Source of the DNA: Arcobacteraceae bacterium
Lineage (GTDB): Bacteria > Campylobacterota > Campylobacteria > Campylobacterales > Arcobacteraceae
DNA length: 64,000 nt
Assembly: GCA_963662945.1 (NCBI GenBank)
Contig: OY759974.1
Coordinates: 1,184,001-1,248,000, forward strand
Reading direction: 5' to 3'
In this document: positions 1 through 64,000 of the stretch, piece by piece
How the letters are laid out: each line of letters opens with the position of its first letter
Position numbering within the stretch: the stretch's first letter is position 1
The notes under the pieces: generated by a model
Databases searched by the model: none
What the model saw: only the letters and a program-made list of their open reading frames with translations
What the model was told of the DNA's origin: nothing
Translations under genes and position numbers: made by a program

Positions 1-2
1 AA

Positions 3-899
3 GGACAAGATAAAAGTTGGTTCGAAAACTATCCCCTACTTTCACACACCTATTTTTTAGATACAAAAGGGGTAGTAAATCAAAATTTTCTAGGAAAGTT
101 CATCTCATTATTTATGATTTTAAAAGCGGTTATTACTTCTATAAAAATCATTAAAAAACATAAAATATCAAAAGTGGTAAGTGTAGGTGGATTTAGTGCA
201 GCTGCTGCTAGTTTTGCTGCTATAATAACTAGAACAGATTTCTATATCCACGAACAAAATTCAGTTATGGGAAAACTCAATACCATTACTTCAAAGTTTG
301 CAAAAGAGGTTTTTAGCTCCTATTTAAAAACTTCAAAAGTAAAAGACTACCCAATAGCACAAAACTTTTTTGAACACCAAAGGGTACGAAGTGAAGTTAA
401 AACTGTAATATTTTTAGGTGGAAGTCAAGGGGCAACTGCTATTAATGATTTTGCACTTAAAGTTGCACCAAAACTCAATGAGATGGGGATATCTATCATC
501 CATCAAACAGGGAAGAATGATTTTGAAAAATGTAAGGAAAAATACAAAGAGTTAAATATAGATGTTGATGTTTTCGATTTCTCCAATCAACTTATAGAGA
601 AGATGACAAAAGCAGACTTCGCAGTTAGTCGAGCTGGGGCTAGTACTCTTTGGGAACTTGTAGCACTTGGGATTCCAACCTTTTTTATCCCATTTCCACA
701 TGCCGCGGCTAATCATCAATACTATAATGCAAAATATTTACTAGATAATAATTTGTGCTTTTTACAAAATCAAAATGAACTAGATGAAAACTATTTTTTC
801 CAATGTTTAGAAGATAATATAGCATCTAAAAGTGAAAAACTTTTAAATGCTATTCATAAAGATGCTGTAAAAAATATCGCTGATATTATAGAGCAATAA
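3..899 (+). CDS. murG: MurG lipid I N-acetylglucosaminyl transferase (5' truncated by window edge)
   Basis: Frame is open from base 3 (GQDKSWFE...). Motifs GGFSA, HEQN, GGSQGA, HQTG, SRAGAST, HQYYNA. Confidence 0.95.
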   Translation, partial: GQDKSWFENYPLLSHTYFLDTKGVVNQNFLGKFISLFMILKAVITSIKIIKKHKISKVVSVGGFSAAAASFAAIITRTDFYIHEQNSVMGKLNTITSKFAKEVFSSYLKTSKVKDYPIAQNFFEHQRVRSEVKTVIFLGGSQGATAINDFALKVAPKLNEMGISIIHQTGKNDFEKCKEKYKELNIDVDVFDFSNQLIEKMTKADFAVSRAGASTLWELVALGIPTFFIPFPHAAANHQYYNAKYLLDNNLCFLQNQNELDENYFFQCLEDNIASKSEKLLNAIHKDAVKNIADIIEQ

Positions 900-2219
900 T
901 TATTTTATAATTGTTGCTATTAACTTATCCCCACTAAGTTCTGTCATACGAGCAGTATAAATTTTACCAAACTCTATCTCACCCTCTATCTCTTTATCAT
1001 TGATATAGATTTCACCATCAACATCTGGTGCCCAAGAAAGTTTTCTTGCACTTAAGAGATATTCGTGTTCATCACTCTCTCCATCAACTACCACTTCAAA
1101 CTCTTTTCCAACTTCAGACTCTAATTTTTTTAATGTTGTTTGAGTGATAATTTCTCCTAAAATTTCTGCTCTTTGATCAATAATTTCTTGAGGAATTTTA
1201 TTTTCTAATTCAAAAGCAGTAGTACCATCTTCATCACTATAACTAAATACATTTACCCTATCAAACTTATACTCTTTTAGATACTCACACAGCTCTTCAA
1301 AATCCTCTTGTGTTTCCCCTGGATGTCCTACAATAAAAGTACTTCTAACAAAGTTTTCTGGCATATCTTTCATATGTTGCATCAACTCTTTGAGTTGTTC
1401 TGCCCCTTTTCCTCTTTTCATAATCTTTAACACACTTGATGAGATATGTTGTAGTGGCATATCGTAGTATGTATGGAAAGTTTTAGAGTTTGCTATTTTT
1501 TCTATTAAAGCATTTGTTGTAGTTGAAGGGTAAAGATACAAAATTCTTGCACTCTTTACCCCTTCTATTTTCTCTACTTTATCTATAAGTTGTTCTAATC
1601 CATCATTGATATTAAAGTCTCTTAAATAAGAACTACTATCTTGTGATACAAAAGAAAAATCATAATACCCTTGGGCTACAAGTGTTTTTATCTCTGCTTC
1701 TATGGAACCCAATGGTCGACTGTTGAGTTTTCCTTTAAATGCTGGAATAGCACAAAAAGAACACTTTTGATTACATCCTTCACTTAATTTTATGTATGCG
1801 TGATAGTTTGAACCAGTTACAATTCTATCATTATTCTCATCTGCTAAAAATACTTTTTGTGAAAACTGACTTCTTTTTTCTTTTACTAGTTTATCAATAA
1901 TATCATAATCCCCAACACCTGTAAAAATATCAACTTCGTTTTCAAGTCCCTCTTTTAACTCTTCTTGATATCGTTCACTTAAACATCCAGCCATAACTAA
2001 AACCGACTCTTGTTTTCTAGTACTATCAAGTTCAAAAATTGTATTTAAACTCTCTTGTTTTGCACTTTCAATGAACCCACAAGTATTTACTATAATTAAA
2101 TCTGCTTGAGTACTATCATCTGTTATTTCATACTCTTTGAGCTTTCCTAACATAACTTCACTATCTATTAAGTTTTTTGTACAACCTAGACTTACTAAAT
2201 GCAATTTTTTTGATGACAT
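900..2219 (-). CDS. rimO: Ribosomal protein S12 methylthiotransferase RimO
   Basis: SLGCTKNLIDSE, NTCGFI, radical SAM CNQKCSFC, C-terminal APDVDG TRAM region. Confidence 0.95.
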   Translation of the reverse strand: MSSKKLHLVSLGCTKNLIDSEVMLGKLKEYEITDDSTQADLIIVNTCGFIESAKQESLNTIFELDSTRKQESVLVMAGCLSERYQEELKEGLENEVDIFTGVGDYDIIDKLVKEKRSQFSQKVFLADENNDRIVTGSNYHAYIKLSEGCNQKCSFCAIPAFKGKLNSRPLGSIEAEIKTLVAQGYYDFSFVSQDSSSYLRDFNINDGLEQLIDKVEKIEGVKSARILYLYPSTTTNALIEKIANSKTFHTYYDMPLQHISSSVLKIMKRGKGAEQLKELMQHMKDMPENFVRSTFIVGHPGETQEDFEELCEYLKEYKFDRVNVFSYSDEDGTTAFELENKIPQEIIDQRAEILGEIITQTTLKKLESEVGKEFEVVVDGESDEHEYLLSARKLSWAPDVDGEIYINDKEIEGEIEFGKIYTARMTELSGDKLIATIIK

Positions 2220-2335
2220 TATTGACTAACCTTTTTATAAAATAAGTATATATTATAGTTAAGATTTGCTTCAACAAATATTTAGTGCAACTTTGGTATA
2301 ATCCACCATTATTACAAATTAAGGAAAGTTATAAA

Positions 2336-2578
2336 ATGGATATTTTATTAGCAAGAGAAGAGCTTACAGCGAAACCAAAAAAAGTAAAACTAGAAAAACT
2401 ATTAGAGAGTTTATCAAAAAATGAAGAAGAGATTTTCTACTTTGATAGAGAAAACTCACATAAAGATATGATGGCTATCGTAGATAAATTTGAGGAAGCT
2501 GGATACACTGTTCACTTTAGAGAAGTGAAGTATGGTCTATCTGATGATGAGTATGTTTACGAAATTCACTCATTATAA
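2336..2578 (+). CDS. HP0268-family small protein
   Basis: ATG 2336 after [16 protein letters not shown] and REVKYGL motifs; position upstream of miaB as in other Campylobacterota. Confidence 0.8.
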
Positions 2579-2607
2579 AATCTCATAAATTTATAAAAGA
2601 ATATAAT

Positions 2608-3906
2608 TTGTCAAAAAAACTTTTTATAGAAACTTTAGGTTGTGCTATGAATGTTCGAGATACAGAACATATCATAGCAGAACTCAATAAACACCAATCA
2701 TACTCTCAAACACAAAATCTAGAAGACGCCGATCTTATTATTATCAATACTTGTTCAGTCAGAGAAAAACCTGTCGCAAAACTATTTTCAGAACTGGGTG
2801 TTTTTAATAAAAAGAAAAAAGAAGGTGCTAAAATAGGTGTGTGTGGTTGTACTGCAAGTCATCTAGGTGAAGAAATTATTAAAAAAGCACCTTACGTGGA
2901 CTTTGTTGTTGGAGCAAGAAATGTTTCTAAAATCTCTGATGCTGTTTTAAACAAAGGAACTGTTGAGATAGATATAAACAATGATGAAACAAACTATGAT
3001 TTTGCTGATTATAGAAACTCATTATATAGAGCAAGTATCAATATCTCTTTAGGATGTGATAAAAGCTGTACTTTTTGTATTGTTCCTGCTACAAGAGGAG
3101 ATGAAATCAGTATCCCTAGCCAAATCATTCTCAATGAGATAGAAAAAGCTGTTGCTTCAGGTGCTATTGAAATATTTCTTTTGGGTCAAAATGTTAATAA
3201 CTATGGAAAACATTTCAGTGATAAAACAGAAACTACTAATTTCACACAACTCTTACAAATGATTAGTAAAATTAAGGGTGTACAAAGAATACGATTTACC
3301 TCTCCTCATCCATTGCATATGGATGATGAATTTATAGAAGAATTTGCTTCAAATCCTAAAATATGTAAACAAATACATGTGCCACTTCAAGCTGGAAATA
3401 CAAGAGTTCTTAAAGATATGAAAAGAGGTTATACTAAAGAATGGTTCTTAAATCGTTGTGAAAAAATACGAACTTTAGTTCCAAATGTACGAATCTCTAC
3501 AGATATTATTGTAGCATTTCCAGGGGAGAGTGATGAGGAGTTTCTAGATACTCTTGATATAATGGAAAAAGTAAAATTTGATGCTGTATTTAATTTTAAA
3601 TATTCACCAAGACCATTAACACCAGCTCAAAACATGCCAAATCAAATAGATGATGAAACTGCAACTAAAAGATTGCAAAGAGTAATTGAACTTCATAAAG
3701 AACATCAAGACGAGCATATGGAAAAATTAGTTGGTCAAACTTTAGAAGTACTATTTGAAGAATTAAAACCAAATGGAGAAGTTTTTGGTTTTAGTGATAA
3801 TTATGTGCAGGTATTTGTAAATGGAAGTGAGGAGCTACTTGGAAAAATTGTAAAAGTAAAAATTACAAGCGCAAGTAGAACTTCACTTAAAGGAGAAGTT
3901 GTCTAA
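2608..3906 (+). CDS. miaB: tRNA-2-methylthio-N6-dimethylallyladenosine synthase MiaB
   Basis: [40 protein letters not shown] start. Confidence 0.95.
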
Positions 3907-3920
3907 AGACATCAAAACTG

Positions 3921-4553
3921 ATGAAAGAAAAAATTAAACACTATTTATATTTTACAGTTCTCCCTTTTCTTCTCCAACTTATAGTAAGATTTATTCATCT
4001 TACAAATAAAAAAACATATCATTATCCAAATCAAAACTTTGACAATGAAAACTTAATTGTTGCAATGTGGCATGGTGATTTACTTATGCAACCGCTTAAT
4101 TATAGAAATTTCAAAAAAAATGGAAAAATAAAAGTTATTGTAAGTGTCCATAAAGATGGTGAAATTATACGAAAAGTAGTTGATTATCTTGGAGTTGGAG
4201 GATTAAGTGGTTCTTCCTCAAAGGGTGGAGCAAAAGCACTTATTGGTGCTATAAAAGCCTTAAAAAATGGTATTGATGTTGCTATAACACCAGATGGTCC
4301 AAGAGGTCCAATATATAGTATTGCTGATGGAATTGTACTTTTATCTCAAAAAACAAATACAAAAATTATAGTACTAAGTTCCATACCAACATCTTATTGG
4401 GAAATGAAATCTTGGGATAAATTTGTCGTACCAAAACCTTTTGGAAAAATAGATTTTTATGCAAGTGAACCTTTTAGTGTAGAAAATTTAGAACTAGAAG
4501 AAGCAAAACAACTTATTTACTCAAAAATGATGGAAAATCAACTAAAGAAATAA
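3921..4553 (+). CDS. DUF374 / LpxJ-like lysophospholipid acyltransferase
   Basis: WHG, SxHKDGE, GSSSKGG, TPDGPRGP, SWDKFVVPKPF motifs. Confidence 0.8.
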   Translation: MKEKIKHYLYFTVLPFLLQLIVRFIHLTNKKTYHYPNQNFDNENLIVAMWHGDLLMQPLNYRNFKKNGKIKVIVSVHKDGEIIRKVVDYLGVGGLSGSSSKGGAKALIGAIKALKNGIDVAITPDGPRGPIYSIADGIVLLSQKTNTKIIVLSSIPTSYWEMKSWDKFVVPKPFGKIDFYASEPFSVENLELEEAKQLIYSKMMENQLKK

Positions 4554-4555
4554 TC

Positions 4556-5383
4556 ATGAAAGAAAAATTTTATAAATACTTAGAGGAGTTTTGTGAGTAT
4601 TTATTAGATTTAAAAAACTACTCTCCTCTTACTGTGAAAACTTATAAACAATCAATTGAAAAAGCTATTAAAGCAAGTGAAATCTATGAAGAAAATGGGA
4701 AAACAATTTTTGATATTACAAAATTTAGAATAGAAATTGCTTCCTTAAATCCAAAAACAATCAATAAAAAGATATCAAGTATTAATAGCTTTGTAAGCTA
4801 TTTAGATTCCAAACATATTGATATAAAACTTGTAGGAAATAATACAATCAAATCTCCACAAACTCTTCCAAAACCAATACAAACTAAAAATATTTTTGAA
4901 AGTTTAGAGAATGCAACTTTAGAGGAAAAACTTATTATCGTATTTATTTATTCTTTTGGTGTTCGTATTTCTGAATTAGCAACTTTAAAACTAAAATATA
5001 TAAAAACAAATTCTATACAAGTTACAGGGAAAGGAAATAAACAAAGAGAGATACCTTCAAATCCTGTTGCAAATAATTTATTACAAGAATATCTTTCATT
5101 TTACACTCCATCAGAATATCTTTTTGAAGAAAACTCAAAAGCCCTTACAAAAAGACAAATACAATACAGACTTGAAAAAGCATTTCGTAAAATTGGAATC
5201 AAAGCAACTCCTCATCAATTAAGACATTCTTTTGCTACAGATTTGTTAAATGATGGCGCTAGAATCAATGATATTAGCGAACTTCTTGGGCATAGTAGCT
5301 TAAAAGCAACTGGAATTTATACTAAATTAACCACAAATACAAAGTTAAAACAGTATAATATTGCACATCCATTAAATAAATAA
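4556..5383 (+). CDS. Tyrosine recombinase, XerC/XerD-like
   Basis: Full catalytic set: GVRISE, GKGNK, HQLRHSFAT, LLGH, TGIYT. N-terminal YSPLTVKTY. Confidence 0.88.
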   Translation: MKEKFYKYLEEFCEYLLDLKNYSPLTVKTYKQSIEKAIKASEIYEENGKTIFDITKFRIEIASLNPKTINKKISSINSFVSYLDSKHIDIKLVGNNTIKSPQTLPKPIQTKNIFESLENATLEEKLIIVFIYSFGVRISELATLKLKYIKTNSIQVTGKGNKQREIPSNPVANNLLQEYLSFYTPSEYLFEENSKALTKRQIQYRLEKAFRKIGIKATPHQLRHSFATDLLNDGARINDISELLGHSSLKATGIYTKLTTNTKLKQYNIAHPLNK

Positions 5384-5396
5384 TTTGAGGTCATCT

Positions 5397-7013
5397 ATGT
5401 TTAGTAGTAGTAAAAAGCAATATGTGAATATTTTAAAGCAAAATAAACAATTAAATTTAAACTATGCAATATTACAAGATAAAAAAATCTTGAAGCAAGA
5501 ACAATCATCATTTTTAATCGTTGATAACAATATGCCTCAAGATGCTTTATTTAAGTTAGATGCTTTGCAAAAAAACATACCTTACACTTATCTTTCATCA
5601 CTTTTTGAAGGAGATAGACAACAAGTAATTTTAACAAAAGATATGGATGTGATTGGATATGATAGTGTACAACTTGATAGTAAATACAGTATTGTTATTC
5701 CAAAAAATGAGCTTACAAGTGCTTCAAGATATTTTGCAAATAGTGGGATAGATTATATTATCTCTCCTTTTACTATTTTAAATGAATACGTACAAGATAA
5801 TAGTATTAAAAATTCTCTTAATGTACTTATTTACAATAATGTTGTTTATGTGATGATTTTAAATGACCTTAAAATTATTGTACAATGTGCCGTTAAATCA
5901 TTAACGCCTTTTGATCAGATCACAGATAAAAGTTTTTCAAATGATGAGATTGTTGATCAGAAACTTTATGAAGAGGTTCATTTTCTAGAGATACAACAAT
6001 TTCTTAGTGAAATAGTACAGGATTATTATACACAAAACAATGATGTAGAATTTTTAGAACAAGTAAAAATTTTATATACTCTTAAACCACTTTCTGATGA
6101 ACAGATAAATTCATTATATGAAACAATCATGGTAGATATTGACTATGAAGTTATCAATATGGAACAATATCTCTTTAAAATTACACAAAAAGAGGATATT
6201 ATAAAACATTCATTTGTAAATCCAAGAATCAAAAAACAAAATAAAAATACTTTAAAATGGATTATTTTTGCAGGCATTAGTATTGCCGTTGTTCTTGGAT
6301 TAGTTTATAATCAATTTATCTCTTCACAAGAACTTAAGCAACAAAAAATACAACAACAAAAAGAGATGAAAAAAGTTGCTAAACAAGAACCTGTAGAGGT
6401 AAAAATTATAGAATTTCCAAATCATATTCTCAATAATAACCATCTATTACAAGACGTTTATATGTTATTTGATATAGTGCCATATGATGCTATTTTAAAA
6501 GATTTAGAAATTACTCAAAATAGTTCTACTTATGTATGTACTTTTATTTCTCAGAGTCAATCTTTTGAAGATATGAGAGTAAAATTATTGAACCTTTATA
6601 AAGATTCAAAAATACTTTTAAAACATGAAAATAAATCTATATTAAATATTATCATTGAAAATGAAAACTTCTTAGCTCCTAATAAAAAAATGCAATCAAA
6701 ACAATACGATGATTTTGAATTTATATCTATTGGTAAAGCTACAGATTTTATTAATAAATTACTCTTAGACCAATCTACTATAAAGTTTTTGAATAAAGAG
6801 GAAACAACATATTTAACATATAAATTTGCAATTCAATCTATAGTAAAAACACCTAAAGACTTTTTTGATTTTATAGAAAAATTAAATCAACAAAAAGTAT
6901 CTATAACTTTAGAATATCCTATTGTATTTAGTAAAATAAATGACGGTATTGAAATTAAATATAATTTATCGCTTCATCAAAAAAATAAAGAGCAAGTACA
7001 ACTTAGTAAATAA
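5397..7013 (+). CDS. Single-TM membrane protein, probable PilM/PilN/PilO-like fusion
   Basis: ATG 5397 after GAGG. ~285-aa soluble N-domain, one TM (WIIFAGISIAVVLGLVY), Q/K-rich coil, two C-terminal alpha/beta domains. Lies downstream of miaB-DUF374. Confidence 0.5.
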   Translation: MFSSSKKQYVNILKQNKQLNLNYAILQDKKILKQEQSSFLIVDNNMPQDALFKLDALQKNIPYTYLSSLFEGDRQQVILTKDMDVIGYDSVQLDSKYSIVIPKNELTSASRYFANSGIDYIISPFTILNEYVQDNSIKNSLNVLIYNNVVYVMILNDLKIIVQCAVKSLTPFDQITDKSFSNDEIVDQKLYEEVHFLEIQQFLSEIVQDYYTQNNDVEFLEQVKILYTLKPLSDEQINSLYETIMVDIDYEVINMEQYLFKITQKEDIIKHSFVNPRIKKQNKNTLKWIIFAGISIAVVLGLVYNQFISSQELKQQKIQQQKEMKKVAKQEPVEVKIIEFPNHILNNNHLLQDVYMLFDIVPYDAILKDLEITQNSSTYVCTFISQSQSFEDMRVKLLNLYKDSKILLKHENKSILNIIIENENFLAPNKKMQSKQYDDFEFISIGKATDFINKLLLDQSTIKFLNKEETTYLTYKFAIQSIVKTPKDFFDFIEKLNQQKVSITLEYPIVFSKINDGIEIKYNLSLHQKNKEQVQLSK

Positions 7014-7965
7014 ACTCTTCCAAAGTTGAGAGATATCCACGAATATTATTAGGAATTCTCTCTATCCTACATTTTTCTTTAAATTCTTTAGTCATTATAT
7101 TTTGCATATAAGGTGCAATATAAATTTTATCAACCACAATTGATACTGCTATCTTATGAGAAATAACAACTTCTTTTTTTTGAACAATTTCATCCCTTGT
7201 AGCTTTTGATATTATCAAACCTCTTTGTTTTAACTCTTTATCTATAATTCTAATAGCAACATTTAAATCTTCATTGTATTCATAAATTGTTAATTTTTCA
7301 ATACTTGTTTTAGAAAAATCACCCATTAAAGAATTATAATCTTTTTCTAAATATTCAAAACTATTTATTATGCCACTTTGAAATTTTTCAAGAAGTTTAT
7401 CACTAAAGTTATGTCTAAAATAATTTCTCTTATATGTTTCATCACTATTACTTTCATCTTCAAAGAATCTATAGTTATGACTTATAAGATATTTTTTAAG
7501 AGATTCTTTACTAATTTCTAATAATGGTTTTTTAATTATATAGCCATTTTTTACAATCTCTTTTTCCATTCCCAAAAGTTCACTAAGCCCTGCACCTTTT
7601 GTGAATTGCATTAAAAACCATTCTAATTTATCATTTAATTGATGTGCTGTAAGAAGTGCCTCATAATGATTTTCAATCATTATTGCATCAAAAAATTTAT
7701 ATCTAAAATCTCTTGCTTCTTTTTCACTAAATTTCATATTATCTGGATAATCAGATATAAAACACTTTTTGTTGTATTTATGTGCAAGTTGTGTAGCATA
7801 AATTACTTCATCTTTTGATTGTATTCTTTGATGATAATCCACTATTGCTATATCAAATGGTATGTTTTTTTCAATCAATAAATAAAATAATGCTGTTGAA
7901 TCAACACCTGCACTAAATGCTAAAAGATTTTTTTTTGTATTTATATCTATTTTAAATCTATTCAT
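7003..7965 (-). CDS. tilS: tRNA(Ile)-lysidine synthase TilS
   Basis: PP-loop AFSAGVDS, ARDFRY, TAHQLND, EDESN, RNYFRH. Confidence 0.93.
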   Translation of the reverse strand: MNRFKIDINTKKNLLAFSAGVDSTALFYLLIEKNIPFDIAIVDYHQRIQSKDEVIYATQLAHKYNKKCFISDYPDNMKFSEKEARDFRYKFFDAIMIENHYEALLTAHQLNDKLEWFLMQFTKGAGLSELLGMEKEIVKNGYIIKKPLLEISKESLKKYLISHNYRFFEDESNSDETYKRNYFRHNFSDKLLEKFQSGIINSFEYLEKDYNSLMGDFSKTSIEKLTIYEYNEDLNVAIRIIDKELKQRGLIISKATRDEIVQKKEVVISHKIAVSIVVDKIYIAPYMQNIMTKEFKEKCRIERIPNNIRGYLSTLEEFIY

Positions 7966-8100
7966 ATGGCGATTATATTAAGTTTATAGTTATATAATAC
8001 TTATTATAAGAAAGTATTTTAATTATTATTATAATAATTTATGGTAAATATAAGTTCATATAATATATAATTACTTATTAAATTTCTAGAAGGATAGAAT

Positions 8101-9480
8101 ATGAGTGAAAAAGTTCAGACAACAGTTTATCGTATTAAAAGATATTGGGCATATGCCTTAGCTACTGTAGTAGCAATCGTAACCCCTTTTATTCAGATAA
8201 ACGGAAATCAAATATTTTTATTATCATTTGATAAAAAACAATTACATTTGATGGGAGTTGCATTTGATATGCAAGAATTATATATGATGCCATTTTTATT
8301 AATGTTATTATTTCTTGGTATTTTTGCTGTAACTGCTATTGGAGGTCGTGCTTGGTGTGGATGGGCCTGTCCTCAAACTGTATTTAGAGTTATTTATAGA
8401 GATTTAATTGAAGGAAAACTTTTAGGTTTAAGAAGAATCAAAAATAAACAAAAAGAGCCTGATTGGAAAAATCCTAAAAATGCTTCTAAAAGAATTATTG
8501 CAATTATCATTTGGGCTGCTCTTGCTCTGTTAGCAGCTGCAGATTTCATGTGGTATTTTATTCCACCAACTGATTTTTTTGAATATATGAAAAATCCTAT
8601 GGAACACACGGTATTACTTGGATTTATTTTAGGTGTTGCAGGTTTCTTAGTATATGATGTAATATTTTTACAAGAAAACTTTTGTGTTTATGTTTGTCCT
8701 TATTCAAGAGTACAATCTGTACTTTATGATGATGATACTATTCAAGCTATTTATAGTACAAAAAGAGGTGGAGATATTTACAATGAAAACAAAGAAAAAA
8801 TTGTTTTTAAACAAACTGATTTAGCTAATGAAACAGATGAATGTACTGCTTGTCAAAGTTGTGTGACTGTTTGTCCTACACATATAGATATTAGAAAAGG
8901 GATGCAATTAGAGTGTATTAACTGTCTAGAGTGTGTTGATGCTTGTACTTCTGTTATGGGAAAACTTGGAAAAGAATCATTAGTTCAATGGACAAGTACA
9001 AACCAAATTGAAAAAGACAAACCTACAAAATTAATCAGAAGTAAAACTATAATGTATGCTGCTGCGTTAGTAATAATTGTTGGTATGTTATTTGTTATGG
9101 GTGGTAAAAAAGAATATATGCTACTTAATATCAATAAAACAACTGAACTTTATAAAATAAGAGAAGGTGGTGAAGTTGCAAATAACTTTGTATTACTTTT
9201 CCAAAATACACAAAAAGAAAATTATACTTATAATCTTGAAGTAATAGGTGAATATGCTGGAAAAATCGAAATAAAAAGATTTACACCATTTAAACTAAGC
9301 CATAATAAAATGGCAAAAAAAGTTATTCAACTTTCAACAAAAGAAAGATTAGTTGATAGTGTTACTAAAGATACTCCTATCACTGTAACCTTAAGAGCAT
9401 ATGCAGTTGAGAACCCTAAAGAAATTAGTGTAATTCGACAAGCTGTATTTATCTACCCAAGAGCAGATAAGCTTAAATAA
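8101..9480 (+). CDS. ccoG: cbb3 cytochrome c oxidase accessory protein CcoG
   Basis: GRAWCGWACPQT, FCVYVCPY, CTACQSCVTVCP, CINCLECVDAC, plus TM helices. Confidence 0.93.
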   Translation: MSEKVQTTVYRIKRYWAYALATVVAIVTPFIQINGNQIFLLSFDKKQLHLMGVAFDMQELYMMPFLLMLLFLGIFAVTAIGGRAWCGWACPQTVFRVIYRDLIEGKLLGLRRIKNKQKEPDWKNPKNASKRIIAIIIWAALALLAAADFMWYFIPPTDFFEYMKNPMEHTVLLGFILGVAGFLVYDVIFLQENFCVYVCPYSRVQSVLYDDDTIQAIYSTKRGGDIYNENKEKIVFKQTDLANETDECTACQSCVTVCPTHIDIRKGMQLECINCLECVDACTSVMGKLGKESLVQWTSTNQIEKDKPTKLIRSKTIMYAAALVIIVGMLFVMGGKKEYMLLNINKTTELYKIREGGEVANNFVLLFQNTQKENYTYNLEVIGEYAGKIEIKRFTPFKLSHNKMAKKVIQLSTKERLVDSVTKDTPITVTLRAYAVENPKEISVIRQAVFIYPRADKLK

Positions 9481-9501
9481 TTTATCTTAAAGTAAAAAAT
9501 T

Positions 9502-9536
9502 AAAAACCTAAGCCCTCTTTGGACTTAGGTTTTTTT
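9502..9536 (+). terminator. Intrinsic terminator after ccoG
   Basis: AAAAACCTAAG..CTTAGGTTTTTTT hairpin with U-tract. Followed by extended -10 TGTTATAAT for luxS. Confidence 0.75.
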
Positions 9537-9572
9537 ATGTTATAATCACAAAAATTTATAAAAGGAAACATT

Positions 9573-10088
9573 ATGCCATTATTAGATAGTTTTAAAGTTG
9601 ATCATACAAAAATGATTGCTCCAGCTGTAAGAATTGCAAAAACAATGAAATCAAAGAAAGGTGATAATATCAGTGTATTTGATATTAGAATTCACAAACC
9701 AAACAAAGACAAAATGACAGGAAGAGGAATACATACTTTAGAACATCTTTTTGCCGGATTTATTAGAGAACATTTAAATGGTAAAGATGTAGAAATTATA
9801 GACTGTAGTCCAATGGGTTGTAGAACTGGATTTTATATGAGTTGTTTAGGAACTCCAAGCGATAAAGAAGTAGCTAATGCAACTTATAAAGCAATGAAAG
9901 ATGTGTTAAAAGTAAAAAGTGAAGCAGATATTCCTGAATTAAATTTATACCAATGTGGAACATACAAAATGCATAGTCTTAAATCAGCACAAAAAACAGC
10001 AAAATATGTTGTAAAAAATGGTGTTGGAGTAATGAACAATAAAGATTTATTATTAACAAAGAAACAACTCAAAGAGTTAGATAAGTAA
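9573..10088 (+). CDS. luxS: S-ribosylhomocysteine lyase LuxS
   Basis: [38 protein letters not shown]. Confidence 0.97.
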
Positions 10089-10094
10089 AAACTT

Positions 10095-10538
10095 ATGTCT
10101 GGTGAGTTAGAACTTTTTAAAACACTGTTTGACAACTCGCCTAATCTAGCTATTTTACATATCAACAATGATTGTAATGAAATCACAGAGGAGTTACAAG
10201 ATATTGTTGATAACTCTTTTGGAAAACTGACAGTAAAAGAGTTTCATCAAATTCAACCAAACAATTTTCGACTCAAAGATAGAAACTTTGAATATGCTAT
10301 TATTAGTAATTGCTTACATCTAATAGAAAATCAGAATAGATTTATCACTGGAGTTTACCACAGTTTAGAAAATTCTGCATTTGTAATCATTTTACAAAAA
10401 AAAGATACTATGAATATTGACTCTATAAAAGAACTCTTAGATCAAAATAACTTTCGTGCAGTAAATGATATCAATATTTTTCAAAAATATCATCTTGTTA
10501 TGGCAAAAAAACTCCATATGTGGGGAGCTGGACAATAG
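10095..10538 (+). CDS. Hypothetical protein, possibly a degenerate methyltransferase-like fold
   Basis: 147-aa ORF in the luxS operon. FEYAIISNCLH..YHSLENSAFVIIL resembles class I MTase motifs but there is no clear GxG motif. Confidence 0.5.
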   Translation: MSGELELFKTLFDNSPNLAILHINNDCNEITEELQDIVDNSFGKLTVKEFHQIQPNNFRLKDRNFEYAIISNCLHLIENQNRFITGVYHSLENSAFVIILQKKDTMNIDSIKELLDQNNFRAVNDINIFQKYHLVMAKKLHMWGAGQ

Positions 10539-11284
10539 AACTTATACCAACTAGTGATGGTACACATACACTTTATAGTAAACAATTTGATCAACATTAT
10601 CATAGTGTAAAAGAAGGAGCATTAAATGAATCTCTTTCTAAACATGTTATTCCAGCACTTACTTATCATAAAAATAAAAAAGAACTCACAATTTTAGATA
10701 TATGTTTTGGTATTGGTTACAATAGCTTAGCCACATTATATTATGTACAACAAGAAAACCTCAATATCAAAGTAAATATTTATTCTCCAGAATTTGATTT
10801 AGATTTACTATATAGTATAAAAAATTTCACCTTTCCAAAAGAGTTTCAGTCACTTACACCAATTATCCAAGAAGTTTCACAAAATTTATATTACGAAGAT
10901 GAAAAGTGTAAAATTGAAATATATAATGGAGATGCAAGAGAGTACTTAAATATTTTATCTAATCAAAATATACTCTTTGATATAGTTTATCAAGATGCAT
11001 TTAGTAGTGAAGTAAATAGATTATTATGGACACAAGAGTATTTTGCACAAATTAAAAATATTTTAAATAATGATGCAATAATTACTACATATTCTATAGC
11101 TACTCCAATACGATTATCTATTTATAATAATGAATTGAGTATTTACGAATATAAACCTGATAATTCAAATCGCATTACCATTGCATTAAACAAAAAAGAG
11201 AGAGAAATTAATTATAAATATATAGATATGGAATTAAAAAAACAAAGAAACAAAACAGCAACAGCATTACAAGATAAGGAGTAA
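10520..11284 (+). CDS. MnmD/MnmC2-like tRNA mnm5s2U34 methyltransferase
   Basis: DGTHTLYS..HYHS..GALNES, ILDICFGIGYN, GDARE, YQDAFS, TTYS. Exact start uncertain (GTG 10520). Confidence 0.8.
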   Translation: MGSWTIELIPTSDGTHTLYSKQFDQHYHSVKEGALNESLSKHVIPALTYHKNKKELTILDICFGIGYNSLATLYYVQQENLNIKVNIYSPEFDLDLLYSIKNFTFPKEFQSLTPIIQEVSQNLYYEDEKCKIEIYNGDAREYLNILSNQNILFDIVYQDAFSSEVNRLLWTQEYFAQIKNILNNDAIITTYSIATPIRLSIYNNELSIYEYKPDNSNRITIALNKKEREINYKYIDMELKKQRNKTATALQDKE

Positions 11285-11286
11285 CT

Positions 11287-11583
11287 ATGTTTGAAGAAGA
11301 AAGAATCGTCAAAGTTTTTAGAGTAACTGTAAAAAAGGTTATAGAAAGACTTTTAGAGATACAAGAATGTCCTATTGCAGAGTTTAAAGATTTAGTTATT
11401 GAAAAATTTGATGGATATGACTATGAAGGAGAAGAGGAGCTTGTAGGTTTTGAATCTTGGGATGATATTAGTACAAATGGAGAATACAAACTTACAATAA
11501 AAATTAACCATGAACATGCATATGAATTCACTTTACATATAAAAAATCAAAATAATAAAATCACCATATTTAATGTATTATAA
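11287..11583 (+). CDS. Hypothetical acidic protein
   Basis: 98-aa ORF with strong SD (AAGGAG). No recognised motif. Confidence 0.6.
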   Translation: MFEEERIVKVFRVTVKKVIERLLEIQECPIAEFKDLVIEKFDGYDYEGEEELVGFESWDDISTNGEYKLTIKINHEHAYEFTLHIKNQNNKITIFNVL

Positions 11584-11650
11584 GAAGAATTAGACATATG
11601 ATATAATTAAAACTTATTTGTTTTTAAGCCAACCTTAAAAAAATATCTAT

Positions 11651-11679
11651 TACAATTACTTATGTATGACTACTAGTCA
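11651..11679 (+). promoter_or_regulatory. Putative sqr promoter -10 (TACAAT) with downstream palindrome TGACTA-C-TAGTCA
   Basis: TACAAT at 11651-11656; perfect 6-1-6 inverted repeat at 11667-11679. Confidence 0.45.
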
Positions 11680-11714
11680 GATTTTCAAAAAAAACTAAAA
11701 ATTAAGGGGTAGAT

Positions 11715-13184
11715 ATGGCAAGATTAATTGTACTTGGAGGTGGTGTTTCTGGTCACACAGCAGCAACATTTGCTGCAAAGTGGTTAGGAAGTGCTCATGA
11801 AGTTGTGGTTGTAACACCAAATTCTAAATGGAATTGGATACCATCAAATATTTGGGTGGGTGTTGGTCAAATGACACCAGAGGATGTAACATTTGATTTA
11901 GCACCTGTTTATAAAAAAGCTGGAATCACTTACAAACAAGCGAAAGCTGTATCTATTCACCCTAATGGTAAAGAGGGAAGTGATAAAGAGTTCGTAACTA
12001 TTGAATTTACTAATCCTGAAAACGCAGGTCAAACTGAAGAGTTAGAATATGACTACATTATCAATGCAACTGGTCCAAAACTAAACTTTGGAGCAACACC
12101 AGGACTAGGTGAAGGAAGTAACTTAGGTGAACATACAGTGTCAGTTTGTACAGCAGATCATGCACACCATGCGAGTCATGAATTAGAAAAATGTATCAAA
12201 AAAATGAAAGAGGGTCAAAGACAAAAATTCTTAATTGGAACTGGTCACGGTATGTGTACTTGTCAAGGTGCTGCTTTTGAGTATATTTTTAATATTGAAC
12301 ATGAATTAAATAAAGCTGGGGTAAGAGATTTAGCAGATATCAAATGGATATCAAATGAATCTTTCTTAGGGGACTTTGGTGTTGGTGGACTTCATATGAA
12401 AACTATGGGATACGCTGTTAGTTCTAAAATATTTGCTGAATCACTCTTTACAGAAAGAGGGGTAGACTGGATTATCGGTGCTCATGTAAATAAAGTAGAA
12501 GCTGGTAAGGTACATTATGAATTACTTGATGGTTCTATGGGTGAAGAAGAGTTTGATTTTTCTATGCTTATTCCTCCATTTGCAGGTGTAGGTATAAAAG
12601 CTTATGATAAAGATGGTTCTGATATTACAGATACTATTTTTGCTCCAAATGGTTTCTTAAAAGTTGATGCGAACTATGCTGCTGGTGCTTATGAGAACTG
12701 GAAAGCTTCAGATTGGCCAAAAACATATCAAAATCCAACTTATGAAAATATCTTTGCTTGTGGTATTGCTTTTGCACCACCGCATACAATCTCTAAACCA
12801 ATGAGCTCTCCAAATGGAACTCCAATCAACCCTACACCTCCTAGAACAGGTATGCCATCTGGTATTATGGGAAAAACTGTTGCACATAGTATTTGTGACA
12901 GAATTCTAAAAGGGAAAGATGCTCCACTACATGAAGCTAGTATGGCAGAGATGGGTGCAGCTTGTGTGGCTAGTGCTGGTAAAGGTATATTTGATGGAAC
13001 AGCTGCTGCTATGACTATCTATCCTGTTGTTCCTGATTTTGAAAAATATCCAGGAACTGGTAGAGATACTGATTATACTTTTGGTGAAATTGGTCTTGCT
13101 GGGCATTGGATTAAACATATTTTACATTACCTATTCCTATGGAAAGCAAAACTAAAAATGGGATGGACTTTAATTCCAGAATAA
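11715..13184 (+). CDS. sqr: Sulfide:quinone oxidoreductase, type IV (SqrD-like)
   Basis: GGGVSGHT FAD motif, WIPSNIWVGVG, SVCT, TCQGAAFEY, PPRTGMPS, MGAACVASAG, C-terminal LAGHW..IPE. Resembles Chlorobium SqrD as recalled. Confidence 0.9.
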   Translation: MARLIVLGGGVSGHTAATFAAKWLGSAHEVVVVTPNSKWNWIPSNIWVGVGQMTPEDVTFDLAPVYKKAGITYKQAKAVSIHPNGKEGSDKEFVTIEFTNPENAGQTEELEYDYIINATGPKLNFGATPGLGEGSNLGEHTVSVCTADHAHHASHELEKCIKKMKEGQRQKFLIGTGHGMCTCQGAAFEYIFNIEHELNKAGVRDLADIKWISNESFLGDFGVGGLHMKTMGYAVSSKIFAESLFTERGVDWIIGAHVNKVEAGKVHYELLDGSMGEEEFDFSMLIPPFAGVGIKAYDKDGSDITDTIFAPNGFLKVDANYAAGAYENWKASDWPKTYQNPTYENIFACGIAFAPPHTISKPMSSPNGTPINPTPPRTGMPSGIMGKTVAHSICDRILKGKDAPLHEASMAEMGAACVASAGKGIFDGTAAAMTIYPVVPDFEKYPGTGRDTDYTFGEIGLAGHWIKHILHYLFLWKAKLKMGWTLIPE

Positions 13185-13230
13185 GAATTAGGGTGATTAA
13201 TACAATAAAAATATAAAAAGGAAAAATACA

Positions 13231-13401
13231 ATGGCAAAAGTTAAAGAAGAAGAAAAAAACATTAAAGCATATAGTCAAAATTTTACAACAATGACTCCTG
13301 GTCCATTTGCAAAACGAATGAGAACTTGTGTTATCTGGCAATTTATCAGATTTATAATTATCAACCTTAAAATGATAATCGTTGTTGGTAAAAGTCACTA
13401 G
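13231..13401 (+). CDS. Small 56-aa protein downstream of sqr (not in ORF track)
   Basis: SD AAAAGGA, then MAKVKEEEKNIKAYSQNFTTMTPGPFAKRMRTCVIWQFIRFIIINLKMIIVVGKSH*. Fills the gap to the next gene. Confidence 0.75.
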   Translation: MAKVKEEEKNIKAYSQNFTTMTPGPFAKRMRTCVIWQFIRFIIINLKMIIVVGKSH

Positions 13402-13403
13402 TT

Positions 13404-14213
13404 TTGGTTAAAGATATTATTACATACCCAACACCTCCAAGTGTTGAGTATGCAACAGATGTAAGAATTTTTGATGAAAATTTATTTACTTTAATCGAAG
13501 ATTTAAAAGATACGATTAACGCAAATAAATTAGATGGACTTGCTGCTTATCAAATAGGAAATTATTTCAATGTGGTTGTGATCAAACAAGGTGATGAGTT
13601 TTTAGAACTGATTAATCCTAGAGTTATAAATCCTATTGGTAAGGTAACAACGGAAGAGACAACAGCTTATTTTCCTGGACTGAGTGCAAAAGTGCAAAGA
13701 TATGAAAAAATAAGTCTCATATATCAAGATAGAGAAGCGAATCAACACTCCCTTAAGGCTGATGGAGAATTATCTATATTAATCCAACGTAAGGTCGATT
13801 ATACTTTTGGTTCTACTTTTTTAAATAAGCTCTCAAAAGATGAGAAAAAAAGATTTGAAAAAAAACTTGAATTTGGTTCTAATATTGCTATTCCTGAAAG
13901 TTGTCCAATAGTATCATATAAAGATTATCTCAACAAACTTTCAAATATTTTGTTAGTGGTTATTGCACTATTATTAGTTGGATCATTTTTTGTTAGTGAT
14001 GAGACCGCTTTAGAAAATATATGGGATTATCAAAGATATATATCATATGCAACAGTAGTTAATGGTTTTATATATCTAATATATGGCTATTTTGAGGGGA
14101 AAAGATATAGTTCATGTACTAGTTGTCAAATTGGTAATCTTGTAGGAACTTTAATAATAAGTTTTATCAAACTTACAATATTAATGATACTTTCTTACTT
14201 CTTAGTTGCATAA
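13404..14213 (+). CDS. Degenerate peptide deformylase-like domain fused to a 3-TM domain with CxxC
   Basis: IITYP, GLAAYQIG, LINP are present, but EGCLS is ETTAY and QHExDH is QRKVDY. C-terminal TMs with SCTSC. Confidence 0.75.
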   Translation: MVKDIITYPTPPSVEYATDVRIFDENLFTLIEDLKDTINANKLDGLAAYQIGNYFNVVVIKQGDEFLELINPRVINPIGKVTTEETTAYFPGLSAKVQRYEKISLIYQDREANQHSLKADGELSILIQRKVDYTFGSTFLNKLSKDEKKRFEKKLEFGSNIAIPESCPIVSYKDYLNKLSNILLVVIALLLVGSFFVSDETALENIWDYQRYISYATVVNGFIYLIYGYFEGKRYSSCTSCQIGNLVGTLIISFIKLTILMILSYFLVA

Positions 14214-14251
14214 ATTTAATCAAATATAATATTTAGAATTGGAGAACAGAT

Positions 14252-14764
14252 ATGAAAGATAATAATAGTTATTGGAATCCCCTTATTGCTGGATTTTTGC
14301 TTGGTACTGCACTATTTATAAGTTTTATGATAGCAGGTCAAGGAATGGGAGCAAGCGGTGCATTTGCAAGGCTTACAGCACAAGTTACATACCTTTATGA
14401 TGCAACTTTTGCAACAAATAGTTATGTAGCTCCATATTTACGAGATGGTAATGCATTAGCAAATTGGACAGTTATTCAAGTTGTTGGTATATTTATAGGC
14501 GGCTTTATTAGTGCAGCACTTGCAGGAAGAATAAAACAGTCTATTGATAGAGGTGATGGATACCCAATATATAAAAGATTATTTTGGGCTTTTTTAGGTG
14601 GTATGCTTATAGCAGCAGCTACAAGGCTTGCTCGTGGATGTACTAGTGGGCAAGCACTTGATGGAGCAGCAACATTTTCTGTTGGTGCTTGGATTTTTAT
14701 GTTAGCGGCTTTTGGTGCTGGCTTTTTACTAGCTCCATTGTTTAAAAAACAATGGAATATGTAA
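14252..14764 (+). CDS. YeeE/YedE-family sulfur compound transporter subunit
   Basis: WNPLIAG, GMGASGAF, GIFIGGFISA, RLARGCTSG. About 4 TMs. Own -10 TATAAT at 14225. Confidence 0.85.
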   Translation: MKDNNSYWNPLIAGFLLGTALFISFMIAGQGMGASGAFARLTAQVTYLYDATFATNSYVAPYLRDGNALANWTVIQVVGIFIGGFISAALAGRIKQSIDRGDGYPIYKRLFWAFLGGMLIAAATRLARGCTSGQALDGAATFSVGAWIFMLAAFGAGFLLAPLFKKQWNM

Positions 14765-14775
14765 GGAGTTTTGTT

Positions 14776-15372
14776 ATGTATCCATTATATACAACTGGGG
14801 CAATCACAACAAATGAAAATTATCTTTATGCAATTTTTATAGGGATAATGTTTGGATTTATACTTGAACGTGCTGGTTTTGGAAGAGCAAAACATATTGC
14901 ACCAGTATTTTATTTTAGAGATTTAAGAGTATCAAGAGTAATGGTAAGTGCAATACTTACAGGTGCTTTCTGGATTACATTAGCTACATACAATGGATGG
15001 ATAGATTACAATCAAGTGTTTATACCAGCAACTTATGTATGGCCTTATTTAGTAGGTGGTGCAATATTTGGTATAGGTATGGTTATGTCAGGATGGTGTC
15101 CAGGAACTGCTGTAGTAGGTATAGCAAAAGGTAAAATTGATGCAGCAGTATTCTTATTTGGAGTACTAGCTGGTATGTATGTTTATTTTGATATTTTTGA
15201 TAATATTGCACACTTTGCAAACTCTGGATATCTTGGGAAATATACTATTGATAAACTTATTGGAGGAGATATCTATTCATCATTTATTATTACTGTAATT
15301 ATGGGAATTTGTCTTGCAATATTTATGCATACAATGAAAGCAATTAGAGAAAAAAAAGAGGGGGAAAATTAA
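14776..15372 (+). CDS. YeeE/YedE-family sulfur compound transporter subunit
   Basis: ATG 14776 after AAGGAG. FGFILERAGF, GGAIFGIGMVMSGWCPGT. Confidence 0.85.
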   Translation: MYPLYTTGAITTNENYLYAIFIGIMFGFILERAGFGRAKHIAPVFYFRDLRVSRVMVSAILTGAFWITLATYNGWIDYNQVFIPATYVWPYLVGGAIFGIGMVMSGWCPGTAVVGIAKGKIDAAVFLFGVLAGMYVYFDIFDNIAHFANSGYLGKYTIDKLIGGDIYSSFIITVIMGICLAIFMHTMKAIREKKEGEN

Positions 15373-15373
15373 A

Positions 15374-15748
15374 TTGAAATTAATTTCAGCAACAGTAGGG
15401 GTCATTTTACTAATAGCAGCGTTACTTTTATCTTATTTAGCATCATCAAATGGTGAAGCAATGTTAGCAAAAAAAGATGCCAAAGTAGTAGAATATGTAA
15501 ACAAATCAAAAGAAGCATTAGCAGTTGAGAATATAGAAAGTGCTTTAAAATATGCTAAATTAGCAATAGAAGTTGATCCTAAAAACAACAAAGCTTTTCA
15601 AGCATATGATGCAGTATTAAAATTTAAATATAAACCAAAAGAATCAGATGCAGTAAACACTCTACAAAGAGTACAACCATCTTCTGATGAAGATGAAGAA
15701 GATGAAGATGCTGCAAGTGGAGTTATCAAAGTAGATATGGGTTGTTAA
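15374..15748 (+). CDS. Membrane-anchored TPR-like protein with acidic linker and C-terminal Gly-Cys
   Basis: N-terminal hydrophobic helix, ALKYAKLAIEVDPKN TPR-like motif, DEDEEDED linker, ends DMGC. Confidence 0.65.
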   Translation: MKLISATVGVILLIAALLLSYLASSNGEAMLAKKDAKVVEYVNKSKEALAVENIESALKYAKLAIEVDPKNNKAFQAYDAVLKFKYKPKESDAVNTLQRVQPSSDEDEEDEDAASGVIKVDMGC

Positions 15749-15771
15749 TACAACTCATAGTATACTAATAA

Positions 15772-17535
15772 ATGAAATTTTTCTTTTTAGTACTATCTTT
15801 TACTCTTTTTTTATATTCTAACCAACAAAAAGACAATTGTCTTTCTTGTCATCAAAATACAACCCCAATAGACAACTATCACCCTTATGAAGAATTTGGC
15901 TGTGCCTCATGCCATGGAGGAGATGCAAAAGCGATTTCAAAAGTAAAAGCCCATCAAAATATTGTTTTAAATCCAAGTAGGCTAGAACATGCAAGTATGT
16001 TTTGTGGGAAATGTCATCAAGAGATTATTAATCGTGTTGATAAATCTATTATGAATAATATGCATGGTGTCTTAGATGTACTAAAATACCAATTTGGAGA
16101 GACAAAAACTATAGAAAAAACAACAGGAATTAAGTATTTAAAAAATAAGCCAACGGAACAACAATCTTTAGCTGAAGATCATTTTAGTAAACTTTGTGCA
16201 GCTTGTCATATAAACCAAAAAGAAGAGATATTTAAAAATACAGGATTTAGTGAAAGAGGTGGTGGCTGTGTTGATTGTCATAGAGTTGAAGATGGTAAAA
16301 AACTTGAAATTAAAAATGATATTTTAAAGCTCAACCATCCTAAACTCTCTACTAAAATTCCAAGTTCAAATTGTTTAAAATGCCACAATCGTTCTAATCG
16401 TATAGGACTCTCTTATTTTGGACAATTTGAAAGTGAGGGCTATGGCACTCCTTATAAAAATGGAAAACTCACCCATAAAATAGATAAAGATAGATACTAC
16501 TATGAACTTCCAGCAGACATCCATCATAGAAGTACAAAAATGGATTGTATAGATTGTCATACAGAAGCTGGAGTTATGGGAGATGGAAAACATCATGCCC
16601 ATATGGAAGATGCTGTAGATATTAGTTGTAAAGATTGTCATAATCCACAATTTAAACCATCAAATCAATTTGGACTTGCAGGAATGTTAACTGCATTAAA
16701 TGGAAATATCCCTTATTCTACAAAAATTGCTACTACAAAAAAGAAAAATTCGCCAATTTATAATTTACAAAAAGATGATTCTAATATGACTTTTTATAGA
16801 AAACGAGATGGGAAAGCTTTTGATATTTCAAAAATGAGTGATGCTCCTTATCATATTTCTAAAAACCACGAAAGATTAGATTGTACCGCTTGCCATAGCT
16901 CGTGGATACCTAGCTGTTATGGTTGCCATGAAGTATACTTTAAAGATGGGCAACAATATGATTGGATAAAACATAAAAAAACAAAAGGAAAATGGGTGGA
17001 GCTTAGAAGTTATTTACGATATGAGTCCCCTGCCCTTGCTATTGGGTACAATGAAAAGATTATGCCAACTGCTCCTGGCTGTCAAGTGATTGCAACTATC
17101 TATGATAAAGATATAAAAAATGATGAGTTTCACTCTTTTGCCTTTGCTGCTTGGGATCCACACACAACACAAAAACAATCAAGAACTTGTGTAGACTGTC
17201 ATTTTAATCCTCAAACATTGGGACTTGGAGCTGGTATTTTAGATATAAAAGAAAATAATGTCACTTTTACTCCTTACTATCAAAGTAAAGAAGATGGACT
17301 TCCTATTAACTATTCCTTAGATTCATTAATTTCAAAAGAAGGACAACAATTTCAAAGTTTTTCAAGAGAAAAAGCAAGAGGGTTTAATAAACAAGAGGTT
17401 ACTAAAATTATTGAAACGTATAAGTGTATAGTTTGTCATAATAAGTGGGAAGACCCTATTTATAAAGATTTTCAAAAAAGTAAAAAACTTTTTTATGAGA
17501 AAAAAACTTCTTGTAGTAAAGAGATACAAAAATGA
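15772..17535 (+). CDS. Exported multiheme cytochrome c (12 CxxCH)
   Basis: Signal peptide. CLSCH, CASCH, CGKCH, CAACH, CVDCH, CLKCH, CIDCH, CKDCH, CTACH, CYGCH, CVDCH, CIVCH. Confidence 0.9.
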   Translation: MKFFFLVLSFTLFLYSNQQKDNCLSCHQNTTPIDNYHPYEEFGCASCHGGDAKAISKVKAHQNIVLNPSRLEHASMFCGKCHQEIINRVDKSIMNNMHGVLDVLKYQFGETKTIEKTTGIKYLKNKPTEQQSLAEDHFSKLCAACHINQKEEIFKNTGFSERGGGCVDCHRVEDGKKLEIKNDILKLNHPKLSTKIPSSNCLKCHNRSNRIGLSYFGQFESEGYGTPYKNGKLTHKIDKDRYYYELPADIHHRSTKMDCIDCHTEAGVMGDGKHHAHMEDAVDISCKDCHNPQFKPSNQFGLAGMLTALNGNIPYSTKIATTKKKNSPIYNLQKDDSNMTFYRKRDGKAFDISKMSDAPYHISKNHERLDCTACHSSWIPSCYGCHEVYFKDGQQYDWIKHKKTKGKWVELRSYLRYESPALAIGYNEKIMPTAPGCQVIATIYDKDIKNDEFHSFAFAAWDPHTTQKQSRTCVDCHFNPQTLGLGAGILDIKENNVTFTPYYQSKEDGLPINYSLDSLISKEGQQFQSFSREKARGFNKQEVTKIIETYKCIVCHNKWEDPIYKDFQKSKKLFYEKKTSCSKEIQK

Positions 17536-18779
17536 TGAAATATTTTCTTATTCTAATCCCTCTATTTCTATTTAGTAATGAATGTTTAACTTGTCATCCT
17601 AAAAAAATGGAACAATGTGCAAATTCAAATCACTATACACTTAAAAATGCAATCAACATTACACGAACTACTTGGGGAGTGAAGAATAGTAATGTAACTC
17701 TTCAAACACTACCTCATCCAAGTAATAACATAAAAAAACCACAAGATTTAGTTGATGATTTTTTACGAAGAAAATGTTTAAAATGTCATCTTACAAGTCA
17801 AAATATCAACCAAACAAATAATCTATGTCTAGCTTGTCATAATCCACACAAAAATAACTTAGATAGTACCAAAGCAAAACCTACACAAGAGAAGTGTCTT
17901 AAATGTCACAACAATGAATTTATAGGAACTGATTATCTTGGACTTTTCCCACATGATTATGATAAAGCATATAGAAGTCCACTTACAAAAGATGGTTACT
18001 ATCCAGAGCGACCTTATGGGATAGATTTTCATCACCTAAACTCTGATATTCATCATCAAAAAGGTTTATCTTGTGTCTATTGCCATAAAAAAAATAAAAA
18101 TAAAAGTTGGGAAAATAAAGTTGATTGTAAATCATGTCACGACAACTTAACACAGAATAATCATAAAAGCTATCATAATACTCTTTCCTGTAATAGTTGT
18201 CATAGTTCTTGGAATATAAGTAGTTATGAACTTAATGTTTTAAGAGATGATACGAAAAACTATAAACAATGGAAAAGACTCACTGTACAAGAAGATGAAT
18301 ATCTTGAAAATTTTTTAAATAAAGCTCTTAAAAACCCAGAAACTAAACCTCAAATGCCTGATTATCTTACAAATACATTGGAAGACGGTGTTTGGTATAG
18401 TGGTTGGAAATTTAGAAGATGGGAAAACTTTTTTTTAGTTAATAGTGATGATGAAACAATCAAAATTGCAAAACCAATGTTTCAATATAGAATTAGTTAT
18501 AAAGATAAAAATGACAAAATTATTCTTGATGATATTAATATGATAGATGGTAAAAAAATAGAAGTTTTTTTACCGAAAACACCACACACCATAACAAAAA
18601 AAGCAAAATCTTGTGAAATGTGTCATGAAAATAAAATTATGTTAGATAGAAACATTATCAATAAAAATTTATTTCAAGGAACTATTTTAAAAGGTTCACC
18701 ATTATCTAAAAAACAATTAGAAAAACTCCAATCACCACTTTATAAAAAGGAGCGAGCAAAAATACTTTTTTCTCACTAA
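17532..18779 (+). CDS. Exported multiheme cytochrome c (8 CxxCH)
   Basis: Signal peptide. CLTCH, CLKCH, CLACH, CLKCH, CVYCH, CKSCH, CNSCH, CEMCH. ATGA overlap with the upstream gene. Confidence 0.9.
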   Translation: MMKYFLILIPLFLFSNECLTCHPKKMEQCANSNHYTLKNAINITRTTWGVKNSNVTLQTLPHPSNNIKKPQDLVDDFLRRKCLKCHLTSQNINQTNNLCLACHNPHKNNLDSTKAKPTQEKCLKCHNNEFIGTDYLGLFPHDYDKAYRSPLTKDGYYPERPYGIDFHHLNSDIHHQKGLSCVYCHKKNKNKSWENKVDCKSCHDNLTQNNHKSYHNTLSCNSCHSSWNISSYELNVLRDDTKNYKQWKRLTVQEDEYLENFLNKALKNPETKPQMPDYLTNTLEDGVWYSGWKFRRWENFFLVNSDDETIKIAKPMFQYRISYKDKNDKIILDDINMIDGKKIEVFLPKTPHTITKKAKSCEMCHENKIMLDRNIINKNLFQGTILKGSPLSKKQLEKLQSPLYKKERAKILFSH

Positions 18780-18782
18780 AAG

Positions 18783-20597
18783 TTATAAAGCTGGTTTTAA
18801 ATAATCAAGTTTAATAAGTATTTTTACAACCTCTTTAAAAACTGGAACAGCTGAGTTTGAAGCATAATAATAATACCACTTATCTCCCCTATTTACTGGG
18901 TCGTTTACTGTTACCCCCACAGTATATCTATGCTCTTTATCATTTACAAATCCAAAAAAACTACTCATATATTTTCTTTGATATTTCCCTTGTTCAACTA
19001 CATTTGCTGTACCTGTTTTTCCACCAATTTCAAGGCCATCTATTTGTGTTTTTTTTCCGGTTCCTTTTTCTACAGTTTGTATTAACATCTTTTTCATAAA
19101 ATCAGCAGTTTTTTTTGATATAACTTGTGGTTCTAGAATTTGTGCATTTTTATTTGTAAGATAAGGAGTAACTATTTTTCCATCATTATTAAATACAGAG
19201 TAGGCTTTTAATACTTGCATAAAAGTAGCTGTAATACCTTGCCCATAAGAATCTGTAGCTTTAAAAACGTTATCTTCACCCTTATCCTCACCAGCTCTGT
19301 ATTGATATAGTTTATGTATAATACCTCTTGATTCAAAAGGCAAATCTATCCCTGTTTTTTGCGATAATCCAAAATTTAGGTATCCATTATAAAATTGTTC
19401 TGCACTTAATCTATTTGCAATAGTAAGCGTCCCTATATTGCTAGAATAGATAATAATATCTTCTAACGTAAGATAATTTTTTTCAAATTGATGATCATCT
19501 TTAATAGTAAATCGCCCTATTTTATACTTTCCTCGTGGGAATTCCCCTTTTGAATTTGTTTTCCCAGTATTATGTGCGAAAAAAAGTTCATTTTTCTTTA
19601 CTTTTCCTGCATCTACTGCTAAAGATATAGCAATGGGTTTAATAACAGAACCTGGTTCAAAATTATATTCAATGGCATTGATTTTTAAATGTTCTATCTC
19701 ATTTTGTTTAATATCAGATGGATTATATCTATTTGAACTAGCAAGAGAGAGAATTTTTCCTGTTCTACTATCCATAACAGAAACTAGTATCTCTTGAGCT
19801 TCAAATTTTTCTTTATATCTATCTAACATTAGTTCAATATTTTTTTGAAGTTTTAAAGGGATTGTTATAGTTACATCATCACCATCCTTTCTTTTTATGA
19901 TTTTTGAGTCTTTATTAAAAATAATATAAGAAAGAATATCTTTTTCCCCTTCTAGGAGTCCATCTTGAAAATTGTTTAGTTTTTGATTAAACTCTCTTTC
20001 AATTCCATTAATACCATTAACTCTTTGTTTTCCTTGTTTGGAATTTTGCTCTTTTATATATCCCAAAACTGGTGTTAAAGTATCTTTATAGGGATAAACT
20101 CTTTCCTCCCCTGTTTCATATATATCTAATCCATGAATATATGTATTTCCATTTCGTTTAATTGGAACAAATACATCTAAAGCCCTTAATTTAAAAGACA
20201 AAGATTTTAACTCCTTGGCTGTTTTTTGATCAATAGTTCTTGAAAGAATTGTATAACCAGTTTTTTCTGATAATTTTTCTCGTAACTCTTTTTTAGGAAT
20301 ATCACTATATATTGAAAAAAGTGTAATAAATAATTCTTTTTTATCTTTATCAATTGAACGGGTATCAACAGAGGCTGAGTAGATTTTTCGAGAAGTTCCT
20401 ATTTTAAATCCATCTCCACTATAAATATTACCTCGTACTGCTAAATCTTTTTTAGCATAAGTTAAAGATGGCAATTCTCTATTATCTTTAATTGTGTTAA
20501 TTATAGAAAAGATTAGTATTGTAAAAAAGACAAATATCAAACCAACAAGTATCAAAATCTTTTTCATTACGGGTAATTGTTGTTTTTGTAAAGACAA
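18783..20597 (-). CDS. ftsI: Class B penicillin-binding protein (FtsI/PBP3-like)
   Basis: N-terminal TM, RGNIY, R.YP, EPGSVIKP (SxxK), SSN, KTGT. Divergent from ftsW. Confidence 0.85.
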   Translation of the reverse strand: MSLQKQQLPVMKKILILVGLIFVFFTILIFSIINTIKDNRELPSLTYAKKDLAVRGNIYSGDGFKIGTSRKIYSASVDTRSIDKDKKELFITLFSIYSDIPKKELREKLSEKTGYTILSRTIDQKTAKELKSLSFKLRALDVFVPIKRNGNTYIHGLDIYETGEERVYPYKDTLTPVLGYIKEQNSKQGKQRVNGINGIEREFNQKLNNFQDGLLEGEKDILSYIIFNKDSKIIKRKDGDDVTITIPLKLQKNIELMLDRYKEKFEAQEILVSVMDSRTGKILSLASSNRYNPSDIKQNEIEHLKINAIEYNFEPGSVIKPIAISLAVDAGKVKKNELFFAHNTGKTNSKGEFPRGKYKIGRFTIKDDHQFEKNYLTLEDIIIYSSNIGTLTIANRLSAEQFYNGYLNFGLSQKTGIDLPFESRGIIHKLYQYRAGEDKGEDNVFKATDSYGQGITATFMQVLKAYSVFNNDGKIVTPYLTNKNAQILEPQVISKKTADFMKKMLIQTVEKGTGKKTQIDGLEIGGKTGTANVVEQGKYQRKYMSSFFGFVNDKEHRYTVGVTVNDPVNRGDKWYYYYASNSAVPVFKEVVKILIKLDYLKPAL

Positions 20598-20647
20598 ATA
20601 TCCTCCAACGTTTGAAAAGTTTTGGTTTTAATTGGTATAATTCCCGA

Positions 20648-21880
20648 ATGAATTCTATCAAAAATATGATTAAATCCTTAACAGATAACAATCAACCAGA
20701 CTATACCCTATTTTTTTTAAGTTCTACACTTATTATTATTAGTATATTATTTTCTTATTCTTTATCAATCTATACTGTTGTTTACTGGGATTACGATCAA
20801 TTTCACTTTTTTTTCAGACAACTATTTACGGGTGTTTTATCTATACTTATTATGTGGAGTTTAGCACAAATAAAACCAGATATTCTTATCCCAAAATTGG
20901 GATGGTTTTTATTTTTATTTTTTCTATTTTTAATGATTATTATGCAAGTTTTACCTGCATCTATGGTAACTGAATCAGGCGGTGCAAAAAGGTGGATACG
21001 ACTTCCTGGAATCTCTATCTCCCCTGTTGAGTTTTTTAAAATAGGATTTATCTATTATCTCGCTTGGTCTTTTCATAGAAAATTATTAGACTTAGATAAA
21101 CTCTCTTTTAAAGAGGAGTTAAAAGTTTTAGCACCTTATGCATTGGTATTTAGTTTTTCTGTATTTTTAATAGCAGTTTTACAAAAAGATTTAGGACAGG
21201 TGGTACTTTTAGCTGTTATACTCTTTATTATGCTTATATTTGCTAACAGAAGTTGGAAAATATTTGCATCTTTAATTGGTGTTGCTGTTGTAGGACTTGC
21301 AAGTTTAATTCTCCTTTTCCCACATAGGATTACACGTATAAAAAGTTGGTGGAGTATGGTACAAGATGGCGTTCTCTCTTTCATGCCTGATAGTGTTGCT
21401 AAATCTTTAAGAATAGAAGAATTTCCGGAACCTTATCAGGTAGGAAACTCACTTAATGCCATAAATAATGGTGGGTATTTTGGAGAAGGATTAGGCAATG
21501 GTTCATTAAAACTTGGATTTTTAAGTGAAGTACATACTGACTTTGTTCTAGCAGGAATCACAGAAGAGGTAGGTTTTATTGGATTTTTGATTATTGTTTT
21601 AATTCTCTTTACCATTATCTTTAGAATTTTTCGTACAAGCAGAAGAATTAAAAACCCAAAATACCATCTCTTTACATTAGGAATTGGCTTAATGATAAGT
21701 ATAGCTTTTTTAATCAACTCTTATGGAATCTCTGGAATTATACCAATTAAAGGGATAGCCGTGCCATTTTTAAGCTATGGAGGAAGTTCGATGTTAGGAA
21801 TTTCTATTGCCATTGGAATGGTACTTTCAATTAGTAGAGATATTCCAAAAGAACGGAAAGATAAAGAATCTAAAGAGTAA
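20648..21880 (+). CDS. ftsW: SEDS peptidoglycan polymerase FtsW
   Basis: GAKRWI, PVEFFK, QKDLG, LSEVHTDF, PFLSYGGSS. Start uncertain (20648 or 20666). Confidence 0.88.
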   Translation: MNSIKNMIKSLTDNNQPDYTLFFLSSTLIIISILFSYSLSIYTVVYWDYDQFHFFFRQLFTGVLSILIMWSLAQIKPDILIPKLGWFLFLFFLFLMIIMQVLPASMVTESGGAKRWIRLPGISISPVEFFKIGFIYYLAWSFHRKLLDLDKLSFKEELKVLAPYALVFSFSVFLIAVLQKDLGQVVLLAVILFIMLIFANRSWKIFASLIGVAVVGLASLILLFPHRITRIKSWWSMVQDGVLSFMPDSVAKSLRIEEFPEPYQVGNSLNAINNGGYFGEGLGNGSLKLGFLSEVHTDFVLAGITEEVGFIGFLIIVLILFTIIFRIFRTSRRIKNPKYHLFTLGIGLMISIAFLINSYGISGIIPIKGIAVPFLSYGGSSMLGISIAIGMVLSISRDIPKERKDKESKE

Positions 21881-22217
21881 TATTTTCTAAATACTCTAAC
21901 TCTTCTCCTGCAAATATAATAGCATCTATACAATATACCACATCAAGCTTTTTTTCTTTTAAATAATAATCAATTGCCCGATAAAGTTTATAAAGTTTTT
22001 GAGGCGTTATATTATAAACTGCTTCAAAAGTTTCCCCACTTTTTACCTCTACAAAATGATACACTTCATCTTTTTGGGCAATAATATCTATCTCACCTAA
22101 TTTTTTTGCATGGTAATTTTGCTCTATTATTTTACAACCAATTGAACATAAATATTCAACGGCTTTTTTTTCAAAATATTTACCTTTGGTTGTAGTATTA
22201 TTAGTTTTAGTATCCAT
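21870..22217 (-). CDS. YraN (UPF0102) family endonuclease-like protein
   Basis: GKYFEKKA, GEIDIIA, FVEVKS PD-(D/E)xK motif. Start trimmed to ATG 22217. Confidence 0.85.
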   Translation of the reverse strand: MDTKTNNTTTKGKYFEKKAVEYLCSIGCKIIEQNYHAKKLGEIDIIAQKDEVYHFVEVKSGETFEAVYNITPQKLYKLYRAIDYYLKEKKLDVVYCIDAIIFAGEELEYLENITL

Positions 22218-22257
22218 TGGATAAAATACTATCTTAATTTTTGTTATAAGGATATTT

Positions 22258-22968
22258 ATGGAATTTGCTTTTATAGTAAAGAAAATTATAAGTGCTATGA
22301 TTATGCCTTTAAGTCTTGGACTTTTTTTAGCTTTAGTTGGACTTGTATTTTTATATTTAAACAAACTAAAAAAAGCGAAAATATTTTTAACTATAAGCAT
22401 ACTCTGGATCAGTATTCTAAGCTATTCTCCATTTGCAAATTTTTTAATTAATCCTCTAACATCTACATACGAGAAACTAGAAAATATACCTGCTGATGTA
22501 AAATATATTTTACTTTTAGGTGGAGATATGGAACATAGAGCTTGGGAAGTATTACGTCTTTATCATCAAATTCCAAATGCAAAGATTATTACTTCTGGCT
22601 ATGAAGGTGGCTTAACTATCCCGGAAGCTATTCTTACTGCAAATATCTTATACAAAATTAATATTCCTAAAAATGATATTATTATACACTCAACACCAAA
22701 AGATACAAAAGAAGAAGCTATAGAGATAAAAAAGCTCTTAGGGGAAACACCTTTTATCTTGGTAACAGCGGCACATCATATGCCTCGGGCTATGGCATTA
22801 TTCCATAAAGAAGGATTGAATCCTATTGCTGCACCTGCTGGACTTAGTTCTTATACAACCATTAATCTACTCTCTATGCCAAATGCCAGTAGTTTGCACA
22901 AAACAGAAATTGCATGGCATGAATATTTAGGGTTACTTTGGAGTAAATTAAGAGGACAAATAGATTGA
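22258..22968 (+). CDS. ElyC/SanA/YdcF (DUF218) family envelope protein
   Basis: Two N-terminal TMs, LLGG, ITSG, DTKEEA, LVTAAHHMPRA, HEYLG. Confidence 0.85.
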   Translation: MEFAFIVKKIISAMIMPLSLGLFLALVGLVFLYLNKLKKAKIFLTISILWISILSYSPFANFLINPLTSTYEKLENIPADVKYILLLGGDMEHRAWEVLRLYHQIPNAKIITSGYEGGLTIPEAILTANILYKINIPKNDIIIHSTPKDTKEEAIEIKKLLGETPFILVTAAHHMPRAMALFHKEGLNPIAAPAGLSSYTTINLLSMPNASSLHKTEIAWHEYLGLLWSKLRGQID

Positions 22969-23657
22969 ATATTGTAAATAAAGAATTTTCAAAACATGCT
23001 GAAGAATACAACCATTATAATATTATACAACAAATTGTTTCTAAGGCAATGGTACGAGAATTAGGTTTTAAACCTCGAAGAATTCTAGAACTTGGTTGTG
23101 GTTCAGGGCAAGTATTTAAAAATATAGATTTTGATTTTGAATACTATAAAGCAATAGATTTTTCACAAAATATGTGTGATATTCATCCAAAACAAAAAAA
23201 TTTAGATATTGTTTGTGTTGATTTTGATAGTGTTGATTTTCATAATACAATTAAAAATGACAAATATGATATAGTATTATCCTCTTCTGCTTTACAATGG
23301 TCAAAAGATTTAAAAAAAATCATTCAAAGTCTTGCAATGGTTTCTGAAAATATCCATATGGTACTTTTTACATCTAATACATTTAAAACAATTTTTTCTC
23401 TTACAAATACACACTCACCAATTTTAGATATAACTACTATAAAAGATGCTTTTGATACTTATTATAATTGCGAATATGAAATTTTGAACTACAAACTAGA
23501 ATTTAATAACAAAAAAAAGCTTTTTGATTATATTAAAAATTCTGGTGTAAGTGGCGGACAAAAACTCTCTTATAAAGAAGCAAAAAAACTTTATCAAAAT
23601 TATGATTTAAATTATTTAGAATTTGAAGTTGTATTTATAAAAGGGAAAAGATGTTAG
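22965..23657 (+). CDS. BioC-like SAM-dependent methyltransferase
   Basis: FSKHAEEY..IQQ, ILELGCGSG, SSSALQW, SGVSG. Confidence 0.7.
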   Translation: MNIVNKEFSKHAEEYNHYNIIQQIVSKAMVRELGFKPRRILELGCGSGQVFKNIDFDFEYYKAIDFSQNMCDIHPKQKNLDIVCVDFDSVDFHNTIKNDKYDIVLSSSALQWSKDLKKIIQSLAMVSENIHMVLFTSNTFKTIFSLTNTHSPILDITTIKDAFDTYYNCEYEILNYKLEFNNKKKLFDYIKNSGVSGGQKLSYKEAKKLYQNYDLNYLEFEVVFIKGKRC

Positions 23658-24718
23658 TGCATATTTGTTGTAGTGTTGATAGTCACTATTTTTTACAAAG
23701 ATTACAAGAAGAATATCCAGATGAAAAATTAATTGGATTTTTTTATGATCCAAATATCCATCCGTATAGTGAATATAAATTACGACTTCAAGATGTACAA
23801 TATAGTTGCAAAAAACTAGGCATTGAACTTCTTGAGGGAGAATATGATTTAGAAAATTGGCTCAAAATTACTAAAGGCTTGGAAAATGAACCTGAAAAAG
23901 GTGATAGATGTACAGTTTGTTTTGATAATAGATTAGAAGTGAGTGTGCAAAAAGCTTTAGAATTAGGTGAAAATAAATTTACTACTACCCTTTTAATCAG
24001 TCCAAAAAAATCTCAAGAAAAATTAGAAAAAATAGGAAATGATTTAGCAGATAAATATCATTGTGAATTTCTATTTAAAGATTATAGAAGTGGAAATGGT
24101 GTAGAACTTCAAGGATTGGAAGTAAAACAAAATAATCTTTATAGACAAAACTATTGTGGCTGTTTATATGGATTACATGCGCAAAGAGAATACCAAGATA
24201 AATTGGCAGATGAACTTATGATGCCTATTAGTAAACAAATACAGCCAGAATCCATAGAAGAAAGGTTAGAGTTATATCGAAAAAGAGATGATTTAGAAAA
24301 CTATGAAATAGTAAAACAAAGATTTTTAAATTACAGATTACTCAATGCAAAGATTACCATTAATAAAGAAGTAATTCCTTCATATTTTTTATGTTACTCA
24401 ACTTTAAAAAATAAAAAAACTCAAGGAAAAATAGAAAAATCAATCAATAATATACATTATCTAAATCGTGATGAAGTAAAACTTATTACATTAGATACAT
24501 TTAATACACTTGCAAATACTGAATATAAAAACATTTATGAACTTATTTATAATCCTCCACTTTTTAACAAAGAGTTAGAAATACGAAATTTGCTTACTCA
24601 AAACCCTTATGATCTATCAACTATTATCATTTTAGAACAAATTATCAACGGTAAAATTGAGATATATTGTGATGGAAAAGTTTTTGAAGATATCAAAGAG
24701 ACAATTATAACATATTAA
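23651..24718 (+). CDS. queH: Epoxyqueuosine reductase QueH (Campylobacterota long form)
   Basis: HICCSVD, PNIHPYSEY, RCTVCF, TTLLISPKK, YRQNYCGC. Confidence 0.9.
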   Translation: MLVHICCSVDSHYFLQRLQEEYPDEKLIGFFYDPNIHPYSEYKLRLQDVQYSCKKLGIELLEGEYDLENWLKITKGLENEPEKGDRCTVCFDNRLEVSVQKALELGENKFTTTLLISPKKSQEKLEKIGNDLADKYHCEFLFKDYRSGNGVELQGLEVKQNNLYRQNYCGCLYGLHAQREYQDKLADELMMPISKQIQPESIEERLELYRKRDDLENYEIVKQRFLNYRLLNAKITINKEVIPSYFLCYSTLKNKKTQGKIEKSINNIHYLNRDEVKLITLDTFNTLANTEYKNIYELIYNPPLFNKELEIRNLLTQNPYDLSTIIILEQIINGKIEIYCDGKVFEDIKETIITY

Positions 24719-24791
24719 TTACTAAAGCTTTCTTTAAGAACATCTTAAGTATTATTCCAAACTAAATTTTTTATAACAAGGGATAACAGCT

Positions 24792-25052
24792 ATGGCAAAC
24801 CATAAATCAGCTGCAAAGAGAGCAAAACAAACTATCGTAAAAACTGAAAGAAACAGATTCTTCAAAGCAAGAATCAAAAATGTTACTAAAGCAGTTTTAA
24901 GTGCAGTAGAAGCTAATGATAAAGAAGCTGCAACAACAGCAATGAAAGATGCAAATAAATATCTTCACCACTGTGTAAGCAAAAACATTCTTAAAAAAGC
25001 TACTGCTTCAAGAAAAGTAAGTAGATTACAAGCTAAAGTTAACGCTTTATAA
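24792..25052 (+). CDS. rpsT: 30S ribosomal protein S20
   Basis: [22 protein letters not shown]. Confidence 0.97.
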
Positions 25053-25149
25053 GACTAATTTCTAAACTATTTTTAATATACAAACAAACTGTGTATTAAT
25101 ATAGTTTACTTTTCGTTATTTTACAACAAATCCACACTTAGGTATTTTT

Positions 25150-26217
25150 ATGTTACAAGACAAACTACAGCACTTTATTGATAGATATGAAGAGATAAAT
25201 AAACTTTTAGTATCAGATACTATTTTGAGTGATATTAAAAAAATGACTACTCTATCAAAAGAACAGTCTAGTATAGCAAAAATTGTTGAAGCAGCTCGTG
25301 AATATAATACACTTATATCAGACATAGAAGATAATAAAATGCTTTTAGGTGATGAAGAATTAGGTGAATTAGCAAAAGAGGAACTTAAAGAGTTAGAGGC
25401 AAGAAAACCTAAACTTGAAGAAGAGATTAAATTACTTCTTTTACCAAAAGATCCAAATGATGAAAAAAACATCTATATAGAACTTCGAGCAGGTACTGGT
25501 GGAGACGAAGCTGCACTATTTGTAGCAGACTTATTTAGAACATATATACGATTCGCTGAAAATCAAGGTTGGAAAACTGAGATTATGAGTAGCAGTGAGT
25601 CAGAATCAGGTGGATATAAAGAGATGATTTTCCTAGTAAAAGGAGAATCAGTTTACAGTAAAATGAAATTTGAATCAGGTGTGCACCGAGTTCAAAGGGT
25701 TCCAGCAACAGAATCTCAAGGAAGAGTACATACAAGTGCTATTACAGTTGCTGTAATTCCAGAAGTTGATGATATTGAAATAGAGATAAAAGAAAGTGAT
25801 CTTAAGATTGATGTAATGAGAAGTAGTGGTTGTGGTGGGCAATCTGTAAATACAACAGACTCTGCTGTAAGAATCACTCACTTACCAACAGGAATTGTAG
25901 TAACAAACCAAGATCAAAAATCTCAGCATAAAAATAAAGATAAAGCTATGAAAGTTTTAAAAGCTAGACTTTATGACATGCAAGAACAAGAGCGAATGGA
26001 AGCTGCAGGTGCAGATAGAAAAGCTCAAGTTGGAACAGGTGATAGAAGTGCAAGAATTAGAACTTACAACTATCCGCAAGGAAGAATTAGTGATCATAGA
26101 ATTAACTTAACACTTTATAGACTTGATGCGATTATGAATGATGGATTATTAGAAGAAATTATTGATCCATTAATTGCAGATCATCAAGCAAAACTTATGG
26201 AGATGAGTGGAGTATAA
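25150..26217 (+). CDS. prfA: Peptide chain release factor 1
   Basis: RVPATE (PxT) motif, [15 protein letters not shown]. Confidence 0.97.
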
Positions 26218-26355
26218 CTCTTCTCCTATCTTTTCAAAAAACACCAACCAAAGAATAATTAAAGAAAACTTAAGTTAGAATAACACTCTACAAAGCAAAT
26301 ATAAATCATAAATAACATTGCATTGTTAAAAAAGTAAAAATACAGGGATAAAATT

Positions 26356-27561
26356 ATGGAAAAAATTATAGATATTATAGATTCTATTGCATATGAAAAA
26401 GGTTTAAAAGTAAGTGATGTAGAAGATGCACTAAAAGAATCATTGATTAAAACTGCACAAAAAATGCAAGATGATAGCCTAGTGTATGAAGCAGATATTG
26501 ATAGAGCTAATAAAACTTTAAAACTATCACAAAAGATTGAAGTAGTATCTAATGATGATAAAAGACTCTCAGGAGATGCTAGAGAAGAACAAAATGCTTG
26601 GGAAAAAGAAAATGGTGTTGAAGGAAAACTTATTAATCCTGAAAACTTTTTACCAATTGATGAAGCAAAAGAGATTGACCCTGATCTAGAAATTGGTGAC
26701 TTTTTAAATTATGATTTAGAATTTGAATCTATGGGAAGAAATGCAGCTACGATTCTTTTCAGTAACTTAGAATATAAACTTCAAAGATTTATAGAAGACA
26801 ATTTATACAATAAATATAACGATCAAGTTGGAGACACAATCACAAGCGTTGTGACACAAGTTGATTCAAATGATAATACATTTATTGAAATTGGTGAAGT
26901 AAAAGGTATTTTACCTAGAAAAAATAGAATAAAAGGGGAATCATTCAAAGTTGGGGATTCTTTAAAGGCTGTTGTAAAAAGTGTAAATATTGATAAAAGA
27001 CTAGGTCTTGTAGTGGAAGTTTCAAGAACTAGTCCAAAATTTTTAGAAAGTTTATTAGCACTAGAAGTACCAGAATTACATGATAAAAAAATAACAATAG
27101 AAAATACTGCAAGGATTCCAGGAAGTAGAGCAAAAATAGCACTTTCTACTACAGAAGCAAATATTGATCCAATTGGTGCAATAGTTGGTGTAAAAGGTGT
27201 GAGAATCAATGCTGTTAGTCAACAATTAAATGGTGAAAATATAGATTGTATTGAATATACTCCAATTAAAGAGATGTTTGTAAGCCGTGCTTTAAGTCCA
27301 GCTATTGTAAAAAGTGTAAAAATTGAAGCAGGTGCTGGAGAAAAAGGGAAAGATAAAGCTATTGTAACAATTTCTGAAGATCAAAAAAGTAGAGCAATAG
27401 GAAAAGTTGGTTTAAATATAAGACTTGCGTCAATGTTAACAAAATGTGAAATAGAACTTAATGTTTTAGAAGAAGGAACAAAAGCAACTGCACAAGATGG
27501 TGTTGATACAACAGAAGAAAAATCAACAGATACTTCAAGTTTAGAGGCACTATTTAACTAA
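26356..27561 (+). CDS. nusA: Transcription factor NusA
   Basis: MEKIIDII..EKG, S1 domain, RIPGSRAK, DPIGAIVGVKG, AIGKVGLNIRLAS. Confidence 0.95.
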   Translation: MEKIIDIIDSIAYEKGLKVSDVEDALKESLIKTAQKMQDDSLVYEADIDRANKTLKLSQKIEVVSNDDKRLSGDAREEQNAWEKENGVEGKLINPENFLPIDEAKEIDPDLEIGDFLNYDLEFESMGRNAATILFSNLEYKLQRFIEDNLYNKYNDQVGDTITSVVTQVDSNDNTFIEIGEVKGILPRKNRIKGESFKVGDSLKAVVKSVNIDKRLGLVVEVSRTSPKFLESLLALEVPELHDKKITIENTARIPGSRAKIALSTTEANIDPIGAIVGVKGVRINAVSQQLNGENIDCIEYTPIKEMFVSRALSPAIVKSVKIEAGAGEKGKDKAIVTISEDQKSRAIGKVGLNIRLASMLTKCEIELNVLEEGTKATAQDGVDTTEEKSTDTSSLEALFN

Positions 27562-28973
27562 TGTCAACAAAAGCAGATATATTCCTTTTTGATAGTGTAC
27601 AAAAGAAAAAGGTCTTATTTGAACCTCAAGAAGAGGGAAAAGTTGTTATCTATGTGTGTGGGCCAACAGTATATGATGATGCACATCTGGGACATGCCAG
27701 AAGTGCTATAGTTTTTGATATCTTACATAGAGTTTTCAAAGTTAATAATTATGATGTAACTATGGCTAAAAACTTTACTGATATTGATGATAAAATTATT
27801 AAAAAGATGCAAGAATCTGGAAAATCTCTGGAAGAGATTACAACATATTATATTAATCGTTACAAAAATGATATGAATAAACTGCATATTCTAGATAATA
27901 CACTTGAACCTTATGCTACAAAAAATATTGATGCTATGCAAGAGATGTGTCAAAAACTTTTAGATAATGACAAAGCTTATATTTTAGAAGATGGTGTCTA
28001 TCTTGATACTTCAAAAGATCCCCATTATGGAGAACTATCTCATCGGGCAAGTGATGAAAACTCTCAAGCAAGAGTAGAATCAAATAATAATAAAAAAGAT
28101 CAAAAAGATTTTGCATTATGGAAATTTTTCTCTTCAGAACAAATAGGTTATAAAACTAATTTTGGATATGGACGACCGGGTTGGCATTTAGAATGTAGTG
28201 CAATGATTGAAAAACACCTTGCAAATCATAATCTACCTTATGCTATTGATATTCATGGAGGAGGTGCTGATTTACTTTTTCCACACCATGAGAATGAAGC
28301 AAGTCAAACACGTTGTTGTACCTCTCAAGAATTAGCAAAGTATTGGATGCATAATGGTTTTGTAAATATTAATGGTGAAAAGATGTCTAAATCACTTGGT
28401 AATAGTTTTTTCCTCAAAGATGCTCTAAAAAATTATGATGGAGAAGTGATTCGATTTTATATACTTAATACGCATTACAGATCTGATTTAAGTTTTAATG
28501 AAGAAGACTTACTAACAAGTAAAAAAAGATTAGATAAACTATATAGAGTAAAAAAAAGAGTATATGGTACAACTGCTAGTTCTGTCAACAAAGAGATACA
28601 ACAACAATTAATTGCCTCTTTAAATGATGATATGAATACTTCAAAAGCAATGGCTATATTAGATGAATATATCTCTACAGTAAATGATACTCTTGATAAG
28701 AATCCTAAAGATAAAGCACTCAAAAAAGAGTTCATAGCAACTATTAATTTTATTTCTTCTCTTTTAGGAATTGGTACTCAAGACAGTTTTGAATATTTTC
28801 AATTTGGAATTACAGAAGAAGAAAAGAATACTATTGAACAACTTATCAATGATAGAACAAAAGCAAAACAAGAAAAAAACTTTGAAGAGTCAGATAAAAT
28901 AAGAGAAAAGTTAATAGCGATGGGAATATCTCTTATGGATACTCCAACTGGAACTATGTGGGAGAAAAACTAA
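27561..28973 (+). CDS. cysS: Cysteine--tRNA ligase
   Basis: YVCGPTVY..HLGH, GRPGWHLEC, FPHHENE, KMSKS. Confidence 0.97.
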   Translation: MSTKADIFLFDSVQKKKVLFEPQEEGKVVIYVCGPTVYDDAHLGHARSAIVFDILHRVFKVNNYDVTMAKNFTDIDDKIIKKMQESGKSLEEITTYYINRYKNDMNKLHILDNTLEPYATKNIDAMQEMCQKLLDNDKAYILEDGVYLDTSKDPHYGELSHRASDENSQARVESNNNKKDQKDFALWKFFSSEQIGYKTNFGYGRPGWHLECSAMIEKHLANHNLPYAIDIHGGGADLLFPHHENEASQTRCCTSQELAKYWMHNGFVNINGEKMSKSLGNSFFLKDALKNYDGEVIRFYILNTHYRSDLSFNEEDLLTSKKRLDKLYRVKKRVYGTTASSVNKEIQQQLIASLNDDMNTSKAMAILDEYISTVNDTLDKNPKDKALKKEFIATINFISSLLGIGTQDSFEYFQFGITEEEKNTIEQLINDRTKAKQEKNFEESDKIREKLIAMGISLMDTPTGTMWEKN

Positions 28974-29366
28974 CTATTCGTTAGCTTTCCATTGCTTGTA
29001 TAAAGCTTCATGTTCAGCAATCTCTTCTCTTGAAGGTTTTCTTCTACAAGATAGATATCCTTTACTTCCATCACAACTCTCAAATGGAAATACTGTTGCA
29101 AACACCCAATAGTATCCTCCATCTTTTGTTGCATTCTTTACATATCCTGTCCACACTTCACCTTTTTGCACTGTATCCCACAATGATTTAAATGCTGCTT
29201 TTGGCATATCTTTATGTCGTACCATATTATGTGGTTTATCTATTAATTCTTCTAAAGAGTATCCTGCTATTTTACAAAAGTCATCATTTGCAAATTTAAT
29301 TATCCCTTTTGCATCTGTTTCACTTACTAGGAATGCATAATCATCTAATACTGTTTCACCTGCCAT
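28974..29366 (-). CDS. Stand-alone PAS domain protein (Aer/CetB-like)
   Basis: LVSETDAKGII.FAN, PHNMVRHKDMP..AF..LW, W.GYVKN..KDG.YYWV. Confidence 0.88.
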   Translation of the reverse strand: MAGETVLDDYAFLVSETDAKGIIKFANDDFCKIAGYSLEELIDKPHNMVRHKDMPKAAFKSLWDTVQKGEVWTGYVKNATKDGGYYWVFATVFPFESCDGSKGYLSCRRKPSREEIAEHEALYKQWKANE

Positions 29367-29378
29367 ACTGATTCCTTT

Positions 29379-30770
29379 CTAGTTAAATTTCTTTGTTTGT
29401 GCATCTGACACTAGGTCATTTGCCATTTTACTTACATCTTGTGCTATTGATGCAACTGAGTTTGCTTCACTTGCATTCTCTTGTGTTACTCTATCTAGCA
29501 TAGTCACTGCATCATTGATTTGTTCTATTCCTGTCATTTGTTCTTTACTTGCACGACTAACATCTTCGATTAGTTCTATTGTTTGATTAAAGTTCTCATT
29601 GAGTGATTCATATCCTTTTATCATATCATCACTTACTTTTTTACCTTCATTTGCTTTACTTGCTGCATTCTCTACTAATGTTTTTATTTCATTTGCTGCA
29701 TCTGCACTTCTTGAAGCTAGGTTTCTTACTTCTTGAGCAACTACTGCAAATCCTTTTCCAGCTTCACCTGCTGTTGCTGCTTCTACTGCTGCATTAAGTG
29801 AGAGAATATTTGTTTGGAATGCTATTTGATCTATTACAGTAATAGCTTCATTAATTGCTGTTACTTGAGAGTTTATTTCATCCATTGAAGAAGATGTTTT
29901 ACTAGCTAATGTCATACCATTAGAAACTTCTGTTTTTACACGGCTTCCTAATTCTGACATTTTAGAGGCATTATTTGCATTATTTCTTGTAATACTTGTT
30001 ATCTCTTCTACTGCTGCTGCTGTTTCTTCCAAGCTAGCTGCTTGTTGATTTGCTTTATTTGCTAGGTTTGTTACACTTGTTGTCATTGTACTTGAGTTTG
30101 TTTGTAGGTGTTCCCCATTTGACAAGTTCTGTTTTGCGCTATTTGCTAGGGAGTTCCCTAGGGTGTTTACTGATTCTAATACTATTTTCATATCGGCTTT
30201 TATTTTTTCTGGGATTGCAATTGACTTAGTAAAATCATTATTAGAATAAGAACTTAATACCTTTGAAAGTTCACTCATAATAGCTTCTAACTCATCCAAC
30301 ATCTTATTTACATTAATAGTTAATGTAGCAATCATCGGATTGTTTGATTGAGCTTTTGATCTACAGTTGAAAATACCTTGTTCTACTTTATCAGTAATAA
30401 GAACTATCTCTCCCATAACTCGCATATCATTTTGGAGATTTGTTTGAAATAAATCTATCGCATTGTTTATTTTAGAAATAATCAATCCAATTTCATCATT
30501 TTTTATATCAGTATGCTTCTCAATCTTATTTTGTTTTAAAGAGATAAAATCTAAAAATTCATTAAAGTATTTATCAAATTTAGCAATACCTTCTGTTGTA
30601 TTTTTCATTATTATATAACTAGATAATGCAACTGTTCCACCACAAATAACAATTAAAAAAATAACGATATCTGTTTTGCCAAAATAGCCAGCCATTCCAA
30701 CTGTTATCATACCCAATACGGAAAGCACCATATTAAAAAAAATACTTTGCTTTGTTGACATATTCCCCAT
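29379..30770 (-). CDS. Methyl-accepting chemotaxis protein without periplasmic sensor domain (CetA-like)
   Basis: Two closely spaced N-terminal TMs, HAMP-like NDEIG, signalling hairpin [30 protein letters not shown]. Confidence 0.9.
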
Positions 30771-30849
30771 TCTACTTTACCCTTGTTTTTATTTAAATTT
30801 TACAATAAGGAAGCTAAAATAAAGATTTTAATTATTATAAAATAATTAA

Positions 30850-32586
30850 TTAACTCATAAAACCAACTGTTTTATCTTTATCAAATTGTCCTTTTTCTTC
30901 TTTATGTATCTCTTCAAGAAAATCTTCAACTCTAAAAATAGCTTCATCATCTATCGCTAACTTATAAGCAGTATTTTTTATGACTAACTCTATTTGTCCA
31001 CCAGTAAGTGACGATTTTGCTAGTTTTTCAATATTAAAATTTTTCTCTAGAGGTAACTCAGAAGGAAGTAGTTTTTCCCAAAGAGTTTTTCGTTGTTCTA
31101 AATTTGGTTTTAAAAATTCTATTTTATAATTAAATCTTCTTGAAAATGCTTTATCTATACTATCTAATAAGTTTGTAGTTGCAACAAGTATTCCTTCGAA
31201 TCTTTCTATTTGTTCTAAAAAGATATTTTGCATTTGATTGTGCATTTTATCACTACCACTTATTTGTCCACTAACACGATTACTTAAAAACTGATCTGCT
31301 TCATTTAATAAAAGTACGGGTTCTGTTTTTGTTTTTGTACATAATTCTTTATATTCATCAAATATTTTTCGTACATTTTTTTCACTCTCCCCTACATACA
31401 TAGATAAAATCTTACTACAATCAAAACTTAAAACTTGTTTTTTTAATGATTTTGCTAAAGCTAATGCCGTTACAGTTTTTCCTGTTCCTGCTGCCCCATA
31501 GAAAATAATTCTAGCATCTATCCCTTTTTTCTTATCTTTTATTCCCCACTTTTTAAGTCTATCAACCACATCTTTATCAACTTGTCGTAAAAGTAAATCT
31601 AGAGTTTTTTTTGTTTTATCATTCAACACTATATCTTCTAAAGATTTTTTAGGTTCAATAAGTTCAAACATCTCTTGTTCTTGTATCAGCATATCAAGTT
31701 TAATTTTTTGTTGCCTTTTCTCTTTTTTAACAGGGTGTGATATTTTATATAAAATAGATTCTGGGATATAAAAATTTCTATTTATTCCTCCAAAAGGGGT
31801 TAACATTTCATCATAATCTATCAGACCATTTGAGATAAGATTTCCGCTCTCTTCTAGCAAACTTCTATGTTTTATTTTTTCATAATCATCACTAGAAACT
31901 AAAGCTATCAAAGAATTCATATCTCTAATTGATTCATCACTTCCTCCGTATTCTTCTTTTAAAAGTGCTAAAAAAATCATTTGTTCTTTTTCTTCTAAAG
32001 CATGTTGTTTAAAAAAATCTTCCAGCATAATACTATTTTTTGTTGTTTCTACTCTCTCTTTTATTCTATTTTCTAAAAGCGATAGTTTGCTTCTTAATCT
32101 ATTTGCATTTGGTGAGTTTTCATCAAAATTATGTTTTACTATATTCAATTTTTGCGCTAAATCAATCTTAAAAAACTGATCTTGTAAATATTCAAGATGA
32201 TCACTATATTCTTTTATTTCTGGGAGCGTTAATTCTAAAGAACCAACTTCAAGAAGTTTTAAAAATGAACTACTTAAACTTACAGCTGTATTGATAAGTT
32301 CTAATTGTGAAAGCTCACTTATCTTTGTAGTGATAAAATTACTTTGTGTAATCCAACCTAACTCCAGCAAGTTTTTAATCAAATAAATATGTTCTATATG
32401 TTCTAATTTCTTTATATCATAAAATTCACCCAAAATATCTACCACAAGAAGATTGTCATTTCCTATAATATACTGTCGTGTAAGATATTGTAATACTCTC
32501 ACTTCATCTTCATTACATTTTAAATGTGCATATATATCTAATTTACTTATATCTTGTGATTCCACAAATAATTTAACATTTTTCAA
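30850..32586 (-). CDS. AAA+ ATPase
   Basis: Walker A GAAGTGKT, SMYVGESEKN, Walker B variant LLLNEAD, TTN..D.AFSRRF. Confidence 0.88.
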   Translation of the reverse strand: MKNVKLFVESQDISKLDIYAHLKCNEDEVRVLQYLTRQYIIGNDNLLVVDILGEFYDIKKLEHIEHIYLIKNLLELGWITQSNFITTKISELSQLELINTAVSLSSSFLKLLEVGSLELTLPEIKEYSDHLEYLQDQFFKIDLAQKLNIVKHNFDENSPNANRLRSKLSLLENRIKERVETTKNSIMLEDFFKQHALEEKEQMIFLALLKEEYGGSDESIRDMNSLIALVSSDDYEKIKHRSLLEESGNLISNGLIDYDEMLTPFGGINRNFYIPESILYKISHPVKKEKRQQKIKLDMLIQEQEMFELIEPKKSLEDIVLNDKTKKTLDLLLRQVDKDVVDRLKKWGIKDKKKGIDARIIFYGAAGTGKTVTALALAKSLKKQVLSFDCSKILSMYVGESEKNVRKIFDEYKELCTKTKTEPVLLLNEADQFLSNRVSGQISGSDKMHNQMQNIFLEQIERFEGILVATTNLLDSIDKAFSRRFNYKIEFLKPNLEQRKTLWEKLLPSELPLEKNFNIEKLAKSSLTGGQIELVIKNTAYKLAIDDEAIFRVEDFLEEIHKEEKGQFDKDKTVGFMS

Positions 32587-33410
32587 TTTATTTCTCTCTT
32601 TTCAAACCAGTTTTTTGTTTGTTCTATATCTTTTAAAATTTGTTCTTTTAACTCTTCATATTCTTCAAATTTTTTATTATCTCGCAATTTTTCAAAAAAT
32701 CTTATCTCTATAATTTTAGGAACTTCTAATAAAGAAATATCTTCTAAAATATGTGTTTCTACAGCAAATTTACCATCTGTTGATACCCTATGTCCAATAA
32801 ATGAAACCGATTCATAGGTTTTTTCATATAAAACCGTTTGAGTAACATAAATACCCTCTTTTGGTATCAAAAAATCTTCTACATCAATATTAATCGTTGG
32901 AACAAATTGTTTTGAACCTAACCCTTGACCAGCAATACGATGCCCTTGCAAACTATAATTATAACCTAAAAGTTGATTTGCAATTAGCATATTTCCATCT
33001 CGTAAATATTCTCTAATTACTCTTGAATGTATTGCTATATTTGATACTTTATATTCATCTACGACAACCACTTCTCCATGAAACATCTCTTTTAAATTTT
33101 CTATACCACATTTTGCCATATGACCAAAATGAAAGTCATACCCTACAACTATTTTTTTTAAATTAGGAAATTCTTCATAAAGAAGATGAATAAACTCCTC
33201 ACCACTTAAATGTTTAATATTTTCTAGTTCATAATAAAAAAGAGGATAAGAAGTATGCTTTGCTCTATTAGTACTAGGAGATAAATTAGCATATTGGGTA
33301 GATATCACTACAATCGCACCATTTTTATCAAGCTTTGAAAAAAGTTGCTGATGTGCTAAATGCATACCATCAAATCCACCTATTGCGATACTTGTAATTT
33401 GATTTTTTAT
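32583..33410 (-). CDS. ribF: Bifunctional riboflavin kinase / FAD synthetase (predicted AUA start)
   Basis: Extending upstream of ATG 33365 restores IAIGGFDGMHLAHQ. Also VVGYDFHFG, G.GLG...VPTIN, VETHIL, LRDNKKF. Confidence 0.9.
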   Translation of the reverse strand: MKNQITSIAIGGFDGMHLAHQQLFSKLDKNGAIVVISTQYANLSPSTNRAKHTSYPLFYYELENIKHLSGEEFIHLLYEEFPNLKKIVVGYDFHFGHMAKCGIENLKEMFHGEVVVVDEYKVSNIAIHSRVIREYLRDGNMLIANQLLGYNYSLQGHRIAGQGLGSKQFVPTINIDVEDFLIPKEGIYVTQTVLYEKTYESVSFIGHRVSTDGKFAVETHILEDISLLEVPKIIEIRFFEKLRDNKKFEEYEELKEQILKDIEQTKNWFEKREIN

Positions 33411-33445
33411 AGAAATTCCTTTTAAAATCTGAGTTAAAAATTTAA

Positions 33446-33462
33446 TTAGGTATAATACCTAA
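33446..33462. promoter_or_regulatory. Palindromic bidirectional promoter core between ribF and rlmH
   Basis: TTAGGTA-TAA-TACCTAA contains TATAAT on + (33451-33456) and TATTAT on - (33452-33457). Confidence 0.55.
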
Positions 33463-33482
33463 AAATCATTAAGGAACTTATT

Positions 33483-33947
33483 ATTAACTGTAAAATAAAT
33501 ATATATCAAATTGTCAAAAAATCTAATGATGATTTTGAGCCAATTATTAATGAATTTATCAAAATGTCTAGTCGATTTGCCAAGATAGAAGTACATAGTT
33601 TATTCAATAAACAAATCTCAAAAGCACAAACCATTGGTGAAACAGAATCACAAAAAGCATACAATGAATTGTATATTCCAAAACTCTCTAGTGGATATAA
33701 TATTGCTTTAGATGTATTAGGAAAACAAATAGATAGTTTTGAATTTAGTACTCTTTTGGAAGATAAAACCACTATCAATTTTTTCATAGGTGGAGCATAT
33801 GGTTTTGACCGTGATTTTTTAAAAAAATGCGATAAAACCTTATCCTTAAGTCAACTAACAATGGCTCATAAAGTTGCTAACTTAGTTTTATGTGAACAAG
33901 TATTTAGATCACTTTGTATTCTCAACAATCATCCTTATCATAAATAA
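33483..33947 (+). CDS. rlmH: 23S rRNA pseudouridine1915 N3-methyltransferase RlmH (predicted AUU start)
   Basis: IALDVLG..DS, FFIGGAYG, LSLSQLTMAH, EQVFR, HPYHK. N-terminal KINIYQI lies upstream of the first ATG. Confidence 0.9.
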   Translation: MNCKINIYQIVKKSNDDFEPIINEFIKMSSRFAKIEVHSLFNKQISKAQTIGETESQKAYNELYIPKLSSGYNIALDVLGKQIDSFEFSTLLEDKTTINFFIGGAYGFDRDFLKKCDKTLSLSQLTMAHKVANLVLCEQVFRSLCILNNHPYHK

Positions 33948-34002
33948 TTTTAGGATAATTTAGTAAAGTTTTAGTATAATCCCACAACATTATAAAAATA
34001 GG

Positions 34003-34368
34003 ATGAGAAAAGTGGCTTCGCATAAACAAATTGAAGAATTAAAAGAGATGTTACTTCAAAGAAAGAACATCATTCAAAGTAATATAGATGACAGTATGGA
34101 TAACATATCAAAACTACATGATTGTGATTGTAAAGATGATCTAGATTTTGCAGAAGCAAGTAGTGATAGCTTTACTTCTGGTATAATAATAAATCAACAA
34201 AAACAAGAGCTTAAAGAGATTAATGAAGCTTTAAAAAATATTGAGAATAATACTTATGGTATTTGTGAGATGTGTGACGAGATGATTTCTATAGGAAGAC
34301 TAAAAGCAAAACCTTTCGCAAAATTTTGTACAGATTGTAGAGAGATACACGAAAACAACAATCAATAA
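34003..34368 (+). CDS. dksA: RNA polymerase-binding factor DksA
   Basis: DDLDFA tip motif, YGICEMC..RL.AKP.A..CTDC zinc finger. Confidence 0.9.
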   Translation: MRKVASHKQIEELKEMLLQRKNIIQSNIDDSMDNISKLHDCDCKDDLDFAEASSDSFTSGIIINQQKQELKEINEALKNIENNTYGICEMCDEMISIGRLKAKPFAKFCTDCREIHENNNQ

Positions 34369-34385
34369 CATAAAAAGGGGATACA

Positions 34386-35405
34386 ATGGGATTAAAAAAA
34401 TATATATTAGGTTCAGTTATTTTAGTATTAGCAGTTTTTGCTTATACTTTTAGTATAGAATCAGGTGATTATAGAGTTGAATTATTTGACTATGTTTTAA
34501 TCCTCCCAATAGCTGCTTGGATCGTTATTCCAACATTAGTATTATTTGTTCTTTCAGTATTACATATACTTTTTTATGGTGCTAAAAACTATTTTACTAT
34601 CAAAGCTATAACAAAAGATACAGAATCCCTTACAGCCCTTATCAATAAAAAACTTTTAAATGAACCTACGAAATTAAACTTTCAAAATCAAAACTTTAAA
34701 GAAATTGGTTCTATTGTAGAACAACTTGATATTGATATTACAAATAGTAATTTTAGTTGTGAAAATAAAGATATAAATAAAACTGTAGATCAAATTTTTA
34801 ATATTAAATCAGGAAAATATATCTCTACAAAAGAGCTTAAACTAGATAATCACAATCCTTTAATGATAGAGAATTTTAAAAATAGAATTGAACAAGATGT
34901 TGAATTTGCCCTTGAAGTAGTTCAAAAATCAGGAAATTATCCACAAGCTATTTTAAAACCTGCATTTTTAAAAGTATTAGCAAATAAAAGTATGACAACA
35001 ATTAAAAAACTTTTAGAAAGTGTTAGTTTTGATGAAGAGATGGTTATCGCACTTCTTAAAAAGGATGGTGAACAAGATAACCAATTTGCTATGACTAATG
35101 AACAAATCCTTAATATTATTAAAAAAGTAAAATTATCAAATACGCAACTAATCCAAATAGCAAAAAATTATAAAGTTTTAATGTCTCCAGACCAAATTAT
35201 TAAACTTTATGAAGATTTAACTGTAGAAAATGAAGAGTACACATTTGCATACCTTTATATCTTAGCAGAATATGAAATGGTTGATAAAATGAGAGATATC
35301 TTAGATAATAGTTCTCCAACAGAATTTATACCTTTTAAAGCTTTAGTTGATTTAAAAGATAGTGGGAAGAACACTTATTCTTTAGATTCTATTTGTTACA
35401 AATAA
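34386..35405 (+). CDS. Conserved membrane protein (2 N-terminal TMs, helical C-terminus)
   Basis: 339-aa ORF between dksA and dusB, as in the Campylobacterota rlmH-dksA-X-dus cluster. Confidence 0.65.
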   Translation: MGLKKYILGSVILVLAVFAYTFSIESGDYRVELFDYVLILPIAAWIVIPTLVLFVLSVLHILFYGAKNYFTIKAITKDTESLTALINKKLLNEPTKLNFQNQNFKEIGSIVEQLDIDITNSNFSCENKDINKTVDQIFNIKSGKYISTKELKLDNHNPLMIENFKNRIEQDVEFALEVVQKSGNYPQAILKPAFLKVLANKSMTTIKKLLESVSFDEEMVIALLKKDGEQDNQFAMTNEQILNIIKKVKLSNTQLIQIAKNYKVLMSPDQIIKLYEDLTVENEEYTFAYLYILAEYEMVDKMRDILDNSSPTEFIPFKALVDLKDSGKNTYSLDSICYK

Positions 35406-35421
35406 ACTCTCATCCTCAAAT

Positions 35422-36357
35422 ATGGATAACAAACTTATAGACTTCTCAAAACCTGTAATAGCATTGGCACCGCTTGCAGGTTACACTGATTTACCTTTTC
35501 GATCTGTTGTAAAAAACTTTGGTGTTGATTATACTGTTAGTGAAATGATAAGCTCTAATGCACTTGCATACAACAGTGAAAAAACATACAAAATGATTAC
35601 AAAATCTAGTAATGAAGACCCTTATTTTGTGCAACTTGCAGGTAGCAAACCAGATATTATGCAAATTGCAGTTGAAAAACTCAATGAAATAGAAGGTATT
35701 GCTGGTATCGATTTAAATTGTGGTTGCCCTGCACCAAAAGTATTTAATCATGGAAGTGGTTCAAATCTTTTAGGCGATCTTCCAAGATTACAACTTATGT
35801 TAAAAACTATTAAAAAGTATTCGAATAAACAATACACAACAGCAAAAATAAGAATAGGTGTCGATGAAAAGATACCTGTAGATATAGCACGTGCTGTTGA
35901 AGATTGTGGTGTAGATTTTATTGCTGTTCATGGAAGAACAAAAAAAGGAGCCTATAAAGCACCTGTTGATTATGATGCAATTGCTGCTATAAAAGAGGCT
36001 GTAAAAATACCTGTGATTGCCAATGGAGATATTACAGATTTAGCAAAAGCACAATATGTTCTAAATCATACAAAAGCTGATGGGATCATGATTGGACGAG
36101 GTGCCGTTGGAAAACCTTGGATATTTCATCAAATAGCTTCTAATAATGAACTTATCTCAAATGAACTTAAAAAAGAAATTATTCTAGAACATTTTCATAA
36201 AATGATTGAACATTATCACGAATATGGTGTTGTGATGTTCCGAAAACATCTTCATACTTATTCAAAAGGTTATGATGGTGCGAATAACTTTAGAGAAACG
36301 ATTAATAAAATTACATCTAGTGAAGAGATGCAAAAAGTTATAAAAGAGTTTTTTTAA
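35422..36357 (+). CDS. dusB: tRNA-dihydrouridine synthase (DusB-like)
   Basis: LAPLAGYTD..FR, SEMIS, DLNCGCP, HGRT, ANGDI, MIGRGAVGKPW, RKH. Confidence 0.88.
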   Translation: MDNKLIDFSKPVIALAPLAGYTDLPFRSVVKNFGVDYTVSEMISSNALAYNSEKTYKMITKSSNEDPYFVQLAGSKPDIMQIAVEKLNEIEGIAGIDLNCGCPAPKVFNHGSGSNLLGDLPRLQLMLKTIKKYSNKQYTTAKIRIGVDEKIPVDIARAVEDCGVDFIAVHGRTKKGAYKAPVDYDAIAAIKEAVKIPVIANGDITDLAKAQYVLNHTKADGIMIGRGAVGKPWIFHQIASNNELISNELKKEIILEHFHKMIEHYHEYGVVMFRKHLHTYSKGYDGANNFRETINKITSSEEMQKVIKEFF

Positions 36358-36743
36358 TTTTTTTGTTCTAAATAAGATATCATAGCTTTTAATAGCTCTT
36401 CAATATCTAAAGGTTTTAAAATATATCGATATATTCCTATCTCATCAGCTCTTAAAAATGATTCATAATCAGCATCTGCTGTCATAAGTATTGATGGTGT
36501 TTCTTCTTTAATAGCTTTTATTTTTGCTACCATATCTAATCCATCCATATGAGACATTTTTAAATCAGTAATTACAAAATCAATATGTTGATTTGATTGA
36601 AATGTTTCTAATCCTTTTTCACCATTTTTACATACTAAAACTGTATTAAATACTTTTTTTAGTACTGGTTCAATTGAACTTACTATTAATTCATCATCTT
36701 CAACAAATAATATGTTTTTATCTTTTAATATATCTATATTCAA
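36354..36743 (-). CDS. Single-domain response regulator (receiver)
   Basis: LFVEDD, ITDLKM..MDG, MTA, YILKP. Confidence 0.88.
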   Translation of the reverse strand: MNIDILKDKNILFVEDDELIVSSIEPVLKKVFNTVLVCKNGEKGLETFQSNQHIDFVITDLKMSHMDGLDMVAKIKAIKEETPSILMTADADYESFLRADEIGIYRYILKPLDIEELLKAMISYLEQKN

Positions 36744-36753
36744 ATTTTTACCT

Positions 36754-36790
36754 AAAAAAAAGGCTAAGTGGCTTACACCACTTAGCCTTT
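36754..36790 (-). terminator. Intrinsic terminator after atpE
   Basis: AAAGGCTAAGTGG / CCACTTAGCCTTT 13-bp stem with U-tract on the minus strand. Confidence 0.85.
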
Positions 36791-36808
36791 CTTAATCACT
36801 AGATATGA

Positions 36809-37123
36809 TTACCCTAAAAATGGGTTAGCATATAATGCAATTAAAGCAATTACAAGTGTATAAATAACTTGTGCTTCGATCATCGCTAAAGCAATGAACA
36901 TAGTAGTCATAAGTTTTCCACCCATACCTGGATTTCTAGCTGTACCAGCAATAGTTGCAGCAGCAGTATTACCCATACCAACAGCTCCACCAAGAGCAGC
37001 AAGACCAAGACCAACACCAGCAGCAAGTACTGAGTAAGCTTTTAAAGTTTCGTTAGCAACATTTGCATCAGAAGCAAAAGCAGCAGTTGCAATAGCAACC
37101 ATTAAGAATAGAATTTTTTTCAT
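36809..37123 (-). CDS. atpE: F0F1 ATP synthase subunit c
   Basis: GLGLAALGGAVGMG, ARNP, AMIEAQVIY. N-terminal extension typical of Campylobacterota. Confidence 0.95.
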   Translation of the reverse strand: MKKILFLMVAIATAAFASDANVANETLKAYSVLAAGVGLGLAALGGAVGMGNTAAATIAGTARNPGMGGKLMTTMFIALAMIEAQVIYTLVIALIALYANPFLG

Positions 37124-37270
37124 CTATTTTTCCTTTTATAATATTTTATTGTACTAAAAGTCTGTTCGGCTAGCGTAACCATATCTAAATAAGATATAGC
37201 AATATAAACATAAATGCCCATATTTCCCTACTAAATACTCTTAAGTGGTGCAATTATATAGAAAACTTCA

Positions 37271-38152
37271 TTAAATTTCCAAATTATCTTCTAGGATATA
37301 CTCTAATTCTTTCATATAATTATCAAATTGAATGTTTTTTACAACTTGATAATTCTCTTTTTGTATTTTTTTTAGTTCCTCTTTATTTCCAAGCAGTGCA
37401 TCAACTTTAAAAGAGATACTTTTATCATTTTGACCTAAAATCAATGAAAATGAATCTATTATTTCCGATGCTGCATTTTCTCTGTTTACAAATACTGCAT
37501 TTTTAAAATACATTGCTTTTAAAACATTTGGTGCAAAAAGTTTTTGTTTTGTTGGAAGTATAAAAATATCTGCGGCAATAAAAAGTTCATCAGCATTTGA
37601 ATAGTTTTCTAAAATAATTGTTTTTTCATTTAATGTATAATGAGTTAATCTCTCTACTACTCTGTCTTTTATACCACTATTTACATCAATAAGAATTTTA
37701 AAATTCTTTCTTTCCAAATCATTGATTATTTCTAAAAATTTCTCAAATCCATTTGAAAACAAATCTTTTCCGGTAAAAAAGATTATTCTTTCCTCTTTTT
37801 CTATTTGGTATTTTTTCCGAAAATCTTTTTTGATTTGTTTGTCATATTCTTGTTTATGCGTTATATATGGGTATAAAACAAAAATCTTATTTTCATTTAT
37901 ATATGTTCTTTTTATAAATATTTGTTCTTTTAAAGCATTTGAATTTACAATCGTCACTTTAGAATGTTCTACCATATCCAAAGCTTTAGTACTCACTGAA
38001 CCTTGATGAAAATATATATCTGGATATTTTTTATCTTTAAGAAGAAGTTTTTCAAAAAAAGTTTGTTCTTGATAATATGTCACATCAAACTTTTGTTCTA
38101 ATTCTTTTGTTACTTTTGTTTTGGTATTAATTGCAATATGTAGTTTTTTCAT
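37271..38152 (-). CDS. GT-B/GT4-like glycosyltransferase, degenerate
   Basis: FRKKYQI..IIFFTG, ADIFILPT. The ExxxxxxxE motif reads KLFAPNVLK. Confidence 0.6.
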   Translation of the reverse strand: MKKLHIAINTKTKVTKELEQKFDVTYYQEQTFFEKLLLKDKKYPDIYFHQGSVSTKALDMVEHSKVTIVNSNALKEQIFIKRTYINENKIFVLYPYITHKQEYDKQIKKDFRKKYQIEKEERIIFFTGKDLFSNGFEKFLEIINDLERKNFKILIDVNSGIKDRVVERLTHYTLNEKTIILENYSNADELFIAADIFILPTKQKLFAPNVLKAMYFKNAVFVNRENAASEIIDSFSLILGQNDKSISFKVDALLGNKEELKKIQKENYQVVKNIQFDNYMKELEYILEDNLEI

Positions 38153-38186
38153 TTCGCAATTATACCAAATAAAGTGAAAATATAAA

Positions 38187-38573
38187 TTATGCTTTTAAAG
38201 CTTTTGCCCAATTCTCCATAACTTTATGTAATTCTTCTTTTGGAGCTTCTAAAAACTCTATTACAAACTTATCCTCAAATTCACATATTCCAATACTTCT
38301 AGGACGAGCTGCCAACATTTTTGTATTTGGTATAGCAGCACCAAAACAAAATACAACATTTTGAGCATCAATTAATCCATCCATAATCTCTCCACCTAAA
38401 TTTTTCGTATGTGTGTAGTGATCAAAAATAGCTATAAAAGTAGCTATTGGATGATTTTCTATTTTTTCTTTAAAATATGTAACTACTTCTTGTGTTGTTT
38501 TTTCATTCATTTCACTTTTTAATAACTCTAAGCTATATACTGGATATTTGTCCATAAATACTGTTTTTTTCAT
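38187..38573 (-). CDS. Conserved hypothetical protein
   Basis: 128 aa. FDHYTHT, VFCFG, RPRSIG motifs. Confidence 0.65.
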   Translation of the reverse strand: MKKTVFMDKYPVYSLELLKSEMNEKTTQEVVTYFKEKIENHPIATFIAIFDHYTHTKNLGGEIMDGLIDAQNVVFCFGAAIPNTKMLAARPRSIGICEFEDKFVIEFLEAPKEELHKVMENWAKALKA

Positions 38574-39140
38574 CTATTTTTCCTTTTCTTTATATGTTAT
38601 AAATGATTCTATAGCACACGCTAAAGCATTTTCTATATCTTTACCTTCATGATCCATAAAATCTATTTGTACTTGATATACTATTTTATTATTCTGATTT
38701 TTAAATTTCATAACTACATATCCACGAAATAACTTACAACTGTCTGTTTTTTTCTTTGGATCTTCTTTGTCATTTTCGTATACTTTATAGTCAACATACA
38801 CAATTTGATTTGCTTGTTTTATCTCTTTGCTGTCTTTTAAAATAATCGATGCTAGTTTTCTATCAAGTTGTTTCATATCTACAAAATCAAACAATGTTGA
38901 TTGCATAAAAGTAGCTTTATCAATGCCAGAGCTTATTTTATAATTTCCACTTAAAAGAAGTTCTTGTGCATTTTTGAGGTCATTTATTCCATAACTTCTC
39001 TCGAAGGTAGTTGCATGCTTATGACACTCTAATCTTTTTGCTTTCCCAGGTACTTTATCTTTTGTTATTTGAGTATATATACTATTCCCAAGAAGTCCAA
39101 CGATAACTAGTACAATGAAAGTAATAATATATTTTTTCAA
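38574..39140 (-). CDS. Hypothetical membrane-anchored protein
   Basis: TTG 39140 after AGGA. N-terminal TM, ENDKEDPKKK..CKLFRGY, QIDF. Confidence 0.6.
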   Translation of the reverse strand: MKKYIITFIVLVIVGLLGNSIYTQITKDKVPGKAKRLECHKHATTFERSYGINDLKNAQELLLSGNYKISSGIDKATFMQSTLFDFVDMKQLDRKLASIILKDSKEIKQANQIVYVDYKVYENDKEDPKKKTDSCKLFRGYVVMKFKNQNNKIVYQVQIDFMDHEGKDIENALACAIESFITYKEKEK

Positions 39141-39142
39141 TA

Positions 39143-40105
39143 CTATTCCTGAATACATATTTCATATTTTGTCATATGTAAAATTGTTTGATATATTACA
39201 ATCATTATAATAATTGTAGTTACAGCTATCATCACATACGAAAGAAGAAGTAAAGCAAAATCATTTAGTTGATGATACATAAGCATTGAACTTATAGCCA
39301 TCGCTGCAACTGGAAATACAAAAGCCCACCAAGAGATGAAAAATTGTATTTTTAAGAAACTTTTATACATAAAAGCTACTAAAAAAGTAAAAAATAATGC
39401 AAGATTAAACAACATCATAGCAAAAGTATCAATAACACCAAAAAGTTTAAAATACGCTATAAATCCAACAGCTGGAGGCGCAATCAAAATAAACATTGTT
39501 GGCATAAATTTGACTGCTAATTGATGATGAAAAATAATTCTATTTAAAATAAGTGAAAATAAAATTATCCAGAAAAATATTCCAACACTAAAGAAATACA
39601 TTAAAACACCATTTGAAGCAAATCCTATACCACCAACTGGTATTAAAACATTTCCAACTATTGGTATAAACCAAGCAGGATTAGAATGTGATAACTCTTG
39701 ATTGTCTTTTATCCAAAAAGCAATTGTATGCATTGTTAAATAAAAATGTAATGCAGTACCAGGATACCAAAATATTGCACTTACTGTTGGATAAGCTTCT
39801 TTATAAATAATTGCTAACATAAGCATCGATATTGATATTGCAGCAAAAAAATTAATTCTAACAGGATGACTAAATTCATTTTTTACAGCACTTGAATAAG
39901 TAAAAAACTTCATAAGATATGTTGCACTCACACCTAAAAAAATAAGTGTAGTTACATACATAAGAGTATTCCCTATAAAATGAGGAAAATGCAACCATAC
40001 TGCTGCTTTTTGATAAGTAATTGTAAGACCACTCATCCCCATTACAATGGCGTACATCATAACAGGGAAAAATTTAAGCCTATTTTTTTCTTGTATAGCT
40101 TCCAA
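39143..40105 (-). CDS. SLAC1/TehA (TDT) family anion channel
   Basis: YAIVMGMSGL, EFSHPVRINFF, PAWFIPIVGN, ILIAPPAV, SWWAFVFP. About 10 TMs. Confidence 0.88.
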   Translation of the reverse strand: MEAIQEKNRLKFFPVMMYAIVMGMSGLTITYQKAAVWLHFPHFIGNTLMYVTTLIFLGVSATYLMKFFTYSSAVKNEFSHPVRINFFAAISISMLMLAIIYKEAYPTVSAIFWYPGTALHFYLTMHTIAFWIKDNQELSHSNPAWFIPIVGNVLIPVGGIGFASNGVLMYFFSVGIFFWIILFSLILNRIIFHHQLAVKFMPTMFILIAPPAVGFIAYFKLFGVIDTFAMMLFNLALFFTFLVAFMYKSFLKIQFFISWWAFVFPVAAMAISSMLMYHQLNDFALLLLSYVMIAVTTIIIMIVIYQTILHMTKYEICIQE

Positions 40106-40194
40106 AAAAATCCTTTTTTTATATAACCTATAATTATAATATATATAAGTTATAATTTTTTCAGGATTTTATCATTTTTATGAACAAATGTCAA

Positions 40195-40398
40195 TTAAAA
40201 GTTTTTAGTAGTATTTATTCCTGGTTTTTCTGGACTACCTACATAATCATTATTTGTATTATAGTTATACTTTATTGCTGCCAAAATTGCACCTACAACT
40301 AAACATATAATAATTACATTTCTTACAGTTTTTCTTTTTTGTGGTGATTCATTATCATTATAATCTTCAATATCTTCTAATGTTGGTTCATTTTTCAT
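40195..40398 (-). CDS. Small single-TM protein
   Basis: EPTLEDIEDY N-terminus plus one TM. Confidence 0.65.
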   Translation of the reverse strand: MKNEPTLEDIEDYNDNESPQKRKTVRNVIIICLVVGAILAAIKYNYNTNNDYVGSPEKPGINTTKNF

Positions 40399-40431
40399 GT
40401 GATTTGCCTTTGTGTTGTTAAATAATAAAGT

Positions 40432-40518
40432 AAAAAAAAGCTAGAAGTGTGTCGCTTCTAGCTCTTTGACGAAATCCAAGTTATGCTTTGGACTTTAAAA
40501 GGAGAGTGTATGAACACT
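40432..40518 (-). ncRNA. Candidate small RNA (~87 nt) with anti-SD stretch and intrinsic terminator
   Basis: -10 TATACT (40524-40529), hairpin AGTGT-TCAT-ACACT, CTCTCCTTTT, hairpin AAGTCCAA..TTGGATTT, terminator AGCTAGAAG..CTTCTAGCT plus U-tract. Confidence 0.6.
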
Positions 40519-40598
40519 GTGAAAGTATATTAAGTTTGGTTTAAACAACTCTTAAATTATATTTGTAACTTATGTTTATTATAATATATTATTAAAAT

Positions 40599-42383
40599 TT
40601 AGCTTAAATAATTTTTATAATACCATATACTAAAGTGCCATAAAGCATAGAAGTGTTGTTTAAATCTATTTTGCTTTGCTTCATTATAGATATATTGAAG
40701 ATAATTTTCATTAAAAAGATTAGTGACATTATTCACAACTATAATATCTTGTATCAGTTTATCTTTATACTCTGCAAAAAGCCATTCATTAAAGGGGCTA
40801 TTAAAGCCTTTTTTTTGCCTATTTATTATCTCTTTTGGAATATATTTTGAAGCTATTTTTTTTAAAAGATATTTATTTGTATTTCCTATTTTTAATTTTG
40901 AGTCAATTTCAAATACTGTATCAACAAGCCGAAAGTCTAAAAATGGATTTCTTGTCTCAACTGAATTTGCCATACTTATTTTATCAACTTTACTTAAAAG
41001 TGCTTCCCCTAACCAAATTTTCATATCTATATAACTCATCCAATCAACAGGGTCTTGTTTTGGATTTTCTGTTTTGAAAGTGGCCACTGAAGTTAAAAGT
41101 TTTTTTCTTTGTGTTTGTGTGAATATTTCTCCAAAACTATTATAAATATTCTCTTTTTTAATTACTCTTCTTAAATATTCAGATTCTTTTGTATTAGTTT
41201 GCAATGCGCCAATAATATCATTTATAAAAAGGTTTTGTTCATCGCTTAATGTTTCACTAAATCTATAATATTTCAAAAACTTAGCATAATTATCATATCC
41301 TAAAAAAAGTTCATCACTTCCCTCTCCGCTTAAAACTGTTTTTATTCCATCATGATGTATTTTTTTTGTTAAATGCAAAAGAGGAATACTAGCAGGATCA
41401 GCATGTGGTTCTTCAAGATTTTCAAATACCTCATCTAAGCTTTCAATAAAATCTCTCTGTCCTATTTCAATAGCTGTGTGGTTACTCTTGATATTTTTGG
41501 CAACTAAAGAGGCATAAGAAAGTTCACAATACTTTTTATTGGTTTTGTATCCTACACTAAATGTGTTTATTTGGTGATTTGTGTGTTGTGAATAAATAGT
41601 TGATATCAAAGAGCTATCAATACCTCCACTGAGTAATGTTCCAACCTCAACATCACTTTTTAGTCTTTGTTTTACACTGTCTACTAATAATTCTTCAATA
41701 GTTTCTAAAGCCCTATTCTCATCTTTTATAGATTTATATGTTTTAATTTTATAGTATTTTTTTATACTTAATTTTCCATTTTCATACAATAAATAACTAC
41801 TTTTATCTAACTTATATATATCTTGATAAAAAGTATATGGAGCCAATGGTGTAAAATATTGTAAATATTGAGAAAGGGCTATTTTATTGAGTTTTGGTGT
41901 GTAGTCTAATAATTTAATAATAGGTTTTATCATGCTAGAAAAAATAAACTTACCATCTTTTTCATAATAAAAAAATGGTTTCTTTCCATATCTATCACGA
42001 GCACAGAAAAATTTGTCTTTAGAAATATCATAAATACAAAAACTAAATGCACCATTAAGAAGATTTAAAAACTCCACATCATACTTTTGATAAAGCCTGA
42101 TTAAAACTTCTGTATCACTTGAAGTTTTACATTCTAGCTTTTCACTTACTTTTAATTCATCATAATTATAAATTTCACCGTTAAAAACGATAAGAATATC
42201 ATCAAAAATCATAGGCTGATTTGCTTCTACATCAAGATCAATGATACTAAGTCGTGTATGTCCAAAAAAGTTATTTTTAATTTGTTTTACAGAAGTATTA
42301 TCAGGTCCTCTATTTTTCATCAAGTTTGTTATTAAATCAAAATCTACAGAAAAATTATAATTTGTACCAACAATTCCACACAT
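40599..42383 (-). CDS. asnB: Asparagine synthase (glutamine-hydrolysing)-like amidotransferase
   Basis: MCGI, RGPD, RLSIID, NGEIYN, SDTEV, LSGGIDS, SGEGSDE, R.PFLD. Confidence 0.88.
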   Translation of the reverse strand: MCGIVGTNYNFSVDFDLITNLMKNRGPDNTSVKQIKNNFFGHTRLSIIDLDVEANQPMIFDDILIVFNGEIYNYDELKVSEKLECKTSSDTEVLIRLYQKYDVEFLNLLNGAFSFCIYDISKDKFFCARDRYGKKPFFYYEKDGKFIFSSMIKPIIKLLDYTPKLNKIALSQYLQYFTPLAPYTFYQDIYKLDKSSYLLYENGKLSIKKYYKIKTYKSIKDENRALETIEELLVDSVKQRLKSDVEVGTLLSGGIDSSLISTIYSQHTNHQINTFSVGYKTNKKYCELSYASLVAKNIKSNHTAIEIGQRDFIESLDEVFENLEEPHADPASIPLLHLTKKIHHDGIKTVLSGEGSDELFLGYDNYAKFLKYYRFSETLSDEQNLFINDIIGALQTNTKESEYLRRVIKKENIYNSFGEIFTQTQRKKLLTSVATFKTENPKQDPVDWMSYIDMKIWLGEALLSKVDKISMANSVETRNPFLDFRLVDTVFEIDSKLKIGNTNKYLLKKIASKYIPKEIINRQKKGFNSPFNEWLFAEYKDKLIQDIIVVNNVTNLFNENYLQYIYNEAKQNRFKQHFYALWHFSIWYYKNYLS

Positions 42384-42385
42384 TA

Positions 42386-44488
42386 TTACACCTTTAACTT
42401 ATAAACTTTTGCAAGTGGAGTCAAAATAATTGGCTCAAAAAATTTTGTATTATAATTTTCCAATACAAATAATTGTACATAAGTAGAATTGTACTCACTA
42501 TTGTTTAATATTAAAAACTGATCATAATTACTCATATAAATAAGATTAATATCTGATTGATTATCGATTACTGTTTTTTGAATTTGTAATTTATTATTTT
42601 TATCATAAAATGTTGTTACAAAATTATTTATTGAATAGCTTTTGCCATTGATTTGTAAAGTTCCATTGAGTTTATTCACTTGTATGTCATTTCCTAAATC
42701 TATAGAATTATTATATTCTTTAAAAGTATCGAAAAAATAAAAAAGAGGCTCAATCCCTTTTTCCCCTGACATTAAATCAATATTTGAAAATGTATTAATA
42801 GTTGTATATATTCCCATCATTTGATTTGGAAGATACAGATAAATATCTCTCGTTTTTTGTGGCAATTTCACATCATATCCTAAAGCTTCCAAAAAATCAT
42901 TGGTATCTTTAAATCCATAATCGAAAGTCATATTAGCTATATTTGTTTTTTGAGGTAGAGTTTGTGATCTATTTTCTGTATATTCAACTTCCAATCTTAA
43001 AATTTTTGCTGATTGTTCTTGTGGATGAGTCAAAGCAAAACTAATAGGGAAATTTACAGCTCCACTATGTTTTCCACCATCACTTAATGTTTTAGTATCA
43101 CTATAATATCTAATTGGATAACCATAATCCCACCATGAAACAACATAGTCGTCTCGAGATGCAATTTGTTTTAAACTATCCAAAACTGCTACTTCATCTT
43201 TTATAAAAACTGTAGGTACTTTATATTTGATAATATGGTTAATATTAGGTAATAATACTAAACTAGTTAATAGAACTATTGCAGTGTATCTCTGTGTTTT
43301 ATTTTGCAAAAAACTTGCAATTTGTATTATAAAAAATCCCACACCTAAAGCTATGACTGGCACGGCATATATAGTAAATCTTAATCCACTACTATAAGAC
43401 AAAAGACCAAGCCCAACCATAGGTAGAGATAAAAGCATAATAGGATAACGAGATAGTAACCATATATAGCCAATGATACCCACAATAAAAGTTATAATAT
43501 GTCCACTAATTCGCTCTGACAAAACTTTAAAAGATATTCCACTCGCTTCTCGTACAGTTTGCATTACGGTATAAAAATGCAATTGTAAATCATCACTTAT
43601 AACAGATATGCTTTCTTTAAAAACGTAGTTTTTTAATTGTCCTAAAATAGGGTCCAATCCCCCACTTACAATAAAAACTATAATTGCTATTATAAAAAAA
43701 AGGTAAATATTTTTTTGAAATATTTTTTCTTTCAATTTTAATAATATAAACAATCCAACTACAATAATAAATCGAAGATACCCATCAAGTCCCATCATTG
43801 CAAACAATATAAATGTTAAAAGAATCAGATTAAATTGATAAGACTCTTTTTTTATATATTGATAGATTGCATAAGCCAATATAAGTCCAAAAAATGCAAA
43901 CTCCAAACTATAACTTTGTGGATACCACCATCTATAAGCAATAATATCTAATGCTGTAAATAAAAGATATTTTTCCTCTTGAGTTCGTAAAGCCAAAACC
44001 AACGACCAAAGTAAAATAGTTGGAAATACGATATTTAAAAAATCAGTGTCATAGTATCCTATCATAGTACGATTATAATAACTCAAAGCAATACTTGAAA
44101 GTAAAGCTGCTATAAAACCAACTTCAACTTTCCCAAGATTTTTACCTATAAGTATAATCGGTATAACAATAAGTGAAGCAAAAAATGCAGGTATATAAAA
44201 TATAATAGATTCAAAACTCAAAGGAAGAATCTTAGCTATTAAAGCTGTTAATTGTGATGTTGCACTTTGGATAGGAGAGTTTTCATTGATATTTTGACTT
44301 CCACTTAAAATATCTCTGGCACCTTCTGCCCAATAGTAACCATCATTAGTATTTATCATAAACTGACCATTAAACTTAAACTGTTCATAGGCACTAAACT
44401 GATATATCCAAATAAGTCGTAATGAGAAACTAAAAATAAAAGCTATTAAAACTAAAAGTATGGTTTGTTTATTTTTTGAAAGTATCAC
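42386..44488 (-). CDS. pglB: STT3-family N-oligosaccharyltransferase PglB
   Basis: NTNDGYYWAEGARD, YYDTD, TVRE, RF..Y, WWDYGY, DGGKH. Confidence 0.93.
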   Translation of the reverse strand: MILSKNKQTILLVLIAFIFSFSLRLIWIYQFSAYEQFKFNGQFMINTNDGYYWAEGARDILSGSQNINENSPIQSATSQLTALIAKILPLSFESIIFYIPAFFASLIVIPIILIGKNLGKVEVGFIAALLSSIALSYYNRTMIGYYDTDFLNIVFPTILLWSLVLALRTQEEKYLLFTALDIIAYRWWYPQSYSLEFAFFGLILAYAIYQYIKKESYQFNLILLTFILFAMMGLDGYLRFIIVVGLFILLKLKEKIFQKNIYLFFIIAIIVFIVSGGLDPILGQLKNYVFKESISVISDDLQLHFYTVMQTVREASGISFKVLSERISGHIITFIVGIIGYIWLLSRYPIMLLSLPMVGLGLLSYSSGLRFTIYAVPVIALGVGFFIIQIASFLQNKTQRYTAIVLLTSLVLLPNINHIIKYKVPTVFIKDEVAVLDSLKQIASRDDYVVSWWDYGYPIRYYSDTKTLSDGGKHSGAVNFPISFALTHPQEQSAKILRLEVEYTENRSQTLPQKTNIANMTFDYGFKDTNDFLEALGYDVKLPQKTRDIYLYLPNQMMGIYTTINTFSNIDLMSGEKGIEPLFYFFDTFKEYNNSIDLGNDIQVNKLNGTLQINGKSYSINNFVTTFYDKNNKLQIQKTVIDNQSDINLIYMSNYDQFLILNNSEYNSTYVQLFVLENYNTKFFEPIILTPLAKVYKLKV

Positions 44489-44549
44489 CGATTATTGTTC
44501 CTAGTTATTTATGAAATAATATAGGTTCTTTGCTTAAATTAGTAAAAAT

Positions 44550-44602
44550 AAAAAAACCTCGATAAAACTATTCTCTACAGAATAAATTTTATCGAGGTTT
44601 TT
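44550..44602 (-). terminator. Long hairpin terminator after tRNA-Arg
   Basis: 16-bp perfect inverted repeat AAAAACCTCGATAAAA / TTTTATCGAGGTTTTT. Confidence 0.75.
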
Positions 44603-44605
44603 ATA

Positions 44606-44682
44606 TGGTACGCCTAGTAGGATTCGAACCCACAACCGCCGGGGCCGAAACCCAGTGCTATATCCAGTTAAGCCATAGACGC
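44606..44682 (-). tRNA. tRNA-Arg (UCG)
   Basis: Cloverleaf GCGTCTA..TAGGCGT-ACCA, anticodon loop TT-TCG-GC, GGTTCGAATCC T-arm. Confidence 0.93.
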
Positions 44683-44761
44683 ATTTGTGTTATGTAATTA
44701 TAGATAAAAAAAGATAAAAGAAAAATCTTTTACCTTTTTTAATATTATAAAATTAAAAAGA

Positions 44762-44974
44762 TTACAGTCTAGACTCGTATCTTCTTAACATATAAAGTTT
44801 TTTAAGCATTTTCTTTCTTGCATTGATTTTTTGTTTCTTTTTCTTTTCAGGATTAGATTCAAAATATCTTCTTGCTCTTGTTTCTGTAACGATTAAGCTT
44901 CTATCACATTGTTTTTTAAATCTTCTATACGCTTCTTCGAAAGATTCGTTTTCTTTTACTTTTATACCTGGCAT
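44762..44974 (-). CDS. rpsU: 30S ribosomal protein S21
   Basis: [23 protein letters not shown]. Confidence 0.97.
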
Positions 44975-45115
44975 TGTTCAATCACCCACTTTCTTGCATA
45001 GATTTAATGGCTCTTTGGCTCACTATTGCTTTTTTCTAAGAGGCGAATTGTATATAAATTTGTCTTAATAATACTTTAAGTATAATATAATTATTAAATA
45101 TTACAAAGGATTTTA

Positions 45116-45589
45116 GTGGAAAACCTAACCCATTTAGACCAAAACCATAGACCAAAGATGGTAGATGTATCTTCTAAAGAGGATACTACAAGAGTAGCAG
45201 TTGCTAGTGGAATTATAACAATGAGTAACGAAGCATTTGCTAATGTAATATCAAATCAAAATAAAAAAGGACCTGTAATACAAACAGCAGTAGTTGCAGC
45301 AATTATGGGAACAAAAAAAACACCTGAACTTATTCCTATGTGCCATCCACTACTACTAACAGGTATTAATTGTGATGTAGAACAATTAGATGAGTTGCCA
45401 GGATTTAAACTAACAGTTACAGCAAAATTAAAAGGACAAACAGGTGTAGAGATGGAAGCACTAACAGGAGTATCTATAGGATTACTTACTATTTATGATA
45501 TGGTGAAAGCCATTGATAAAGGTATGATAATATCAAATGTACAACTTGAACATAAAAGTGGTGGAAAATCTGGAGATTTTAATAGATAA
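45116..45589 (+). CDS. moaC: Cyclic pyranopterin monophosphate synthase MoaC
   Basis: [39 protein letters not shown]. Confidence 0.96.
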
Positions 45590-45601
45590 GGAGAATAAAT
45601 A

Positions 45602-45865
45602 ATGATAGATTTAAATCAACATAAAGTAAAACTAGATTACCCATGTAGTTGGGAATATAAAATTGTAATTTTAAGTGAACATAACATCAATCCAATTGTA
45701 AAAGAGATTTTAGCAGATAGAGAGCATAAAATAAAACCATCAAAAAAAAGTACAAAAGGAAAGTTTGAAAGTTTTTCTTTAGAACTTACTGTTCATAGTG
45801 ATGAAGATCGAACAGGGATTTATCATATGCTCGGAAAACATGAACGAATAAAAATGGTTGTATAA
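45602..45865 (+). CDS. DUF493/YbeD-like protein
   Basis: LDYPCSWEYKIV, SKKSTKGKF.S, IKMVV. Confidence 0.8.
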   Translation: MIDLNQHKVKLDYPCSWEYKIVILSEHNINPIVKEILADREHKIKPSKKSTKGKFESFSLELTVHSDEDRTGIYHMLGKHERIKMVV

Positions 45866-45868
45866 AAT

Positions 45869-46237
45869 ATGGAAAATATTCTTTATCAAAATGAACTTAT
45901 CAGAGTTGAGATTGAAGCCTCGGAAATACCTTGGTTAAAAATATTTACACAACAACCAATAAAAGAATTTAGTCAATGTGATACTGAAACAAAAATGGAA
46001 ATATTACGCGTTTTAGATATTTGTGAAAAAGAGATGTTAGCATATTTTAATCCAGATAAAATCAATATTGCTTCATTTGGAAATTATGTACCACATGTAC
46101 ATTTTCATATTCAAGCACGATTTAAAAATGACAGTTATTTCCCTGAACCAACTTGGGGTAAAAAACAAAGAGAATCACACCTAGATTTACCTGATAAAAA
46201 TAAATTTTACGAAAATTTAATTTTGAAGTTAAATTAG
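45869..46237 (+). CDS. HIT-family nucleotide hydrolase
   Basis: PDKINIASFGNYVPHVHFHI. Confidence 0.88.
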   Translation: MENILYQNELIRVEIEASEIPWLKIFTQQPIKEFSQCDTETKMEILRVLDICEKEMLAYFNPDKINIASFGNYVPHVHFHIQARFKNDSYFPEPTWGKKQRESHLDLPDKNKFYENLILKLN

Positions 46238-46252
46238 GCTATAATCCAATCT

Positions 46253-46993
46253 ATGAATAGAAGACACTTTTTATTATTATCAACACTATCACCTATTTTT
46301 GCGAAAGATTTTTTGACTTTAAATAATGAAGTTAATTTAGATATTAATGACTTAAATACTTTATATACTCTTGACTATAGACTAAGAAAACTGAGACGTT
46401 TTGTAGGATATGCGAATTTTAATATTATCTCATTTGATGAAGCATTATACTATGCAAGAAATTATCCGGTTATTGGTGAATTTACAAAACAAGAAATAGC
46501 TCTTATTGAGAAAATTTTTTATGTGACCCCTTCCAACTTTGGTTTTTATGGGGAAAAAACCGTTCAAAATATTTCACAAGCAATCTCTGAAAAAGACATA
46601 GTAAAAATAGGTTATTCTGGGCACTTTTTATTTAAAGGAAAACCCCTAGAAGATTACAATAGAATTAAAAAAGATGTAGGGGAGAGTATTGTTTTAACTT
46701 CAGGAATAAGAAATGTTGTAAAACAATTAAGCCTCTATGTATCTAAAGTTAAATCTCTCAATGGAAACCTCACAAAAGCTTCTTCAATTATTGCACCTCC
46801 AGCTTACACATACCATGCAATTAGTGATTTTGATATTGGGAAAAAAGGCTGGGGAGATAAAAACTTTACAGCAGATTTTGCACGAACAGAAGAGTTCGAA
46901 AAGATGCGAAAACTTAACTACATCAGTATAAGATATACTCTAAATAATAAAGATGGTGTACGTTTTGAACCTTGGCATGTAAAGGTTATATAA
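46253..46993 (+). CDS. M15B-family D,D-carboxypeptidase with Tat-like signal
   Basis: MNRRHFL, TSGIR..Q, APPAYTYHAISDFD, FEPWH. Confidence 0.8.
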   Translation: MNRRHFLLLSTLSPIFAKDFLTLNNEVNLDINDLNTLYTLDYRLRKLRRFVGYANFNIISFDEALYYARNYPVIGEFTKQEIALIEKIFYVTPSNFGFYGEKTVQNISQAISEKDIVKIGYSGHFLFKGKPLEDYNRIKKDVGESIVLTSGIRNVVKQLSLYVSKVKSLNGNLTKASSIIAPPAYTYHAISDFDIGKKGWGDKNFTADFARTEEFEKMRKLNYISIRYTLNNKDGVRFEPWHVKVI

Positions 46994-48499
46994 ATGATAA
47001 AATTCACAAATTTAGTTCTTTTGATTTTACTATTTTCATTTTATGGATGTAGTAAAAAAGAGAATACAAATCCAAAAGCAATAAACAAAACACAATATGT
47101 GCAAACTATACAGCCTGAAATAACATCAACAAAAGTTCCTGTTGAAGAAATTATTTTAAAAGACCAACCAAGTATATCTATTGTCAAACAGAAGCAAACG
47201 CAACAAACTTTACGAAAAAGTTGTGAGATAGATGTAAAAGATATGAATGAGTTTCAGTTTGATATTATAAAAAAGGGAATTCAAGATGATAATACTCTTT
47301 TAGTTGTAGGTGGCATACAAGGTGATGAACCAGGTGGATTTATGGCAGCTTCACTTATGACTACACATTATGATATTCAAAAAGGTTCTGTTTGGATAGT
47401 TCCAAATCTCAACTTTTATAGTATTATAAAAAGAAGTCGTGGACCATTTGGAGATATGAATAGAAAATTTGCATCACTCTCTAAAGATGATCCAGAATAT
47501 GAAACAGTGCAAAGAATAAAAAAATATATTACAGATGAACAAGTAAAACTTATTTTAAATCTTCATGATGGGAGTGGTTTTTATAGACCTATGTATATAG
47601 ATCAATGGCATCAACCTCGTACTTGGGGGCAAAGTAGTGTTATTGATCAAGAGATACTTCACAATGTTGAAAAATACTCAGATACATACTCAATATCAGA
47701 AGAGGTTGTAAATCATCTCAATAAATTTCTCCTAAAAGAAGAAGATAGATATAGAACAAAAAATACCCATACTAGATTTAACAAAACTCAAGAAGAACAA
47801 GAGATGTCAAAAACACTTACTTATTTTGCTGTAACTCATGGCAAAGCAGCTTTTGGACATGAAACAAGCAAAAGTTTAAATGTAGACGAAAGAGTTTATT
47901 ATAAATTAATCGCTATTGAAAAATATATGGATATTATGGGAATAAAATATAAAAGAAAATTTCCTTTAACACTTGATGGTGTAAAACATGCATTAAATGA
48001 TGATATTAGTATCACTTTCAATGATACAAATATAAAAATGCCTCTTAAAGATATAAGAAATATTCAAAACTATTTTCCAGTTAAAAAAGATGGAGTGGTT
48101 ACATACTTACCAAGTAATCCTTTGATAAAAATTATTAAAAACGATAATATATACTCAATCTATTATGGAAATAGAAGATTAACACAACTAGTTGCAGATT
48201 ATACTGAACATTTAAATTTTGATACAGAAATCACAATGAATATAGACAATCAAATGAAAAAAATCAAATTTGGAGATACAATAAATGTCAAAAAAGATTT
48301 TTTAGTTGTTGATGAAAAACAATTTCGAGTTAATGTTATTGGGTATACAAATTCTTCAGGAATTGAAACTGATAAAAAAATATCAAAAGATATGTTCATG
48401 CAAAGATATTCCATAGAAAAAAATGGAAATATTTATAGAATTGAATTTTATAAAAATCAAAAATTTGCAGGGATGATACTTGTAAATTTCATAAGTTAG
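46994..48499 (+). CDS. M99 (Csd4/Pgp1-like) peptidoglycan D,L-carboxypeptidase, lipoprotein
   Basis: Lipobox FYGC, GGIQGDEPGG, PNLN, GDMNRKF, LHDGSG, ETSK. Confidence 0.82.
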   Translation: MIKFTNLVLLILLFSFYGCSKKENTNPKAINKTQYVQTIQPEITSTKVPVEEIILKDQPSISIVKQKQTQQTLRKSCEIDVKDMNEFQFDIIKKGIQDDNTLLVVGGIQGDEPGGFMAASLMTTHYDIQKGSVWIVPNLNFYSIIKRSRGPFGDMNRKFASLSKDDPEYETVQRIKKYITDEQVKLILNLHDGSGFYRPMYIDQWHQPRTWGQSSVIDQEILHNVEKYSDTYSISEEVVNHLNKFLLKEEDRYRTKNTHTRFNKTQEEQEMSKTLTYFAVTHGKAAFGHETSKSLNVDERVYYKLIAIEKYMDIMGIKYKRKFPLTLDGVKHALNDDISITFNDTNIKMPLKDIRNIQNYFPVKKDGVVTYLPSNPLIKIIKNDNIYSIYYGNRRLTQLVADYTEHLNFDTEITMNIDNQMKKIKFGDTINVKKDFLVVDEKQFRVNVIGYTNSSGIETDKKISKDMFMQRYSIEKNGNIYRIEFYKNQKFAGMILVNFIS

Positions 48500-48503
48500 G
48501 ACT

Positions 48504-51500
48504 ATGATAAAAAAACAAATACTAGAATTAATAAAGAAAAAACCATTAATTATTGATGGTGCTATGGGTACACAGCTTCAAACATATAAAGTTCCAGATG
48601 AAGCTTGGATTGATGACAAAGGAATTTCACAAGAAGGATGTAATGAACTTCTCAATGCTACAGCTCCAGAAATCCTAGAAAAAATACACAATGCTTATGC
48701 TTATGCTGGTGCAGATTTAATCAAAACAAATACTTTTGGAACTATGCCTTGGGTACTTGATGAATATGATATGTCTCACAGATGTTATGAACTCTCAAAG
48801 CTTGGGTGTGAACATGTAAAAAAAATATGTGATAAATACTCAACACCAGAAAAACCAAGATTTGTATTAGCATCAATTGGACCTGGGACAAAATTACCAA
48901 GTCTTGGACATATTGATTATGATACAATGTATGATGGTTATAAAGAGATGGCTAGAGGTTTAGTTGATGGTGGTGCAGATATATTTTTACTAGAAACTTG
49001 TCAAGACCCTCTTCAAATAAAAGCAGCACTTCATGCACTTCAAGATTTTGCTCCACAAATCCCAATTATGGTATCTGTTACAATAGAACTAAGTGGAAGT
49101 ATGCTTATAGGAACAGATGCTCAGACGATTGCTACTATTTTAGAACCTTTTGATATTCTCTCTCTTGGATTTAACTGTGGAACTGGCCCAGAACAAGTAA
49201 AAAAACATCTTGAAGTTTTAAGCCAATATAGTGATAAATACCTCTCAATTCATGCCAATGCAGGACTACCTCAAAATAAAGGTGGATATACCTTCTATCC
49301 AATGGGTCCAGATGAATTTGCTACTATTCAAAAAACATTTTTAGATTTTGCAGGGGTAAGTTTTCTCGGTGGTTGTTGTGGAACTACTCCTCAACATATC
49401 AAAGCCCTAGCAGATGAGGTACAAGATATACAACCAAAAACTCCAACAGGTGGTCACCCTACCAGTTTAGCTAGCCTTTTTCAAACTGTAGAACTTAAAC
49501 AAAATCCAGCGCCACTTTTAATCGGAGAGAGAAGTAACGCAACAGGAAGTAAAGCATTTAGAGAATTACTTAAGGCTGAAGATTTTGAAGGTACTTTAAC
49601 TGTAGGACAACAGCAAGTGAGAGCTGGGGCTCATGTGATAGATGTAAGTGTAGGATTTGCAGGACGAGATGAAACAATAGATATGGATGAAGTTGTTTCT
49701 AGATATGCACAAAAAATTCAGTTACCACTTATGCCAGATTCAACACAAATACCTGCCTTAGAAAAAGCACTTAAACTTATAGGTGGTAAACCTATTTTAA
49801 ACTCTGTAAACCTTGAAGACGGAATTGAAAGGTTTGATGAGATATGTCAAATGGCAAAGAAATTTGGTACAAGTTTAGTATGTCTTGTTATCGATGAAGT
49901 TGCTATGGCAAAAACAAAAGAGAAAAAAGTTGAAATTGCTGAGCGAATCTATCAAAGAGCAGTAAATCTCCATGGACTCAATCCTCGTGATTTAGTTTTT
50001 GATATGCTTGTATTTACTATTGGTAGTGGAGATGAAGAATACCACACTGCTGGTATTGAGACCATAGAAGCGATACGTGAGTTTACCTCAATGCACCCTG
50101 AAATCAGTACTACTTTAGGATTATCAAATATCTCTTTTGGACTTAATACCCACGCTAGAGTATATCTCAATAGTGTATTTCTACATCATTGTGTAGAAGC
50201 TGGATTAAGTAGTGCTATTGTAAATGTAAAACATCTACTGCCTATGAATAAAATGAGTAAAGAGGATATAAAAGCTTGTGAAGATTTACTTTTCAATCGT
50301 CGTGAAAAAGGCGACCCACTTTTTGCTTTTATTGAACACTTCAGTGATGTTGGTGCAGTAGAGCAACAAACAGATGAAGAGTATGAAAAATTAAGCGACA
50401 AAGAAAAAGTTATCCAACTTTTAAAAGATGGAGATAAAGAGAGACTTCTTCCACTTGCTATTCAGCTCAAAGACAATGTACCCCCTGAACTTATTGTAAA
50501 TGAGTGGCTTATTGAGGGAATGAAAGAGATTGGAGAACTTTTTGGAAGTGGTGTTATGCAACTTCCTTTTGTACTTCAAAGTGCAGAAACCATGAAAGCA
50601 TGTGTAGATCAGCTTAATCCATTTTTACCAAAAATTGAAAAAGAGAGTGAAACAACTTTGGTTCTTGGAACTGTAAAAGGGGATGTTCATGATGTTGGGA
50701 AAAATTTAGTTGATATAATATTATCAAACAATGGTTTTAAAGTTATCAATATTGGTATTAAAGCCAATATAGAAAGTTTCATAGAAGAATCTAAAAAACA
50801 CAATGCGCATGCAATAGGTATGAGTGGGCTTCTTGTAAAATCAACAAATGAAATGAAAGCAAACCTAGAAGAGTTACAAAACCAAAATATTAAACTTCCA
50901 GTTATCCTTGGAGGTGCTGCTCTTACAAAAGCGTTTGTAGATGATTTTTGTAGACCTATTTATGATGGAGCAATCTTTTATGCACGAGATGCCTTTGATG
51001 GAGTTGTAGCAATGCAAAGAATTGAAAAGCAACTCCAAACTGGAGCAGATTTAGATACAAATATGGCTGCTGATTTAATTGTGATGGATGAGTCTCTACA
51101 AAAAGAGGAAAAAGTTGAGTTTAATAGTGATCTTCATACCCCATTACTTTTAGAAAATAAACATAATTTTACTCCACCATTTTGGGGAAGAAGAGATATG
51201 TCAAAAGATTTTGACCCCTCTTTAGCTTTTGAGTGGATAAATCATAGAGTACTATTTAGACAAAGATGGGGATATAAAAAGGGAAAAATGTCTCCAGAAG
51301 AATTTATAGCTCATGAAAATGATATGGTAAAACCTATTTATGAAAATCTCAAAGATGAATTTTTAGATAAAGGTATTTTTGCACCTATTGCACTTTATGG
51401 TTACTTTCCTTGTAAAGCTAATGATACAGTTTTAGAAATTTATGATAATGAAAAAGAAAATATTATTGCTACATTTGATTTCCCTAGACAAGGAAAATCT

Positions 51501-51950
51501 CCACATAGATGTTTAGCTGATTATTTTAAAACAAATGATTTTGATGTAGTAGGATTTACTTTTGTAAGTTCTGGTCTTAAAATAACAGACTATGAGAAAG
51601 ATATTTATGATAAAGGTGAGTTTGCTAAATATTATAATGTACATGGTCTTGGAGTTGAATTAGCTGAAGCATTAGCAGAAGTTGTACATAAACAAATAAG
51701 ATTAGATTTAAACATAGCTCAAACTGAAAAACCAACACTAAAAGATGTAGTTATGAAAGGCTACCAAGGATGTAGATACTCTCCTGGATATGCTGCTTGT
51801 CCAGACCTTGCTATGAATAGAACAATATTTGATTTACTTAAACCAGAAGAATTTGGTGTTGAATTAAGTGAAACATTTCAAATTCATCCAGAACAAAGTA
51901 CTGTAGCAATAGTTGTACCAAATAAAGAGGCTAAATATTTTAATATTTAG
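48504..51950 (+). CDS. metH: Cobalamin-dependent methionine synthase
   Basis: DGAMGT, GGCCGT, GERSN, DVHDVGKN (DxHxxG), RYSPGYAACP. Confidence 0.96.
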   Translation: MIKKQILELIKKKPLIIDGAMGTQLQTYKVPDEAWIDDKGISQEGCNELLNATAPEILEKIHNAYAYAGADLIKTNTFGTMPWVLDEYDMSHRCYELSKLGCEHVKKICDKYSTPEKPRFVLASIGPGTKLPSLGHIDYDTMYDGYKEMARGLVDGGADIFLLETCQDPLQIKAALHALQDFAPQIPIMVSVTIELSGSMLIGTDAQTIATILEPFDILSLGFNCGTGPEQVKKHLEVLSQYSDKYLSIHANAGLPQNKGGYTFYPMGPDEFATIQKTFLDFAGVSFLGGCCGTTPQHIKALADEVQDIQPKTPTGGHPTSLASLFQTVELKQNPAPLLIGERSNATGSKAFRELLKAEDFEGTLTVGQQQVRAGAHVIDVSVGFAGRDETIDMDEVVSRYAQKIQLPLMPDSTQIPALEKALKLIGGKPILNSVNLEDGIERFDEICQMAKKFGTSLVCLVIDEVAMAKTKEKKVEIAERIYQRAVNLHGLNPRDLVFDMLVFTIGSGDEEYHTAGIETIEAIREFTSMHPEISTTLGLSNISFGLNTHARVYLNSVFLHHCVEAGLSSAIVNVKHLLPMNKMSKEDIKACEDLLFNRREKGDPLFAFIEHFSDVGAVEQQTDEEYEKLSDKEKVIQLLKDGDKERLLPLAIQLKDNVPPELIVNEWLIEGMKEIGELFGSGVMQLPFVLQSAETMKACVDQLNPFLPKIEKESETTLVLGTVKGDVHDVGKNLVDIILSNNGFKVINIGIKANIESFIEESKKHNAHAIGMSGLLVKSTNEMKANLEELQNQNIKLPVILGGAALTKAFVDDFCRPIYDGAIFYARDAFDGVVAMQRIEKQLQTGADLDTNMAADLIVMDESLQKEEKVEFNSDLHTPLLLENKHNFTPPFWGRRDMSKDFDPSLAFEWINHRVLFRQRWGYKKGKMSPEEFIAHENDMVKPIYENLKDEFLDKGIFAPIALYGYFPCKANDTVLEIYDNEKENIIATFDFPRQGKSPHRCLADYFKTNDFDVVGFTFVSSGLKITDYEKDIYDKGEFAKYYNVHGLGVELAEALAEVVHKQIRLDLNIAQTEKPTLKDVVMKGYQGCRYSPGYAACPDLAMNRTIFDLLKPEEFGVELSETFQIHPEQSTVAIVVPNKEAKYFNI

Positions 51951-52684
51951 TGCCCTTCTTTATGCTCTTCTATATAGTGTGTAATTGCATCTTTAATATT
52001 CATTAATTTATTTGGATTTCCCTGTAAATTCTTAAAGTGTGCAGATACATCTTCATTATTCTCAATTTTTAAATCAGCTATTTTTGAACATATTTGTAAA
52101 AACACATTATAAGGTACATCATCTCCTCTTTTTAAAAAATAAATAGCCCTCTGTAACGATACAAAAGGATTTAAACTTACTTTTGAAAGATTATTTGATC
52201 TAGTATTTATATAATTAACAAACTCCATTCTCATATCACATTTAACAATAGTAAATAATCTTTTTTTTGTATTATAATTACATTCAAAAGCTATCTTTGT
52301 CGAATCAAAATCAAAACCATCTACAAGTTCTTTGAGAGTTGCTCCTTTAAATCTTTCTCTATAAACTAATTGATAAATATCATTTTTATATCTATAAGTA
52401 AATGAATTATTCTCATATTCAAAATAATCTTTATTCATAGCATCATTTAATAATAATCTATCTTCATTCGATGTGAAAAACAAATCTAAGTCCATAAATC
52501 TATCTGATTTTATACAAGAACCTGCCAGATAGCATTTGATATCTTTCTTTTTTATATTGCCAATAATTAATCTTTGAAAAAAATCATTTAACTTAATTGC
52601 AATATTATCTAGTCGATAATCCAAAAGTGATGCTTGATCATAAGAAAGTAACTCTTCATAATCTTTCCAAAAATTATAAATCAT
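51947..52684 (-). CDS. Hypothetical protein, pol-beta-type nucleotidyltransferase-like
   Basis: ATG 52684 after GGAG. YLAGSCIKSDRFMDLDLFF (G[GS]..DxD) and FDF motif. Confidence 0.5.
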   Translation of the reverse strand: MIYNFWKDYEELLSYDQASLLDYRLDNIAIKLNDFFQRLIIGNIKKKDIKCYLAGSCIKSDRFMDLDLFFTSNEDRLLLNDAMNKDYFEYENNSFTYRYKNDIYQLVYRERFKGATLKELVDGFDFDSTKIAFECNYNTKKRLFTIVKCDMRMEFVNYINTRSNNLSKVSLNPFVSLQRAIYFLKRGDDVPYNVFLQICSKIADLKIENNEDVSAHFKNLQGNPNKLMNIKDAITHYIEEHKEGH

Positions 52685-52841
52685 ATAGTCTCCATACTCT
52701 AAATTAATATGACTATTATAACTTAATTTGACAATAAAAGAGTAAAATATAAGAAGATAAAAAAGCAATAAAAGAAGAAATATAATAAGAAGCATAAGAG
52801 CTTCCTAAAAAAAGAAAGGCAAAAAAAAGAGACACCTTAAA

Positions 52842-52958
52842 AGTTGGCAGCGACCTACGTTTCCACCAGGGGACCCGGCAGTATTATCGGCGATGGAGAG
52901 CTTGACTACCAGGTTCGAAATGGGGCTGGGTATTTCCTCTCCTCTATAACCACCAACA
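52842..52958 (-). rRNA. rrf: 5S rRNA
   Basis: Conserved 5S sequence (..TCGAACC..CGCCGATAATACT..GTAGGTCGCTGCCA). Ends approximate. Confidence 0.93.
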
Positions 52959-53084
52959 TTTAAAATGTCTCATTTAAAAGTTGTGTATAAAGTAATACAG
53001 TTAAAGTCTTTGTTCTAAAGTAAAAATACATTCTAAATATATCTTATTACATTTAATAAGATAGTAAACTAAAGATAATCTTAT

Positions 53085-55967
<2,883 letters not shown>

Positions 55968-56214
55968 ATAAATTAAAGAAGAATTTGTATTATTGCTAAT
56001 ACAGTTCTTTTTTGCTTTGTTATGATTATTCTTTAGCTACTATCTTATTAAATGTAACTTCAATAAAATAATATTTAAAATTGTATTTTTATTTTCTTTA
56101 GAAAAATAAAGACTTTAACAGTATGTTTTTAAATAACTCTTTGATCTCTTTTGAAATCAAATATTAATTCTACAATTAGAACTAATATTTAACTTCTTCT
56201 GTATCTCTTTCCTA

Positions 56215-56290
56215 TGGTGGAGAATAGCGGGATCGAACCGCTGACCTCCTACGTGCAAGGCAGGCGCTCTCCCAGCTGAGCTAATTCCCC
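56215..56290 (-). tRNA. tRNA-Ala (UGC)
   Basis: GGGGAATTAGCTCAGCTGGGAGAGCG..TTGCAC..CCACCA in the 16S-23S spacer. Confidence 0.96.
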
Positions 56291-56291
56291 A

Positions 56292-56368
56292 TGGTGGGCC
56301 TAACAGGACTTGAACCTGTGACCTCACGATTATCAGTCGAGCGCTCTAGCCAGCTGAGCTATAGGCCC
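56292..56368 (-). tRNA. tRNA-Ile (GAU)
   Basis: GGGCCTATAGCTCAG..CTGATAA..GGCCCACCA in the spacer. Confidence 0.96.
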
Positions 56369-56617
56369 ATGAATACTTAGTTAATAATGATCTCTCATTA
56401 TTGACTAGGATGTTTTAACATCTTTGTTAATAAATAATGTTCTGTTCTTTTAAGATTATTCATATAATCTTTATAAACTAGATAGCAAGATGTCTTTATG
56501 AGATTAAAGAACTTTCGTCTCGATGTTGTACTATTTTTTACATCAATTTGTTATATCTTATTATATAACTTTTTATTCATTGAACTCAACTAAACGAATA
56601 GTTAAGTTATATCTTTG

Positions 56618-58135
<1,518 letters not shown>

Positions 58136-58489
58136 AATAAGCATTTCTACTTATTGGTTTGTTTAATCTTGACTTTTAAGTTTTTACCTAAAAATCACTG
58201 AATCTATTTAAAGATTCAATTATATTTATTTGTTTTTAGTTTTAAAACTAAAACTCATAAAGTTTATAGACGAAGTTTATCAAATATAAATTACTCTATA
58301 TTTAATTCTTCTTGTATCTAGTTTATAAAGATTACTTCTCAGTAATTTAAATAAACTTGATTTTATTTATTAACATTATTTTTTTTAAAGAACTTTTCCT
58401 AATTAATTTTTCTCTCTTCTTGAAGTTATTGAATCTAAACAACCCGTTTATACTCTCTTCTTAAAGTGTCTTACTTTAATTGGACGCGA

Positions 58490-58518
58490 ATTATAATAAA
58501 ATTTTTTGGCTTTGTCAA
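58490..58518 (-). promoter_or_regulatory. Consensus sigma70 rRNA promoter
   Basis: TTGACA-17 nt-TATAAT followed by GC-rich discriminator TCGCGTCC. Confidence 0.88.
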
Positions 58519-58648
58519 GAGCTACAGCTTAAGTGTGGCTGAAATTTTGAAATTCTTTTTTATTGGGTAATTCTTCGTTAATATTTCTTTAGTAATATAC
58601 AGAAATTTTTGATATAATTGCACCTATATATATAAGAGGAATTTTTAA

Positions 58649-59836
58649 ATGAGTTTAGAAACTATTGATAAATCGTATGTATTAAATACATATGCAAGAA
58701 ATTATGTTAATTTTACAAAAGGTGTTAACGCTACATTATATAGTGATGATGGAAAAGACTTTATTGACTTTACAAGTGGTATAGGTGTTGTTTCATGTGG
58801 GCATGGAAATGAAAGAATTGCTAATGCTATTTGTAATCAAGTAAAAAACATTACACATATCTCAAATCTTTATGTTATAGAACCTCAAGCAAAACTAGCA
58901 CAAAAAATTGCACAACTTAGTGGTTATGATGTTGCTATGTTTTTTGCTAATAGTGGTGCTGAGGCAAATGAAGGTGCTATAAAAATAGCTAGAAAATATG
59001 GTAAAACAAAATTTGATAATAAAAAATATAAAGTTATTACATTAGAACATTCATTTCACGGAAGAACAATAACAACTGTTAAAGCAACAGGTCAAGGAGA
59101 TATGCATACTGATAACTTTACACCTTATCCAGAAGGTTTCTCATACAATGCAAGTATTAATGATGTTTATAACTCTATAGATAATGAAACTGTTGCTGTT
59201 ATGATAGAACTTGTACAAGGGGAAGGTGGTGTTCAACCATTACCAAAAGAAGAGGTACAAAAACTAGCAAAATATTTAAAAGAAAATAATATTTTACTTA
59301 TTATAGATGAAGTACAAACTGGTGCATTTAGAACTGGGGAATTTTTAGCATCTAACTTATATGACATAACACCAGACATCATCACTATGGCTAAAGGTGT
59401 TGGTAGTGGTGTTCCTATTGGTGTAGTTATGACAACACATAAAGATATCTTTTCTCCTGGAGATCATGGAAGTACTTTTGGTGGAAACTATTTAAGTACA
59501 GCTTCAGCTCTTGAAGCTTGTAGTATTTTAGATGAGCTTAAAAATAGTGGTAATTTAGATGAAACAATGATATATTTTGAAGAGAAGCTAAAAGCTTTTT
59601 ATGAAAATCATACAGATATCTTTACTGATATGGTAGGGCTTGGACTTATGAGAGGTTTAAGAGCAAAAGATAAAGATACTCTTATGGATGTTATACAAAA
59701 AGCTTTTAATAGTGGTGTCCTTGTATTAAAAGCGGGGAAGAATACATTAAGATTTTTACCACCACTTACTATAACAAAATCAGAAATTGATGAAGGTTTT
59801 ATAAGATTGGAGAAAGCTGTTGAAAAAACTATCTAA
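58649..59836 (+). CDS. argD: Acetylornithine aminotransferase (class III PLP)
   Basis: NTYAR, DFTSGIGV..GH, NSGAEANE, FHGRT, QGEGG, DEVQTG, HGSTFGGN. Confidence 0.9.
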   Translation: MSLETIDKSYVLNTYARNYVNFTKGVNATLYSDDGKDFIDFTSGIGVVSCGHGNERIANAICNQVKNITHISNLYVIEPQAKLAQKIAQLSGYDVAMFFANSGAEANEGAIKIARKYGKTKFDNKKYKVITLEHSFHGRTITTVKATGQGDMHTDNFTPYPEGFSYNASINDVYNSIDNETVAVMIELVQGEGGVQPLPKEEVQKLAKYLKENNILLIIDEVQTGAFRTGEFLASNLYDITPDIITMAKGVGSGVPIGVVMTTHKDIFSPGDHGSTFGGNYLSTASALEACSILDELKNSGNLDETMIYFEEKLKAFYENHTDIFTDMVGLGLMRGLRAKDKDTLMDVIQKAFNSGVLVLKAGKNTLRFLPPLTITKSEIDEGFIRLEKAVEKTI

Positions 59837-60995
59837 TTCACTACTACTTGCAAGCATATTTTGTACCACAACTGTTGTAGGAAATGAAGAGTTTTTATCT
59901 CAAACAAAAAAAGATATCCTAAACTATTCATATGAAAAAACTATCGAAGATAGTAGTAAGTTAAAACAAGATTGGATAAATCCCATTACTTATAAATATA
60001 TTTATAATGATGGTGAAGATTACAATACTGCAAAATCCTTAATTAGTGTATCTCAGCCTATTTTTAAAAGTGGAGGAATTTATTCTGCTATAAAATATGC
60101 TTCAAGTGTAGAAAGATATTCAAATACAGATATTGATACACAAAAAAAAGAGCTTATAAAACAAGTAATTAATCTATTATATCAAATCAAAAAAATTGAC
60201 ATTTCTATAGATAAACAAAAACTTTTAATTGATAATGCAAAACTTGATGTACAAAGAAAAAAAGAACAAGTTTTAAATGGAATACTTGATACTTCATTTT
60301 TAGACAATGCAATTATTGAAGCAAATACAAACGAAAATACATTAATTGATTTAGAATACCAAAAAACAGAACTAATCAATAGTTTATCAAATATCTCAGA
60401 CAAAAAATATGAGGAGTTAGAACTTCCTATTTTTACAATGATTACAAATGATAATTTTATTGAAAATAATATCTATATTAAAAAAGCTCAAGAAGATATA
60501 GAAACTTCTTATTGGATGAAAAACATGGTTACCTCTTCATATCTTCCAACTGTTAATTTTACAACGGATTATACGAAGTATCATGATACAGACAATAATC
60601 CAGCTTTAACAAAAGAGGGAACAACAAATGTTGGATTTAATATCACAATTCCCCTAGATGTAAGATTTTCATACGATATTCAAAGTAATAAAATAGCATA
60701 TTTACAAAAAAAACTTGCTCTTGAAGATAAACGAAAAGAAGAGATATCAATTTATAAAAACTCTTTAGCAAAAATTACTGGTTTGAATAAAAAAATTGTA
60801 ATTGCAAAAAACAATGTAGAGCTTTACAATTCTCTTCTAACACAACTTGAAGAACAATTAAGTGTAGGTATGAAAACTATCTCCGATGTTCAAACTATGG
60901 AAAACTCTAAAAAAATAAAAGCTTTAGATGTTAAAAGTTTAAAGATTGATATACAAATAGAACTTTTAGATATTTATTCAAGAATACAAAGTTAA
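59820..60995 (+). CDS. TolC-family outer membrane protein
   Basis: Signal peptide, SQPIFKSG, YLPTVNF, GFNITIPL, long helical repeats. Confidence 0.75.
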   Translation: MKKLSNSLLLASIFCTTTVVGNEEFLSQTKKDILNYSYEKTIEDSSKLKQDWINPITYKYIYNDGEDYNTAKSLISVSQPIFKSGGIYSAIKYASSVERYSNTDIDTQKKELIKQVINLLYQIKKIDISIDKQKLLIDNAKLDVQRKKEQVLNGILDTSFLDNAIIEANTNENTLIDLEYQKTELINSLSNISDKKYEELELPIFTMITNDNFIENNIYIKKAQEDIETSYWMKNMVTSSYLPTVNFTTDYTKYHDTDNNPALTKEGTTNVGFNITIPLDVRFSYDIQSNKIAYLQKKLALEDKRKEEISIYKNSLAKITGLNKKIVIAKNNVELYNSLLTQLEEQLSVGMKTISDVQTMENSKKIKALDVKSLKIDIQIELLDIYSRIQS

Positions 60996-60996
60996 T

Positions 60997-62022
60997 ATGG
61001 ATAAACTGATTACATTTAGTCAATATTTCCAAGATTGGCTTTATTCAAAAGATGGATACTATTCAAACTATAAAACGATAGGAAAAGAGGGAGACTTTTA
61101 TACTGCTGTAAGTACAAGTCGCTTCTTTGGAGGGACTATAGGTAAAAGAGTTGTAGATATTATTGAAGAAGGATTTCTAAGTAAAAATGCGACCATAATT
61201 GAAATTGGTGCTCATCATGGATATTTACTTTCTGATATGATTCAATTTATATTTACATTAAATCCAATACTTATCAAAACACTCAAATTTGCTATTGTTG
61301 AAAGATATGAACACTTAAGAATCAAACAACAGGAGTACTTTCAACAATGTTTTGGAGATGAGATACAACTTATCCATTATAAAGATATTAGTGAAGTTCA
61401 AGAAACTGAAGCATTTATAATAGCCAATGAAATATTTGATGCCTTTCCTTGTGATTTAGTTTATACAAATGATAAAAATACTTTACAATATGGTGTTGTA
61501 GAAAATGACACTATACAATTTATAGATAATAATGATGAGTTTTTAAAAAACTATTGTCATACATATAAAGTTACTAAAGGTGAAGTATCTAGAGGAATTG
61601 AAGAGTTTGCACAACAGATGTGCACAAATATAAAAAAATTTGAATTTGTCACTTTTGATTATGGGGAAAAATATCCAAGAAATGACTTTTCTTGTAGAAT
61701 ATATGAAAAACATAATGTATATCCTTTATTTGATGAAAGTATACAATTAAAAGATTTATATAAAAAAAGTGATATCACTTATGATGTAAACTTTTCACAT
61801 ATAATTGACAGCTTTAAAAAAGCTGGTGCAACAAATTTAAGTTATGAGACTCAGTTGAAAGCACTTGTAAATTTTGGTATTATTGAACTTCTTGAAATAT
61901 TACATAAAAATGTAGATGAAGACACTTATCTTAGTGAAGCAAATAAAGTAAAAACGCTTCTCAATCCTATAGGAATGGGTGATAGGTTTAAAATGGCAAG
62001 TTTTAGGAAAGGTGAAGAATGA
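60997..62022 (+). CDS. SAM-dependent methyltransferase, MidA/NDUFAF7 family
   Basis: GYY..IGKEGDFYTA, IEIGAHHG, ANEIFDAFP, FDYG, DITYDVNF, MGDRFK. Confidence 0.87.
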   Translation: MDKLITFSQYFQDWLYSKDGYYSNYKTIGKEGDFYTAVSTSRFFGGTIGKRVVDIIEEGFLSKNATIIEIGAHHGYLLSDMIQFIFTLNPILIKTLKFAIVERYEHLRIKQQEYFQQCFGDEIQLIHYKDISEVQETEAFIIANEIFDAFPCDLVYTNDKNTLQYGVVENDTIQFIDNNDEFLKNYCHTYKVTKGEVSRGIEEFAQQMCTNIKKFEFVTFDYGEKYPRNDFSCRIYEKHNVYPLFDESIQLKDLYKKSDITYDVNFSHIIDSFKKAGATNLSYETQLKALVNFGIIELLEILHKNVDEDTYLSEANKVKTLLNPIGMGDRFKMASFRKGEE

Positions 62023-62219
62023 ATTTGATAATTAATGGTGAAAATAAATCTTTTGATGATAATTTTACCCTAGAACAAATCATTGATAAATTGATGATTA
62101 AAGACAAAGTTATGGCATGTGCTGTAAATATGGAAATAGTGAAAAAAGAAAATTGGAGTAACTATACCCCAAAAGAAGATGATAAATTAGAATTATTGCA
62201 ATTTGTAGGTGGTGGTTGA
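62019..62219 (+). CDS. thiS: Sulfur carrier protein ThiS
   Basis: INGE, AVNMEIV, D.LELLQFVGGG C-terminus. Confidence 0.9.
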   Translation: MNLIINGENKSFDDNFTLEQIIDKLMIKDKVMACAVNMEIVKKENWSNYTPKEDDKLELLQFVGGG

Positions 62220-62220
62220 T

Positions 62221-64000
62221 ATGGTTCATGATATAGGAAGTGTTTGTACTTATTGTGGTGTTGGATGTGATATAACAGCACAAGTTGAGGATAATAAAAT
62301 ATTAAAAATATATGCCCAAAGTGATGGATATGTAAGCCGAGGAAAACTTTGTATCAAAGGAAAATATGGTTTTGATTTTGTTGCATCAGATAATAGAATA
62401 CGAAATACAAGAATCAAAAAATCATTTATTGAAAAAAATCTTGAAGATTTTCCACAAGAGTTAAAAGCAAGAACACATACGTTATCATCTATTAATGAGG
62501 AATGGTATGAATCAAATTATGAATTAGCAACCTCAATTGCAGCTTGGAAACTTGGTCAAATAAAAGATACTTACGGAAGACACTCTTTTTGTGCCACAGG
62601 AGGTGCTAGAACCTCTTGTGAAAGTGGATTTTTACTTCAAAAATTCACAAGAGAGACTATGGAATCTCCACATATTGATAACTGTGCTAGAGTTTGTCAC
62701 GCACCAAGTTTAAATGGAATGGCAGCAACTATTGGAGAAGGTGCTGCTACTAATCCTTATGATGATATTTTTAAAACAGAATTTATGCTTGTGATTGGTT
62801 CAAATACAACAGAAGCGCATCCAATTGTAGCAAATCGTATGATAGAAGCAGCACGAGCAAAAACAAGTGAACTAGTTGTATGTGATGTAAGACAAATTCA
62901 GTTAAGCAAATTTGCAACAGATACTGTTGTTCTTCCATATGAATCAAACCTTTTATTTTTAAATGCAATTGCTTATGTAATACTCAATGAAAAACTTTAC
63001 AATCAAGAGTTTATTGATGCAAGAACAAAAGAATTTGAAGCATATAAAAACTCAATATTAAATGATGAAAAAGCAAATCCAGAGTATTTTAGAAATATAA
63101 AAGGATATGAAGAACTAGCCGACCAAATACCTGCAATTGCTAGAAAATATGCAACTTCAAAATCGATGATTTTTTGGGGATTAGGAATCACAGAAAATAT
63201 TGATGGTAGTTATGCTGTTATGGCTATGGTAAATCTAGCACTTATGACTGGAAATATTGGGAAAACTGGTGCTGGACTTATGCCTTTAAGAGGGCAAAAC
63301 AATGTTCAAGGAACCTGTGATATGGGTTGTCTTCCTTATTATGCTCCTGATTATCAAAAACCAAAAGAAGAAGGGTTAAAAACTCCTGATTTAATTGATG
63401 CAATGTTAGATAATAAAATAAAGGCAATGTTAGTTATGGGAGAAGACACAGCACATATCCATCCTAATCTTAATAAAATCAATAAAGCTTTAGAAAATTT
63501 AGAACTGATTATTACTCAAGATTTGTTTATGAATGAGATAGCTAAAAAATCAGACATAGTTTTTGGAGTAAAGTCAGCTTATGAAAAAACTGGTGTTTAT
63601 GTAAATGCGATGAGAAGATTGCACTTATCACAACCACTTGTAGAAAACAATTTACCAGATGATTGGCAAGTTTTAAGAGATATTGAAAACAAAATCAAAG
63701 GGGAGTTCCTCTTTAAATCAAGTGAAGATGTATGGGAACAAGTAAGAATCGAAGCTCCTTATAGATATGGTGGAGCTAGTTACCATAAACTTATGAAACA
63801 TAGAAGTAAAGGGATGCAATGGCCAGTTGCAAAAGATGATACTCCTATACTTCATCTTGAAAGTTTTAATACACCAGATGGTCTTGGAACTTTTAAATAC
63901 AATGGTTACCAACTACGAGGTCAGGTAAAAAAACTTATTGAAGGTGAAAAATTCGATACTTTTTATCTCACAACAGGAAGAAACCTTATTCACTATAACA
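62221..64000 (+). CDS. Mo/W-bisPGD oxidoreductase, FdhF-like formate dehydrogenase alpha subunit (3' truncated; not in ORF track)
   Basis: Read by eye: CTYCGVGC..LCIKG [4Fe-4S], DNCARVCHAPS (Cys ligand), GSNTTEAHP, LRGQNNVQG, LTTGR. Open to the window end. Confidence 0.88.
   Translation, partial: MVHDIGSVCTYCGVGCDITAQVEDNKILKIYAQSDGYVSRGKLCIKGKYGFDFVASDNRIRNTRIKKSFIEKNLEDFPQELKARTHTLSSINEEWYESNYELATSIAAWKLGQIKDTYGRHSFCATGGARTSCESGFLLQKFTRETMESPHIDNCARVCHAPSLNGMAATIGEGAATNPYDDIFKTEFMLVIGSNTTEAHPIVANRMIEAARAKTSELVVCDVRQIQLSKFATDTVVLPYESNLLFLNAIAYVILNEKLYNQEFIDARTKEFEAYKNSILNDEKANPEYFRNIKGYEELADQIPAIARKYATSKSMIFWGLGITENIDGSYAVMAMVNLALMTGNIGKTGAGLMPLRGQNNVQGTCDMGCLPYYAPDYQKPKEEGLKTPDLIDAMLDNKIKAMLVMGEDTAHIHPNLNKINKALENLELIITQDLFMNEIAKKSDIVFGVKSAYEKTGVYVNAMRRLHLSQPLVENNLPDDWQVLRDIENKIKGEFLFKSSEDVWEQVRIEAPYRYGGASYHKLMKHRSKGMQWPVAKDDTPILHLESFNTPDGLGTFKYNGYQLRGQVKKLIEGEKFDTFYLTTGRNLIHYN

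Follow-up and report, generated by a model that had tools for sequence, protein, structure and literature searches.

Do the eight co-oriented genes at positions 11715-18779 of a 64,000-nt stretch of Arcobacteraceae DNA (hereafter the window) encode a single sulfur-handling system, as a first-pass annotation had proposed? All eight predicted open reading frames (ORFs) were found, on the + strand and separated by small gaps. They are laid out as follows.

11715..13184, + strand: sulfide:quinone reductase (SQR) homologue (g1), 489 aa; module 1
13231..13401, + strand: 56-aa micro-protein (g2) with a hydrophobic C-terminal helix, ending in ...KSH; module 1
13404..14213, + strand: pseudo-deformylase (g3) with a hydrophobic C-terminal extension carrying CP and C.SC motifs, 269 aa; module 1
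14252..14764, + strand: YeeE/YedE half (g4), C-terminal-half type, PmpA-like, single Cys130, 170 aa
14752..15372, + strand: YeeE/YedE half (g5), N-terminal-half type, PmpB-like, DUF6691, pore Cys116, 206 aa
15374..15748, + strand: Gly-Cys protein (g6), membrane-tethered, proposed swinging-arm carrier, 124 aa
15749..15771, no strand: site of a rhodanese deletion (gene present in relatives), from locus alignment
15772..17535, + strand: 12-heme ExtM-like cytochrome c (g7), free Cys437 in PGCQ, 587 aa
17532..18779, + strand: 8-heme ExtN-like cytochrome c (g8), paralogue of part of g7, 415 aa

The intergenic distances from g1 to g8 are, in order, 46, 2, 38, -13, 1, 23, and -4 nt. A separate -10 element had been placed at 14225, and TATAAT is indeed present at 14225-14230, but a promoter scan omitted that site; the scan found 48 promoters in the region, which is not above the shuffled expectation (43.4 ± 6.0).

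We compared 69 loci holding a g7 relative, 29 loci for module 1, and a phylum sample of 401 Campylobacterota genomes, eight of which have an ExtM-like orthologue. The region consists of two separately conserved modules that come to lie side by side in one genus. Module 1 (11715-14213) comprises the SQR, the 56-aa membrane peptide, and the membrane-anchored pseudo-deformylase; module 2 (14252-18779) comprises the split YeeE, the Gly-Cys (GC) protein, and the 12-heme/8-heme cytochrome pair. The proposal of a single integrated eight-gene system for processing SQR-derived sulfane sulfur, to which the co-orientation and small gaps point, is quite unlikely to be correct. SQR and pseudo-deformylase share the cytochrome locus in just 5 of the 69 loci, all of them metagenome-assembled genomes labelled Arcobacteraceae, and the linkage of SQR to module 2 is restricted to one genus. 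The closest relatives (L032-L035) do share the eight-gene order, plus a rhodanese, but L036 is rearranged: its module is interrupted by a 4.7-kb insert (a methyl-accepting-like gene and an apparent arsenic-resistance gene pair), and its pseudo-deformylase gene comes after those of the cytochromes. In addition, the SQR triad is found on its own in 51/401 genomes, versus 8/401 for the cytochromes. Functional coupling of module 2 to the neighbouring SQR is hypothetical. The last five genes, on the other hand, do form the unit that had been proposed, and a recurrent one: of the 69 loci, 22 carry YeeE, and in 21 of these YeeEa-YeeEb-GC is uninterrupted.

Module 1 is well conserved in its own right. 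SQR g1 matches Pfam Pyr_redox_2 (38.9 bits), and its best solved relative is the Aquifex SQR (3hyv, E 4e-38), with whose three Cys its Cys145, Cys183, and Cys417 line up. The triad is present in 25 of the 29 loci examined, in the order SQR, 56-aa peptide, pseudo-deformylase, with SQR orthologues there sharing 75-88% identity. The micro-protein has no match in Pfam or NCBIfam, and its columns TM.P...RT....Q..RF..IN..M.....KSH are at least 90% conserved. The third protein was rightly called a dead deformylase. It has a Pfam Pep_deformylase fold (105 bits) with substituted metal ligands: aligned with the real Def of this genome (C1:1649123-1649662), it has other residues in place of the metal-ligand Cys and of the two His and the Glu of HExxH. 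Conservation is 90% or more in its CP and C.SCQ.GN columns (29 sequences), and its family occurs in 51 of the 401 sampled genomes. SQR would be expected to work with two conserved membrane accessories, the peptide and a dead deformylase fold bearing CP and CxSC.

In module 2, g4 and g5 cover complementary halves of Pfam Sulf_transp (cut-off 27 bits), in agreement with the split YeeE of the first-pass annotation. The C-terminal half (profile 175-308) is matched by g4 with 66.2 bits and the N-terminal half (profile 1-153) by g5 with 64.8 bits, g5 also matching DUF6691 (33 bits). There is one pore-type Cys per half, Cys130 in g4 and Cys116 in g5. Because relatives align only from residue 9-10, the start of g5 may be the second Met (∼14776). 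The two proteins resemble PmpA (C-terminal half) and PmpB (N-terminal half), the split YeeE described in the available part of PMC11582611. A PmpAB-type split channel would carry sulfur species across the inner membrane; no TusA to receive imported sulfur was detected above cut-off. The YeeE pair is present in 22 of the 69 loci.

The GC protein, which ends in ...VDMGC, stays below the cut-off of every Pfam and NCBIfam family. Its terminal GC is invariant in all 48 locus homologues, as well as in 120/120 database homologues among the matches listed. The 69 loci contain 3,268 complete ORFs of 45-250 aa, of which 52 end in GC, 48 from the family and 4 of the 3,220 others; three of these four resemble further carriers or a carrier fragment, and the fourth is a spurious antisense ORF. 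The frequency of terminal GC in the family is far above chance. An AF2 model predicts an N-terminal helix and a short helical hairpin (helices at 2-50, 54-67, and 72-85), followed by a low-confidence tail (residues ∼90-124, pLDDT 54-66) of about 35 residues that is acidic (11 D/E versus 2 K/R). The carrier Cys would stand at the tip of a flexible acidic arm, where its thiol would bind sulfur, the likeliest adducts being a persulfide, polysulfide, or thiosulfonate. Co-occurrence with the cytochromes was supported. The GC protein is the commonest partner of g7 relatives (46/69 loci), and a full-length copy is found in 12/401 genomes, including all eight with an ExtM-like orthologue.

The 12- and 8-heme assignments are exact, with 12 and 8 CXXCH motifs in g7 and g8, respectively. 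However, these cytochromes are not undescribed, being distant members of the named ExtM/ExtN (CbcM/N, Cbc6) family. Judged by profile matches, g7 and g8 are distant full-length homologues of Geobacter ExtM and ExtN: g7 matches NCBIfam ExtM over its full length (positions 4-586 of 599) with 301 bits (cut-off 800), and g8 matches ExtN with 74 bits (cut-off 200). With six ExtM proteins scoring above the cut-off, g7 shares ∼29% identity, the 12 CXXCH motifs, the PGCQ Cys, and C..CHNRS.R. The g8-type gene, which cross-matches g7 (21-24% identity), always directly follows the 12-heme gene, and its 42 complete orthologues have 8 (34), 10 (7), or 5 (1) hemes. An AF2 model of g7 (pLDDT 85.7) gave one structural match of note, to chain 1sp3 (Z 7.6, 252 residues, rmsd 4.4; next match Z 2.2), although for Z below 8 the tool warns of a possible common arrangement. 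The 1sp3 entry, from Shewanella, is titled "octaheme cytochrome c," and we take it to be the tetrathionate reductase (OTR). This chain was not found by sequence with a profile of 61 g7 relatives, and Foldseek found nothing with the g7 model. It may be that g7 has an OTR-like fold; with its invariant free Cys in PGCQ, it would form or cleave the S-S bond in the species that the carrier presents, and the paralogous g8 would serve as its electron relay. Contact between arm and cytochrome is part of what we infer here, and a quinol or cytochrome partner for g7/g8 was not identified in this strain.

Alternatively, the cytochrome pair could be a mere electron relay (a Cbc6-type conduit) to cytochrome c, oxidases, or extracellular acceptors, with YeeE-GC an unrelated upstream sulfur-uptake unit, which we consider unlikely. 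Reviews predict Cbc6/CbcMNOPQR to be a quinol:cytochrome c oxidoreductase, and in the available part of the literature ext clusters contribute in part to Fe and Mn oxide reduction. The size per heme of g7 and g8 (5.4-6.1 kDa) is close to relay-type values, in a range that a review regards as ambiguous, fitting relay as well as catalytic proteins. Furthermore, YeeEa-YeeEb-GC(-rhodanese) lies apart from the cytochromes in G124, G212, and G377 and occurs without any ExtM orthologue in G121, G363, and G319; extra GC copies in the phylum sample sit in YeeEa-YeeEb-GC-rhodanese modules. However, a second GC-protein subtype adjoins the cytochromes in 26 of the 27 Mo-enzyme loci, these 26 having no YeeE. 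The same ending recurs in Geobacter-type clusters. In six of six such ext loci, a small ORF ending in -GC, with an N terminus that reads like a signal peptide, lies upstream of ExtM. Of the four ExtJ-position proteins, the three that were scanned all score above the NCBIfam ExtJ cut-off and end in -QGC, and in five of five ExtH-like rhodaneses a Gly-rich tail leads up to a terminal Cys. Because g6 has no detectable homology to the NCBIfam ExtJ family, the shared ending may be convergent or functionally coincidental. Finally, the non-heme PGCQ Cys, invariant from Arcobacteraceae through Geobacter-type ExtM, is unexpected in a pure relay.

What the relatives' loci contain bears on the substrate. 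Among the 69 loci, partners include cytochrome b (37), Rieske (34), a PhsA-like Mo subunit (27), its FeS subunit (27), an NrfD-like subunit (23), and two-domain (24) or one-domain (12) rhodaneses. As had been noted for the cluster, no Sox, Psr, Ttr, or TsdA is encoded in the window, unlike relatives' clusters, in which a Psr/Phs-type enzyme is present. In Sulfurospirillum-type loci, Rieske/cytochrome b and a PhsA-like molybdoenzyme accompany the GC protein and cytochromes, and the carrier/cytochrome trio would there work beside this enzyme and a quinol oxidase. In L077, the Mo subunit matches NCBIfam thiosulfate reductase PhsA with 489 bits (below the cut-off of 694), the rhodanese matches ExtH (56 bits), and cytochrome b matches ExtP best (67 bits), the last two also below cut-offs. 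A sulfur or chalcogen role for the last five genes is thus supported by the relatives' rhodanese and PhsA-like enzyme, but SQR, which had been made its sulfur source, is not a conserved partner. On the observed gene content, motifs, homology, and co-occurrence, we give a probability of roughly 50% to module 2 being a periplasmic sulfane-sulfur redox system centred on a swinging-arm carrier, with selenium or tellurium less likely; the substrate (sulfur rather than selenium) and the direction of electron flow are what we infer. Sox genes and further SQR paralogues in the genome indicate that the organism is a sulfur oxidiser.

It is doubtful that the same architecture serves selenite/tellurite reduction or detoxification, with the terminal Cys and rhodanese carrying selenium (as selenotrisulfide or perselenide) and the cytochromes supplying electrons. 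NCBIfam does call the homologous set a "selenite/tellurite reduction operon," and the YeeE halves match selenium-type YedE models best (51 and 37 bits), although far below cut-offs. According to the available part of PMC5877670, deletion of Geobacter extI impairs selenite/tellurite reduction, and ExtKL is predicted to be a selenoprotein. However, that phenotype belongs to the porin ExtI, which, like ExtKL, is absent here, with no match to the NCBIfam ExtI/ExtKL models. No SelD above cut-off is present either, so selenium assimilation is not expected, and the context is sulfur-typed (an adjoining SQR here; PhsA-like enzyme and rhodanese in relatives). In the available part of the literature, the phenotypes of the homologous Geobacter cluster concern selenite/tellurite and Fe/Mn oxides, neither of which is sulfur chemistry. 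Sequence does not distinguish sulfur from selenium chemistry.

In 20 of 21 comparable loci, the GC gene is followed by one for a periplasmic rhodanese, which in relatives would load the arm; the window has lost this rhodanese gene. Window 15733-15782 aligns with L032 6663-6706 and window 15772 onward with L032 7475 onward, skipping the L032 rhodanese ORF (6810-7397), i.e. a precise deletion relative to L032/L034. A tblastn search (E<1e-4) of the rest of the genome gave no orthologue for either of the two cluster rhodaneses. Because rhodanese, Rieske/cytochrome b, and Mo enzyme are absent, module 2 may be impaired in this strain or work differently. That it is a decaying, non-functional remnant is very unlikely, even though, besides the deletion of so common a partner, the 23-nt spacer before g7 shows no obvious ribosome-binding site: the five ORFs left are all intact and have lost neither a heme motif nor a channel Cys, ten other rhodanese-domain matches in the genome might stand in, and L078 likewise has no rhodanese after its GC gene.

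A 2026 review still calls the role of the ExtM/ExtN (Cbc6) family unknown. The Cys tail shared by proteins encoded beside these cytochromes offers a testable idea for the function of this long-unexplained family.

The eight genes g1 to g8 form a co-oriented cluster of ORFs on the + strand, separated by gaps of 46, 2, 38, -13, 1, 23, and -4 nt. Most of what the first-pass annotation had read in them was borne out. Indeed, g7 and g8 contain 12 and 8 CXXCH heme motifs, respectively, g4 and g5 correspond to the C- and N-terminal halves of the Pfam Sulf_transp domain, the deformylase g3 is dead, with its metal-ligand Cys and HExxH residues substituted relative to the genuine Def of the genome, and g6 ends with Gly-Cys (...VDMGC). 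The features on which the analysis below relies are as follows.

11715-14213, + strand: module 1, consisting of g1 (SQR), g2 (56-aa peptide), and g3 (pseudo-deformylase)
14225-14230: a TATAAT sequence, at the site put forward in the first-pass annotation as a separate -10
14252-18779, + strand: module 2, consisting of g4 and g5 (YeeE halves a and b), g6 (GC protein), g7 (12-heme cytochrome), and g8 (8-heme cytochrome)
15749-15771: site of a precise rhodanese gene deletion

From this compact arrangement, the eight genes had been taken for a single sulfur-trafficking/redox system acting on SQR-derived sulfane sulfur. This reading was not supported by comparison with 69 loci in other genomes that hold a relative of g7, since SQR and pseudo-deformylase were each found in five of them and g1-g3 constitute a conserved unit of their own; we now consider a single eight-gene system quite improbable. 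The division into two modules rests on comparative genomics; a consensus scan of the region for promoters and terminators gave results at chance level (48 sites vs 43.4 +/- 6.0 in shuffled sequences).

Module 1 was characterized by profile searches and alignments. As judged by its FAD-binding fold (38.9 bits for Pfam Pyr_redox_2) and three aligned Cys, g1 is homologous to SQR. Among solved structures, 3hyv is its best relative (E 4e-38), and three Cys of this enzyme, presumably the catalytic redox Cys, lie opposite Cys145, Cys183, and Cys417. g3 matches the deformylase fold (105 bits with Pfam). When g3 and four orthologues were aligned with the genome's own Def (C1:1649123-1649662), substitutions were found at the Cys, the Glu, and each of the two His. 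Because the EGCLS-type Cys and both HExxH His are metal ligands, this alignment indicates that g3 keeps the deformylase fold only and cannot be a deformylase. The protein is membrane-anchored and carries a hydrophobic C-terminal extension with CP and C.SC motifs. The pseudo-deformylase family is present in 51 of 401 sampled genomes, and public records, mostly from Sulfurimonas, label it 'peptide deformylase'. The order SQR (75-88% identical), 56-aa peptide, pseudo-deformylase recurs in 25 of 29 loci (L110-L138), the exceptions being one locus at a contig end and three with no SQR within 1.5 kb, and this recurrence identifies g1-g3 as a conserved unit. The peptide displays the pattern TM.P...RT....Q..RF..IN..M.....KSH, thus ending with KSH, and its Cys is kept in 23 of 24 readable sequences. 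The two membrane proteins of module 1 are probably accessories of its SQR, and the module adjoins module 2 only in this genus. In a same-genus relative (L036), the pseudo-deformylase gene lies downstream of the cytochrome genes. We found no description of an SQR-deformylase pairing, including with Sulfurimonas, in the open-access main texts searched. Besides the genes of the window, the genome encodes two weaker SQR paralogues as well as another YeeE locus; a weaker second SQR paralogue (C1:504237-506254, 24.6% identity to g1) adjoins an ORF with three rhodanese domains.

The neighborhood of the 12-heme gene was defined by a pattern scan using one genome per species. The resulting 69 loci come from MAGs labelled Arcobacteraceae, Sulfurospirillum, Nitratifractor, Hippea/Desulfurellales, and Desulfobacteraceae, and partners were counted by all-against-all ORF clustering. 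The commonest partner was the small GC protein.

Partners of the 12-heme cytochrome gene in 69 loci. Counts are lower bounds, as contig ends truncate many of the loci.
Small GC protein: at least 46
Cytochrome b: at least 37
Rieske protein: at least 34
753-aa Tat-signal Mo subunit: at least 27
FeS subunit of the Mo enzyme: at least 27
Two-domain rhodanese: at least 24
NrfD-like subunit: at least 23
YeeE halves: at least 22
TorD-like chaperone: at least 19
One-domain rhodanese: at least 12
SQR and pseudo-deformylase: at least 5 each, in five MAGs labelled Arcobacteraceae

Two gene orders were apparent. Type A reads YeeEa-YeeEb-GC-rhodanese-12heme-8heme, with the GC gene directly after YeeEb in 21 of 22 YeeE-bearing loci and a rhodanese gene next in 20 of those 21. 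Type B reads (regulator-kinase)-rhodanese-TorD-NrfD-Mo subunit-FeS-GC-Rieske-cytochrome b-12heme-8/10heme, and in 26 of the 27 loci that have the Mo enzyme, the GC gene comes directly behind that of the FeS subunit. Both sets are present in L053 and L078. When the type B locus L077 was compared with NCBIfam, the Mo subunit scored 489 bits for PhsA (cut-off 694), cytochrome b had ExtP as its best match (67 bits), the rhodanese matched ExtH (56 bits) as well as 3-mercaptopyruvate sulfurtransferase, and the GC protein had no match. The N-terminal part of a sensor kinase found upstream in type B loci (L077 1396-2838) contains a CXXCH motif (CMKCH), which suggests a heme c-binding sensor for the type B cluster. 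In the same-genus relative L027 (=L036), an insert at 4519-9052 separates the rhodanese from the cytochrome pair; it contains a methyl-accepting-like gene and two genes that, by reading alone, resemble arsenate reductase and an arsenite-efflux permease. In the open-access main texts covered by our search, no description of these Campylobacterota architectures was found.

Wolinella-type polysulfide respiration employs PsrABC together with the periplasmic sulfur transferase Sud. Similarly, in Sulfurospirillum-type relatives of the window cluster, a Mo enzyme of the PhsA/PsrA kind occurs together with FeS and NrfD-like subunits and with a rhodanese of the periplasm. None of these genes is in the window, however, and the classical system has no counterpart of the GC protein or of the ExtMN-type cytochrome pair described below.

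According to PMC11582611, PmpA and PmpB are each half the size of a YeeE protein, contain a single conserved Cys, and are proposed to form a heterodimer. The window likewise encodes two YeeE halves, both bearing one conserved Cys (Cys130 in g4 and Cys116 in g5), which match Sulf_transp (PF04143, cut-off 27) with 66.2 bits over profile positions 175-308 and 64.8 bits over positions 1-153, respectively; g5 additionally matches DUF6691. On these features, g4 and g5 are classified as a PmpAB-type split YeeE/YedE, although they are longer (170 and 206 aa) than PmpA/PmpB (about 130 aa). They remain below the cut-offs for the thiosulfate transporter TsuA with its TusA-like partner TsuB (NCBIfam NF041049 and NF052577), with 19-30 bits vs 645 or 400. 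In the SoxT model, as presented in PMC11582611, carrier-bound sulfur is handed to the channel by a thiol protein of the periplasm that has a Cys motif at its C terminus. Here, in contrast, the partner is an anchored GC-tailed protein, not a DsbA/SoxS-type thioredoxin. Another difference is that no cytoplasmic TusA-type acceptor was found above cut-off in the genome (best TusA-domain match 17.4 bits vs 28.6). Selenium assimilation was considered as a role for the YeeE halves and rejected because the genome has no SelD above cut-off.

The GC proteins form a family with no Pfam domain in any of its 127 database clusters. A terminal -GC is found in 48/48 members at the 69 loci and in all 120 database relatives listed (of 127 clusters). 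This ending is rare among the 3,268 complete ORFs of 45-250 aa at these loci, 52 of which have it: the 48 family members, one family fragment, one spurious antisense ORF, and two ORFs beside YeeE in Desulfobacteraceae loci. In view of the last two, the YeeE-GC pairing seems to extend beyond Campylobacterota. One is a 139-aa ORF (...EEEGC) beside a 399-aa ORF matching YeeEb, in the region L081 3719-5365, and it passed a crude signal-peptide pattern; the other, a 154-aa ORF (...DDEGC) beside a split YeeE pair, in the region L080 6610-8871, failed it. Family members start with an N-terminal anchor (type A) or a signal peptide-like sequence (type B), followed by a helical hairpin of ~50 residues, a variable Pro/Ala/acidic linker, and the end [D/E][M/L]GC or [F/L]EGC. 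The AF2 model of g6 has helices at residues 2-50, 54-67, and 72-85, and a tail (about 90-124) at pLDDT 54-66; the tail contains 11 acidic and 2 basic residues. Searching the ESM Atlas with g6 returned only generic small TPR clusters (scores 0.90-0.95), which are leads only.

We also determined how these genes are distributed in 401 genomes sampled from the phylum of the window, bearing in mind that the counts indicate association rather than statistics, given the non-independence of related genomes. A g7 orthologue (E<=1e-170) is present in eight genomes, and a full-length GC match (E<=1e-12) in 12, including all of these eight; the other 38 matches of the GC search at E<=1e-3 are short and TPR-like. 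Three genomes (G124, G212, and G377) have second GC copies in YeeEa-YeeEb-GC(-rhodanese) units elsewhere, and in three (G121, G363, and G319) YeeEa-YeeEb-GC occurs in the absence of any g7 orthologue, the unit in G121 lying 4 kb from an 835-aa g7 paralogue. One alternative is that the cytochromes are a pure electron relay next to an unrelated uptake unit, which we find unlikely. A g7 paralogue of ~800 aa is found in 28 further genomes of the 401 and is thus commoner than the orthologue. This paralogue (e.g. L104 12336-14843, - strand) has 12 CXXCH, the Cys of the PGCQ motif, and the C..CHNR motif.

The two cytochromes were suggested to warrant comparison with Geobacter ExtM/CbcM-type families. 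Homology to this named family was confirmed, but at scores far below the equivalog cut-offs. g7 matches ExtM (NCBIfam NF040943) over profile positions 4-586 of 599 with 301.3 bits (cut-off 800), and g8 matches ExtN (NCBIfam NF040967) over residues 18-265 with 74.2 bits (cut-off 200). From these matches, g7 and g8 are assigned to the ExtM/ExtN family as distant members. ExtM above cut-off was found in 11 genomes of a 401-genome sample of the phylum reached via locus L080. Compared with six such ExtM proteins, g7 shows about 29% identity; all six have 12 CXXCH and share C..CHNRS.R with g7, and the non-heme Cys in PGCQ is aligned in 7/7. g8 is paralogous to residues about 78-480 of g7 (21-24% identity), and seven of its 42 orthologues have 10 CXXCH. 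The g7 family has 569 matches at E<=1e-5 that are almost entirely unnamed, the best 120 of which are all at least 53% identical.

Structural comparison of g7 gave a lead. Its AF2 model, built from a 61-sequence alignment, has a pLDDT of 85.7, a pTM of 0.82, and a beta-rich region at 379-460. Foldseek found nothing in the PDB at E<=0.001. In an exhaustive VIA-align search, 1sp3_A was the only solved chain to stand out above Z 5 (the next was at Z 2.2). Residues 70-552 of the model superpose on 19-436 of this chain with an rmsd of 4.4 over 252 of 436 residues, 18% identity, and Z 7.6, bearing in mind that Z values <8 can reflect a common arrangement. 1sp3 is an octaheme cytochrome c of Shewanella oneidensis that, judging by a reference title, is the octaheme tetrathionate reductase (OTR). 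The two also have a similar mass per heme (6.1 kDa in 1sp3 and 5.4-6.1 kDa in the window cytochromes), whereas 1sp3 has eight hemes and g7 has twelve. Moreover, a profile of 61 g7-family sequences found no 1sp3 or octaheme reductase chain, and PDB sequence searches with g7 and g8 returned only generic heme-motif matches (E>0.04). With a Z under 8 and a profile that misses 1sp3, we treat an OTR-like fold of g7 as a lead. Complex prediction for g7 (20-587) and g6 (30-124) gave scores of 0.33, 0.02, and 0.14 (mark 0.32), which we count neither for nor against binding.

As described in the available text of PMC5877670, the G. sulfurreducens extHIJKLMNOPQS cluster includes ExtM (12 hemes) and ExtN (10 hemes), which are among the few cytochromes conserved in all Geobacter genomes compared (as CbcM/N); in that text, only the porin ExtI has a phenotype, in selenite/tellurite reduction, and ExtJ is merely a small or hypothetical periplasmic protein. 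The same genes are known as Cbc6/CbcMNOPQR, whose physiological roles 'remain unknown' in the available text of a 2026 review (PMC13591261). We compared six Geobacter-type loci around over-cut-off ExtM genes and found, in 6/6, a small -GC ORF upstream of ExtM with an N terminus that reads like a signal peptide. Four of these ORFs are in the ExtJ position and end with ...QGC, and the three that were scanned score 81, 81, and 64 bits for ExtJ (cut-off 52.5). The other two are Lys/Ala-rich (68-71 aa), follow an FeS subunit, and end with ...SGC. In L152, ExtJ is accompanied by ExtH (544 bits), ExtI (690), ExtKL (457), and ExtN (674). In addition, the ExtH-like rhodaneses of L151, L152, L154, L155, and L156 all have a Gly-rich stretch and a terminal Cys, which is present in no complete Campylobacterota cluster rhodanese ORF. 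The Geobacter-type ExtH rhodaneses are lipoproteins. The multiheme ExtN of L152 (10334-11590) matches NF040968, named 'b-type cytochrome iron-sulfur cluster-binding subunit ExtO', over its full length with 678 bits (674 with the ExtN model), and NF040968 also matches g7, g8, and the L077 cytochrome. Judging from these matches, it is apparently cytochromes of the ExtN type that NF040968 models, rather than a Rieske protein.

The likeness of the window cluster to ext consists in an adjacent pair of 12-heme and 8-10-heme cytochromes in which the PGCQ Cys is conserved, a small ORF reading as exported with a -GC end (ExtJ or g6), a rhodanese (ExtH in ext) in relatives of the window, and a Rieske protein and cytochrome b (ExtO/P in ext) in Sulfurospirillum-type relatives. 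On the other hand, the window lacks ExtI, ExtKL (a selenoprotein cytochrome), ExtO/P/Q/S, and the rhodanese, adds a split YeeE, and has in g6 a helical-hairpin body without detectable ExtJ homology. Homology of g6 to ExtJ was indeed rejected, since the ExtJ model (NCBIfam NF040942, cut-off 52.5) had no match to g6 at E<=0.1 or to the L077 GC protein at E<=0.01. What the two have in common is therefore small size, export, and the Gly-Cys end rather than the fold. g6 shares this ExtJ-like trait (small, exported, Gly-Cys end, gene adjoining an ExtM-type cytochrome), which does not appear in the available text of the published ExtJ description (PMC5877670). No mention of the Gly-Cys end of ExtJ was found in our wider search of open-access main texts either. 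Given the ExtI phenotype, the chalcogen handled by module 2 could be selenium or tellurium in place of sulfur, an option that we think unlikely. The genome encodes SoxB and SoxY (SoxY at C1:909453-909758).

The strain itself has lost part of the type A cluster. Window 15733-15782 corresponds to 6663-6706 of L032, and 15772 onward to 7475 onward, placing the deletion of the rhodanese gene (window 15749-15771 vs L032 6706-7475) between the GC gene and the 12-heme gene. The possibility that the rhodanese moved elsewhere was rejected, because tblastn (E<1e-4) found no orthologue of either cluster rhodanese in the genome, which has 10 unrelated rhodanese-domain matches. With the same threshold, no ExtO/P-type Rieske or cytochrome b was found using L077 proteins, and no PhsA-like enzyme. 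Of the ExtM/ExtN operon context, the ExtN-like g8 is present immediately downstream of g7, whereas the Rieske and cytochrome b were not detected by this search. In addition, the g5-g6 segment has diverged much further from the nearest relatives, at 62% and 32-39% protein identity, compared with about 87% for g3 or g7. Losing the rhodanese could have left module 2 in decay, as a remnant, which we judge very improbable.

Considering the recurrent parts of module 2 and their homologies, the reading that we favor, with a probability of about one half, is an arm-based sulfane-sulfur redox system, for which we infer substrate, direction, and contacts as follows. The PmpAB-type channel and the tethered Gly-Cys arm would exchange sulfane-sulfur species, and the ExtM-like cytochrome would reduce or oxidize the arm-bound S-S bond, with the ExtN-like cytochrome as a relay. 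In the Sox system, SoxY of SoxYZ has a Gly-containing C-terminal arm with a sulfur-bearing Cys, and SoxA of SoxXA has a Cys-ligated heme. The arm-based system would resemble Sox in concept, with a periplasmic Cys-arm sulfur carrier and c-type cytochromes acting on it. However, g6 is unrelated to SoxY in sequence (no match to PF13501 at E<=0.1), its Cys is itself the C-terminal residue, and the cytochromes have 12 and 8 hemes.

A broader proposal, which is tentative and which we regard as possible but doubtful, is that small exported Gly-Cys-ended proteins (the hairpin family, the unrelated ExtJ, and the Gly-rich ExtH tails with a terminal Cys) constitute, after SoxY and DsrC, a third kind of swinging-arm carrier for chalcogens in the periplasm. 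They would be the true substrates of ExtM/ExtN, with ExtM making or breaking S-S or S-Se bonds on them via its invariant PGCQ Cys. The ext/Cbc6 cytochrome family itself is already named. We have not found the Campylobacterota architectures or the cross-phylum Gly-Cys tail in the open-access main texts searched. Two unannotated or misannotated families are exposed in sulfur-oxidizing Campylobacterota, namely that of the GC-tailed protein, for which Pfam has no entry, and the pseudo-'peptide deformylase' found with SQR and a 56-aa peptide. In three distant lineages, the ExtMN pair is tied to a rhodanese and a small exported Gly-Cys-ended protein, and in Campylobacterota it is further tied to YeeE channels and a PhsA-like enzyme. 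If true, the proposal would assign a chemistry to the Cbc6 cytochrome family, which is conserved in all Geobacter genomes compared.

Follow-up and report, generated by a model that had tools for sequence, protein, structure and literature searches.

At the center of the locus described here lies a small gene on the forward strand of the window, by which we mean the whole stretch of 64,000 nucleotides (nt) that was analyzed. We confirmed its open reading frame (ORF), which starts with TTG, ends with TAA, and encodes a protein of 124 amino acids (Table 1). The TTG start is supported by the homologs, whose aligned start codon is ATG. It lies 2 nt past the TAA stop codon of the preceding gene, which encodes the YeeE half YeeB; this spacing of stop and start suggests translational coupling of YeeB and the small gene. 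The final codons of the small ORF read GTA GAT ATG GGT TGT TAA. The initial annotation had placed the gene between YeeE genes and cytochromes, and this is where it lies, with two PF04143 halves upstream and ExtM-like and ExtN-like proteins encoded downstream. Matches of the latter two to the ExtM and ExtN models are clear, although they fall far short of the equivalog cut-offs of NCBIfam. A scan of positions 11200 to 19200 returned 48 promoter-like sites, compared to 43.4 +/- 6.0 in shuffled sequences, and 5 terminator-like sites, compared to 2.9 +/- 1.5.

Table 1. The small gene, the segments of its product, and neighboring features in the window
Feature	Position	Strand	Residues	Characteristics
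Sulfide:quinone reductase-type flavoprotein, upstream	11715..13184	+		Weak assignment: PF07992; SQR_III model, 36 bits
Membrane-anchored peptide-deformylase homolog without catalytic residues	13404..14213	+		Directly upstream of YeeA
YeeA, PF04143 half, 170 aa	14252..14764	+		Corresponds to C-terminal half of S. thermophila YeeE; conserved Cys130 in RGCTSGQ
YeeB, PF04143 half, 206 aa	14752..15372	+		Corresponds to N-terminal half of YeeE; conserved Cys116 in GWCPGT
Shine-Dalgarno-like GAGGGGG	15358..15364	+		9 nt before TTG, inside end of upstream gene
ORF of the small protein	15374..15748	+	1-124	
Hydrophobic N-terminal helix, signal anchor or signal peptide	15380..15454	+	3-27	Uncharged 25-residue run, hydrophobic core 21
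Helical domain, one TPR motif	15485..15637	+	38-88	A57, A64 invariant; Y41 nearly invariant
Disordered linker	15638..15730	+	89-119	Acidic in window protein, variable in relatives; block pLDDT 54-59
Conserved tail VDMGC	15731..15745	+	120-124	Acidic, hydrophobic, Gly, Cys-COOH
ExtM-like 12-haem c-type cytochrome, facultative neighbor	15772..17535	+		12 CxxCH; NF040943 E 1.1e-89, 301 bits vs 800-bit cut-off
ExtN-like 8-haem c-type cytochrome, facultative neighbor	17532..18779	+		8 CxxCH; 74 bits vs 200-bit cut-off

An AF2 model of the window protein, computed from an alignment of 56 sequences, had a mean pLDDT of 83.7 and comprised helices 2-50, 54-67, and 72-86, with the hydrophobic N-terminus continuous with the soluble part and the tail disordered from residue 87. 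Predicted disorder covers residues 89-124 (block pLDDT 54-67), which include the run SSDEDEEDEDAASG. Positions 42-82 of the family profile match consensus TPR proteins, and a 34-residue helix-turn-helix is present as one motif only. Together with the long TPR-repeat proteins that appeared as side matches in the exhaustive profile search, this identifies the helical part as a single TPR motif, in agreement with the TPR-like helical pair initially noted. Other comparisons pointed to the same generic fold. Foldseek returned nothing from the PDB at E <= 0.001, its top weak rows being TPR domains, and the ESM Atlas neighbors belonged to generic TPR clusters only. No family in Pfam or NCBIfam covers the protein; the matches were sub-threshold and TPR-like (for example, VpsP, 19.8 bits versus a 125-bit cut-off).

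The window protein possesses one cysteine in all, and this is residue 124, the last one, as had been pointed out at the outset. The terminal motif is kept with great constancy in relatives. M-G-C was found in 13/13 of the first homologs, and a Gly-Cys end in 25/25 complete ORFs from 26 genome loci (19 MGC, 5 LGC, and 1 FGC), the remaining ORF (L027) being interrupted by the end of the sequence. An exhaustive profile search yielded 485 proteins at E <= 0.001; the best 150 of these and five proteins from the first search included 57 short family members, 56 of which ended in the Gly-Cys motif, the exception being a frameshifted copy. The alignment of 56 sequences (A4) leaves out this copy (P0060, a frameshifted version of P0042) and a TPR protein of 182 amino acids (P0153), and a locus from Marinoscillum (L036) with a 17-residue match was dropped as a generic TPR match. 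Across the 56 rows, only A57, A64, G123, and C124 are invariant. The conserved cysteine is the last residue in 44 sequences, is followed by Ile in 11 (...MGCI), and by Ile-Tyr-Phe in 1. Residues at position -2 are Met (41), Leu (10), Glu (3), and Phe (2), and the residue at position -3 is Asp or Glu in 38/56. The cysteine is the sole one in 31/56 relatives, and the other 25 carry additional ones. In passing, no selenocysteine was encountered in place of the terminal cysteine among the loci, every incomplete end being explained by the end of the sequence. Recurring across dozens of loci, the gene and its Gly-Cys end are conserved far beyond chance. The linker, by comparison, varies in length (by a rough estimate, approximately 14 to 94 residues) and in sequence, with a mean pairwise identity of 0.21 versus 0.35 in the TPR domain. 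The initial annotation had asked for exactly this combination, an invariant terminal Gly-Cys behind a variable linker.

Three outlying members of this Campylobacterota-type branch led to a second, much larger branch. Alignment of the two profiles with hhalign (probability 99.1%, E 1.9e-18, 87 columns) identified the branches as homologous. Proteins of the distant branch share the TPR hairpin; their N-terminus resembles a signal peptide, their linker is Pro-rich, and their end is of the type ...F-K-I-V-E-D-E-G-C, of which the window clade keeps a piece (...GVIKVDMGC versus ...FKIVEDEGC). The 80 metagenome loci yielded 70 distinct ORFs, of which 65 ended in EGC, 4 were cut by the end of the sequence, and 1 ended in DEDC. 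In database clusters at E <= 1e-5, the EGC end was present in all of the best 120 of 459; within these 120, records were named only "hypothetical protein" or "tetratricopeptide repeat protein" and derived mostly from Desulfobacteraceae or Thermodesulfobacteriota metagenome-assembled genomes. The distant branch contains a second, nearly invariant cysteine in its folded domain. The AF2 model of a Desulfobacterota-type representative showed an N-terminal helix (residues 2-20), a low-confidence break, a folded domain (37-94), and a disordered tail with pLDDT of 35-50. Docking of the tail on the protein's own TPR domain was considered and rejected, since the tail is undocked in both AF2 models (pLDDT 54-67 and 35-50).

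In the Campylobacterota-type branch, the genomic context is dominated by the transporter. Of the 26 genome loci, 25 encode YeeB directly upstream of the small gene and 24 encode YeeA, the misses coinciding with contig starts, and in relatives the start of the small gene abuts or overlaps the YeeB stop codon. A strong YeeB match (E <= 1e-71) was present in 9 members of a set of 61 related genomes, and precisely these 9 encode the small protein, a co-occurrence that is descriptive and given with no statistic, as the genomes are kin and hence not independent. Eight weaker YeeB matches in this set represent other paralogs, in genomes lacking the small protein. A rhodanese gene follows in 18/26 loci; the encoded proteins fall into two types of approximately 195 and 325 amino acids, both PF00581, and have signal-like N-termini and a periplasmic appearance. 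Homologs of neither rhodanese type were detected in the genome of the window, in which we found 10 other rhodanese-domain matches. ExtM/ExtN genes are located nearby in 12/26 loci and are absent from 14/26. Four loci (L014, L017, L025, and L026) contain the bare three-gene cassette among unrelated genes, and in three (L011, L012, and L031) a MarR gene precedes the cassette. The scanned neighbors of the small gene showed no match to Sox models. The obligate partner of the small protein is the transporter, and the cytochromes are optional. The original proposal, as worded, that persulfide is passed between transporter and cytochromes is not supported by this survey, given the incomplete presence of ExtM/ExtN and the four bare cassettes; moreover, cytochromes move electrons, not persulfide.

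The distant branch extends this picture. In its 53 loci with at least 1,300 nt of downstream sequence, the next gene on the same strand encodes a YedE-like protein of approximately 400 amino acids (30 loci), TusA (6), a Rieske protein (6), or a member of no queried family (11); one of the first three thus follows in 42/53. Directly upstream, a tandem rhodanese is encoded in 15/58 loci and PsrB in 5/58. Two architectures recur. One is the order rhodanese - small protein - YedE-like - TusA - DsrE-like, to which Rieske - cytochrome b (ExtP-like) - ExtM are added at times. It includes a cluster already described in the literature, YTD (yedE-tusA-dsrEFH, type II), for whose cytoplasmic proteins the accessible sections of two reports describe sulfur transfer demonstrated in vitro (PMC13293266, PMC9751629). 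The other order is rhodanese - TorD - PsrC - PhsA/PsrA - PsrB - small protein - Rieske - cytochrome b - ExtM - ExtN, and the subgroup located between PsrB and Rieske genes has no transporter in view. Considering this subgroup and the 23/53 next genes that are not YedE-like, the small protein cannot be a transporter subunit only. Nor are the small protein and TusA mutual substitutes, since both flank the same YedE-like gene in this branch. Of the sulfur-carrier picture initially suggested, the arm and the chemistry it hints at appear right, the association with YedE/YeeE, rhodanese, TusA, DsrE, and Psr/Phs genes in three locus architectures stands, and the part that falls is the assumption of cytochromes as fixed partners.

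The two transporter halves can be compared with the solved S. thermophila YeeE, with assignment of the halves following the accessible text of PMC11582611. YeeB keeps the equivalent of Cys91 (GWC116PGT) and has Gly at the position of the outer Cys22, and YeeA holds the Cys293 equivalent. The fused YedE-like partner of the distant branch is arranged as C-half followed by N-half, colinear with YeeA followed by YeeB, and retains the Cys22 equivalent. This rules out, as a general rule, that the tail cysteine stands in for a missing Cys22; in the split form, with Gly at this position, it is possible that the tail cysteine replaces the outer one. YeeA and YeeB resemble the split YedE1E2 and PmpAB systems in forming two halves with one conserved cysteine each. 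As far as the accessible parts of these reports go, such split pairs import zero-valent sulfur (PMC10812762, PMC11582611), with one essential cysteine per half in YedE1E2 (PMC10812762), and consist of two genes, accompanied by a TusA-like partner or by none; a third, exported subunit is not mentioned there. The halves encoded in the window are also longer (170 and 206 amino acids versus approximately 130 in YedE1E2 and PmpAB).

Where the small protein resides can be judged from its N-terminus, composed of Lys or Arg followed by 17 to 31 uncharged residues. In the distant branch, the helix, the subsequent break, and a loose A-x-A-like pattern near the helix end (15/21 sequences) fit a cleavable signal peptide, while in the window protein the predicted continuation of the helix into the domain suggests an uncleaved anchor; the window helix is either a retained anchor or a cleaved signal peptide. 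Whichever its fate, the TPR domain and the tail would most simply be placed in the periplasm, where the rhodaneses and cytochromes would presumably lie as well. A complex prediction in which the small protein was combined with YeeA and YeeB, each chain supplied as an alignment, gave an ipSAE of 0.50 (runs 0.51, 0.49, and 0.50) versus 0.07 for the best control (n = 3), a pass that, according to the calibration of the tool, is more often wrong than right unless binding is likely a priori. In this calibration, the mark was reached by 116/157 solved complexes and 2/215 mismatched pairs, with ipSAE values of at most 0.60 accounting for only 18/157 solved complexes and for both passing mismatches. 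The runs showed at least 80% contact agreement and a partner pLDDT of at least 66. We take the prediction as weak support for binding of the small protein to YeeA/YeeB.

Cysteines on flexible arms are known from sulfur carriers. SoxY has a GGCGG motif, a Tat signal, and SoxZ as its partner, and in DsrC/TusE the penultimate cysteine of a flexible C-terminal arm carries sulfur. The small protein shares with SoxY a putative sulfur-binding cysteine on a Gly-flanked C-terminal arm, with the terminal Gly-Cys present in 56/56 relatives on a disordered tail, and both are found with c-type cytochromes, alongside which SoxY works. However, the small protein is an all-helical TPR protein according to AF2, in contrast to the beta-sandwich of SoxY, its cysteine is last or penultimate, and its partner is a membrane transporter. 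It resembles DsrC in the penultimate cysteine of 11/56 relatives (...MGCI) and in the second conserved cysteine of the distant branch, but the folds are unrelated, and its N-terminal export helix, from which its location is inferred, distinguishes it from the cytoplasmic DsrC. With YeeD/TsuB and TusA it has in common that small single-cysteine partners are encoded beside a YeeE-type transporter. These, however, are cytoplasmic alpha/beta proteins that carry a CPxP motif, whereas the small protein has neither this fold nor this motif, looks exported, and carries its only cysteine at the C-terminus. No SoxY, DsrC, or TusA/SirA/YedF model in Pfam or NCBIfam matched the window protein (for SoxY, Pfam at E <= 0.1). 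Given this absence of profile matches and the helical TPR fold, the resemblance to SoxY and DsrC would be one of function, and the protein is a member of neither family, as the initial annotation had assumed. In SoxY, sulfur is bound to a cysteine of the conserved Gly-flanked C-terminal "swinging arm" in the periplasm, as described in the accessible sections of PMC11237559. ExtJ, encoded in the Geobacter extHIJKLMNOPQS cluster, likewise is a small exported protein, clustered with a rhodanese and ExtM/ExtN, with no function assigned in the accessible parts of the two reports (PMC5877670, PMC6148476). The hypo_ExtJ model (NF040942) matched neither the window protein at E <= 1 nor any protein of its genome, which indicates that the small protein is not ExtJ.

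We therefore define here a "TPR-Gly-Cys" family, characterized by an export helix, one TPR hairpin, a variable disordered linker, and a C-terminal Gly-Cys followed by 0 to 3 residues, and encoded beside a YedE/YeeE-type transporter or other periplasmic sulfur-metabolism genes. The window protein shows all of these features. The family, unnamed to date, is genuine and conserved; one of its residues is obviously critical, and its genomic context consistently points to sulfur transport. A full-text literature search found no description of it, although supplementary YTD gene maps (PMC13293266, PMC9751629) could already draw the gene. Neither "TPR" nor "tetratricopeptide" occurs in the main text of PMC13293266, and the accessible portions of PMC11582611, PMC10812762, PMC11073785, PMC13293266, and PMC9751629 do not mention a small protein of this kind.

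From the anatomy, the Gly-Cys invariance, and the transporter synteny and co-occurrence, all of which are observed, we infer a mechanism. In our judgment there is an even chance that the protein acts as the exported tethered thiol arm of a YedE/YeeE-type transporter and feeds sulfane sulfur to its cysteine relay from the periplasm. The split YedE/YeeE-type sulfur transporter would then have this gene product as its third component. The N-terminal helix would direct the protein across or into the inner membrane, so that the TPR hairpin and the flexible, acidic tether (approximately 35 residues) come to lie in the periplasm beside the YeeA/YeeB channel. The acidic-hydrophobic-Gly-Cys-COOH tip would serve as a mobile thiol, taking up sulfane sulfur as persulfide or polysulfide. 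This sulfur would likely come from polysulfide or S0, from products of SQR, or, in most relatives, from a periplasmic rhodanese. The loaded tip would present its sulfur to the cysteine relay of the channel, formed by YeeB Cys116 and YeeA Cys130. In the accessible text of PMC11073785, YeeD at the cytoplasmic exit of YeeE is described as supplying a "fourth cysteine"; the small protein might be the outer counterpart of this cysteine supplied by YeeD/TusA at the channel exit. ExtM/ExtN, Psr/Phs, and Rieske/cytochrome b modules would be redox partners of the same sulfur pool in the periplasm, but optional ones.

It is tempting to go further, and with more hesitation we propose that the whole unannotated family of Campylobacterota and Desulfobacterota-type bacteria might be the periplasmic sulfur donor, or "zeroth cysteine," of YedE/YeeE-type importers, catching S0 or polysulfide on the terminal cysteine of its tether and feeding it through the channel; this seems to us possible rather than probable. 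If true, the TPR-Gly-Cys family marks and partly determines the entry of sulfur into the cell in sulfur oxidation and disproportionation. Confirmation would add a third non-homologous carrier of the "cysteine on a flexible arm" type to SoxY and DsrC and would help to interpret metagenomic gene clusters of the YTD and Ext types. The accessible text of PMC11582611 calls the import of sulfur into the cytoplasm poorly understood, and for the periplasmic route of reduced sulfur to YeeE/YedE-type transporters, an acknowledged gap, the small protein provides a conserved candidate, with a single obvious functional residue and expected to be soluble when freed of its anchor.

Synteny and invariance apply in the same way to a sensor or gate that carries no sulfur. 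The acidic tail, an anion-rich peptide ending in a C-terminal carboxylate, might plug the channel at its outer mouth, which is positively charged, and the tail cysteine might bond reversibly, as (per)sulfide or disulfide, with a channel cysteine, so that transport would be switched by the periplasmic sulfur or redox state. The second nearly invariant cysteine in the folded domain of the distant branch could park such a tail by a disulfide, and the predicted complex with YeeA/YeeB lends this idea the same weak support. We nevertheless regard it as unlikely, considering that the subgroup between PsrB and Rieske genes has no transporter in view, that TusA is the next gene in some loci, that frequent rhodanese neighbors fit transfer better than gating, and that AF2 leaves the tail undocked on its own domain. 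A tethered redox thiol would dispense with delivery to the channel altogether. Acting as reductant or nucleophile in place of a low-molecular-weight thiol, the protein-bound cysteine would open S8 or polysulfide or exchange disulfides, and ExtM/ExtN or another redox module would recycle it. Nearby genes repeatedly encode multihaem cytochromes, Rieske/cytochrome b, and Psr-type enzymes, and YedE1E2 membranes accelerate the formation of persulfide from thiol and S0, as reported in the accessible part of PMC10812762. The bare three-gene cassettes without any redox partner argue against this role, which overlaps the preferred transfer of sulfur to the channel and is hard to separate from it by sequence, and which we consider very unlikely.

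Selenium or tellurium might be the cargo of the same arm, for instance as selenotrisulfide or perselenide, in YedE/FdhT-type uptake or selenite handling. The best NCBIfam matches of the transporter halves are selen_YedE_FdhT and seleno_YedE, the fused YedE-like partner also matches selen_YedE_FdhT, NCBIfam labels ExtM/ExtN as belonging to a "selenite/tellurite reduction operon," and the Geobacter ext cluster affects selenite reduction according to the accessible text of PMC5877670. However, the scores of 51 and 27 bits for the halves and 140 bits for the fused partner are all far below the curated cut-off of 350, the neighbors are SQR, rhodanese, TusA, DsrE, and Psr/Phs, and an ext-cluster enzyme is now described, in the accessible part of PMC13510729, as a polysulfide reductase for S0 respiration. 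A selenium carrier thus appears quite unlikely, and we rate as highly improbable that the terminal Met/Leu-Gly-Cys coordinates a metal (Cu, Fe, or Zn) or that the protein, as a small subunit, ligates a haem of ExtM/ExtN. Met at position -2 and the cysteine would form a soft-metal pair in 41/56 relatives, and His/Cys ligation of haem is known from related sulfur enzymes (PMC13510729, accessible part). Position -2 is, however, Leu, Phe, or Glu in the other 15/56 and Glu throughout the distant branch (best 120 of 459 clusters), no metal-handling genes were found in the scanned loci, and the absence of ExtM/ExtN from 14/26 loci speaks against a cytochrome subunit. A precursor of a ribosomally synthesized and posttranslationally modified peptide (RiPP), or another modified peptide, was rejected, as no scanned locus contained a modifying enzyme.

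Two further genes in the neighborhood deserve mention. The peptide-deformylase homolog encoded directly upstream of YeeA was considered as a processing factor for the small protein and rejected, since its catalytic residues are absent and it was detected in only 2/26 genome loci. Homologs of this protein are conserved in L005 to L008, L023, and L024. A homolog of the sulfide:quinone reductase-type flavoprotein is encoded in the same position in L010, L023, and L024.

Only 23 nt separate the small gene, which encodes the exported TPR protein ending in Gly-Cys, from the ExtM-like gene in the window, and no rhodanese gene lies between them, as seen when this spacing (15748-15772) was compared with that in the Campylobacterota homologue loci L004, L005, and L002. 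In most relatives, a signal-peptide-bearing rhodanese of either ~195 or ~325 amino acids is located between the small gene and ExtM. A genome search detected no homolog of either rhodanese type in the window's own genome.

Features flanking the small gene and its upstream transporter genes
Feature	Position	Strand	Match
Peptide-deformylase homolog with C-terminal membrane domain	13404-14213	+	PF01327, E 3.3e-30
ExtM-like (12 haems) and ExtN-like (8 haems) cytochromes	15772-18779	+	

Around the ExtM-like and ExtN-like genes in the window, the remaining Geobacter ext cluster is absent, with no adjoining ExtKL/MccSep, Rieske protein, or cytochrome b. Among loci of the distant branch, which comprises Desulfobacterota-type homologs of the small protein, L057, L068, and L095 have a Rieske protein and an ExtP-like cytochrome b placed before ExtM. 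In another homologue locus, a phosphate-porin-like outer-membrane protein (L039:3858-5213, minus strand; weak match to PF07396) is encoded close to the small gene/ExtM pair and recalls ExtI, a porin encoded in the Geobacter cluster.

The deformylase homolog is also found immediately 5' of the transporter gene YeeA in L005-L008, L023, and L024. The copy in the window is devoid of any metal or catalytic residue; in an alignment with Helicobacter pylori Pdf, EGCLS is replaced by ETTAY and HEIDH by RKVDY. This homolog is a conserved pseudo-enzyme. Its fused C-terminal membrane domain carries a CTSC motif.

A YedE-like protein of ~400 amino acids is encoded next to the distant-branch genes (L068:501-1697, L095:5340-6536, and similar loci). 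It is circularly permuted relative to Spirochaeta thermophila YeeE, with the C-half preceding the N-half, an order that matches that of the split genes in the window, YeeA followed by YeeB. In one Sulfurospirillum MAG (L026:4872-5997), next to an intact small gene, both YeeA and YeeB are interrupted by frame breaks, which may stem from misassembly or indicate that the transporter is decaying. A subgroup of distant-branch metagenome loci (L086, L093, L097, L098, L107, L110, L112, and L116) carries a TusA-like gene at most 42 nt after the small gene, and no YedE-like gene was detected in the flanking sequence covered.

In the distant branch, a second cysteine (C40 in L088, within ALCAKM) opens the folded domain; of the 21 sequences in alignment A6, at least 90% retain it. 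Together with the terminal cysteine, it could form a cysteine pair in these proteins. The window protein lacks this second residue. The sole complete ORF without a Gly-Cys end, L113:1760-2224, terminates in EEDEDC, with the glycine replaced by aspartate.
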